From Octopus vulgaris (lineage: Eukaryota), in the NCBI GenBank assembly GCA_951406725.2, contig OX597834.1, forward strand, positions 13,702,001-13,766,000: 64,000 bases of DNA. The letters run 5' to 3'. Made by a program: the position numbers and the translations under genes. Shown piece by piece: positions 1 through 64,000 of this stretch. Positions within the stretch are counted from its first letter, which is position 1; each line of letters starts with the position of its first letter. A model generated the notes under the pieces. It did not search any database. It was not told the origin of the DNA and was given only the letters and a program-made list of their open reading frames with translations.

Positions 1-59
1 GTGATCGTAAAATAGAGGCACTCCTTTCGCATCGGTTCTGAAAGTGTTGAAGATGAAAT

Positions 60-685
60 TGGCAAATATTTGAAACTGCGTCAGTTGGGAATGTAATGTG
101 AGTTAAATACAATGAACATTTTAACTGATATTAGATTAATAACTTATTCATCTGATTACCTACATCGAAGTATATGGAATGAAGTGAAAATATATGCACG
201 GAGCAGAGCACTTCAGAGAGACCAAGCAAGAATAAAACACACGGTGTAGAACTATACGTGATAGTATTAACTGCTCCAGTATCTAATTGATTTGCAGAAA
301 TTCCAAGCCCTACGCTATCGGCTATGATTGTGCTAACATGCGACCACAAAGATAATTCGGACCAAAAGGAGCATCAGTTCTAGAAGGGTCAAGTACGCTA
401 CCTTATGTGCAAGATGATATGAACGCCAATGCTTTGTTTTACACGTATTATATCAAGATGATGTCAATGTGCTGGGGAATGGCCGGATGGATTTCGGAAT
501 AATCAGAACAAAGGATGAGGACACTTGTTCGATGGATGATATTTCTGCACCCGCATCTGGAGTACTGTGCACCTTCGTGGTCACCCCACAGTGATTTTTC
601 GGGAAGCTGAAAGAACTGCGATTCTGCTACCTTGAGGGAAGATAGGAGAGATATGATGTGATATATGTATGGCAATTCCTGGCAA
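60..685 (+). pseudogene. Degraded CR1/L2-group LINE reverse transcriptase fragment
   Basis: Manual translation across frameshifts and stops gives KLRQLG, VQDDMNA, GMAGWI/IIRTKDEDT, FLHPHLEYCAPSWSPH (542-589) and KELRFCYLEGR*ERYDVIYVWQFL. These match the RPHLEY..WSP and LERRRERY motifs of CR1/L2-type RT C-termini. Boundaries are approximate. Confidence 0.75.
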
Positions 686-2179
686 GATCGGCAACGAGCT
701 TTGGCATCGAGAGCTATACAAACCACCGAATGGGTCGTCACTGCACAGTGTGAAAGATCCCAACCATCCTGTCTACAGTGAATAACATCTGGTATAGGTC
801 AAGATTCAAAAACCTACGGCTATTTAATAACTTGACAAAAATATACAATACCTATCGATGGAATGGTGGAAAAATATTTTTATGAAACGAGTTGAGCTTA
901 TGCTGTCCAGGGTCCAAGACGAACTTGTATTACAGCAAGAAACTCAAAAGAGGGTTGTCATATCGAGTTCCTTCCACCTAAAATCCAATCGCATAAGGAT
1001 GGCCATTGAGAGGGTAATAATACTCGCGGTGCACTATCATGACAACAGCTTTAGTACCAAAACGCTTTAAAGAATAACAGAATACTGATGTTATTGTGTT
1101 GTTACACAGACCCTCAATCATCCCTTTAATATCTCACTGCTTCATGTTCATTATATCTAATATCTGACTGATAATATAATATCTAACTGCCACGTTTTTA
1201 TTATATGTAACTGTACATTTTCTAAAGCGTCTGTTTGTGTTTGTATGTGTTCGCATGTGTGTGTCCATGTGTCCGTGTGTCTTTCAAAAACACAGCGCAT
1301 TCTACGAGAGCATTCACTTGTTATTTCTAGTAGGGAGAAACTTTGCTGGTGTGACGCGACGGTCGGTAATACTCTTAAGTTTAGTAATACAGCAACTGTT
1401 GTCATTCAAGCTACATTGGTAGAAATTTAGCTCCAAGGGAATTAGTGTGAATATGTGATGTTGTGTTATACCGCGTGTAAATAGTGTAAATGCGTGATGT
1501 TGTCGTGTTATGCCGGGTCAGTTTTGATGTAGCCCCTCCTTCGCAGTGCGCATCAGTGAAACAAGATCATTCAATGTACTCGTTAATATACAAAGCAAAC
1601 ACTGAGAAGGCAGAGGATTTTCTTGTAACTCTATTCACGAAATTTCAAAGTATGAATCTAGTGTTGCTAACAAACAAAAGTTACTGTCACTAGTAGGAAA
1701 TCAGTTTGTATCGCTTGTATTAGTCCCAGTAAAATTATTTATTTAGGACATGATACATGCTTATTGATGGTGGCAGTAAAAGAATGATTTAGATTATGCA
1801 CATACACGGAATATCACATGCAGTCATTTCACCAAGGGTGTAATAATATAGTTATTCTAGGCTGTGATGTGTTAAAGATATTATGAGATATGTTCGTATC
1901 TTTTCGATATGAAAAACAAGTACGCTGATAATAGATATGTATATATATGTATGTAAACATATTCTCACACATATGTCAATACACTTTGCATGCAAATCTA
2001 TCTCCTTATGCATCACTTATTCTCTCTCTCTTTCATTCACTCTCTCTTTGTCTCTTCCTGTATTTTTCTCTCTCTTTCTCTCTGTAATTTATATGTATAT
2101 TTACATAGCATATGTACACATATAAATTTACTATAGAGCATATATAGTAAATACACATATACACAAAAACCCACGTATA

Positions 2180-2258
<79 letters not shown>

Positions 2259-3020
2259 TTGTGTATGTGTGTGTGTAGAATTTATGCATGCACATACGAA
2301 TGTATATATGGTTCGATAGAAAATTTTAGGTGAAATATATGCAGTACACAATAGAAAGCTCATACATTTAATTTTTAAAACATTTTTTTTTCAAACGTAA
2401 ATTTTATCATATGCGTCGTTTCAAAATATATCAATTCAACATAAATACATACTAACATATACATTTCAGCATACTTACACACGTACTTGTTTTGCATATA
2501 TGCACACAAACACCTATGTTTATGGTACCATACCTGTGCGTGCGTGTATGTCTATATGCATAGATAGTTACATTTCAATAAATTTGAACAGCGACTCTCA
2601 ATGATTGTATATGCCTTTTCAAGCAGCTATTCCCTTGCTGTTGAACTTTATAAAGATATAAACTCCACGTAGATTTATATCTCTCTGTTTTATGAATTTA
2701 TAAGTCCTAACAATAAAATCATCCTCTCTTTCTCACGCAACTGTTCACATATAATGTTCGTTTGTGTTATCTCTCTTCCTATTTCTCTTCTTCTTTCTAA
2801 ACGAATGCTAAGGGAGGTAGTTTGAAAAATGGCGCATACATAGGCTTATGCTTGCGCATTGTGCAAGTGTATCTATATGGATATCACTATATATATATAT
2901 ATATGCATCTTTTTATGTATATAAATTTATATTTAAATACATACACACAAACACATTCATACACACATATGTATATGTATATACATATATAAGGATACAC
3001 GCAAACAGACACTCACACAC

Positions 3021-3057
<37 letters not shown>

Positions 3058-3197
3058 GAACATATTTATATATAATCGATGCAAAACACATATATCTAAC
3101 TATATATTTAGTTTTCTACTGCGTACTTACCTCTTTCAATCTCACTTTCATTGTCCCACTTTCCCTTTCTTTCTCGCCTACTTTATATATACATGTT

Positions 3198-3280
<83 letters not shown>

Positions 3281-3322
3281 ATGTGTTTGGGTATAACTTC
3301 ATATATATATAAATTTTTAGCC

Positions 3323-3356
<34 letters not shown>

Positions 3357-4939
3357 CTATCTATCGATATATATAAATATGTATGTACTTATATACATGT
3401 ATGTGTGTATACACGTTTATCTATATATACACGCGCGATTGCGTACGTATGTACGCTTGCACTAAATATGTGTGTACGTATGCTATGCAAATAAACAGGC
3501 ATACATGTATTGATCCCTATATTACGACGCCTAGATACACGTGCATATGTAAATATACACCGAGCCTTCCATTTGTAGGACTAGAGTGTTTGAACACAGT
3601 TGCATGTGCAAAAATATGTCTAATCAAAAGAGAAAGAGAATTGTTGGTCCAAAATAAACGAGAAACATATCGATAGCTGTGTAGTGCTTTTCTGTTCTGT
3701 CTCATTGAAGTATAACTTTCATCTTTTTGAGCCATACATGCATATGTTTCAGTCTGTCTCTATGCATGTGTGTATGTACGTGCGTATATATGTTTTATGT
3801 ATGTATGGATGGATGGATGAAAGGATGGCTGGATAGAAGGTTGGTTAACCAGTTATAGATATATTTTGCCTTCTTAATATTTTGTTATCTCTTTTTTTTT
3901 CTTACAGTGCATCTAATATAGCTTCATACTGTATATATTTCTATACATATGGGGATTACTCGTATGCCGTAGATATTGAAATATATTCCCGAATACACAG
4001 CTCTCAGTACACACTGCATTCACGTTTCCTTTATCTTTTCATTGATATTCATATACGTATGGGGAAATTCGAACCGTTTTTACACACACGTATACACAAA
4101 TACAAACACTCTTATTTGCATTTGGTTATATAGGTTTGTGTTTGGTCGCGTGTACATGTGATTGAATTACACGCGTGTTTGTGAATATGTCTAAGCAGTC
4201 ATGAGTTAAGTCGATTTTGTTGGTGTTCAGTGTAAATAATATCGATTTCAATATGGCATACATCCTTCATATTTTCAGGCCTGCGCCATTGATCCACATT
4301 CAATCAAATGACACTAATAGCGCACAAATTAATCCAGCCTCACAAAACGCAGACTCAGTAAATTATGTCTTGCTATAAACTACCAGGTCCTGTAAAACAC
4401 ATGTGAGATTTATGTCATTCTCGCGTTAAGTTCGACTAACGAATAGAGACATTATTATCCTTATACTTTCAAGCTCCACTCACAAACAAGCGTTTCTATT
4501 CAATGATGCTATTAAATGTAATATATCACCGCCTCGTTTTTTTTATGAAGTAAATATTGAAAAAGAAATATGGCGACTATATATTTACGGTTAGTATTTG
4601 ATGCTATGCCGGGCATAAATTTGCTATTAACTTTGTACAGGTTATAGCTGAAGTAGGAAATCCAATATGAAAGATACAAAATTCCCTGCAGAACTTCAAG
4701 TCATAATACATCCATATATCATTTAATATCCTGACGATCTTAAATTCGGTGATTAGGTAACATGGATGAGTCTGCTGATTCTTCGTTCGTGGACATTGTG
4801 ATCAGTAGATCATGGTGTAGTACCACTGATCTAGAATAACGAATCTCATTATGGTCCGGCATCCGAATGGGGTGCGCATTGAATGGGTGGAATAGGTTAC
4901 ACTTGCCTGGTTTTGTGTACAACGAATGTGTACACAAGT

Positions 4940-5328
4940 GGTGGAAGCACTCCATCGGTTACGACGACGAGGGTTCCGGTTGATCCGAATCAACGGAACA
5001 GCCTGCTCGTGAAATTAACGTGTAAGTTGGCTGAGCACTCCACAGACACGTGTACCCTTAACGTAGTTCTCGGGGATATTCAGCGTGACACAGAGAGTGA
5101 CAAGGCCGGCCCTTTGAAATACAGGTACAACAGAAACAGGAAGTAAAAGTGAGAGAAAGTTGTGGTGAAAGAGTACAGCAGGGTTCACCACCATCCCCTG
5201 CCGGAGCCTCGTGGAGCTTTAGGTGTTTTCGCTCAATAAACACTCACAACGCCCGGTCTGGGAATCGAAACCGCGATCCTATGACCGCGAGTCCGCTGCC
5301 CTAACCACTGGGCCATTGCGCCTCCACC
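4940..5328 (-). mobile_element. tRNA-derived SINE family A (tRNA-Arg-like head), full length
   Basis: Head gtggaggcgcaatggcccagtggttagggcagcggactcgcggtc... has Pol III A/B-like boxes. 10-bp TSD gtacacaagt at 4930-4939 and 5329-5338. Close copies at 36311 and 42283. Confidence 0.92.
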
Positions 5329-5494
5329 GTACACAAGTACCATAGATGTGGACAAGTACCAAGTTTGTACATGAATTTACTTTCCATACAAATCTTTGAC
5401 AGTTAATGTTTGCATGTTCAAACCTAAAACCTCATGCGATATGGCTAAAATCTACACGAATATACGATAATAATCCACGAAATCAACATTTTTG

Positions 5495-5862
5495 TATCGA
5501 GCTTCGGTGTTGGAGAAGACTTTTACGGATTCCATGGACAGCGAGGCTCACCAATGGAGAAGTTCTTAAGCAGATATGGCCGAAAATGTCGGTAGAAGCT
5601 AGGATCACCAAGCATAGATTGGCATATTTTGGTCATATTATGCGTAGAAAATCCCTGGAGAAGGACATCATGCTCGGAATGGTCAGTGGTAAGAGAGGAA
5701 TAGGCCGACCAAGAACCCGCTGGCTTGACACCATCAGGAGTGATACCGGAATAGACATAGCCAATCTGAAAGAAGCGGCGCAGGATAGAACTGACTAGAG
5801 GACACTGATCCAACGAATGACCGAGAGTCGACTTCGACTGAGCGGATAGAGAGAGAGAGAGA
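5495..5862 (+). mobile_element. 5'-truncated RTE-clade (BovB-like) LINE 3' end
   Basis: ELRCWRRLLRIPWTARLTN...YFGHIMRRKSLEKDIMLG..GKRGIGRPRTRWLD is the typical RTE ORF C-terminus. One in-frame stop follows, then a (GA)n tail. Confidence 0.9.
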
Positions 5863-6618
5863 GTTAGTGCAAGGAGTTTGAAAGCATACTGACTGTTCAT
5901 GTAAGTGATCAAAGTTTAGCAGCAAAACATGCTACATCTAGAAAGATACTGGAGGAAATTCAATATTTTGAATGTATTGATGTGCAAACTCAGTATTTTG
6001 AATATTTCGATGTGGCGGGATAACAAATCATTGCAAATTACGTAAATACAAAGGAGGAAAAGTGAATATTTAGCTATCATCTCGTCGAGCTCGCTCGGTC
6101 ATTTTTACGCCATGCAAACCAACCAACTCTGTGTCTCTGATAAGTTGATCTATATACGGTTTGTACGGACGGACTTTCTCGAGTATGATCACACTTTGCA
6201 TTCCATAACAGTAGGTCACTTGCTAGCTCTTGCTTAGCTCGCCTGAGACGTTACGCAAACCACGGCTGCCTTTCCCTTATGATGTAAACAGAGAGGAAAT
6301 CTCCATTTAAGTACCTTCTGGTGGTATGATGTCGCAAAAGTAATTTGAGTCTGTTCATTACATTCGAGTGTAAGCTCCGCCTAGGATATATGTGTGTGTG
6401 TATGTGTGTATGTACATATGTGTTGCGTGCATATATATGTGTGTGTGTGTATATATATGTATTTCTAATATAGGATAAAATTTTTCAAAACATTTCACCA
6501 AGTGGCCATTATATTAAAATTAAATAGTCATGTATATTGTATGTGGTGTTCAACGATTTAAACTCTATTTATCAGCATTATGGCCTTAAGCTTTTTCTTT
6601 TGTCCTTATTTATAATTG

Positions 6619-6692
<74 letters not shown>

Positions 6693-6837
6693 TCAATTTA
6701 GGGTAGTAAAAAATTCGCTAGAAATTATTTTGCCACCAGCGGTCTAGTGAGAAAGAGGAAATAGTCAGAGACTATGAATAAATTCAACAACAATTGAGGA
6801 ACGGCTACAATATATATATATACGCATTTACAACACG

Positions 6838-6933
6838 GAGTTTTATCATGGCTACCGAATAATTGTCACATTATATTAACAGATAAAGTCCTCTATTTAC
6901 ATAATATCGAGGTCTCTTTCTTTTGTTGTCTTA

Positions 6934-6936
<3 letters not shown>
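6838..6936 (+). mobile_element. 3'-end remnant of a PLE related to the 43.4-46.4 kb element
   Basis: gagttttatcatggctaccgaataa...tcctctatttacataatatcgaggtctctttcttttgttgtcttacc aligns to the reverse complement of about 43407-43506 and runs into (TA)n. Confidence 0.75.
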
Positions 6937-6995
<59 letters not shown>

Positions 6996-7065
6996 TTGTT
7001 ATCGCCATATTAATATGGCATTCTTATATATATAAGACTTATAGAGACTTAGTAATTTTAATATT

Positions 7066-7112
<47 letters not shown>

Positions 7113-8283
7113 TATATAAAATGCATGATATGTCATCTTTAGCACACGGGGCCCCCAAAGTGGAAACAGCTGTAATACTGGAGTTGTATTTACTTATTTA
7201 TAGATTTATTCCTATGTTTGTAATAAATAGATTTTGCTGATGTTCATCGATTGAATCTCTTTTCCATGTTCTACTTTACCTTAAAAATTCTGTATAAACT
7301 CTCGTTTACCTCCATTTGTACCTATCATTCGATCATACATTTGGATATAAATAGGTATCCCTCCAGTCGTATAATGGATATTTATTATCCCTCAGTTGGT
7401 TGCCTAAATTCTAACTCATGTAAACATATATATATGTATGTATGTTTGTGTGTGTGTGTGTGAGAGAGAGAGAGAGTGATAATGTAGTTGCATATAAATC
7501 GCGAATACATATATACAAGATGTGTGAAGCTAATTATTGTATAAACACAGACGTTATTTTCGTATACGTATTATGTTTTCATGTGTTGATATCGTCACCT
7601 AGTAACGCTAGTAGAACGCACCTATATAAGACAGTCGCTTCGCTGTAGATCATTATATTTTTCTTTGGTTTCCGTTTTTTATTATTGAAGTGTGATATTT
7701 CCTGTTACACATATATTTACGAAGAACGTTCCTGTTTTGTCACGTAATCCACTGGTTTAATGTTTGATTACATCATTGTTGCTTGGTGTTCCGTCTGATA
7801 CACAACATTCATTTCATCTCACTTTTATTTAGAGGAGAATCTGTCTTTTAAATACAGAATTCTGTTTCAGGAATTCGTTTGCAAATAATGGCAGGTTTTC
7901 ATTCAATTGTCTGTACCTTACATGATTATGTTTAAAATTTATCTCAATAGAATTAAATTCTATTGACTGCATTCTCATATAATCAATGTTGTCTGTCTGT
8001 TTTTAAGTCAATTATCGACACATTCTATCTATATAATTAGTTGTGTACACGCTAACAACTCTGACTATGTCAAACTAAAGCAAATATATATATCCTTTCA
8101 ACATAAAACTTTATTTATTATATTATTTGAGTTAGTTATATTGTGAAACGCGTTTCCAGTAATTTACTATTGATATGCAGGGACATTGCTTTCCTGGCGT
8201 CTGCTAAATATATTAATGTTTGTGCGTGTGTATATCTACCTACCTCCCAGTTATTGTATATACATATATGTGTGTGTGAGCGT

Positions 8284-8570
8284 GTGAAGGCACGTAGCTA
8301 GGTTGTTATACCAGCGATTGCAAGATCGTAGTTTCGAGTCCCAGACAGGGCATTGTCTTGTGTTCTTGAGCAAAGCAGTTCGTTTCACGTAGCTCTGCGA
8401 TCATTTCGTCACCTGATATGTAGCACCCAGTTGCACCTGTAGAGGTGATGTCGATATGATGGACAGAGTGAGCATATGTGAACGCAAAATTTTGATGACT
8501 ATAAACAGATTATTTGTGTGGTTGTTCGGCAAGAAATTCAATTCTGTATTGGTAACTAAGGGCTTTACAC
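8284..8570 (+). mobile_element. Old tRNA-derived SINE (head H2 plus central domain, distinct tail)
   Basis: gtgaaggcacgtagct...gtttcgagtccc...tgtgttcttgagcaaagca..tttcacgt is shared with the copies at 31418, 59138 and 60211. The 3' boundary is approximate. Confidence 0.6.
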
Positions 8571-8679
8571 AGAGCTACAGTACAGGACAGACAACGTGGC
8601 GTCATACATATAATCGATAACAAAATGAAATAGCAACATGGTGTGTGAACAGTGGTAACAAATGTGAAGTTTGAAAATT

Positions 8680-8835
8680 GGAGGGGCTGTGTGGTAAGTA
8701 GCTTGCTTACAAACCACATGGTTCCGGGTTCAACCCCACAGCCTGGCATCTTGGGCAAGTGGCTTCTAATATAGCCTGGAGCTCACCAAAGCTTTGTGAG
8801 TGGATTTGGTACAGAGAAACTGAAAGAATCACGTC

Positions 8836-8920
<85 letters not shown>

Positions 8921-9118
8921 TGTATGTATGTATGTATGTACGTGTGGTGTGTTTCCGTCCCCGTTACATAGCGGTTCGTCAAAAGAGACCGATAGAGTAA
9001 GTACTAGGCTTACAAAAAATAGGTCCTGCTGTCTATTTAATCGACAAAAGGTCGTGTACCAGCATGACCACAGTCAAATGACTAAAACAAGTAAAAAAAA
9101 GTAAAAGAGTAAAGAGAG
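8680..9118 (+). mobile_element. SINE family B (internal microsatellite)
   Basis: Head ggctgtgtggtaagtagcttgct...gggttca, internal (TA)n, tail ...cagtcaaatgactaaaacaagtaaaa.. with gtaaaaga repeats. Homologous to 62146-62554. Confidence 0.88.
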
Positions 9119-9747
9119 TATAAATGAGGATATCAAGGTGGTACTCCATAAAAAGGAGCATGCTGGGTTGGGCGTGAAAACCCGTTAAGCGAGTGTGTAC
9201 GGTAACAAAGATAAAAAACGGAGAACGTGGTACACAATTACGAATACAAACAACAAGAAATAACAACGGTTACACAAGCGCCAATTACCTAATTCGTTCA
9301 ATTCTAAAACCACAGGTTACTATATATGAGACGCTGTTGATAAAGATATTAACTTTTCTTCCTGCAATGCCAAGGCCGACTAGGTAGCCAACGTCAAGAA
9401 TATGGTGGAAAACTTTCCGTGGGACACATTGACGAAAGCATTCGCCAGGTTTCGGATCCGTGTTTAGGGTATGGTGACAACTGAGGCTGGTTACGTTGAC
9501 TAAATTATTATCTGCGCCTGTCATATTATAGTTGATAATTTTTGAGTTTATAAAATACATCTATTTATGGATGGAATATTGTGTCTTCTTTTTGTTTACT
9601 ACACTTTAAAATCTAATCGTGAACATCCACTATATATACACATACGGAGACAAACACGCACATAGATACACACACAGATACACATATACAGAGGCACACA
9701 CACAGGCACACAATTTTACACTATGTAGTGCATATCTATATACATTA

Positions 9748-10048
9748 CTAGTAGTATCGCCCAGGGTTGCTCGGGTTAGTAAGGGAAAATTCTATATAAG
9801 CATTTTTAGAGAGTTACTTCCCTTATATAATAGCAAAAAATTGCATTAGAAATGGGAAAAAATTATGGTAATTTTTTTTTAAATCGTAGACTCATCGTAG
9901 ACGCGCGCTAATACCCAGAAGCGCTCGATATGAATCACGACTATAAGATACCCGCTTTTGGTTACACTGCACCGCAAAATGTGGGAGTAGTTACGAATCT
10001 AAATCGTAGGAGACAGACAGCACACAAACTTACTTTTATATATAAAGA
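9748..10048 (-). mobile_element. Non-autonomous Helitron (301 bp)
   Basis: On the minus strand it starts TCTTTATATATAAAAG and ends with the hairpin cccgagcaaccctggg followed by CTAG. It sits between host A and T with no TSD. Confidence 0.8.
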
Positions 10049-10298
10049 TATAACCGATAACATTTGCATACAAGGCATGATTTCATGGAAACTTTAATTT
10101 CTAAACTCTGTCATATGATAACGACACATAAGTATGATTGAATACGATATACCTACATCTATCAGTCTATCTTTCTCTTTATCTATCTACCTATTCATCT
10201 CTCTCTCTCTCTCTCTGTATATGTGTGTGTCTGTGTTTTTGTATGTATTCGTACATATTTACAGATACATATATGGATATCTGTATATCTATATATCT

Positions 10299-10330
<32 letters not shown>

Positions 10331-10335
10331 CTATA

Positions 10336-10461
<126 letters not shown>

Positions 10462-11018
10462 TCTGTGTGTTTGTTCATCATATCTGTAGAGAATGAATAT
10501 TTACTGTTAATATATTCTCTACGTGTGTCGTGATTTCTAGTAATTTTGATTGCAATTCTGTCACTGTATGCCAGAGAAATCTTCGACGTTTGCATATTAC
10601 CATGTTACACGCCACATTATATGACAAACCAAGTAAAAAGAACAGTCATATCAAAAGTAGACATGAACCGTGACTAAAGCAAGGCGATTTGAAATAAAGA
10701 TGAGAATACACACACCCACACACACATATGTATGTATATATATATGTATATATATATCATAATTATTATTTGAGGGAATAAAATCCAAACTTACAAGGAA
10801 AAAGAATTATATACATTTTTTATTATTTTTGTAATTTATTTAATCCTTACTTTTTATAGTTATTTTAATTATAACTTTTCTATTATATGTAATTTTCTAG
10901 ATGTTCTAATTTAATTATTCATTTTCAATTGATAAAAGGTGTTTTTTTCTAATATTTTATATATATATATATATACACATACATATATATATATGTATAT
11001 ATATATATATACACATAC

Positions 11019-11049
<31 letters not shown>

Positions 11050-11111
11050 TACACATACATATATATATGTATATATATATATTCACATATATACATATAT
11101 ATATATATGTA

Positions 11112-11175
<64 letters not shown>

Positions 11176-12091
11176 ATACATATATAGCAATATATATACA
11201 ATTTCTGGTACATGCACAGAAAAATAGGGTGAAGATGTATGTATATATGAGAATATGTATATATGAATACATGTACATCTCTCTGTGTATGTATGAGTGT
11301 ATATGCATGTATATATGAGTAAATATATATATATGAATACATGTACATCTCTGTGTGTATGTATAAGTGTATATGTATGTATATCTATATATTCATATAT
11401 ACATTTGTACATGTATACATGTACAAATCTACCTCTATGTAGATATATGTGTGTCTATGCGTGTGTGCATTTTTTTAAACACATTAATACATATCTGCGG
11501 TTCTATATTGTTTTAAGAATCTTTTATAAACTCTTGCTTGTCTATTCATGAAATATAGGTCAGACCATAATGTTTACATCCGGTTTTTGTTTTGTGTTTC
11601 CTCTGAGTATCAGACATATTGAATTAAACCGATTACTGAGGAAGAATATGCACGTTTTACAGTCACCCCACCATACACACATATATATACGTACACACAA
11701 ACACACCACACGTACAGACAAATATACAGATGTCTTTTACCCAATGTTTTTGGTCAAATTTTTTTCGCTTCATTGGCGATGTTCTGGCTTTCCTTTATAT
11801 TTGTCTATGTGTATGAATGAGCAGAAACGTGTTTATATTGTTTTGTTTTTTGGTTTTTCTTTTTATGTGTTTCATCTTTTCTGCATATCTGTCCAAAACT
11901 TGCTTCATCATCACAAATACGATGCGTAAGCATAAAGAAGGTTCCAGAAATGCATGTGCATGAGAACGCATTCTCAGCTATTCCTCAACACAAACATAAA
12001 TAAACAATACCATAGAAGCATAAAATATATTTATTCTCATACACACATATATATTTGTACGCCTTTGGACGAGCAAATATGTACATGCGTG

Positions 12092-12148
<57 letters not shown>

Positions 12149-12212
12149 CGTATGTATATTCACATATATATATAAATTTATATATATATATATATATATT
12201 ACATACTATATA

Positions 12213-12264
<52 letters not shown>

Positions 12265-12321
12265 CATATATATGGATATATATATATATATATCATATGT
12301 ATATATATATATATGTATATA

Positions 12322-12375
<54 letters not shown>

Positions 12376-13464
12376 CATATATATAAAACGAAAGAGATTT
12401 CAGCGTTCAGCGTCATGACACAATGTAGATAAATTCTTGTATACACAACATATTGAACCTCGCAAACATGTATTCGGTTTTAGAGGGAAAAATTCATGTG
12501 CATGTTAACGTTTTTAATAGAGTAAATATAATCTGAAATATTCCTCCTCAGAATATGGGATTCGTTAGGCATAATATTTTATGGCTCTGTCCAGACTATT
12601 CATTGACTAAGAAGGAATTGATCCGTCATATATGCATCGTGCAATCCGATTGGCCGCCGCTAAGGGACAACTCAGAATATTTGCTGGTATCAAATGCATG
12701 ACAAAATACGGCGAATCGCTTTCTTAGTGGTTCCAGTATGTCTCAAGCGTATTTGGAATGTTAACAAGTTAGTATATTGCTACATCATTGTTTAGGGCTT
12801 AGAGCCAGTATTTCTATTACTCTGAGCCACTGATGAGCACAATTAATCATTGGCTGACTACGGTAATTTCATAAGAGGGACCTGTCTGTCGTGACTATCC
12901 TTTCGATATCTGTATATGAGGAGGAGATAAACACTCCGGAATGCATGCATCTCACAGTCCGGTTAGGTAACTCTGAAAGTTGACTCGGTGTATTCATACC
13001 CTATATTCTACAACGGGTATGTTTTTGCACGACAAAATATAATGAATTGCTTTCTGAAATGTTCGAATATGCCTGAAGTATATATGAAATCTTACCAAGT
13101 TTATAATTATTAGTTGAGTTTATTTTAAATAATTGGCTGTTGAGCCGAGATATGAAGATGTTAGTATCTAATTGGTGCGAATTACTCTATTTCATTTACA
13201 GAGACGTATTAGTGACAGTAAATTTCTTATGATTTGTGCTCCTTTTACCGAAACAGTAAGGAACCGTTGAAATGGTTCAGGCAACATCTTAAGTACACCA
13301 GCCATATCTCATTCAAATCATCAGGTGATACCTAAATGAAAAATAATTGCAATTTGAACGTCATATTTCTCGATTACCTGTCTGTGATGAACTTGACAAT
13401 ACGGTTATTGGTGGAATCTATTTGACACCAGATCTGTTTATCGAAAATGATAAGCAACTTCATA

Positions 13465-14018
13465 TCAGGTTATCCGGAATGTTCGTGCCGATTTTTAAAG
13501 GAAAGAAAAAGGTCAACAAATACTTACCACTAGATTTTTAATCAACCAAATATGAAACATTTTGTTGCACAATGCGTCTCCTATTTCCTTTAACTTGAAT
13601 ATACCCTCTTCCCAGAATTGAGATGGTTTCATGGCAAAGGATCCATCAAGGTATCTTTTTACGTCATCCAAGGAATTGAATTTTTTACAATTAAGACTAT
13701 TCTGCAGAGACCTGAATAAGTGGAAATCCGAAGGAGCAATATATGGTGAATATGGAGGGTGGGGTAACACATCCCAGCCGAGCTGCAGCAATTTTTGTCT
13801 GGTTCCGAAAGTATCAAGTGCCAAAAATGAACTTTTTTATCTTCCATTTTAAAGGGTTACAGAATTAACACAGGCTATAGGAACATAAATCTTCTTCCAC
13901 AAAAAGATAGCTTAAAATGGAGGTGCAGTGAAATCATATTTTATGGACTCAACCACGTTCTAAAATAAGTCGAAAGGTAAGCTACTATATATCGACACGA
14001 ACTTTCCAGAAAACCCAA
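13465..14018 (-). mobile_element. Internally deleted mariner element
   Basis: Imperfect ~30-bp TIRs (tcaggttatccggaatgttcgtgccgat / atcgacacgaactttccagaaaacccaa) flanked by TA. The N-terminal MEDKKVHFWHL is joined to the C-terminal TRQKLLQLGWDVLPHPPYSPYIAPSDFHLFRSLQN in another frame. Confidence 0.88.
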
Positions 14019-14894
14019 TAATAATAATAAATTCGTACCACGGAAGGATTACTCGAACACCTATCGTTCGAAGACCTTTTACATTTTTCTATATCGTTTT
14101 AGTTTTCATTTATAGATCACAGTATTTGTGTTAGTAAGCCATGAAGACCTTCATTTGTATATATGTTTAACATATATTGAATGTATACATAATTTAAACA
14201 ATCCAATTGTCTCTTAATAAGTCTAACAAAATCAAAACAGGAAAAATTATGCAGTATTAGCCTGAAATATTTACATAAACATATAATCTATAAGTTTCGT
14301 TGATACATTAATCCAAGTCTGAGCAGTACATGTAGAATATTCGATGAGAATAATGTGCCATATATCTTTTGTTACACATTGGTAGGAAACTTGTATAGTT
14401 TCAGAATGTAACTGAGTTGGGACACAAAGTGCATAGACATTGGGTTTGTAATGTGGACGAGTATAGAAAAGTCTCCATATTACAAGATGAGTGTTCGTCT
14501 CAAGTGAAGAAATATTATGAGATCGAGAACCGTTCATGCCGTAATACACGTAGATCCATTGTAAAACACATTACATTTGAATATGACGTGATGTATATTC
14601 CAGCAGTTTCCTTGAAATAACAGCACTTCCGTCTTGACAGTGAACAATACACGAACGTGAAAATGTGGCTATGAAATATTTATTCTGACGGAACATTGAT
14701 TAATGGCTCACAAACAACAGAGTAATCATGTTTTGTTTGCATCTGCATTTAAAAGCAGAATTACATTGTTCAGTTGTATTACAAGATCACACGTGGCCTG
14801 GCATTTTTCAAATGATTGGTCTGAAAATACAAATACGATTTTGCAGTCAATAGAGTAAACAAAAAGATTCTTGTACATTTATGATAAACAACTA

Positions 14895-14965
14895 AAATAA
14901 GGCTATCTGAGAGACACCGTCATGCCGAAATAGCAGTCAAACCCTGACTCTAAAACCCACCTAAA
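14895..14965. repeat. Short dispersed repeat shared with 39395-39465, probable PLE-end remnant
   Basis: taaggctatctgagagacaccgtcatgccgaaatagcagtcaaaccctgac versus taaggtatctgagagatacccccatgctgaaatagcagtcaaaaccttgac. The motif gaaatagcagtcaaa also occurs in the 16.9-18.0 kb element. Confidence 0.55.
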
Positions 14966-15112
14966 ATGTTCATATCGCACCATGAGATAAGACAGAGAGA
15001 CAAAATAAACTAGCAAAAATAGTATTACTGAATAATTCAATATCCTGGATTTCTAGCTTTGCTCCAAATAAGCTCAGTTTTCGTCAGTTGAATATACCAC
15101 ATTAGCACATAA

Positions 15113-15166
<54 letters not shown>

Positions 15167-16757
15167 CACACGTTATACTTACATATACGAACGTCCAAAC
15201 ATACATATATATGCACGTATGTACAAGGCCAGATTTAAATTGCCCACCAACCACCTCGTAAGCGCGATATGGTCAAAATAAACACCGCAGGGAATATAGT
15301 GACGAATTATATAAATTGATAAATAAGGATAAAATCGATATTTAAATATCGATATTATCAAGTGGCCAGCATGGGAATAAATACCATACAAAGGTAATAC
15401 TTTTTCACAACTCGACCTTCGAACAAATTTACGTGGACAGTTTTGCGAGCAAACTTTGGAACATTTACTTGATTGCTTTCTTTTACAAAAAACTATCTCC
15501 AAATCTCAGTGACATTTCAAAGCACCGTTTCATTAATATATCCTTATTACATCTAATGGAAATTCTCTTCCCATCTCCAAAGAAATAAGGGACAAGGAAC
15601 CCGCTTTTAGTATTTGCGTCATATTTACGATTACGTCGGTATAAAAGCAATTATTATTCGAAATACTGTGTGTAAATGGCTATATATGTATGTATGCGTG
15701 CTTGCGTGACTCAATATGTGCGTGCGTAGATGAGAGAGAATGAGCTTGCTCACCAATGTTGAGCGGAGACAGCAATTAATATGGGCATTTCTCATTATAT
15801 GCCAAGTAAATTTTCGAAGACTTACGTTGTCCATTCTAAAACAATGAGACATTGTTTAAAATAACGCTACCTAATTAATTTCATCTCAGCATATTTATTA
15901 TTGTTCCCTTTTCGTATATGATGATGTATGACTATACATGATGTCACAATAATATCTACATAAAGCGTGGTTATTAAGCTGTTCCTTTGTAAATAGAAAA
16001 ACAATGAGGAATCTTAATCGATTTTCCAATCTCGTTGGATTCTCACCAGAGGCGTCTACATAAATATAACAAAACTATGAGAAACAAACGACCAATCTCT
16101 TTCATATAATCAACAAATTCAGTAGCAACAGCAAACTGGAGTTACCAATTTGTATAACTTAAGTGTTAACACGCCATTTTTAAAATATCAAGAATATGTC
16201 AACGGGGATCACTTTACGCACAATATCAAGGTATGATATTAATATATAAAACCGAAATAATTCCTATAAAATGAGGGCTAATTCAGCCCTTCCACCGTAG
16301 AGGGGAAAGAACAATGAACAGTCTTAATCGACTTCCGAATCTTAGTCGATTCTCAAAGAGACGCCAACATAAGTTTGACCAATCCCAGAGACACAAGATG
16401 TCAATTTTTGCATTTTAGTTAACAGTTACAGGAACTACGCGAAACTAGAGCTATTTTGCATATATTCGTTCAAGAACTATATAAAAGAATCATATACATC
16501 TTTGTAAAAGCATTAAGTAATTTTACCGTTGTTCTGCTAAACTCAAGATAAGATGTTGCTTAACAACCAAAATAACAGTAAAAAGAAGTAGCAAAAGATT
16601 TACTTAGAATTATATTTTATGAATCAAAACCAAATTTTTTTTTCTCAAAATATATATATTTTCCGGGTTATCTTTATGCTTGATGCATTTAAGATGCTAA
16701 CAGAAATTTTATTATCGCTTGAAGAGTTAATGGAGAGATAGATAGATATAAAGGTGC

Positions 16758-16813
<56 letters not shown>

Positions 16814-16815
16814 TA

Positions 16816-16867
<52 letters not shown>

Positions 16868-17163
16868 TCAGTAATAATAAAGGGTGAAATTAATTAATTA
16901 GGGATAATTATCAATTACACCAAGTAGATTTCGGCATGTAAAAGCCCCATTCGAGGAAAATTTAAGTAATACTAAGTAATTAAGGGTTTAGCAACGAATT
17001 GCCTCACCAACACACCGAATTTAGAAATAGCAGTCAAAGAGATATAGCTATTCCTTCTACTAAAAGGGGGATCTCAGTAAAAACACAGCACTTGAAAGGC
17101 AAACACAGACAGGTAAGAAAGAAAGAATGAAATGACGGCAATCTATCATGCAATTTTAAGTTA

Positions 17164-17255
17164 CCTACGGACGTACGTTTCGAGATCAAGTTTTAGGATA
17201 GCATAAGAATTAGAAAATTCTACTTTACCCAAACTTCTTCTCTCATCGGCGCAGG
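17164..17255 (-). ncRNA. Type I hammerhead ribozyme-like motif, inverted copy of 17733-17824
   Basis: Reverse complement of 17733-17824. Confidence 0.75.
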
Positions 17256-17732
17256 ATACCACAATTATGAATAATTGTATATTAAATTTTGAGATACTAG
17301 AATGCATCATCTCAACTCAGTGTCAGAGCGAGCCAAAGCATGACCAGTACCACGAAATTCAAAGTTTGAATGAAAGTTTGTGTCACCAGCCCCCTTTCCA
17401 CCCGCGTGTAGCCAAGACAAAATGCTGCGGTCATTTACTGGGATAAAATATGGTTATCAGTAATAATAAAGGGTGAAATTAATTAATTAGGGATAATTAT
17501 CAATTACACCAAGTAGATTTCGGCATGTAAAAGCCCCATTCGAGGAAAATTTAAGTAATACTAAGTAATTAAGGGTTTAGCAACGAATTGCCTCACCAAC
17601 ACACCGAATTTAGAAATAGCAGTCAAAGAGATATAGCTATTCCTTCTACTAAAAGGGGGATCTCACTAAAAGTTGAGATGATGCATTCTAGTATCTCAAA
17701 ATTTAATATACAATTATTCATAATTGTGGTAT

Positions 17733-17824
17733 CCTGCGCCGATGAGAGAAGAAGTTTGGGTAAAGTAGAATTTTCTAATTCTTATGCTATCCTAAAACTT
17801 GATCTCGAAACGTACGTCCGTAGG
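17733..17824 (+). ncRNA. Type I hammerhead ribozyme-like motif (CCGA core)
   Basis: Helix I cctgcg/cgtagg; core CCGATGA; helix II gaga...tctc with a long extension; GAA; palindromic helix III ACGTACGT; GUC cleavage triplet ending at 17818. Confidence 0.75.
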
Positions 17825-18021
17825 TAACTTAAAATTGCATGATAGATTGCCGTCATTTCATTCTTTCTTTCTTACCTGTCTGTGTTTGCCTTTCAAGTGC
17901 TGTGTTTTTACTGAGATCCCCCTTTTAGTAGAAGGAATAGCTATATCTCTTTGACTGCTATTTCTAAATTCGGTGTGTTGGTGAGGCAATTCGTTGCTAA
18001 ACCCTTAATTACTTAGTATTA

Positions 18022-18097
<76 letters not shown>

Positions 18098-21062
18098 TAT
18101 ATCCAAACTTTGCGTTGCTTTGTGATTTTGTTTTATTTTTACCTACTTCAAGTTTATATAATTTTTAATTCAACTTCATAGCAATTATTAATGAAAAAAT
18201 AGATGCAGATATATAAATAAGTAATAACGGCTCCTTTAGAATTTTCTTCATCTACTAATGTATGCTTCAGTCACGTGGCAATGAATCTAAAGTTGTTCTG
18301 CCATTGATTCATATAAGATTGATAGAATAGTGGGACCTTTATCATACAGTGAGGTACCTTGCTTTATTTGAAACTAAGACAGTATATGATAACAAGTAAA
18401 ATACAGTTTCAAATGTTTGACCATTCTTTATTAATTAAGAAAATCAAACAGAACAACGAAACTTAAATATTAATAAAATGACCAAATAATGCTAATAATG
18501 ATCCTATATTTTAGAATTTATTTTCTATTTATTTTACTCATCGTATTACGTTGAAAACTTTTCAGCTATTATTATTTTTGTTTTCTATTTTATAATTGTA
18601 TTAGGATTGTGATTTTCTTTATAAATTTGTATGTTCTTTCAAAATTAATTCATTTTTCTGTCATTTCTAATTATAGAATTATATATTGAATTGAAAATAA
18701 ATTGCATGTGGCATCATTTTAATGAAATGTCTTCATTAATTCTAAAGACTTCTCGAGAACACACGCCACATAAAGAAATTAAATGCAACGATAACAAACT
18801 AAAAATATAAACAAAAAGTCAACAACATTAAATCTATGAATCCATCAAGCAAACTACCGCCATAGAAAATTAAATAAAACAAAAATTGTAAATCTAATTA
18901 TACATATCTCGGCAATCTTTTAGTAGTGCGTTTTCAAGTGAAAAATGGAAGTTGTAGAATAAAGATTGTGGACAAAAGAGATATGAAGCCGTTTACTTGC
19001 AGCATGGAATTACTAGAAATCTGATTGGCAAATAGAAAGTGGTGCAGAATCGAGTTCTTAACATACTGAGTTTAACAATACCAAGCTATCTTGCAATGGT
19101 TTTTACAGCTGTTGATATCGTTTAGGTTTGTTCTTCCTGTCGATGTTTTCTGGGGTTTTTTTTAAATCATTATTTTAATTTCGTTATTACTGTTCTCGTT
19201 TTTATTTTGATTCTGTAAACATCTTGATGAATTAAAACTAGAAGAATTGTAGATTTGTTTTGATTAGTCAAGAATACAATAGCTTATATAAAAAAAAATA
19301 TTTTACTCGTTTTGGTTTGAAGAGTCTTCACACAGTTTTATATATAAGAGATAGATGAGAAAATTGTTTCTTTTAAATTACTCAACTATTCAGTAGCATA
19401 CATTTCGAGTATAATATGTAACCGTCGGCCAGTTTGTGTACCAACAGACTGTCTCTGCAACAATTTCGTATTTACAATATTTTGTGGAAGGGAGAGAAAC
19501 AGAGACACGTAAGCTCGATATCCCTGACTACGACTGAAAGTAAAATTTACAAATTATAATCTACAAATTATACTAATCTATAGAAATATACCATTCATTA
19601 CTTGCAATGCCATTTCTGTATCTACCTAGCAATTTTGTATTACCGCAATTGTTTGGAATCTAATCACCAGTCATCGGTCAAGCATATAATTTACCGAGAT
19701 TTACATTCATAAAGGCAAAATTTATTTGCAAAGGAGTGGTTTGTGGATTAAGTTTACCTGTAGTTTGTAAAAGAAGGAGCAAGATTTCTCGTTGTATATT
19801 TTGTTGGTCTTGAACGCCACAGTTAATCTTGGTAGAAACCATTCTTGGAGGTACCGATGATAAGGTCTGCATGGACTTTGTTTAATTTCAATTGATAAGC
19901 GTTACGTCCTTTGACAAAGTTTCCAGGTAGTATTACATTAAAGACATAGCTCAAAGTGTACCCACAGGCACAAACGTATTTTGTCTGAGTCTGATGAAAG
20001 AACAGCTCAAATAGTTTTGGTTACCGATATTTTACTGATCCTATGTTATACAACGGAATACTGAGCCCGATTCCGGATGTGTCTCGTCGTTGCTACACAC
20101 AGACATACAATGACTCAATGGCAAACATATTAAGATTGTTGCCCGATAAAACAATCTTTCATAAATTACACTAGTTATCTAAAGAACACCTTTGCTTAGG
20201 CCAGCTTGAGACATCATGCTTTATTTTTTCCATGGTCTAAAACTCATCTACATTGTCTTTACCCTCAATTACATGAAACCAACTTCTGAATATTAATCAT
20301 GTAGAATTGCTAATGTGCAAAATATAATGCAAATTTCATATATTCATATATTCAAAATAGTTTGTGTTAATATCGTGAGGTCTTGAATGGAGCCAGATGA
20401 CCGGTGGCAGAGAAAACCTTTCTCACTAATATATTAAATCATTGTAGATTGAAATGGGTTATAACTTTCAAATAGATTCCCAAATATACTAATCAGACAC
20501 AATGCTTACAAGATTAGCTAATTGAATGCACCGGTTTTGCTGTTTTTAAAGAAGAAAATAGGGACGCAATAAGATCAATGGCTAGAAAACAAAATTAAGA
20601 AATGACTATAGGGCACCTACAAGAGCAAGATAGGTTACAACCGTTCTTGAAATTCAAAGAGATGGGAGTTGTTGTGAGCCTGGCTGCACCCCGTGAGTAA
20701 ATGCGTAAAGATATGTTATAAAGGTGGAATTTTTGTTTTAGAAGCCAACAGCGGTTTTGTAAACATACTTTTACTGTGTTGAGCATCTTTCACCATTCCT
20801 CATAAAAACTTTCACGTATTTATTCATCTTCACTTTACAAAAAGGAATTTTCCCTATTTCAGACAACAACGTATGAAAATTGGGAAAACTGGAAGATGTT
20901 CTTTGTCCCAGTGTCTATACATAAACTGGAAATTAGGTCCCCCTCTAAAGAAAATTCCACACGCACATATAAATATATTTGAAATTGAAAAAAAAAAAAC
21001 CGTACTTGCTTCTATAAGGACAGTTTGAAAACGACCGTTTGAAAATGAAAGTGACAGAATCA

Positions 21063-21271
21063 TGTGTGTCTGTGTTTGTCCCCCTAGCATTGCTTGACAA
21101 CCGATGCTGGTGTGTCTACGTCCCCGCCACTTAGCGGTTCGGCAAAAGAGACCGATAGAATAAGTACTGGGCTTACAAAGAATAAGTTCCGGGGACGATT
21201 TGATCGACTAAAGGCGGTGCTCCAGCATGGCCGCAGTCAAATGACTGAAAAAAGTAAAAGAGTAAAAGAGT
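21063..21271 (+). mobile_element. SINE family B, 3' half
   Basis: tgtgtctgtgtttgtccccctagcattgcttgacaaccgatgctgg...gtaaaagagtaaaagag. Confidence 0.88.
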
Positions 21272-21678
21272 AATCGAATAGACGAACGCAAACATTTCAG
21301 CGGAAAAATAACGTGGCGGATAATGAAATTAAAACATAAGTCCGCATGCACCTAGATATTCTCTGCAACCACGTTCATGATTCGTAAGCTTAGCGACGGA
21401 CAGCATGCAGAGAAAATTTTCCATATGCGCATCATATTTAATTAAAGTAAAAAACGTGTATATATTTAGATGTAGCGACGCTACTTTGGCAATTTCTACG
21501 AGGAAGCAGTTTACATTCTTATTTGATGCAGCTCCATCCGCTATACAATGGTAAACACTTTCGAGAGAAAAAAAAATGGAATCAGGTAGTAAATTTTCAA
21601 TTGTCCGACTTAATTAAAATGTGGGACAAGCCTAAGAAGTCGCATAAAGTGTGTTCCTTGCTATATATATATATATAC

Positions 21679-21801
<123 letters not shown>

Positions 21802-22065
21802 ATGGATTGTGTACATAGGTAACTAGACGGGGGGGGATACGTGAGCTGAAATACTTTTAAGTGTGTCTGTGGATGTACATGCATCAATGTAAAGATATAC
21901 AGAGATATTATATATACATGCATACATACATATGTGTGTCTGTGTGTTTATATGTGCGCATGCGTGTATGTGTGAATCATTATGCATGCATATATATATA
22001 TACACACACACAATATATATATATATGTGTGTGTATGTATGTATGTATATATATATATGTATTTA

Positions 22066-22114
<49 letters not shown>

Positions 22115-22183
22115 CTAAATATGTATATGTATATATATGTATCTATATATGTATATGTGTATATATGCATGTATGCACACACT

Positions 22184-22282
<99 letters not shown>

Positions 22283-22940
22283 AGAGGGAGAAATAAGTAG
22301 AGAGACAGGCGGAGGGAGAGAGTATTTCATACACGCAACCATATTTAAATAAATGTTTACATATGCGAGTGCGCTGTGCGTTTGTACGTGTTCCTATGCA
22401 CGATCCGAACAAGGAGGCAATTTATTCAGTACGTTTTATGCTCATTTTTTCTCTCATATGCGTCCATTTTAATATGCATCTATTTTAAATTTCTCTTTAC
22501 CGTTTTTTTTTTCTTCCATAGTTTTGATGAAATTTTCAAATAGTCTCAACAACAATTAGAATTTCCATTCAAACTTAATGTTTGTTATCGTTACTGTTAT
22601 TGTTATTGTAGTTGTTATTGTCGTTCTTGCAATTTCCTTAGCAGGTGTTTGTGTGTCATTCCATTGTTCACCGAACAATAGAAAACAGTTAGAGTATATT
22701 GAATTTCTAGAGAAATGTTTAAGCCTATTCCAATGATGTGTTTTGTAATGGTGTGTATTTGAACACATATATTCACTTAGACTCACCACCGACACATATG
22801 TCCATAGACACACAATATATAAATGGGTAGAGAGATACAATATCGATGGGTATAGAAAAAAGGATGATTATACTTTACGACAAAAAACATTCCCATATAT
22901 CTATTCAAGTGTATACTTCTTTGTGTATTATACATATATA

Positions 22941-24217
22941 CAAGGGTTGGACAAAATAATGGAAACACCTAGCATCATAAGATCATTGTTTTGGAGTATC
23001 TATAAAACCGTCAAAAGCTGGTGTATTTTTTTATGTTTTTTAGTTTCTTATTAGTGTTGCTTAATATGTTTTGCTAAAATTGCTGTTGCTTTTCAGATGT
23101 CATCAGAAAAAGTTAATTTAAATTCATTGAAATGAACCGATCTATCTGACTTTCAAAGATGTCAAATTGTTGGTGTTCGTATGGCAGGCACTAGCATAAT
23201 GAGAACAGTCGAAATGTTAGGTGTATCAAGAAGTACCGCCTCAGAAGTAATCACAGCCTTTGAGAAAGAGGGGAAAACCTCCTCGTCGAAACGAAACTCC
23301 AGAAGAAATCCAAAACCTTGAGATAGGGATCGTCGAACTCTTTCGTGAATTGTTAGAAAGGACCACAAAAGTACAGCTTTTGAAATTACTGCAAAGCTTA
23401 ATGACATCCTTGTGAACCCAGTTTCCATAAAACCTGTTCGCCGAGAACTGCACAAGCCCGATGTTACGGTAGGGCTGGAAACAGAAAAACACTGTTTTCA
23501 AAAACGAACATTGCAAAGCGGTTAGTGTGGGGTGAAAAATTTACAGAATTGGTCCCTAGAGTAGTGGAAGAATGTTATTTGCTCGGACGAGTCATCCTTT
23601 ACCTTATTTCCGACTACTGGCCAAGTAAACTTGAGGAGACCTCCAAAAGAAACATTTGGCCCAGACTGCCTTCTTCCAACTGTTAAACCTAGAGGAGGAT
23701 CGGTGAGGATATGGGGCTACTATTTCTTTGAAATCCGCTGGCCCAATAGTTTCACTTCGTATCAAAATTAATATTCATAACTATTTAAGCATTTTATCTT
23801 AACAAACTCATCCTATGGATGGGGAACCCTTTCCTGGGGCAAACGCAATCTTTCATTTAATGCAGCAATTCACACAGCTAAAGTTGTTGCTGAGTGGCAC
23901 GAGCCACAATCTACGGAAGTTGAACATCTTTCTTTTCGGGCCACGACAATCACCAGATCTCAATATTATTGAGCATTTATGGTGCATTGTAGAAAAACAA
24001 GTTAGGAGCCGATATCCTCCACCATCATCACTACAAGAACTGAAGGCTGTTTTAGCTGAAGAATGGACGAAAATTACTTTGAAAGCAATTCAAACTTTGT
24101 ACGACTCCATACCTCACAGAATTCAAGCTGTAATTATTGTCAAAGTTGATCCTCTCCCATATTAAAATAAATTTCTTGGAAATTTTAAAGTGTTTCCATT
24201 ATTTTGTCTAATCTGTG
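22941..24217 (+). mobile_element. Tc1-like DNA transposon, full length with defective transposase
   Basis: TIRs caagggttggacaaaataatggaaacac / gtgtttccattattttgtctaatctgtg, flanked by TA. Transposase relic from about 23132 (DLSDFQRCQIVGVRMAG...) with NVICSDES and SPDLNIIEHLW, broken by frameshifts and stops. Confidence 0.92.
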
Positions 24218-24629
24218 TATATGTGTGTGTGATTACTCTTTCGAGGTATACAAATAACACGGAAAAAATTAGTAAATAGTTACCATTTTAGTAAAAAATT
24301 CACATAAGTACCAAGGATGTTAGTTATCATAATGCACACACAACAATTATTTATGAATATGAACCTAATTATTCTTGTACTGGCAGAATGATATTCGGGT
24401 AATATGTCATAGTCTTACTCCCCTCCCACTATTCCACTTGAATGTACATTCTTTTGGGGTAAACTCATTCTTCAGCCAGAGTGAGTCATGGCATCTATAT
24501 ATATGTTTGTGCCGTGTATTTTAAATTATTTTAAATGTCCTTGATTGTAAAATTTATTTATTTATCAGAAGAAAACAATGTTTTATGGCAATATCATGAA
24601 CTCATTGATCAATAGAAAAAAGTTCATTA

Positions 24630-24765
24630 GAAACCCAGGTTCGAAATTTCCCCAAGACACCTGACGAAGGCTGGGGGGGGGGGTATATCAGCCGAAATGC
24701 TGTGTTAACAACAAACCAGATGAGGACAAAAATTCGTCAAATGTAAATACTGTAAATAATGTAAT
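24630..24765 (+). mobile_element. PLE-end remnant with minimal HHR (24656-24706)
   Basis: gacac-CTGACGA-a-ggctg...cagcc-GAAA-tgct-gtgtt; helix III is mutated. Homologous to 60890-61050. Confidence 0.7.
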
Positions 24766-25299
24766 ATCATTTTATTTAAAAGTTTGTGATTTTAAGCCTA
24801 TCGGTGAACCGAGTACCGTCGAATAATTTCTTTTGACTTATTCTCATGTAAAACAAAACATGTTTCACTTAAGTATGGTAACCGAAGAAATGAAAGTGTT
24901 TATTAACACTGGCTATCCTTCATTGCATTGCTTAAGGCTGAGTATCTACTAGACCTTGGTGTACTTTGGCGGAGATTAACCTGTTTCGGATATGTTTTCC
25001 TTGTTTTCAACCACACCTTTCATTACATGAAATCAGTTTAAACGGTATATATGTAGAAAAGGAAAACAAGTATATATGCAATCACTTTTTGGTAATTCCT
25101 AATCAGTCATTCAAAAATTATATTTTATTTGAAATTGCGCGATTTTCACTATATCGTACAAACAACTGCCATCGAACAATTTCTTAAGTTGAATTAAATT
25201 TGGTGGCAGAAAGTCTGAAAATGACTATTGTTATTGGGAATCCATCCCTGCATATCTTCAATGAGAGTACCTACTAGAACTTTTTTGTTTGTTCCTGCT

Positions 25300-25579
25300 C
25301 AAGCCATGCCTGGCTCATAAGGGCCGGTTTCTCGGTTTCCTTGGCGTTATAGGTTCCCCACCTGGATGAGACACCGGTCCATCGCAGATGAGGTGCTAGA
25401 TGCAGGTGGAGAGAGTGAGAGAAATTTGTGGCAAAAGAGTCAGCAGAAGTTCGCCATTACCTTCCGCGTGGATCTTAGGTGTTTTTCTCATAAACCGACA
25501 CATCGCCCGATCTGAATCCGAACCCGCGATCCCTCAATTGCGAGTCCGCTGCTCTAACCACTAGGCCATGTGCCTCCAC
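25300..25579 (-). mobile_element. SINE with family A head and tail T2
   Basis: Head gtggaggcacatggcctagtggttagagcagcggactcgc resembles family A. The tail resembles 60355-60445 and 30572-30672. Confidence 0.8.
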
Positions 25580-25645
25580 ACCTACTAGAACTTGGGATAC
25601 TTTGGTGGAGTATAGCCTGTCTCATTTATATTCTCCATGTTTTCA

Positions 25646-26056
25646 AGGAGTGGCTGTGTGGTAAGTTGCTTGCTTAGCAACCACATGGTTCCGGGTTCAG
25701 TCCCACTGCGTGACATCTTGGGCAAGTGTCTTCTGCTATAGCCCCAGTTCGACCAAAGCCTTGTGAGTGGATTTGGTAGACGGAAACTGAAAGAAGCCTG
25801 TCGTATATATGTATATATATATGTATATATGTATGTGTGTGTATATATTTGTGTGTCTGTGTTTGTCCCCCTAGCATTGCTTGACAACCGATGCTGGTGT
25901 GTTTATGTCCCCGTCACTTAGCGGTTCGGCAAAAGAGACCGATAGAATAAGTACTGGGCTTACAAAGAATAAGTCCCAGGGTCGATCTGCTCGACTAAAG
26001 GCGGTGCTCCAGCATGGCCGCAGTCAAATGACTGAAACAAGTAAAAGCGTAAAGAG
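25646..26056 (+). mobile_element. SINE family B, near full length
   Basis: Closely matches 62146-62554 and contains an internal TA/TG microsatellite. Confidence 0.92.
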
Positions 26057-26898
26057 AATCACGCACTTTTTTTCTTTCCTGCCACAGGATTTTATACACT
26101 ACTTTGGACATTTTTCAGTTATGTAAGTAAACACCCGTCACACGTTTAACACAGAATATCTACAACAAATAATTGAATATAACCAACAATAAAATAAATA
26201 TACATTCACAATATTAATGACGATGTTACCATGTCGAACGTTGATGTTGTTTTGCTACCAGTGAGGAAGAAACTTGAATCTAACTTAAGTATAATATGAA
26301 CAAGGAATCAAGAATTAAATGAAATATTTAAAACAAAGCGCTATTCTAATATTCTCTTATTCTAGGCGTCAAATATTGTAATTCTGTCACTTTCTCAGCT
26401 AAACGAATATTTATGTTAGATAATACTTCTTAGTTCCTTTGAATAGCTTTGTTTCGTTTGCATCTTTCATAACAGAATAAAGTTATGCTCTCATATACAA
26501 CTTAATAATTAATGTGTTCCTATAAGATTGTCTCCCTCGGATTCATTTTGTAGCTCGGTATATGTGTGATTGTGTGTGTGTTTGTACTTGTGTATATGAA
26601 GGCATGTGAATATGTATGCGTGTACACGCTTCTAGGCGTGCGTATTTATTTGTCTTTGAGTCTTTGTATAGCTCTTTCGTTTCATCTTTTTCCGTTTCTG
26701 TCATTATGCTACATGGTAGATGGTAGTTGGAAGTTCCAGGGTAATTCTTCACGAATTGCTTAATAATTAATATTTCTCTTATAGTTTCGTATAATGCAGA
26801 GAAGAGAGAGCTTATGAATATAATATTCATATATGTGAGTGTGTGTGTATACGTATTTTCACATGCACACACATTCATATGCACGCACAAAACACACA

Positions 26899-26937
<39 letters not shown>

Positions 26938-26963
26938 GTGTATATATATATATATATATATAC

Positions 26964-26999
<36 letters not shown>

Positions 27000-27131
27000 T
27001 CATACACATGCATATATATATATATTATGCGAGTATATAAATATAGATACACTCATATATTTATATGTATGTAAATATATGTACACACAAAAACGCACAT
27101 ACACATGACTATAAGCATGTATATGTATATG

Positions 27132-27178
<47 letters not shown>

Positions 27179-27222
27179 TATATATACACATATATGCGTA
27201 TGTGCATGTATATATACATATG

Positions 27223-27266
<44 letters not shown>

Positions 27267-27325
27267 GTATGTGCGTATATATGTGTATATATATGTACGT
27301 ATATATATATATATATATATATATG

Positions 27326-27380
<55 letters not shown>

Positions 27381-27871
27381 ATATATATATATATATACAT
27401 GATGTTTAAGCAGATAAGCTCTTTATGCGTAAATGAGAATTAGAATTTTGCCGTGCTTTCGGTTCGGCTCAGACTATTGATATATTCCCCAAATGCCCAG
27501 TTCTTTTCGTGACGTGTTATTTCTAATGAATTCAGTATCTTTATAATTAGCGTATTTAATGATTCCAAGAAGCGTAGACGGAAAGTTGAATAGAATACGA
27601 AAGAGAACATGGTAGAACATGTAATGTGACGGCGTGGTGTTGGAGGTAAATGATGTGTGAAGAAACAAGATATAAAAGATAGGAAGATTCTTCAAACAAG
27701 CCATGTCAGAAATAGAATCAGCAGAGAAGAAATTTTACTGTCTCTTCGACGGCAGTGTTTCGTAATGAAAGAAATGAACATTTGTAGATATGAAAATGAA
27801 TCCTCGAACGAATTATTAAGAAGCTATGCATGTGTGTATATGTGCATGCGTAACTTCATGCATATGTACAC

Positions 27872-27935
<64 letters not shown>

Positions 27936-27968
27936 GTGAGTACTCATTTTTGCTGTCTGTGTATTATA

Positions 27969-28015
<47 letters not shown>

Positions 28016-28032
28016 CATGTATATGTAAGTAT

Positions 28033-28069
<37 letters not shown>

Positions 28070-28248
28070 AGTATATATATATATATGTAGACGTATGTGT
28101 ACGTGTGTGTGTATATGTATACAAACGTACATATATGTAGAATGTATGAATATGTTTATACGCATATAGATTTTGTATATATGCATATATATGTATAAAT
28201 ATAAATATATGTATGTGCATATATGTCTATAAATATAAAGTGTGTATG

Positions 28249-28354
<106 letters not shown>

Positions 28355-29073
28355 ATGTATGTATATATATATGTATATATATATATATTTATATATATAT
28401 ATATATCATTTACGGTCCTGGTGCGTGCATGGACAAAAGAGATAGTGTTCGGTTTTGCTAGAGTAAGCAAAATTCATTAAGCGCATACTCTATATTTATA
28501 TTATTAATAATATTCCTTTACGTTACGAGATCAAATCCTGTCTGAATTTTGAGTTGCTGCTTCTTTAATGTAATCTGGTTGATGATAAATTTATTCACTT
28601 ATTATCAGAGATTTATTTATTCTACACATTATTTGCCGTGACTGACCGTACTGTTGTTGTGGTTCACATGCAGGGGACATATCCCCCGTCTGATGTATCA
28701 AATGCATTTCGAATGTATACACAAATGTATGTGTGTGTGTGGGGAGGAGGAAATTGGCGAGTGCTGATATCGCCTATGAGTTGTTAGCGCACAGATTTCG
28801 TAAATTGAATACATGGGAGTTACACAAGTGTATATATATTGATGTCTTGCACTTTGATGCAATGAAAACATGTCGGAGGTTAAAAGAGTAAAATATATTA
28901 ATAACTATAAGGAAACGTATGATAGGATATTTCGTAAAATTATGGCAACTTTGTCAGCATTTATCATATGCCGTCCAGTTATATAAATATACGTTGATTA
29001 TGCGCATGCGTTTATATACATACATGCATGCATACATATTTATATACAAATATATATGTATATATATATATAC

Positions 29074-29111
<38 letters not shown>

Positions 29112-29112
29112 G

Positions 29113-29174
29113 ATTTGATTTTGATTTTGATTTTTCCAGTTTCAGCTTATGAGCTGTGGCCATGCTGGGGCACC

Positions 29175-29178
<4 letters not shown>
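29113..29178 (-). mobile_element. SINE 3' tail fragment related to family B
   Basis: Reverse complement ggcggtgccccagcatggccacagc...gctgaaactggaaaa followed by (atcaaa)n; embedded in (TA)n. Confidence 0.6.
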
Positions 29179-29248
<70 letters not shown>

Positions 29249-29257
29249 TATATGTAC

Positions 29258-29292
<35 letters not shown>

Positions 29293-29301
29293 AGCGTAAT
29301 A

Positions 29302-29486
29302 AGATAAAAAACCCAAGGCTGTACAGATATTAGAGCATTTATAGATAAAAGGTCTTACAGCTGTTTCTAGCATATTTATTAATTAGAACACTTCATCGCG
29401 ATATAATTAATAAATATCCTAGAAACAGCTGTAAGACCTTATATCTATAAATCCTCTAATATCTACACAACCTTAGTTTTTTATCT
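29302..29486. repeat. Fold-back inverted repeat (~84-bp arms) containing an HHR 3' half
   Basis: Arms 29302-29385 and 29404-29486. The right arm has GAA-ACAGCTGT-A-agacc (palindromic helix III). Adjacent to (TA)n. Confidence 0.75.
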
Positions 29487-29645
29487 GTTTCGGCAAGACA
29501 TTCTTATGTACCTAAGCTGATATAGAACCAACGTTGAGGCCTTTATTCGCAATACTACCGAAACAGGACCTTAACTTTGGTCTGTCTCACCAGCAAAATT
29601 CTTTTTACCTCTGTCTTCCCTTCTCGGGATCTTTCCTTCTCCTTT

Positions 29646-29680
29646 GTTTCCGACGAAGAACTCCGCTCGAAATGTTAAAC
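29646..29680 (+). ncRNA. Degenerate minimal HHR-like motif (CCGA core) in a PLE-end-like remnant spanning about 29600-29778
   Basis: gttt-CCGACGA-a-gaac-tcc-gctc-GAA-atgt-t-aaac, with one mismatch each in helices II and III. The remnant ends in (TA)n. Confidence 0.6.
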
Positions 29681-29773
29681 CCTCCTTCCCTTCTTTCCTG
29701 AGCGTCAAATAATACTTTAATTGTTCCACGTCCTCGCGTTGCTGTGTTTTTTTCTGTGTTTTCTTGTTTGAAT

Positions 29774-29823
<50 letters not shown>

Positions 29824-30571
29824 GACTGTGTGTGTATACCTTCGACCGTTTGTGTTCATATGTGTTGTTTCAGTGAGTGTGAGTGTTTTGTGTGTAAAAA
29901 TGAGATAGATAGAATTAGTCATAGACCGATAGATAAATGCATAAATTGGGGAAGATAGATTGATATTGTCAAATATGTGAGGCTGTTTGTGTTTATGTTT
30001 TGAGTATTCCATTGCAAGTTGAACATAGTGTAAAATATACGCACGTGTTGACACGTATAAATGACACTCTTTTAATATCTGGAAATATAGAATACGGCGA
30101 GTTTTCTTAAACGACTGTGGGTATAATGGGACACTTAATTAACAGTGAATACGGTATCGTGGAATGCTGAATATTCTTTTCAATGTATATTGATATAAAG
30201 TATATTGTGACGATATTTATACTTAAAATTGTATGAACGCTGAAATGGAAAATGATAGCATTTCTGTCAGGTTCTAAAGATAGGAATCATTGTGCATAGG
30301 ATAAATATACTTGAAAATCTAAAGTTTGAAAACTACCAAAAAGTGCAATCATCAAATGTAGTGAGGAATATGATGTGAACTCTGATATGACAAGAAAGAT
30401 AGAGAGACACGCACACGCACAGATGTGTTCTAATAAATACTTAGATATTTAATCTTTCATTTACGTGGCACAAATATCTTCCAGAATTTTCAAGGCGGTA
30501 CATATGCAGAAAAAAATGTGTAACATCAATTTTATCTGCCATTTTAATAGGTTGCAGCTTTATATTTTTTT

Positions 30572-30672
30572 CGCCCTTTTCAAGCCTAGCCAGGCTTATG
30601 CGCCCAGTTTCCCGGTTTCTGTGGCATACGTGTTACCCCCCACCCAGCTGGACGGGACTCCAGTCCATCGCA
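30572..30672 (-). mobile_element. SINE tail T2 fragment
   Basis: Homologous to 25300-25386 and to the reverse complement of 60355-60445. Confidence 0.65.
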
Positions 30673-30889
30673 TTGCTGCTTTATCAACGATGTTAAAATT
30701 AAGGCATTTTCCTATATATATACAATCTAAAAGCCTTGTCCTTTTCCTTTGTACCCAGTATTTTCCTGAATATATTCTACTTGATTTTACAGTCAGTAGC
30801 ATATTATTTTAAACTTTAGAAAAACAAATTATCACCTTGTTGGATAATTCTATTCTCATGTTCTAAAGAAGGAGGAATGGTGTTACATT

Positions 30890-31100
30890 TACGAGTGTGG
30901 TACTGTAAAGTTCCTGGCTTTCAATAAAACAAAACACAGGAGGATCAGTTAATTATGTTTTTATTTCCCATTCAGATTGCCATATTTCCCTTTCAGATTA
31001 ACACACTTATTGCAACGGATCTTTATTTTCCTGACTCCCATAAAAGAACACTTCAGTTTGGGCCACCAACCAGGTCTTTGGCGATGCCTTAGGGTCGGTA
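30890..31100. mobile_element. Possible degenerate mariner/MITE end
   Basis: Starts TA-cgagtgtggtactgtaaagttcctggctt, resembling mariner TIR starts. No partner TIR was found. Confidence 0.35.
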
Positions 31101-31204
31101 AAATACTGAACACCTGAACACTGGAGTTTTGATGTAATCGACTTATCATCTCCTCAAAACATTTAAACCTTGTTCAAAATTTTATGCCAATATTATTTTA
31201 AAAT

Positions 31205-31400
31205 TTAAGGCGGTCACTAGGCAGACCCCTGATCGCACACGATAAAATGGCCGTTTCCCCAGTCTTCACCTTCTGATTTCAAATTCCGCCGACGTCGATT
31301 TGGCCTTTCATAATTTCGGGTTCGGTAAAATGAGTACCAATTTAACACTGGGGATTGACTTAAAGGAGCTTGCTGGGACTCTGCCAAAATTTGAAGCCAA
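31205..31400 (+). mobile_element. SINE family C, degenerate
   Basis: tttcaaattccgccgacgtcgatttggcctttcataatttcgggttcggtaaaatgagtacca matches the family C core. Further relics lie at 31800-31970 and 42890-43050. Confidence 0.7.
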
Positions 31401-31417
31401 TATTATTTTAAGGGCGC

Positions 31418-31785
31418 ATGTGAGGTACATGGTTCAGTGGATAGAGCGTCGAGCTTACGTACGTGATGTGAGTTCGAATCCCGGACTTAGCTGCGTGTTG
31501 TGTTCTTTAGCAAGACACTTTATTTCACGTTGCTCAGGTTCACTCAGCTGAGTGAATAATAAGTTGCGACGTCATTGGTGCCAAGCTGTATCGGCCCCTT
31601 TGGCTTTCCCTTGGATAACACTGGTGGCGTGGAGAAGATAGGCCTGTATGCATGGAAATTTGCTGGTCTTCCATAAACAACCTTGCCCGGACTAGTGCTT
31701 GGGAGGGAAACTTTCTAGGTGCAATCCCATGGTCATTCATGACCGAAGGGGGCCCCAGCAGCAGCAGCAGCAGCATCATCAGCAT
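31418..31785 (+). mobile_element. tRNA-derived SINE (head H2, central domain, tail T3, (CAG)n end)
   Basis: tggttcagtggatagagcg...gagttcgaatcccgg, then gcaagacactttatttcacgttgctc..cactcagctg. Probable TSD attattttaa. Confidence 0.78.
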
Positions 31786-33110
31786 TATTTTAAAACCTAA
31801 GACGGTGAGCTGGCAGAATCGCTAACGCACCCGACAAAATGCGTGCGTATTGCCTCTCATCCTTTCGAGCTCGATGAAATAAGTATCAACTGAACACTGA
31901 GGTCTACTTAATCGTTTTATTGCCTTCCCCGAAATTGTTGGCCTTGGGCCAAAATTTGGAGCCAATATTTCAAAATCTGAAAGCTTTATATGTATCTTTT
32001 ATTATATGTATCTTTTATTATATGGGTCTTTTATTTATTTATTTGTGTTTTTTTTTTCAATTACAATTATTAATAGTATCTCTCTTTAGTGACAACAGAT
32101 TACAAGTATTTGCGTATATTTATAAGTGGAAAAGATTTTCATTATGTTAACTCTTCGGCATCACATCGTCTTTTCTAAACGTACCGAATTATGAAAGCTG
32201 ATAGAAACCTACTTTTCGATAAAGTAATTTCTTGATTCATGAGACGTTAACATGTTCTCTGGAGACAGCGCAATGATAAACGATCTTCTTGATATTTATA
32301 TGCCTAACACAATTAATACGAATTTATTACAATAGATAATGGCTTAAAAAATGAGGTAGTGTTATCTATATGCCAACACACCAACGGATACAGATTAGAT
32401 ATATTTTGAAAAGAGACACCTATATTAACCTCTTTTAGAATATTCGGTGTATGAATAATTATCAGTACTAACCAGAGTATAATGAATTTCAATCATTAGA
32501 ATAAATCACAGAAACGGTGAGAAATCTGCGGAAGAGAAAGCTGATATGTGTTGATATATATATTACAGTAATTCGCTCATAAGTTTTGAAGATGTGACTA
32601 ATGTTATTAGCGAAATTATATTTATCCTAGCTAAAGAAATTTTCAATAACGAAACATGTCATTAGAATAAATCACGTGAACATACTTGGCCCACAAATAA
32701 TGATTTTATATGTAGAGTACACAGATCTAATTCAATAAGGCATGCTGCAACTATTAGTGTTCTGCCTTCGCTTTACTTATGTTGCACATAGATATTTAAA
32801 GTCCCTTACTTCTTACCATAGTAAACAAGCTAGGGTTTGGCATAAAGAGATTTCGATTCCGTATGTTGAGAACATGTAGGTATGTATACACATCTATATG
32901 TTTGTGTGTATATAAATGCATGCATGTATTTATCAATGGCGTATTAATATCGTATTAATGTTTCTGCATGAAGGACTACTCAGTACATTCCGTAAAGTGT
33001 AGAGTACAAATTTATTAGTCATTGACAAAACTAGTATCGAAAGTGTCTGCGAAGTACCGGCCGAAACTTTGTTGTCACCATATATATTTTCATATGTGCA
33101 GACATATATT

Positions 33111-33333
33111 ACTCTCTCTTTTTCTCTTTTACTTGTTTCAGTCATTTGACTGCGGCCATGCTGGAGCACCGCCTTTAGTCGAGCAAATCGACCCCGGGAC
33201 TTATTCTTTGTAAGCCCAGTACTTATTCTATCGGTCTTTTTTGCCGAACCGCTAAATGACGGGGACGTAAACACACCAGCATCGGTTGTCAAGCAATGCT
33301 AGGGGGACAAACACAGACACACGCACACACACG

Positions 33334-33377
<44 letters not shown>

Positions 33378-33552
33378 AACACATATATACGACAGGCTTC
33401 TTGCAGTTTCCGTCTACCAAATCCACTCACAAGGCATTGGTCGGCCCGGGGCTATAGCAGAAGACACTTGCTCAAGATGCCACGCAGTGGGACTGAACCC
33501 GGAACCATGTAGTTGGTTAGCAAGCTACTTACCCCACAGCCACTCCTGCGTC
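33111..33552 (-). mobile_element. SINE family B, full length
   Basis: Reverse complement of 62146-62554 with internal (CA)n(TA)n. Confidence 0.92.
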
Positions 33553-33772
33553 TATATATACGAAATAAAGAGAAGATAGGTAGATGTGTGATCGCTTATA
33601 TGTACAATATCATAGAGAATACAACTTTCAACAAAGTTGAAGCTGTAATCTCTATTTGGGATTTTGATTCCGTTGGAATATTGGTTCAAATATCACCAAC
33701 GTAATCAATTTATTGAGGGGCAGATTACACACGCCTTACTCCTATTCGGTTTATGATAGTAATTTCCTCCAT

Positions 33773-34645
33773 GGACAGCTGGCAGAATAGTTAGCACGGC
33801 GGGCGAAATGCTTAGCGGTATTTGGTCTGTCTTTACGTTATGAGTTCAAATTCCGCCGAGGTTGACTTTGACTTTCATCCTTTTGGGGTCGATAAATTAA
33901 GTACCAGTTACGCACTAGGGGCGATGTAATCGACTTAATACCTATGTCTGTCCTTGTTTGTCCCCTCTGTGTTTAGCCCCTTGTGGGTAAAAAAGAAATA
34001 GGTATTTGATCTGTCTTTACGTTATGAGTTCAAATTCCGCCGAGGTCGACTTTGCCTTTCATCATTTCGGGATCGATAAATTAAATACCAATTGTGTACT
34101 GAGGTCGATCTAATCGACAAGTCCCATCCGCTAAAATTGCTACCCTTGTGCCTAGAATAGAAAAGAATATTTGACACTCAGCATATTTTTTGAACGTGCG
34201 AAAATAAAAAGCAAGCTTTATGTCTATTAAAAGCGGTGGAACGACAGACTCAATAGCACGCCAGACAAAATGCTTAACGGCATTTCATCCATCTTTATTC
34301 TCCTAATTGAAATTACGCCGATGTCGGCTTTGCCATTCATCCTTTCTGGGTCGATAAAATAAGTACCAGAGGAATACTGAGGTCGATATAACTGATTTAA
34401 CTACTCCCCTAAACTTGTTGGATTAGTGCCAAAATCAATGTAAATGGATACAAAGCGGGTGAGTTTGTAGAAGATTTAGCGAGCGTTTCTTCAGTCTTTA
34501 TATTCTGGGATCAATTATACCCGCGGTTGATTTTCCCCTCATCCTTTCGGGCTCGATAAAATAAGTACCTGTTGTGCACTGTGGTCGATGTGATCGATTT
34601 GTTCGATTCCCAGAAATTGCTAGTCCTGTGACAAAATTGGAACCA
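33773..34645 (+). mobile_element. Tandem cluster of SINE family C units
   Basis: Four successive variants of the core gaggtcgactttgcctttcatcctttcggggtcgataaattaagtacca, at about 33858, 34042, 34320 and 34525. Confidence 0.85.
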
Positions 34646-35443
34646 AAATAAATGGATGCTTGTAAACCTTACAATAATTTATGCAGAGATCGAAAGATAA
34701 ACTCAATTTTCAGCCATATTAAACCAAACTCTTATGAAATGTTATAAAGAAATAGTTAATATTGTATATAAATTTAGTGTTCAACTACAAATCTTCCGAA
34801 ACTTCAAAACCTCCAAACAACTCTTCTATCCTACATTAACATTCAATGATCACGCTTTTTTCTCATTTGCCGACACTGTCAGCATTCCTTTCATTCATTC
34901 TTTTCCTTTCTTCCGAAATATGTTCTTTCTTCTTTAGAAACCATATATTGGTGTGATTCTGTCATTTGGAACCTTCATACCTTTTCATTCACCTTTGCCA
35001 CTATTTGTCACTATTTCTTTACATCTACCTATGAGTCTAATTTTCCCTCTTCTTATACAATATCATTTCCCACTCACTTATTTCAGTTTTTGCTTACACC
35101 GACAACGTTTCAACTTGTCTAAATACCTATATTGTAAAAACACATGCTGTGAGACGAGCAGACGAATGATTAGCCATCTTAATTCATCGCTAATCACATC
35201 CATTCTTCAGACTGCTCGAAAAGCACAGTGGTTTAAAACCTTTGAAAACGGAGAGGAAACATTTTAACGATTATTCTATACCTACAGACACATCAAACAG
35301 AAGCATATGCAGTATTCAACCGCTATGCATAGAGGCTTCTATATACGCATGTGCATATGTATGCACAAATACATTAAATGCACCAGATACGAATATATAT
35401 ACGTGTCTGTGAATACTTATACCACATACACACATATCATACC

Positions 35444-35491
<48 letters not shown>

Positions 35492-35496
35492 TATAA

Positions 35497-35551
<55 letters not shown>

Positions 35552-35618
35552 ATATATATATATATATATATGTATATGTATATATGTATATATACATGAA
35601 TATCTATCTATCTATCTA

Positions 35619-35706
<88 letters not shown>

Positions 35707-36310
35707 TATCTATATATATATATATGTGTAAATAATATGAATATTTAAAGATATATATATATATATGTATTCATATATATACATATATATATAGACATAC
35801 ATATAGGTATTCATATATATATATGTATACATATATATATATATATAAATACACGTACACACACACGTATGTATATATATATACATACATATATACATAT
35901 ATTCACATATTCCTCGACACTTTCCCATGCACACAAGCAGGAGACAATTTCCAAGTTCCTCACTTACATCGACATGGTTAACGTATCCGATTCTTTGAGT
36001 ATATGAATGTCTTCACTTTATGAATCGCTGAGCGAATTTTTTTGTTTATATATTGAAATATATAACTGAAATACGTCTGAAGTAGTTTAACGTTGAATAG
36101 GAATAACTAGTCTCCAAGATGTCCAGCAGTTACACCATTTCATGCACAGAAAAATTGACCTCCTCTTAGCCCCCACTTTAATTTCTTTAGTATGTAATGC
36201 GATTATTTCCTCTGAAAACGTATAAATAATACGCGGTGAAATTATAGAGTGAATCTGTCTGAGGTCAGTTGTACATAGCTTTTTATTATATCTGATAATG
36301 AGGTGAATAG

Positions 36311-36693
36311 GAGGCGCAATGGCCCAGTGGTTGGGGCAGCAGACTCGCGGTCGTAGGATCGTGGTTTCGATTCCCAGACCGGGCGTTGTGAGTGTTTATT
36401 GAGCGAAAACACTTAAAAGCTCCACGACGCTCTGGCAGGGGATGGTGGTGATCCCTGCTGTACTTTTTCACCACAACTTTCTCTCACTCTAACTTCTTGT
36501 TTCTGTTGTACCTGTATTTCAAGGGGCCGGCCTTGTCACTCTCTGTGTCACGCTGAATATCCCCGAGAACTACGTTAAGGGTACACGTGTCTGTGGAGTG
36601 CTCAGCCACTTACACGTTAATTTCACGAGCAGGCTGTTCCGTTGATCGGATCAACCGGAACCCTCGTCGTTGTAACCGACGGAGTGCTTCCAC
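36311..36693 (+). mobile_element. SINE family A, full length
   Basis: 14-bp TSD aatgaggtgaatag at 36297-36310 and 36694-36707. Confidence 0.93.
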
Positions 36694-36939
36694 AATGAGG
36701 TGAATAGACGTTACTCATAGAAATGGTACAATTGGCGCATGCCTGATGCAGCTTCCAATAGTTCCGTTTCATATTTTGTCGAATAACGTTGGTAATTTTC
36801 TAGCTCACTGTATTACTGCAGTAAATATGTCCGAGTCGGAAAGGATTGAATCACACACTATGACGTATGTATCTTGTTAGAAATTTAGGTTGGAAAAGCA
36901 ACGGACTGAACTTTAAATGGGAAAAACATAGTAAGAATA

Positions 36940-37170
36940 TTTCCCGTGTTCCAGTCATTAGACTGTGGTCATGCTGATGTACGATGTACGATGTCGAAAG
37001 GATTAGTCGAAAAAGATGGACCCCAGTACTTATATTGGTAAGCCTGACTTTTGTTGTATCCGACACTTTGTTGATGTTATGTTGCAATATTACACAGTGG
37101 TTGTGTGTTCTACGAAAGACACCAGCATCGTTTGTCAAGCGATGTTGGTGGGACAAACACAGACGCACAA
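36940..37170 (-). mobile_element. SINE family B 3' half, degenerate
   Basis: cagtcattagactgtggtcatgctg and acaccagcatcgtttgtcaagcgatgttggtgggacaaacacagac. Confidence 0.6.
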
Positions 37171-37248
37171 ATCTCGGTCGCCACTGATATATCGCAATAC
37201 AACACAGTGGCTGTGTGAGCTACGAAATCCTCGTTGCCACTGTTATAT

Positions 37249-37408
37249 CTATTTCTTTACTACCCACAAGGGGCTAAACACAGAGAGGACAAACAAGGAC
37301 AGACAAACCAGTGCGTAACTGGTACTTATTTAATCGATCCCGAAAGGATGAAAGGCAAAGTCAACTTCGGCGAAATTTGAACTCAGAACGCAAATGTAGA
37401 CGAAATAC
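37249..37408 (-). mobile_element. SINE family C, partial
   Basis: Reverse complement of most of 53740-53920, with a small internal deletion. Confidence 0.85.
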
Positions 37409-37517
37409 GGAGATTCCGTAGTTGTCTGCAGGCTGTGGTTGAAGTCAATGACGATTTTCTTGAATAAATTTCCTGTTTAGTATTTTTATATAATTTTGAT
37501 AGTAAATATATAGTTGC

Positions 37518-37681
37518 AAGAGTGTCTGTGTGGTAAGTATCTTCCTTACCAACCACATGGTTCAGGTTCAGTCCCACTGCGTCGAACCTTCGGCAAGTGT
37601 TTAAGTGTTTTCTATTATAACCATGAGCCGATCAATGCCTTATGAGTGGATTTGGTAGACGGAAACTGAAAGAAGCCCGTC

Positions 37682-37777
<96 letters not shown>

Positions 37778-37990
37778 GTGCCTGTGTCTGTGACCCCACG
37801 TGTCGTTTGGCAACCGATGTTTGTGGGATTACGTCCCCGTAACTTAGCGGTTTGGCATACGAAACCGCTAGTATAAGTACTGGACGCACGCACAGAGAAT
37901 AATTCCTGGAGTCGATTGATTCGACTAAAATCGGTGCTCCAGCATTACCGCAGTCAGATGACTGAAACAAATAAAAGAAGAAGAAAAAGA
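37518..37990 (+). mobile_element. SINE family B, older copy
   Basis: Same head, internal (TA)n(TG)n and tail as the other family B copies. Confidence 0.85.
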
Positions 37991-38069
37991 ATATCTGTTA
38001 AGATGTGATGTCAGTATTATTTTTCTTTTGCAAAATTTAAACAGTTTATTAACCGCACCACAGCGTCGT

Positions 38070-38528
<459 letters not shown>

Positions 38529-38871
38529 TATTCAGGTGAAAGTCTTTTTCTCTTCAGCATTAAAACAACCAACAGCTCTTGGACATGTACAAGTTTGCTA
38601 TGTGCTAATGCTTAGGAGACTTAGTTTACACAGAATTTTAGCTCAATATATGCGCTAAATCCGGCTCCAAAATGTTCTTAAGGCAACTCTTGAACCATTA
38701 ATCTAAGCCAGCAAATCACCTCTTACATTGTATTCGACATTAACATTTAATAAACCTGTATATGCTTGCATCATGCCATATATATATATATAAATATGTG
38801 TGTGTGAGAATGTATGTATATATATATATATATCGTAATAATAATAATGATAATAATAATAATAATAACAA

Positions 38872-39366
38872 TAAAGTGACAAAGACAGACTGTGTGTACC
38901 TAGAAACAGAGGTGGAAAAGGACTTGCTGAATGCTAGTACAACATTAGAGCAGAAGAAAATAAGATAGCATGGTATGTGAAAAAATTCAGCAGAACCGCT
39001 ATTATTAGAAGTAAGAAGGTCAGGCTTCCGTGGGATGAAAGATTGGAAAGATAGAGCACTATACAAGCAATTGACAACGAATGAAACTGAAAATAGGTGG
39101 GTAAAGAAAAGAATGCATGGACAATTTCACAGGTATGCTGAAGATAAGACAGACAGAAGATGGCTGTGGATGACAAACGTGATTTAAAACTGGAAGCGGA
39201 GTCTCTAATCTGTGCTGCTTAAGAGCAAGCACTAAGGACAACTACATAAAATACAGATTAAACAATACACCAGAAAGTTATTAGTGCAGAATTTGATGAC
39301 AAAATAGTCAAGCCGTAGAGCATATTGCCAGTCAATGTACGACACTAGTCCAGAATGAATATAAGA
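38872..39366 (+). pseudogene. R4/Dong-clade non-LTR retrotransposon fragment
   Basis: Across frameshifts: VPRNRGGKGL, AWYVK, RWVKKRMHGQFHR, DLKLEAESLICAA*EQALRT and CRI...VEHIASQC (degenerate CCHC knuckle). Preceded by an (AAT)n array. Confidence 0.8.
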
Positions 39367-39478
39367 TATATTGTAATGATTATTCAAAACTATAAATTAA
39401 GGTATCTGAGAGATACCCCCATGCTGAAATAGCAGTCAAAACCTTGACCCTGAAGCCACCTCATGTTATATATACATA

Positions 39479-39571
<93 letters not shown>

Positions 39572-39574
39572 ATA

Positions 39575-39848
39575 TATATATTATATTAAATTAGAGATAA
39601 AACCACCATTAGGCAAACTTTAATTTAAATATTTTAATTTAGAATTTTATATTTTATATATTTTATATTTTATATTTTTTAATTGATTTTATTTCTATGT
39701 ATTGACTTATGATTTTCACTGTTTGATTTGCCTAATAGTGGTTTTATCTCTAATTTAATATAATATATATTTATACTATGAAATTAGATTTAATCCTAAA
39801 TCTAATTTTTCCCAGTAAGTTTGGATTTACTCACTAATATTATTATTA
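39575..39848. repeat. Fold-back element in microsatellite, same family as 63722-63949
   Basis: Arms ttatattaaattagagataaaaccaccattaggcaaa / tttgcctaatagtggttttatctctaatttaatataa. The extension 39770-39848 resembles the reverse complement of 63722-63800. Confidence 0.7.
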
Positions 39849-40347
39849 TATATATATAATTTCCAGTCATATAATGTATGATACAGAAGTAAAATATAAA
39901 ATATGCAAAAACATTCTTAGTAAAATATATGCACGTGTTATATAATAGACTTTAATCTGAATATACTCCCTTCGACAACGTCGACAATGGTGATGATAAT
40001 GAAGATGATAATGGTGGTGGTGGGGGTGATGATTGATGATGGTGTTGGTAGCTGCAGCTCTGGTGGTGATTGTATAATATTACACGTTAGAATATGCAAA
40101 TATCTTTACGCCGCTTCCAATAATTTTGTAGCTTAAATTGCATCATATTTACTTACCATTCCCTAAATAAACCTCGTTTTTTCCGAAAGTCTTCTCTTTC
40201 TTTGATTCCGAAAACTGTAGCATTAACATTTTTGTCGATAAAGTTTTAAATGGTCGTAAAACTCACACCTGCATTAGCAACCATTTATTTTTGCAGTAAA
40301 CTGGGTACATTGTTACTAAGAGAAAAAGATTTAGCGTTTGCAATAAC

Positions 40348-40411
<64 letters not shown>

Positions 40412-41253
40412 ATGTATATGTATATGTATATATAATGTTCATTTATACATATCTGTATATATGTAATGTGTCTTTAGAGAGAGACCGAGCAAGTGAAAAA
40501 GATGGAAATATATAGATAGATGAATGCATTTTCATAATCATATTAAAACATTAGTCCTGTAATATTTTTTTTTAAATGTTCAGCAAATGTTGACTTGCTT
40601 CAGCTTATATTTTATTTCTCTCCATATAGATATATATATATATTTAACTTGTTACGTTTTAGATTTTGTTTTAAAAGCAGCAAAAAAATCTAACATATAT
40701 TATGCTGAAATATCCTAATATTTCCCAAAAAATAACTGAAAATATGTGATCCAAAATTCGAATAGATTTTCAAAGTTTGCTTCGATATCAATTTTTTTTT
40801 CCTACTTTCTTCTCTGATGGTATTTTATGGCTCTTTCAAATTCGTAGAATATTCTTTAAAACGTCAGAGCAATACAAAGAAACACAGAAATATATATATT
40901 TTTTTAATGAACCGAAATGAAGAAGTAGAATTAGAATTTAAAACATCGCCACAGCAAATGCAGTGATTCAATCTTGATGAAAAACTTGGTAACAGTAGTA
41001 CTGAATGTAAGAAGAAAATATTGTCATAGAGATAAGACCATTAGTATAATAATGATCAGACTTCAACTGTAGTCTAACACCTGCATTTGGAATTAATGGT
41101 GTTTGAATAATGATACTAATACAAGTCTTCGTTTCATTCGTGGGAAAAAAGTATAGAATTGTAAATAAATACGGTTTGCAACATCTTGGATTCGGTATGT
41201 ACACTTTTTATTGCCAAATAAGTATGGCAATTAGTAAAATGTTCATCATATTA

Positions 41254-41647
41254 AGGCGGCGAGCTGGCAGAAACGTTAGCACGCCGGGTGAAATACTTAA
41301 CTTTATTTCGTCTGCCGCTCCGTTCTGAGTTCAAATTCCGTCGAGGTTGACTTTGTCTTTCATCCTTTCGGGGTCGATAAATTAAGTACTAGCTACGCAC
41401 TGGGTCGATATAATCGACTTAATCTGTTTGTCTGTCCTTGTTCGTCCCCTCTGTGTTTAGCCCTTTGTAGTTAGTAAAGAAGTAGGTATTTCGTCTGTCT
41501 TTACGTTCTGAGTTCATATTCCGCCTAGGTCGACTTTTCCCTTCGGGTTCGATAAATTAAGAACCATTTGCGTACTAGGGTCGATCTGATCGACTGGCCG
41601 CCTTCCCAAAAATTTCGGGCCTTGCGCCTAGAGTAGAAAACAATATT
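41254..41647 (+). mobile_element. SINE family C, dimeric form
   Basis: Head aggcggcgagctggcagaaacgttagcacgccggg with the core duplicated, as in 33773-34170. Confidence 0.9.
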
Positions 41648-41719
41648 TTTATCATACTTTAGCTTTAGCTGAACATCTATGCTTTGAATTAATGGTGTGT
41701 TAATAACGCTTTCAAGCAT

Positions 41720-42135
41720 TGAGATAAAGCCAGTAATTTTGAGTGGGGATAGGTCGATTGAATTAATCCCAGTGCTCAACTGGTACTTAATTCATCGACC
41801 CCGGGAGAATGTAAAGCAAAGTTAACCACAGCGGAAATTGAACTCAGAACGCATTGTAAATATTCTGCCAGCTCGCTGCCTATTGCGTCCAGCTCGCCAC
41901 GTATTGTGTGCAGATAATCATTTCTATTAAAGGTACAGGACGTGATTACGTCTTAATAATCCTTTCTACTGGAAGCAGAAGGCCTTATATTTGAGTGAAG
42001 GAATTACGTCGATTACATCGATCCCAGTATTACACTGTTACTTATTTCATCGACCCCGAAAGGATGAAAGGCAATGTCGACCTCGGCGGAATTTGAACCC
42101 AGAACGTAAAGACGGACGAAATATTACAAGGCATT
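41720..42135 (-). mobile_element. Two SINE family C copies on the minus strand
   Basis: ctggtacttaattcatcgacccc...ctgccagctcgctgcct (41720-41881) and catcgaccccgaaaggatgaaaggcaatgtcgacctcggcggaatttgaac (41955-42135). Confidence 0.8.
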
Positions 42136-42282
42136 TTTTACGTTTTCATAATGAATGACATTAACAAAAGAATTTCAGATTCCTTCGTCAGTACAAATCT
42201 GGGATTCAGTTCACTTTGATTTAGAATCTACCCCACTGGAGATGTTCTTCTTTGTTTGGTTTCTATTGCACGCTCGACTAAA

Positions 42283-42666
42283 GTGGAGGCGCAATGGCCC
42301 AGTGGTTAGGGCAGCGGACTCGCGGTCGTAGGATCGCGGTTTCGATTCCCAGACCGGGCGTTGTGAGTGTTCATTGAGCGAAAATACCTAAAGTTCCACG
42401 AGGCTCCGGCAGGGGATGGTGGTGATCCCTGCTGTACTCTTTCACCACAACTTTCTCTCACTCTTACTTCCTGTTTCTGTTGTAACTATATTTCAAAGGG
42501 CCGGTCTTGTCACTCTCTGTGTCACGCTGAATATCCCCGAGAACTGCGTTAAGGGTACACGTGTCTGTGGAGTGCTCAGCCACATACACGTTAATTTTAC
42601 GAGCAGGCTGTTCCGTTGATCGGATCAACCGGAACCCTCGTCGTCGTAACCGACGGAATGCTTCCA
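42283..42666 (+). mobile_element. SINE family A, full length
   Basis: Closely matches 36311-36693. Confidence 0.92.
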
Positions 42667-43279
42667 TAAATGTTGATGCGTTATAAATATATTGCTATAC
42701 CTAATCGCTTTAATCCGTATTGCTGGATGTAGCGAATTCCCGTCTGTTGAATCCACCAGGCAAAGTTTACCACCTGAGATGTAATTTGCCTCTATGTAAC
42801 GACAATCGCAAAATTCCTGTAAAATTCACGAGTCTTCATTTATTCAAAATTGATACCAGTCGAAATGTTTGCTAAAGTGGAGGAAATATTTGAAGGTCGG
42901 GAGCAGCCTGGCAACATTTCTTGAATCTCGAGAAGTTCTGCGTTCAAATACTGCTGAAGTGAATTGTACGTTTCATCCTCTCCAGGTCGAGAAAAATTAA
43001 TATGTTATTTAATTACTAGAGCCGATGGTATTGACTGAAACCCTCTACTAATTTGCATGGAATCTCTGACCTCATTAGAAGTAATTATTCATTGTTACAA
43101 CTTGTTAAATCAACACATCCCAATGGGAGACATTATGAATCTTTGAAATTATTCATGTCGACATAATGCTGGAACTTCAAAAATCACAGTAAGACCTCAT
43201 ACATCACTCATATAAATATTAAATTGATTAATGAATATACATATATGTGTGTGTGTGAGCATGAATATTTATATAAATA

Positions 43280-43397
<118 letters not shown>

Positions 43398-43752
43398 TGA
43401 TAAAACGGTAAGATAACAAAAGAAAGAAAGAGACCTCAATATTATGTAAATAGAGGAAATTTATCTATACAATATGTTACATTACTCGGTAGTCAAGATA
43501 AAACTCTGAGTTTCAGATGCCGAAGTGGAAATCCACAACACCATCTCTTCGGTTATCTGGCTATTTGAAAACGTTATGAAAAAATACCGTTAAAAATGAA
43601 GGGAAATTACTCTGTTATAACTCTGCTTTGCCTGCGTACTTATACATCGCTCGCATTTTTCGTCATAAAAATTATATAAAAATACATAAAAATATATAAA
43701 AATATATAAAAATATATAAAATCTTCTTGGGACATAACACAGAAAGCATGTT

Positions 43753-45180
43753 CTATCCGTTTTCTTTAGGGGACCAAAAACGTAACAGAAATTTAGTCAG
43801 ATGTGGGCATGATCCGAAAAGCTCTGTCCTTGTATTTAGACATGTGGTAGGGTCTAAGCTGCTTTTCCAGATAAGCCATCTCTCCATGTCGCATAAACCG
43901 CACCTTCCGCTGCCGTTAGTATAGGGCTTACATCTGGCCAAAATCTTCCATTGTATGTTATAATCGACACCTTTATCTCTTAAAGACCAAATATGATTGG
44001 ATAATTGTGTCGCTTTTCTTTTGTTCCAGTGCCTAAAGCTCAAAGTGTGGTTATTGAACCTGGCCTTGAAATTACCCTCTGTCAGGCCCACGTATTTCTT
44101 CGTCGAAACGGTGTCTTTAGTGGTTATAGAGTTTACGGTAGCTTCATATATGATGGTCTTGGACATGCAAGCTCCATTTAGCGGGCACAATTCTTTATTC
44201 CTGCATGAACAGCTGTTTTCTTCTTGTGTTTTTTGTATGTTATGATTGATTATGTTTTTAAAATTGGTAGTTGAACTAAAACTAATTTTTAAATTGTGTC
44301 TATTGAAGAGTTTCCTATAAGCATGGTTAACTGGAAAATGTCTATCTATCAGTGCTAGGAAATATTTACCTATATTGAAGGCCACCTCGGGTGAGTAAGG
44401 GGGCGTAAACCAGATGACCTTCCTATTTCTATTATTCCTTTTCCTTATTGTTGGGCTGGTGATAGGTGTATATTTTATTTTTTCGCTAAAACCACTATCT
44501 TTTAAAGCTTTATTATAAACTGGGGCAACGCTATTGAAGATGTCCTCATTAGATGAGAGGCTAGAAATCCTCTTACTAATATTTTTAACTAAATTTTTGA
44601 ATACTATAGGGGGATGGCATGAACCTACATTAATATAACTTAGTCTATCATTGGGCTTCCTATAAGGCTTATAAATATTATTATTAAGATCTAAGGAAAC
44701 GTCTAAGAAATTGACAACCGTTAGGTTAGTGTCTATAGTTATACTAAGTCCGAAGTGTTTCATTAACTGGATAATATCCTTCCTAAAACGATCTTGTGCT
44801 GGTCCATTTGTATTAGCTGTTAAGGCGAGGGCATCATCTTTGTAGATGGCGAAATGTACGTTAGGAAATGTCTTACTGAAGGTATCTAGGAGAAAGAGTC
44901 CAATTAGATCACAGATGCCTGCCCCATCATATGAACCCATGCTCACATCGAAAGCGCCCTCCGTGTCGGTGTTTTTTACCCACTTTGCATTCTCACTGAA
45001 AAGTAATGTCTTTCTAGCATGGAAGATTATATCCTTATCATTGGTACTAATTTCTATGAAGTCACTAGCGAAGATTAGGGCTTTATCTAGCAGTTCTTTA
45101 GAGATAGAGGCATAAAAATCAACAATATCGAATTGTGTAAACCTCGCTTTTTTCTTATTCTTAATAGCTTTAAACCAATG
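43753..45180 (-). CDS. 5'-truncated PLE reverse transcriptase plus GIY-YIG endonuclease (475 open codons)
   Basis: The frame stays open upstream of the tracked ORF to 45180. Motifs: FDIVDFY, SMGSYDGA, YKDD, FLDVSL, PYRKP, Cys linker CSC..CPL.G.C, IIYEA...YVGLT...R.NNH, and C-terminal CGLC/CPH. Confidence 0.92.
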   Translation of the reverse strand, partial: HWFKAIKNKKKARFTQFDIVDFYASISKELLDKALIFASDFIEISTNDKDIIFHARKTLLFSENAKWVKNTDTEGAFDVSMGSYDGAGICDLIGLFLLDTFSKTFPNVHFAIYKDDALALTANTNGPAQDRFRKDIIQLMKHFGLSITIDTNLTVVNFLDVSLDLNNNIYKPYRKPNDRLSYINVGSCHPPIVFKNLVKNISKRISSLSSNEDIFNSVAPVYNKALKDSGFSEKIKYTPITSPTIRKRNNRNRKVIWFTPPYSPEVAFNIGKYFLALIDRHFPVNHAYRKLFNRHNLKISFSSTTNFKNIINHNIQKTQEENSCSCRNKELCPLNGACMSKTIIYEATVNSITTKDTVSTKKYVGLTEGNFKARFNNHTLSFRHWNKRKATQLSNHIWSLRDKGVDYNIQWKILARCKPYTNGSGRCGLCDMERWLIWKSSLDPTTCLNTRTELFGSCPHLTKFLLRFWSPKENG

Positions 45181-46089
45181 ATAGGAAGCCCAATGATAGA
45201 CTAAGTTATATTAATGTAGGTTCATGCCATCCCCCTATAGTATTCAAAAATTTAGTTAAAAATATTAGTAAGAGGATTTCTAGCCTCTCATCTAATGAGG
45301 ACATCTTCAATAGCGTTGCCCCAGTTTATAATAAAGCTTTAAAAGATAGTGGTTTTAGCGAAAAAATAAAATATACACCTATCACCAGCCCAACAATAAG
45401 GAAAAGGAATAATAGAAATAGGAAGGTCATCTGGTTTACGCCCCTTACTCACCCGAGGTGGCCTTCAATATAGGTAAATATTTCCTAGCACTGATAGATA
45501 GACATTTTCCAGTTAACCATGCTTATAGGAAACTCTTCAATAGACACAATTTAAAAATTAGTTTTAGTTCAACTACCAATTTTAAAAACATAATCAATCA
45601 TAACATACAAAAAACACAAGAAGAAAACAGCTGTTCATGCAGGAATAAAGAATTGTGCCCGCTAAATGGAGCTTGCATGTCCAAGACCATCATATATGAA
45701 GCTACCGTAAACTCTATAACCACTAAAGACACCGTTTCGACGAAGAAATACGTGGGCCTGACAGAGGGTAATTTCAAGGCCAGGTTCAATAACCACACTT
45801 TGAGCTTTAGGCACTGGAACAAAAGAAAAGCGACACAATTATCCAATCATATTTGGTCTTTAAGAGATAAAGGTGTCGATTATAACATACAATGGAAGAT
45901 TTTGGCCAGATGTAAGCCCTATACTAACGGCAGCGGAAGGTGCGGTTTATGCGACATGGAGAGATGGCTTATCTGGAAAAGCAGCTAGACCCTACCACAT
46001 GTCTAAATACAAGGACAGAGCTTTTCGGATCATGCCCACATCTGACTAAATTTCTGTTACGTTTTTGGTCCCCTAAAGAAAACGGATAG
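45181..46089 (+). pseudogene. Inverted copy of the PLE thumb and GIY-YIG region with two 1-bp deletions
   Basis: Protein identical to the minus-strand ORF over 45458-45988. Deletions near 45441 (cccc versus ccccc) and 45986 (gctag versus gcttag). Confidence 0.88.
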
Positions 46090-46282
46090 AACATGCTTTC
46101 TGTGTTATGTCCCAAGAAGATTTTATATATTTTTATATATTTTTATATATTTTTATGTATTTTTATATAATTTTTATGACGAAAAATGCGAGCGATGTAT
46201 AAGTACGCAGGCAAAGCAGAGTTATAACAGAGTAATTTCCCTTCATTTTTAACGGTATTTTTCATAACGTTTTCAAATAGCC

Positions 46283-46345
46283 AGATAACCGAAGAGATGG
46301 TGTTGTGGATTTCCACTTCGGCATCTGAAACTCAGAGTTTTATCT
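46283..46345 (+). ncRNA. HHR-like motif in the PLE 3' region (CCGA core); mirror copy at 43496-43558 (-)
   Basis: Helix I agataa/ttatct; CCGAAGA; helix II gatg...catc; extra U; GAA; helix III actc-a-gagt; GUU triplet. Confidence 0.65.
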
Positions 46346-46374
46346 TGACTACCGAGTAATGTAACATATTGTAT

Positions 46375-46857
<483 letters not shown>

Positions 46858-47079
46858 TATACAGTTAAACAAAATCCAAATAAATGTTCAATATAACTTG
46901 TAGTACTAAGAACTTCATTTCCGAAGCGGGCAAATCTAAATTACTTTGCAATTCGCAGTGTTCTTTATGATATCAGAGCCGCGCAGAAATTAGTAACAGA
47001 AGTTTCTGTCAGAATGAGTAAGTGCTAGTGCCGGACGCAAAAGTCAACATTATTATTAGCACCAGTAACAAGATCAATA

Positions 47080-47410
47080 ACTGCTTACCGCTTTGAGCAA
47101 CTACACCGAAGAAGTACCAATGAATCCTGCCGGAATTAATGAAGCGTTTGCTGCTGCCGTTGGGTGTTCGTGTATAGAGATGATGCACAATGTGACTCCA
47201 GCAACAGGGAAAGAATATAAACGGTAAGTGAATAGAAGTGTTATCAACCTGGAGGAGAATATGTCAAACAAAAAGTATGGGAACATATACAGTATCACTT
47301 TATGACACGGATTTCTTCCCCAGCAAAATCAAGTTCTGTAATACATTCAACAATGGAAGCAGATGAAGCAATCATTTATGGCTACGATCTTCGAGCCTAG
47401 AGCAAAACAA
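47080..47410 (+). pseudogene. Possible very degraded mariner transposase
   Basis: MHNVTPA resembles VPHxLT and ADEAIIYGYD resembles GDETWIYGYD. No TIRs seen. Confidence 0.35.
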
Positions 47411-47594
47411 ATACCTTACGAGATTTACATAGCATTACGTTCAGTAATAGAATCAACGTATGAAGACAACAGGTAACACTATAAGCACAAGTGTTAATAC
47501 AGGTAAACATGTGAAGAGAAAGCAGTCGCACACAATGAAATGTAAAAGAAGGCGATCGTATGTAACTAAATGTAGGTCAATATTACAATCTTAG

Positions 47595-47745
47595 GTGGAG
47601 GCGCAATGGCCCAGTGGTTAGGGCAGCAGACTCGCGGTCGGGGTATCGTGGTTTCGATTCCCGGACCGGGTGTTGTGTGTGTTTATTGAGCGAAAACACT
47701 TAAAAGCTCCACAAGGCTCCGGCAGGGGGTGGTGGTGACCCCTGG
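47595..47745 (+). mobile_element. SINE family A, 5' portion only
   Basis: gtggaggcgcaatggcccagtggttagggcagc...ggtggtgaccc. Confidence 0.88.
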
Positions 47746-50362
47746 GGAAGGAGGTTCAAGAATGACATTTTCAATATGAAGGAAGAAGAAGAGGGGGAAG
47801 AGGAGGGGTAGAAAGAGGAGAGGGAGAAATAAAAACTAGTTAAACGATTAGTGCCATTTTAAAATGTCTCAGGCCATGTTCCCGTAATAGAGAGAAGGGT
47901 TTATCTTGAAAACTTGAAGCGCGGTTAAACCATGTTTCATGCAATATTATATAATAAAGTCGATTTCTTGAAATTTTCATCAAGTTAATGTCGCGTCTTT
48001 GAAAATGTCAAAGTTATCTACCTTGTCTTAATGGATAAAACATTATTCATATCAATTTCGTGAAATTCGTGGCATACATGTAAATTATTTCAAAGTCAGT
48101 CGTTCATGCGGGCCGTCTTGAAACTGCTAAGATCTAGAATTTATTTTGTGTACGGGCTAACAATAAAAGTTCTCAAAGAGTTGTGATTGATCTTAATAAA
48201 TTGGTGCATCTAACTGATTCCTTGGAAAACATTATGACATCATATTAGGATAAATATGAAGATTTCGAACCAGATGCTAGGATCATTTGTGGAGACAAGC
48301 GATAAAATTAAGATAGAGAATCTAGAAACATCCTCGGAAGAAGTTGTCATTTCTGCACGAGAAGGAATTAAATGCAGGGATTTCCATGCTATTTTCAATA
48401 AATTCTTTGTCACCTTCCAAAGCCCAGGATAACTTATCGATCAGGGTATGGCACATTCGAAGTCACTACCAGCTCGAGAGAGGCCTTCATTAACTTGGAA
48501 CCGATGGGTAATTATCAAAAAATCAAAATGACAGATACAAACTACATACTCAATACGTTTTGGATGCCGCAATTAGTGTTACAAATATGATAGCATCTGA
48601 AGAAATCAGTCAAACATTTTCAGATAGTACCTGTAGAATGAACATATTTTTCCTTTCTAGTGGTGTACCATTATGCATTAAGTTGGTAAACTTCGCTGTA
48701 CTTATTATAGATAAAATCCGATGTATTGATGATGCATTTCAAATTAATGGGCTAATTAGTGTAATTTTTCATGGATTTTAATTCGGTACATTAGGAGTCC
48801 ACCGAACTTGAAGTGCTCCGTGCGCCCAAGTTATAAATCTTACACTATGTGAGTGCATGTGTGTGTAAGTACGTAAATGTGGACGTGCGTGTCTATAACC
48901 TTTATTTATAACTATTTATACTTAAATGTACGGTTGAATATTTTACTTTTCACCACCTAACGTAGTCTCGTTTTTACATTTGTTTAGTATAAGTAGAAAG
49001 CGATTTGTCTTGGTTAACTTGAAATTCTTCTGATATCTAATATAATATTTCAGCGTAATATTTCCTTATACGACGTTGGTTTCTCAGCAAATTACTTCTC
49101 ACTTCAAATAATGGAACGTTGAACGAACTTCCGTTGACGCCTAATTTAATATTTGTATCAATGTATGTTAATCACCTCTTGTTCTCGACTAAGGGTACGT
49201 AATTATGACGCAGACATATAAAGAAATATTACCTGTCCGTCAGTAAGTAATGAACAAAAATAGATAGAGAGAAAAGATAGAGAGACGAATTGAAAGAATG
49301 TTAATATTTTCATTAAGCTTAAGATTCTTTATTTGCACTACAGAAGGTAAGAGACATTCAAGAAAAAGACTTTCCCCAATTTCCTCTTGTCTATAAATGA
49401 AAACATGTATTTTATACTGTGTTAATATGCATAATTTATCTTCATTAGTACGATTCATTATACAGGTATATATCTCTTTCATCTTATATCATAGTTAATA
49501 TTATTATAAATGTCGTAATTCCTGTTATTTTACTTGGTATCCTCATCAGAGTTACACGTATTAAATATATCATTGTTCGAATGAAGACTGTTGTATTTTC
49601 CTAGCCCTGTTCAGATCCGATCCTGCATTGTTATGATAAACCCGTTCATTCAAAAGTAATATACAAATCATTTTCTAAACTTAGGACAGTGTTACGTATT
49701 TTATTCCTTGTTGTTTTTGTATTTCTTCCGAATAAAAGTTATGATAAGAACATACTTTTCACATTTCTAGCATGGTAGTAACCGGATTAATTTTGGTGAT
49801 AATACGGTTTTCATTCGGTTTTCTCATTTCAGAAATCAAACCTCAGTTAAAAGGGATTTTGTTTATGAATATCCAGTATTTTTTTTCAGATTGTAATGTT
49901 GTAGGACTGCACTATTTAAACCCTTTAACGAAGGAAAATGTCGAGCGTGCAGAAGCACGTTGACAGCGAATGGAATGAAAATGCCAGCTTCAACCAGATA
50001 TCAAATGAGCCAGTTGTATGTTTTAGCATCAAAGTCAAAGGTTTACAAACGGGACAGGAATTGTATATCACATGAGAAAATACAACTGAATCCCATTATA
50101 CAGGTAAACCGTTGCTTAATCTAAATCCTGTGAATATGTAGATTTATGTTGCATTGAAACATGTGTAGAGTTTATGAAATAGCTTGAAAAGGCTCTCTCT
50201 TCGTACTCCTTCTTATTCACTATATTTTATTCAATTTTACTCTCTCACCCAAAGAATGACTAAACCTATACTTGAAACTATAACGTAACACAACAAGATA
50301 CTTGGTAATTCTAACGTTGAATGAGCTCTATTTTCTACATTACTACGTTCATAACGGGATGC

Positions 50363-50413
<51 letters not shown>

Positions 50414-50415
<2 letters not shown>

Positions 50416-50573
50416 GACAGGTTTCTTTCAGGTTCCGACAATGAAATTCACTCACAAGCCTTTGGTCGATCCGCGGCTACAGTAGAAAATATTTGCCTAA
50501 ACCCAATGCTGTAGGACTGAACCACGAATCGCGTGGTTGGGAAGTTAGTTTGATACCACGCAGCCACGCCTGC
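50414..50573 (-). mobile_element. SINE family B 5' half, degenerate
   Basis: acgacaggtttctttcag...cactcacaagcctttggtcg...accacgcagccacgcctgc. Confidence 0.75.
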
Positions 50574-51958
50574 AATAAATTTAAACATGACATTCAAGAC
50601 ATTTAATTTGAACGTATCTAAAAATATAACTCTCTGTTCAATATTAAAAGAGAAGGATTACGACCGATAAATTTGTTTCGTTTCAATTGTATTTTTTTGC
50701 TCTCTGGAATTAGGACCGGTTTTGAAGTAAAAAGCATACGCATAAACAGAGTTATTTTCAAACTAAATTTATTAAGGGTATACAAAGGCATTACAAATTA
50801 TACCACGTGCGATTCGAAGTCACGAAGATCGCGATGTTTCATTGACCTTTTTTTATGAAAAACCGGAAAACTTGGAGCTTTATATAACTTGTGTATTGTT
50901 CGGATACTCTCCACAAAAATGTGACCTTAAAGTAAATCTCATTTCACAATCAACGTAAAACTATAGCGCAGGGGTTAAACCTTTGAATGACAAGAACAAT
51001 TAATCTAATATGATTGTGTAGTGTATCCGTGAACACAAAAGTCGTTCACGAGGTTAGCACTGTCTCGGACAGTGGACAACCCAATATAATATTCTGAACA
51101 ACCCAATATAATATAATCAACTGAAATAGTACCTGTACTGATTGTCACCGTTTATAATGTTATCGACAATAACTTTCAAAATAAACAAACACTATAAATT
51201 CCTTGCTACATTTCAAGTTCTTTGTATTTATTCGGTTAAAAAGAATATCGCGTTTCGCAAAAAATCAGAATTAGGTATTATACGAAGCATATGAGATGTG
51301 TATGTTTCAATACTCCTACTAAATGGATGTAAAATTGAGATCAAATATTTAACTAACTTGTAATGCAAAACTGCGATTTGTAGTTTACATAAACAGTCAA
51401 TAAAATGTTGCAGTTTGTAAATATTCATTTTTTTTGCTTATTATTCCAGCAATCCCACTCAGTGATATTTTGATAAATACCATGGTAAATATGGCAGAAA
51501 AAGAAATAAGAAAAATTAGAATCTAAATATGCTGGTTACGAAACAAGTACTGTTTACATTAAATGATTAGATAACTACGCTGCAATTTGGTTTCTTCCAT
51601 ATTCAATATATTCGGTATATGTTTTTCTAGTCATAAGTGTTATTTTTTCCTCTTTTTATGCATACCTGGAAATCACACTCAGGTACGTACGACCACAAAC
51701 GCAGATACGTATTCATACGTTAGCATGAAACGAGTGGAATATAGATATACTAATATTTATATTGCCGTGTATGTAAATATATGTGCTTGTGTATGAGAGG
51801 GACACGTGATTGAATATACAAAACTAATAAGCGCTCACATTAGATACGCACACACATGCACACAGCGTGCATCAACGTGACTGTTTCCCTAATCGTATAT
51901 TTTAATGACGCTCTCCTTATCTTACATGTAACTCATTGCCTACATACACATACATACA

Positions 51959-52019
<61 letters not shown>

Positions 52020-52116
52020 GTATTTACATATGTGTGTGTATGTATGAACATATATATATGTATGTGCTTATCCATCGCTCTCACAATTTCCTTACTCACT
52101 TACTCTCAGTATCTCC

Positions 52117-52172
<56 letters not shown>

Positions 52173-52237
52173 GTATATATATATATATAAATGTATATAT
52201 ATATATATGTATATACATACATACATATATATACATA

Positions 52238-52293
<56 letters not shown>

Positions 52294-53073
52294 ACGAACG
52301 TGCATTTGCATATAACATGTGTGCATGTGTTTGCGTAATTATCTATGTGTATTATATACCTATACTGCAGCATGCAAACAGATGCACATGTGTGGGTATT
52401 TTTTTCCGCGTTGCATAACACTACGCAAATGTTATGCACCAACCAATTGCAATCCATACTGCAGTCAGTCATGTATGAAATATTCCTAGGAAACAAACAA
52501 AACAACGAAACGAAATACCAAAATAATTACGTACAAAAATAACGTTGTGCATGGCAACGCTGTTTTCTGCTTCATATAAGACATATCTAGATTGCTCTGC
52601 AACGTAATCCGAAGCCAATCCTATTGCCATCAGGTGAACCCAAGTCGAAATATGTTTGACAATGGTTTCGCTCCTCTAATGCGAAGATTCATCCCGGTTA
52701 ATATTATGTTGTTTGTTGTTTTGTGGTTTGTTTTTTTTCTTTTAATATTTGTTTTTCAAAAAGTTCAGCTAGTATTGCTTTATTGATTGTGTTGTACGTA
52801 TTGATTCAATGGTTTAGTTATGTGTATTTTTTGTTGGATTTTTCTTTGTCTGTAATTTTTATCGTCAAATTCGATATTGTACACAAAAATAAAAGAAAAA
52901 CGCAAATTTATATACATGCAGATCACATCCACCCACATGATTCCATATAGGCCATATACATACCAAATATGTCTGAATACAGAATATGAGTATATAAATG
53001 AAAATTAAACGCACATTCACTCACACATACACATGCACGTATATATATATATGTATATCAATATATATCTATA

Positions 53074-53118
<45 letters not shown>

Positions 53119-53276
53119 ATAGATAGATAGATAGTAACATAGATAAATCAATAAACAAAAATATGTCCATACACATATATATATTTCTAAAACAGTAAAT
53201 TCCAAAATATCTACATATATGATACATATATGAAGAATATCATGTATAAAAGTGTATATGCATGATCAGTTTATGG

Positions 53277-53309
<33 letters not shown>

Positions 53310-53335
53310 TGTATGTATGTATGTATGTATGTATG

Positions 53336-53383
<48 letters not shown>

Positions 53384-53583
53384 TTTATTATACATAAATA
53401 AAATTATATATACATTTATATATATATATAACTATATATATACATATATTTATATTTACATACATATTAGATGTCCACTTCAGCTTTCATTCCTCTTTAT
53501 TTTGTATGTAATACAATTTTTTATCTTTTTTTAAAATATGCTAAACCTCTCGTTTTATTTGATTAATATTATTCTCCCCTTAT

Positions 53584-53648
<65 letters not shown>

Positions 53649-53690
53649 AAATGTATATACATATATCTACATATATGCATATATATATAT

Positions 53691-53917
53691 AGGCGGCGAG
53701 CTGGTAGAAACGTTAGCACGCCGGGCGAAATTCGTAGCCGTATTTCGTCTGTCGTTACGTTCCGAGTTCAAATTCCGCCGAGGTCGACTTTGCCTTTCAT
53801 CCTTTAGGGGTCGATAAATTAAGTACCAGTTACGCACTGGGGTCGATGTAGCCGACTTAATCCCTTTGTCTGTCCTTGTTTGTCCCCTCTGTGTTTAGCC
53901 CCTTGTGGGTAGTAAAG

Positions 53918-53920
<3 letters not shown>
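53691..53920 (+). mobile_element. SINE family C monomer in (TA)n
   Basis: tRNA-like head plus family C core; near-identical to 58352-58581. Confidence 0.92.
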
Positions 53921-53954
<34 letters not shown>

Positions 53955-54006
53955 TGTGTATATATATATATGTGTGTATATGTATATGTATATAAATGTA
54001 TATGTA

Positions 54007-55273
54007 CGAGGGGCGTTCAATAAGTAATGCCCCTGACCTACTTCCCATAGCAGTAGAGCAACGAAACATAGCACAGTTATTAGTCTTTTTCTATATAGGA
54101 ACCACCCAGAGTTACGCATTTCTCTCATCGTGTGATGCAGCTTTGGAGACCGTTTTTGTAGAAGACCCCAGCTTGGTCCTCCAACCACGACGTGACTTCA
54201 GAAATCAAGGCTGCATCATTTGGAAAACACTTTCCTTTCAAAAACAACTTCATGGCTGGGAAGAGGTGAAAATCAGAGGGTGCAAGGTCAGGAGAGTAGG
54301 GGGGTGGGGGAGGAGTCCATAGCCTGTGCTTCTGATCTGGCGACAGTTAGTTGTGGACCGGAGCGTTGTCCTGCAGGAGGAGGATGCCTTTTCTGATATT
54401 GTCCCGCCTCTTGATTTTGATAGCTTCTCTTAATTTCCTCAAAAGTGAAGCATAATAGGCTCCTATAATTGTGGTACCCTTTGCCAGGAAATCTATCATC
54501 ACTACTCCGTCCTGGTCCCAGAAGACTGTGAGCATGACCTTGCCAGCGGAGCGCTGCACCCTTGCCTTGTCACGGTGCTTCCACTGCATTGACTGGGCTT
54601 TGGTCTCTGGATCATAGTGATGGACCCAGGTTTCATCCTGTGTAATCAGACCTTTGAAAAAAATTGACTCATCTTCTTGGCATATCTCCAAATTCATCCT
54701 CGAGCACTCGACGCGTTCTTGCTTCTGGAAAGATGTGAGCAACCTGGGAATCCATCTGGCAGACACCTTTTGCATATGCAAATTGTCATGAATGATAGTT
54801 TCCACGGACCCGGTACTAATCTTGACCTCATGGGCTATTTGGCGAATAGTTATGCGTCGATCTTCCAAAATGGCAGCCTCAACTTGACGGACAGATGCCT
54901 CATCAATGGAAGAAGGGGCGACCAGATCTGGGAGCTGTTTCCACAGAGTTCCGACCATGTTTGAATTCATGATGCCAGCGTTTTACAAGGTCATATGATG
55001 GGGCATCATCACCATAAGTTACTTTCATTTCATCAAAAGTCTCCCGTGGTGTGCGTCCTTTCAAATATAAAAACCGGATCACTGCTCGACACTCAACAGG
55101 CTCCATTTCACACTTGACTCAGTTAAAACACCTGTAAATCCGAAACCACAATTAGTTCAGAGCTGTAATTTGCCACTTAATCTATAGAGATATAAGTAAT
55201 TGCACATGCAAAATTTCATCTTGATCAAACAAATGCAAGTGTGTCAGAGACATTACTTATTGAACGTCCCTCG
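54007..55273 (-). mobile_element. Mariner DNA transposon, near full length with frameshifted transposase
   Basis: TIRs cgaggggcgttcaataagtaatg / cattacttattgaacgtccctcg flanked by TA. Transposase from 55106 (MEPVECRAVIRFL..HTH) with WIPRLL, TQDETW, LQDNAPVH and a downstream YSPDLAPSDFHLF motif. Confidence 0.93.
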
Positions 55274-55368
55274 TATATATAGATTTATGTATGTGTGTAC
55301 TTATGTTTGTTTGTGTTGGAGTATGTGATGTTGTGTGTGTGTGTGTGTGTGTGTACGTGTGTACACAA

Positions 55369-55433
55369 CAAATTTTCAACTAGATCAAACAATTGCAAGT
55401 AGGTCAGAGACATTACTTATTGAACGTCCCTCG
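55369..55433 (-). mobile_element. Extra copy of the mariner 5' terminus
   Basis: Diverged duplicate of about 55209-55273 including the TIR, followed by TA. Confidence 0.85.
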
Positions 55434-55704
55434 TATGCTTGCAATAAACTGTGGTAAAAGAAACGCTCTATCGTTAGTACAGTATAAATTTCTTCTGTGA
55501 TTCTATTGAATATATAGGCAGGTACACATGCGTCCTGCGTTTTTATTAAATTGATAAACCGCTCAGAAATTACGCATGGACCTTTCAGTTCACGTTTATA
55601 TATCTGTGTTTAAATCTCTCCCTTTAAAACTAACGGTTTATACGCATGAAGCTATCACAGAATGTCATAAATTCAAACACCCTTCACTTTCGAACTACAA
55701 ATTT

Positions 55705-55875
55705 CCTTGTATTGTCTTGTATTGATATTCACCCACAAGGGCTTAAGCCGGCTCCGATTCAGTCCGCCGCGTCAGGTGTCACACTGTCCATGCACGTCTG
55801 TCAGCGACGTATTCTGCAGTGTATCGGAGTCATTCCCAGTTTCTGCGACGAACGCCAATGACTCGTGGATCTTCA
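55705..55875 (-). mobile_element. Possible LINE (RTE-like) 3' relic
   Basis: GC-richer segment; the minus strand gives ADRRAW and ends in a short caata/caaga repeat. Confidence 0.3.
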
Positions 55876-55954
55876 GCTGATACATCTCTGCTTACACCAA
55901 CCCCGCGGGGAGAGAAATTGGAGCTATCGACTTCCGGTTTAGTTCGTCATGGGA

Positions 55955-56103
55955 ATACCTATTTCTTTACTACCCACAGGGGGGGCTAAGCACAGAGGGG
56001 ACAAACAAGGACAGACAAACGGATTAAGTCGATTACATCGACCCCAGTGCGTAACTGGTACTTAATTTATCGATCCCGAAGGATGAAGGGCAAAGTCGAC
56101 CTC
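55955..56103 (-). mobile_element. SINE family C, partial
   Basis: Reverse complement of the family C core and tail. Confidence 0.85.
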
Positions 56104-56691
56104 ATAATGATGATGATATTATTAAGGAAACATGGCAGATGAGGGCGTTTTGGCGCCATTCGAAGGGAAGTCCGGTATTGTATAGATGGTTAGAAACTTC
56201 CAGTAGAATATGAAATTATTCCCGCTAGAGCAGTGATCTACGAACTGATATGCAAACTAGATATTTGCTTGGTAATTTGAATATTTCAGTGATGCAATAT
56301 AATAACTATAGTCGTGTTCTGTGAAAGGGAACCATAGAAGACGACTATTATTCCTACAACACTTCTGAAAGAATACATCTTCCATTGTGTTCGTTAGAGA
56401 ATCGAATATACTTTCTGATGTTTCAAAGCCGTTCCAAAAATAAAGATAATCAAATTTTAATGATATTCGTCAATATTGTAAATGTTGTCTCAATTACAAA
56501 CAATGAAATCCATCAGAGTTTGTATACATATCTAATCCTTTTTTTTTTCTTTAATTCTAAATATTGTTTCACTCCCATTCAGGTAATTTCCTGTGATGAC
56601 AACACAAGATGATATATAATTGTTTGCAATATTTCATTTCATCTCTGACAATAGCCGTATTAATATTCCTATGAATATGACTAGTTTCTAC

Positions 56692-57130
<439 letters not shown>

Positions 57131-58351
57131 TCTGTTCCATTTAAGGATGTTCTCTACTGATCAGGTTCATGCGATAGACAAATGATCATCCAGCTGAATG
57201 AATCTAACATGATTAGAACTGAATATACCTACCCTATGTTATAAAATTATATTCACTTACCTACATATATTCCTAATAATGGCACCATGTGCAAAACAGC
57301 ATGCAGAAAACGTTTGTCTCACTCATACACAATTATATATATACAAAGGCGTATATATATTTACTGCTCCCATTTCATAATTATGCATTTCTGATGTAGC
57401 TATTTTTCCTGAACATTATTTATTTATCAAGTTATTCTAAAACCTCGTTTCACGCAATGCTCAGCTCACATCCTTGCTCTTCCTAATGATCTTCCACTTG
57501 CTCCCTCGCAATCGCTCACTCGCTTCCTTTACATTCTAAGCCTACGTACACGTTCCATAAAAGTCCCTCTCGACAATTTATTCCTCCTTACTCTTTAATC
57601 GCAGGAATCATTGGCCTCGATCCATTAATAACCAGAAAATATACACAGAAAGGCTCCGATAATTGCATTTCCGATCGCCATGCTGTTTTCGAAGTCGAGA
57701 TGTATCTATATCCATGTTGTGTTATCATTGATATTTTATATATATTTTGTATTATTTTCTATTGATATATTATTGAATTAGTCCATGCTATATTTCCTTC
57801 TCATGTCTTCAATCTGTACCATATTTACGAATACCTTAAGGTCATTTGTAAAACGTCCATTGCCACATAGCGTTAGACCATTTTGTCTTTAAAGTGATCG
57901 GAATTGTTCAAAGTGCTAATGATGCTTATTTAATGTTGTTGTTGAATAATACATGAGATGGCTAAAAGAATGAATGAAAGTATCTACAGGTATATAAAAC
58001 TCTGTGTGTGTGTGTGTGCGTGTGTGTGTGAGTGTTTATAAGCGTGCATATACACGTGTTTATATACGTGCATATGTGTAAAATGAACATATAAGTCCGG
58101 ATATATATATATATACATATATATATAAATATATACATATAAGTATATATATATATACATATGTACATATATGTGAATATGTATATATATATGTACATAT
58201 GTATATATATATATATGCGTGTGTGTGTATATATACATATATTCTATATATATGTATATATATATATTTATATATATATATATATATATACATACATATA
58301 TGTGTATATATATACACATATATATATACACTCATATATATATATATATAA

Positions 58352-58581
58352 AGGCGGCGAGCTGGTAGAAACGTTAGCACGCCGGGCGAAATTCGTAGCC
58401 GTATTTCGTCTGTCGTTATGTTCCGAGTTCAAATTCCGCCGAGGTCGACTTTGCCTTTCATCCTTTCGGGGTCGATAAATTAAGTACCAGTTACGCACTG
58501 GGGTCGATGTAGTCGACTTAATCCCTTTGTCTGTCCTTGTTTGTCCCCTCTGTGTTTAGCCCCTTGTGGGTAGTAAAGAAA
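58352..58581 (+). mobile_element. SINE family C monomer in (TA)n
   Basis: Three substitutions seen relative to 53691-53920. Confidence 0.92.
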
Positions 58582-58728
58582 TATATATATATATAAACAT
58601 ATAAGTATGTATATGTTTATTTACGTGCGTACTTATAATATATATATATATATATATATGTATAGGCATAGATTGTGAAATAGACAATTATTTTAATACA
58701 TACATGTATGCATATATATATATGTATG

Positions 58729-58799
<71 letters not shown>

Positions 58800-59137
58800 G
58801 AGTTTGTGTGAGTGAATGTGTATATTTATATATGTACGGACATACGTATGATTCTCATTATTACAAGAATCATGGAACGTGTTGACAATTATGCTTCTGC
58901 AGGTGACACTCCTGATTTCATATACCAGTCCTATGAGCATTGCCATGACAATCCCGATTTCAACAAAGCTAATTATGTTTCCCTTTCGTCCTCCAGTAAT
59001 GCATGAACGACATATCAATAATTAATTTCTATATAAAACCTTTAAAAGAATATATTTTCATGTTCATGTTGTTGTTTTTTACCAATTGCATTGGTATTGG
59101 GGAGTTTTAGTATGTTGTTTCATATACTATGGTATAA

Positions 59138-59460
59138 AAGACTCCGCCGGTTACGACGACGAGGGTCCCAGCTGATACGATCAACGGAACAGCTTGCTCG
59201 TGAAATTAACGTGCAAATGGATGAGCATTCCACAGACACGTGTACCCTTAACGTAGTTCTCGGGGATAATCAGCGTGACACAGAGAGTGACAAGGCTGAC
59301 CCTTTGAAATACAAGTACAACTCATTTTTGCCAGCTGAGTGGACTGGAGCAACGTGAAATAAAGTGTCTTGCTCAAGGACACAACGCGTCGCCGGGAATC
59401 GAACTCACAACCTTACGATCATGAGCCGAATGCCCTAACCACTAAGCCACGCACCCTCAC
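59138..59460 (-). mobile_element. SINE with head H2, central domain and family A tail (T1)
   Basis: 13-bp TSD tactatggtataa at 59125-59137 and 59461-59473. 59141-59320 matches the family A tail; the rest matches 60211-60350. Confidence 0.9.
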
Positions 59461-59520
59461 TACTATGGTATAACGTAAAAATCTTAACTTATTTCACTCG
59501 ATTTTATTTGCTATAACCTG

Positions 59521-59761
59521 CTCTCTTACTCTTTACTCTTTTTGTCTTTTGGTTTTTTTCAATCATTTGACAGCGGCCCTACTGGAGCACCGCCTTTAGT
59601 CGAGCAACTCGACCCCCGGGACTTATTCTTTGTAAGCCCAGTACTTATTCTATCGGTCTCTTATGCCGAACCGCTATATGACGGGGACATAAACACACCA
59701 GCATTGGTTCTCAAGCGATGTTGGATGGGACTAGCACAGACACACAAACATACACGCACAC

Positions 59762-59826
<65 letters not shown>

Positions 59827-60110
59827 ATATACATATATGGCCTGCTCGCTTAGCCAGCGGGGTGGCGTCATTCGAAGGCTAAAACAATGCGAAGGCATTG
59901 TGACCAGCGATGGCCGGTCACGTGATCAAGTGATATATATACATATATACGACGGGCTTCTTTCAGTTTCCGTCTACCAAATCCACTCACAAGTCTTTGG
60001 TCGGCCCGAGGCTATAGTAGAAGACACTTGCCTAAGGTGCCACGCAGTGGTACTGAACCTAAAACCATGTGGTTGGTAAACAAGCTACTTACCACACAGC
60101 CACTCCTGTG
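59521..60110 (-). mobile_element. SINE family B with a nested ~95-bp insert (59839-59932) in its internal microsatellite
   Basis: Both family B halves are present. A GC-rich insert ggcctgctcgcttagccagc...cacgtgatcaagtg lies within the (TA)n. Confidence 0.85.
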
Positions 60111-60210
60111 CTCTGTTTACATATCTTAAATGATTTTCAATTTAGTTGAATGAGCGTTCAAATGAATCCCTTAGAATAAAATTGATTTGCTAGATGTAAC
60201 ATCCATATAT

Positions 60211-60462
60211 GTGGAGGTGCGTGGTATAGTTGTTTGGGCATCATGATCGTAAGATTGTGATTTCGATTCATGGACCGGGCGACGCGTTGTGTTCTTGAGA
60301 AAAACACTTCATTTCACGTTGTTGTAGTCCACTAAGCTGGCAAAAATGTGTAACGCTGCGATGGAATTGCGTCTCGTTCAGCTGGGAAACACATACGCCA
60401 TCCGGGAAAACGGTCCCATGACCTTGGCTACGCTTTAAAAGGGCGCATTTATATATTTTATT
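60211..60462 (+). mobile_element. SINE with head H2, central domain and tail T2
   Basis: 14-bp TSD taacatccatatat at 60197-60210 and 60463-60476. Confidence 0.85.
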
Positions 60463-60660
60463 TAACATCCATATATATTAAAATCAAACATTCTTTCTTC
60501 AAAAATTAAACTCATTAGATAATATAGTCTTGGGCGCATTAAATAAATGTTCGGATAGTTGTGAAATTGTGCCTCAAGAGTATCAGTGTACGTCATGTTT
60601 TATGTAATTTTTATAAAGAATTAAATATATACAGTGACCTGAATGCTACTACTACTATGA

Positions 60661-60661
<1 letters not shown>

Positions 60662-60697
<36 letters not shown>

Positions 60698-60699
60698 TG

Positions 60700-60733
<34 letters not shown>

Positions 60734-60866
60734 TATTAATAATAATAATAATAATAATTAATAATAATAATAATGATAATAATAATTAATAATAATAATA
60801 ATGATAATAATAATAACAATAATAATAAAATTAATAATAATAATGATAATAATAACAACAACAACA
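60662..60866 (+). repeat. (AAT)n/(AAC)n microsatellite
   Basis: Directly visible. Confidence 0.97.
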
Positions 60867-60884
60867 GCATCGCAAAATAACTAA

Positions 60885-61050
60885 GGAATGAGAATCCAGG
60901 TTCGAAATTTCCCCAGGACACCTGATGAATGATGGAGGGTATATCAGCCGAAGCGTTCTGTTAGAAACAAACAAGATGAGAACAAATATCCATCAAATGT
61001 AAATAATGTAAATAATGCACATAATTCCTCATCTCTTAAATATAGAACTG
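60885..61050 (+). mobile_element. PLE-end remnant with degenerate minimal HHR (60917-60962)
   Basis: gacac-CTGATGA-...cagcc-GAAgcgtt-ctgtt; homologous to 24630-24765; just downstream of (AAT)n. Confidence 0.65.
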
Positions 61051-62145
61051 AACTAAATATATGTCTTGTCTTTATCTTAGAAATGATATAATGGGAGCAA
61101 CGTAAAGAGGTATATGAATCTGTATTATATAGACTTCATAGGCTGGGTGTATTATGTCCTTTTATATACGACAATTATATTTGTATTAGGTAGTACATGT
61201 GTTTTCATTTGTGGCCTTAAGCTATTTATCAAAATTTCATACTACTTCTTCACATCAATTCTACAAGCTGAGTGAAAAAAATAGCACTCCATTATCGCAA
61301 ACACTGATGATGTGATAATGACCGTATGCAAAGTATTTTACGATATCTTGTTTCCTTTTCTTACCTAAGAACATTGCTAATATATTTTTGAAACTATGGA
61401 GACAATCGAAGAATATGTAGAATATATAAATCTAGATACTAGACGTTGTTTACGCTCTTTCCCCGCAGGTAAACTTGAGACAGATTAGAACTTTGATGAA
61501 AGGCGACCCATTTTTTTGTAGGCTGCAATACACTAACAATTATTTAATAACTTCTATAGAATTCAAAAGCAGCAATCATATTCAGAAAATATGATAACAA
61601 TACCAATTATGATTAATCAGAAAATAACTATCAGGTGTTGTATGTACTGGTTGGATATCATACATTTTCAAAAGACATTTCTATCGCTGAAAATATTGTT
61701 ATATCGCACAACGGGATACGTGGTGATAGAATTTATAACACACATACACACAGACACACACACATACACATACACACACACGTATGCCCTCACACACACA
61801 CGCACACGGTCAGACAAACACAAATACCGCCATGCACAGAGAGGCAGCTGCCAGATATTTGTCTGATTACAATCTATGGACTATGGATATGAGCACGTTA
61901 AGACATATATATATATATTCTCCAGGTGAGAATGCGACGGAGAAAGCCATTTTTCATTGGAATAGAAAAAAAAGTCTATCTTTATTTCTTCTTTTGCTGG
62001 TGTCTGAAATGTAGGTTAAATCAGTGTTTCTGAAAGGGGAGGCCTATGGGACTGTCGGACAAGTTGTTTAGAGAAAATTTGGTTTAAATGTCTGACAACT
62101 CAGCACCGTCCATTGGAGAGGAGGCGTTTTTCTTATATATATATA

Positions 62146-62554
62146 GGCGCAGGAGTGGCTGTGTGGTAAGTAGCTTGCTAACCAACCACATCGTTCCGGG
62201 TTCAGTCCCACTGCGTGGCATCTTGGGCAAGTGTCTTCTGCTATAGCCTCGGGCCGACCAATGCCTTGTGAGTGGATTTGCTAGACGGAAACTGAAAGAA
62301 GCCTGTCGTATATATGTATATATATATAAGTGTGTGTGTGTATGTTTGTGTGTCTGTGTTTGTCCCTCTAGCATTGCTTGACAACCGATGCTGGTGTGTT
62401 TACGTCCCCGTAACTTAGCGGTTCGGCAAAAGAGACCGATAGAATAAGTACTGGGGTTACAAAGAATAAGTCCCGGGGTCGATTTGCTCGACTAAAGGCG
62501 GTGCTCCAGCATGGCCGCAGTCAAATGACTGAAACAAGTAAAAGAGTAAAAGAG
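62146..62554 (+). mobile_element. SINE family B, full length
   Basis: ggcgcaggagtggctgtgtggtaag...gtaaaagagtaaaagag, between TA runs. Confidence 0.93.
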
Positions 62555-62624
62555 TATATATATATATATATGGCAAATGGGAGACCGAAGATGGAATATA
62601 CGAGATTTGTTTCGACATATCTCC

Positions 62625-62763
62625 CTATTTCTTTACTACCCACAATGGGCTAAACGCAGAGGTGATAACCAAGAACAGACAAACGGATTAAGTCGATTGT
62701 GTCGACCCCAGTGCGTAACTGGTACTTAATTTATCGACACCGAAAGGATGAAAGGCAAAGTCT
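62625..62763 (-). mobile_element. SINE family C, partial
   Basis: cctatttctttactacccac...gaaaggatgaaaggcaaagtc. Confidence 0.82.
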
Positions 62764-63411
62764 ACCATCAATCGTTCATTGTTGGGACAGTCCATAACTG
62801 ATTCAGGAGCATACGGCTTTGTAGATGTACCTCATCGAGTTATAAATGTAAACAACTCGTTAAAATAAGAGCTCTGCAATGTAACTTCTCGTTTTGGAGA
62901 AAGAAAAGTGGGCAGACGGAGGAAACAAGTTCATTTACACAGAAGATCACAAAGATGGAAAAAAGAGAAACGAACACGTAACACAGAGGGAAAAGTATTA
63001 AAAATATAATTGAAAAATATAGATTCAACAAGAAGGTGTACGTTTGGACAGTTATTTTCTAATCACTACAGAGGTTTTCATACAACCTGGTTCTCCATAT
63101 ATACAGGCATTTGTTAATTCGACCACTTACCTGTATAATAGAATCCAGTTGTATTTCTTCAACTAGTATTAAATTGTTGCCCTCGTTCGGTAAATGATGC
63201 TAACACTACAATCTATCTTGTTTGAATTTAGTGATACGCTGGCAATATCATTCTGCTTCCTGTTAACTCAATCTTATTCAATTATATTTTCACAGAAGTC
63301 GGATGCTCAAATCAAGACTCGGAAATATATCGCAATACTACCGGGTATTTGGCAATTCAAATGTTGAACGAGCTCTATTTTGCCTCTGCTACGTTCCTAA
63401 CGGAATATATA

Positions 63412-63465
<54 letters not shown>

Positions 63466-63654
63466 AGTAGTTGAATGAATTATCTTAGTATGGATAATTC
63501 GGTTAACCGATACCTGGGTAGCAAATTCACGTCAGAAGAACACGGTTAAAGCTACATGCCAAGGGCAGAGATCACGTGCTTTCGTGTGGAAATTTGTGTG
63601 TTTTTCTTTAATACAAATAAAAGAAAGAATGGAGTTGAACGACGATTTAACAAA

Positions 63655-63702
<48 letters not shown>

Positions 63703-63721
63703 GTGTATGTATGTATATAAT

Positions 63722-63949
63722 AATAATATTAGGGAGTATAACTCCAAACTTTCAGGGAAAAATTCAATTTGGTATTGAATCAAATTTCACAATATAAATA
63801 TATAAAATATAAATTAGAGATAAAACCACTATTATGCAACAACTTTTTGAGATCTAGTTATATGTTTTATAAAAATATATATCATTTGTTATTTATGTTT
63901 TGGTTTATGTCTATCACTGTTTGACTTGCATAATAGTGGTTTTATCTCT
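63722..63949. repeat. Fold-back element, same family as 39575-39848
   Basis: 24-bp arms agagataaaaccactattatgcaa (63816-63839) and ttgcataatagtggttttatctct (63926-63949). Confidence 0.7.
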
Positions 63950-64000
63950 TATGTGTATTATATACATATATATATATGCATGTATGTGTATTTATGTATA

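Follow-up and report, generated by a model that had tools for sequence, protein, structure and literature searches.

How does a repeat that encodes no protein come to lie in a genome as two opposed arms, one of them longer than a single unit, with simple TA sequence on both outer sides? The question is raised by positions 16864 to 18025 of the window (the whole 64,000-nucleotide stretch of Octopus vulgaris contig OX597834.1 that was analyzed), where a sequence-only reading had described a 589-bp tandem hammerhead element with a fold-back end. The features of the locus, in window coordinates, are as follows.

16761-16863, no strand: (TA)n target, adjoining the 3' end of the long arm
16864-17452, minus strand: full 589-nt unit of the long arm (unit position p = 17453 minus window position), with its 3' end at site 2
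17453-17665, minus strand: preceding unit, 5'-truncated (unit 377-589), an exact direct repeat without hammerhead
17666-17671, no strand: junction between the 5' ends of both arms, with one mismatch or a short local duplication, and a 1-nt overlap
17671-18025, plus strand: inverted second arm (unit 136-490), with its 3' end at site 1
18024-18092, no strand: (TA)n target, adjoining the 3' end of the short arm
16963-16972, minus strand: site 1 (unit ~481-490), a preferred 3' junction with (TA)n and putative start of reverse transcription
16864-16878, minus strand: site 2 (unit ~575-589), the other preferred 3' junction and putative start of reverse transcription
16864-17068, minus strand: conserved 3' module (unit ~385-589), with 75-94% identity to sister ORF-less families and a common predicted fold
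17164-17255, minus strand: hammerhead motif of type I, covering unit 198-289, with cleavage predicted at 17170/17169 (unit 283/284)
17733-17824, plus strand: copy of this hammerhead motif carried by the inverted arm, with cleavage predicted after 17818

The layout given by the sequence-only reading holds to the base: the 213-bp direct repeat (16864-17076 = 17453-17665, period 589) and the 355-bp inverted repeat (16963-17317 versus 17671-18025) are both exact, (TA)n flanks both sides, and the statement that no reverse transcriptase (RT) or endonuclease is encoded agrees with a longest stop-free frame of 79 codons in the doubled unit. The 5-nt linker that had been placed between the arms is better described as an extension of the direct repeat up to 17671 that contains a single mismatch, or else as 8 nt duplicated locally, and the other arm overlaps it by 1 nt. 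One arm ends at unit 589 and the other at unit 490, and both arms have been read through the predicted cut.

In the hammerhead motif, stem I has 6 bp, stem II is 61 nt long, and stem III is palindromic; at its fourth position the core carries C. A motif scan finds the type I arrangement and the cut site (17818/17819, plus strand) just as they had been proposed, but the term "minimal" does not suit a hammerhead with a stem II of 61 nt, and its core has C where the core motif quoted in Craig et al. (PMC8557442) has U at position 4. The earlier statement that both orientations carry a hammerhead is true of the two strands of the window, but only because the second arm is inverted; a strict motif scan of the antisense of the 589-nt unit finds none. 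An ambisense viroid-like RNA, with a ribozyme for each polarity, was considered and rejected, since the strict scan yields one motif and its inverted copy only. The assignment of a type I hammerhead to each unit of the family comes from the motif scan together with covariation across families, and is made without an Rfam match: no hammerhead model is among the 7 rows returned for 16864-18025, even at an E value of 10. (For the window as a whole, the 150 matches listed out of 230 are nearly all to microRNA models.) Stem I is fully paired in 8 sequences from four families, with 4 of its 6 pairs changed on both sides, a count that does not translate into a probability because the sequences are related. 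In the family of the window copy (family A), a stem II pair has both sides changed in 11-12 loci, and shared variants are not measurably rarer in the hammerhead core (1 of 13 positions) than elsewhere (44 of 543; not significant). The predicted fold of the unit is better than that of 100 out of 100 shuffled sequences (z -6.25); the minimum-energy fold pairs part of the hammerhead core, and forcing the hammerhead fold on the circular unit costs 3.9 kcal/mol. (A second type I hammerhead-like motif lies on the minus strand at 15020-15100 of the window, beside a TA tract, and ~100 nt further on there is a 15-nt match to the retrozyme module; this is possibly a short copy of a distant relative.)

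The search of the genome (2.8 Gb in 227 contigs) places the locus within a sizeable family. A family-specific 30-mer has 650 exact matches, while a control 30-mer has 0, and a search with the unit itself, in which 40 of 2,136 candidates were scored, gave 168 matches, nearly all at 97-100% identity. The family is thus young, as had been supposed, and, again as supposed, it consists of many tandem copies that lack an RT. Two samples were drawn from it. The census takes every listed 30-mer match on the two largest contigs, with no selection for length (99 matches, which resolve into 56 insertions), and by proportion would imply ~370 insertions genome-wide as a lower bound; the second set, of 31 loci from the top matches, is length-biased and includes the window locus. 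The 56 census loci comprise 31 simple two-armed, 23 one-armed, and 2 complex insertions. Arms range from <100 nt to ~10.5 units, the units being joined head-to-tail with a period of 589 up to ~10 times with no ORF between them, and the 3' flanks of the census arms are (TA)n-like in 77 of 85. The arrays are permuted and truncated and end straight in (TA)n, and no long terminal repeats surround an internal region. By these sequence features the element is classed as a non-LTR retrozyme, a published class to which this family is an added member.

Three sister families, all ORF-less and older, are present: B with a period of ~580; C with a period of 583-584, ~90% identity, and U at core position 4; and D with a period of 591. 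Unit 385-589 is common to all three at 75-94% identity and has a common predicted fold of 47 pairs, 5 of them with both sides changed, although the control for this fold is lenient because the structure was derived from the alignment itself. This 3' module may be the recognition element for the reverse transcriptase. The substitution rate, measured over 40 loci, is 0.39% inside one arm, 0.44% from one arm to the opposite one, and 1.66% from locus to locus. Among the youngest loci, the arms are no closer to each other than to their nearest neighbor at another locus. Contigs of runs labelled as three other organisms cover 30 of 30 bins of the unit, and those of a fourth, at low depth, cover 19 of 30. 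Further hammerhead families occur in the flanks of the loci examined (L076, L113, L131, L145, L162, L182, L189, L190, L261, L269, L278, L293, L298, L305, L306, L315, and L024); many have a long stem II and a palindromic stem III, and most end in (TA)n. L131 holds a young tandem of ~540 nt, and L182 and L189 look like tandems too. In addition, L096-L105 form a tandem array with a period of ~1.9-2.3 kb, whose unit is a family-B copy plus a palindromic element plus (TAA)n, a local amplification of a composite.

What sets these insertions apart is where their arms end. The 3' ends fall at two places, unit ~481-490 and ~575-589, both away from the ribozyme cut. (In BLAST output the positions are 484/493 and 579-589, a shift due to a few bases that match (TA)n as well.) In the census, every one of the 26 insertions in which both arms end at preferred 3' sites uses one of each (binomial p 1.5e-8); these 26 come from the 31 simple two-armed loci, the other 5 having one arm that ends elsewhere. 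The rule is kept in 15 of 16 such loci in the second set, where a further 4 two-armed loci have one end elsewhere and 4 loci are complex, and the window copy also obeys it. It extends to the sister families: 12 of 12 in family C (15 two-armed among 25 loci), and 12 of 12 in family D (14 two-armed among 18 loci; ends taken from alignment to family A) after removal of one false case, in which the arm runs on. The use of one fixed site per arm points to two primings, of which coupled twin priming is the simplest reading. Moreover, 6 loci together have seven substitutions that are found at no other locus and that are fixed, on both arms, in every one of at least 3 passes. As a whole, the family has the footprint of PLE (Penelope-like element) insertions, with partial tandems, an inverted 5'-truncated arm, a tail at one end, and a (TA)n target.

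The nearest candidate for a helper lies in the window itself.

43398-46371, minus strand: PLE in two arms, 5'-truncated, whose linker motif is that of the Hydra clade; as a helper type, a candidate at most

This PLE has the CxCX5C linker that defines the Hydra clade, and its family is very young and abundant (34,937 search candidates, of which all 116 scored are 99-100% identical), with frames of up to ~717 aa; Pfam names no family for the Hydra-type protein, and its homologues are without names. It carries a hammerhead of its own, with C at core position 4, as well as two fixed 3' ends and a (TA)n target, and the two-site rule holds in 6 of the 6 two-armed insertions seen whole. It shares no detectable sequence with the 589-nt unit, so the link between them, drawn from common target and geometry, is that of a candidate. 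BLAST of the unit gives no match to this Hydra-1 family, to a decayed Hydra family, to Hydra families of ~960 and ~840 aa, or to a 781-aa family called Neptune-like from its linker motif. Likewise, in terminal alignments of five retrozyme families to six PLE ends at three lengths, the 3' end of the 840-aa family being left out, the best z in 90 comparisons is an unconvincing 3.0, and a short terminal motif that had seemed common to retrozyme and PLE was dropped. Of the Hydra-type families, one resembles the unit in its long-stem hammerhead and in the distance from the cut to the first end, 202 nt as compared with ~200 in the unit, but the similarity of its termini is not significant. The footprint was likely left by a Penelope-type enzyme, with the PLE types compared being candidates only.

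Several other elements were met in the same searches. Two of the Hydra-type families (L378-L391) have intact frames of ~960 and ~840 aa with an Asn-rich insert and 3' UTRs of at least 2.4 kb; the Neptune-like family (L192, L392-L397) combines an intact frame of 781 aa with a 3' UTR rich in repeats, and has a hammerhead-like motif of variant form and a pair of 3' ends spaced ~38 nt apart. Directly after the PLE in the window, at 46434-46710, a long imperfect inverted repeat with a microRNA-model match lies between two (TA)n tracts and may be another two-armed element. At L181:1480-3024, one family-D copy is fused without spacer to an internally deleted retrotransposon, presumably of Dong/R4 type; this is the only such case in 50 loci. 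Dong/R4 was tried as helper and rejected: the single matching locus is the query's own junction, and two copies with long ORFs have unrelated UTRs that end in (TAA)n. Elsewhere in the window, ORF fragments at 54347-54982, 13513-13836, and 23803-24165 presumably derive from Tc1/mariner transposases, and one at 5400-5798 presumably from the end of a LINE reverse transcriptase, all judged by eye.

The 5' ends of the arms bear on the role of the ribozyme. In the census, 13 of 85 fall at unit 284-304, compared with the 2.6 that exposure would predict (Poisson p 4e-6). No other 21-nt window of the unit scores as high as this one, whose first base directly follows the predicted cut; the window just before 284 holds 1 versus 2.7 expected. 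When one arm is counted per locus, 8 ends are found versus 1.7 expected; in the length-biased set there are 5 versus 1.6, although there this is not the top window. Such a pile-up fits an RT running off cleaved RNA. (Part of the pile-up could reflect stalling at structure or biased joining, since positions 290-291, which hold seven of the 13 ends, are a near-palindrome at the 3' edge of stem I.) The two arms of a locus tend to share their fate: where both reach the cut, they behave alike in 8 of 9 census loci, 3 with both stopping and 5 with both reading through (p 0.03). Overall, 59 of 71 passes read through the predicted cut.

Taken together, these results argue for a single two-armed insertion, in which the inserted element is a young 589-nt hammerhead repeat without an ORF. 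The insertion was probably carried out by a borrowed RT-endonuclease of Penelope-like type that would nick both strands of (TA)n and prime two cDNAs at the two fixed sites of one, likely circular, RNA. In such a process, source loci with at least two tandem hammerheads would be transcribed, and self-cleavage at unit 283/284 would release 589-nt monomers, part of which, by analogy with published retrozymes, would be ligated to circles. The enzyme, likely a dimer, would bind the conserved 3' module, and each target strand would prime at its own site (~481-490 or 575-589). On a cleaved linear RNA both cDNAs would run off at or just after 284, while on a circle they would read through for many rounds. 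In the last step, short homology would serve to join the two cDNA ends, so that the arms lie head to head and (TA)n borders them on the outside. With one hammerhead per arm and one per sense transcript, the window copy can release no 589-nt monomer and would be a dead-end daughter. At least two complete hammerheads are found within one arm in 10 of 54 census loci, and loci of this kind could supply multimers.

Three other accounts of the locus fare poorly against this twin-primed insertion. That the inverted arm is a fold-back, in which one cDNA primes itself and copies its own strand, would suit the identity of the arms in the window copy and the symmetric junctions of some loci, where overlaps of 7-15 nt occur at near-palindromes; nevertheless, it is unable to explain why, in all 26 census cases, the second arm has its outer end at whichever fixed site the first arm does not use, and in the window the 5' ends of the arms, at unit 377 and unit 136, show no mirror symmetry. 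The fold-back is therefore largely refuted, and the "fold-back end" of the sequence-only reading with it. It is just as improbable that the unit is a mere pseudo-LTR or UTR of an autonomous PLE and its copies truncated insertions. PLEs do yield the same tandem and inverted structures, according to the part of PMC8557442 that treats them, and 24 of 57 Xenopus retrozyme families are reported to match transposable elements, nearly all PLEs, at their termini (10.64898/2026.07.22.740005). In addition, the comparison covered part of the PLE diversity of the genome, the Hydra and Neptune-like types. Against this, the ORF-free units follow each other with a period of 589 up to ~10 times, and the unit runs into an ORF in none of the 56 census or 31 further loci, although the sequence-only reading had allowed that the monomer might always adjoin a PLE ORF; a contiguous RT plus GIY-YIG ORF is likewise absent from the unit loci. 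Same-strand PLE fragments 629-1269 nt upstream of the module occur in five of 147 module-bearing loci, and in the four examined they are parted from it by (TA)n or an inverted arm. The pseudo-LTR account thus fails for every PLE family compared (four Hydra-type, one Neptune-like). An assembly artefact, suggested by repeats that are 100% identical between microsatellites and by a locus that none of the public-run contigs compared spans as a whole, can be set aside almost entirely: the same architecture recurs with different junctions in dozens of other loci, the window locus keeps the family's two-site rule, and the family's inverted joints are present in contigs of a public run.

The more serious rival retains twin priming and changes the template, to a linear, incompletely cleaved multimer transcribed from tandem source loci, with arrays growing by unequal exchange and no circle being involved. 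It is the less likely account but carries real weight. The greater-than-unit window copy fits a circle but also an uncleaved multimeric transcript, and the contigs over the unit in three public runs, which may be of RNA, do not separate a circle from a genomic tandem. The change U4C reduces hammerhead activity in vitro (PMC3088659), so slow cleavage is expected of the C4 core, which favors uncleaved multimers too; the loci with at least two hammerheads in one arm would provide them; and unequal crossover has been proposed for local amplification by Li et al. (10.64898/2026.07.22.740005). Hammerhead mutants, furthermore, were neutral for PLE insertion in the in vitro assays of PMC11167929. While 110 of 121 within-locus variants are singletons, 11 recur in more than one unit, which argues for some multimeric templates, later exchange, or assembly polishing, and three sites are shared in register between arms; neither pattern is predicted by a circle made from a single monomer. 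(The register comparison, 8 of 58 for these three sites versus 12 of 184 out of register, is a weak test of circle versus multimer.) The predicted ligation site is not enriched in errors (3 of 137). What speaks against a linear multimer is how seldom the cut stops a later pass (1 of 23) compared with a first pass (12 of 48; p 0.048); cleaved monomers mixed with closed templates would give such a difference. Moreover, most unit-specific variants are not shared in register, the private variants are fixed across several units and in both arms, and with internal starts and 5' truncation the daughters of linear templates should only be shorter than their parents. On balance, a circle is about twice as probable as a multimer.

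A fuller version of the circular-template reading can be put forward tentatively, at somewhat less than even confidence: a PLE dimer would copy a single ribozyme-made circular RNA from both nicked strands at once, with one fixed start per strand, cleaved monomers giving short insertions that end at the cut and ligated circles giving arrays of many rounds. A single mechanism would then account for the inverted and tandem copies, for the PLE tail, and for what the hammerhead does; the helper would recognize an RNA fold rather than a common sequence, and a 589-nt RNA would be enough for testing. A short RNA without an ORF is in any case a convenient substrate for in vitro work.

Among known systems, L1 twin priming also produces inverted, truncated insertions from two primers on one RNA; in the octopus family both primers would lie at fixed structured sites near one module, and the arms copy overlapping sequence. 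The closest relatives of the element itself are tandem type I hammerhead repeats that are expressed as circles and have been proposed to ride on PLEs (PMC7229834; 10.64898/2026.07.22.740005). As described in the accessible text of those two papers, metazoan non-LTR retrozymes resemble the present family in being ORF-less tandems of low GC content, with a type I hammerhead per unit, a stable predicted fold, and PLEs alongside. At 589 nt, the unit keeps within the limits of 51-972 bp given by Li et al. and exceeds the 170-400 nt of the invertebrate circles that were tested in 2020 (PMC7229834); it differs further in its C4 core, its 61-nt stem II, and the lack of a matching PLE terminus among the families compared. 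Li et al. report cleavage for 1 of 9 Xenopus dimers. Dispersed two-armed (TA)n insertions that follow a two-site rule are a feature of the octopus family and do not figure in the accessible text of either retrozyme paper.

Endonuclease-bearing PLEs, including the Hydra clade, share the partial tandems, the inverted 5'-truncated copy, the (TA)n target, a terminal hammerhead, and a tail that is often at one end only, as far as the relevant sections of PMC8557442 describe them; the unit differs from them in having no ORF, a tail of ~100 nt rather than 30-40 nt, and no sequence match to the families compared. The protein of the Anolis Poseidon PLE cleaves and extends both strands in vitro, has two internal initiation sites, and is predicted to form a dimer (PMC11167929). 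In the parts of that study that concern these points, however, the strands do not differ in start site, hammerhead cleavage is not needed, and no RNA reads end at the cut, whereas in the octopus family the sites are coupled, one per arm, and the 5' ends gather at the predicted cut, which suggests that cleaved RNA serves as template in vivo. In the parts of the open-access literature consulted, no description of the one-site-per-arm rule or of the pile-up at the cut was found, though subscription journals and supplements could hold one. The family thus adds countable footprints for two questions that are open in the literature, the origin of the tandem and inverted insertions of PLEs and the role of the hammerhead in the life cycle, and under its one-site-per-arm rule two published observations, the pair of start sites and the extension of both strands, become parts of a coupled reaction.
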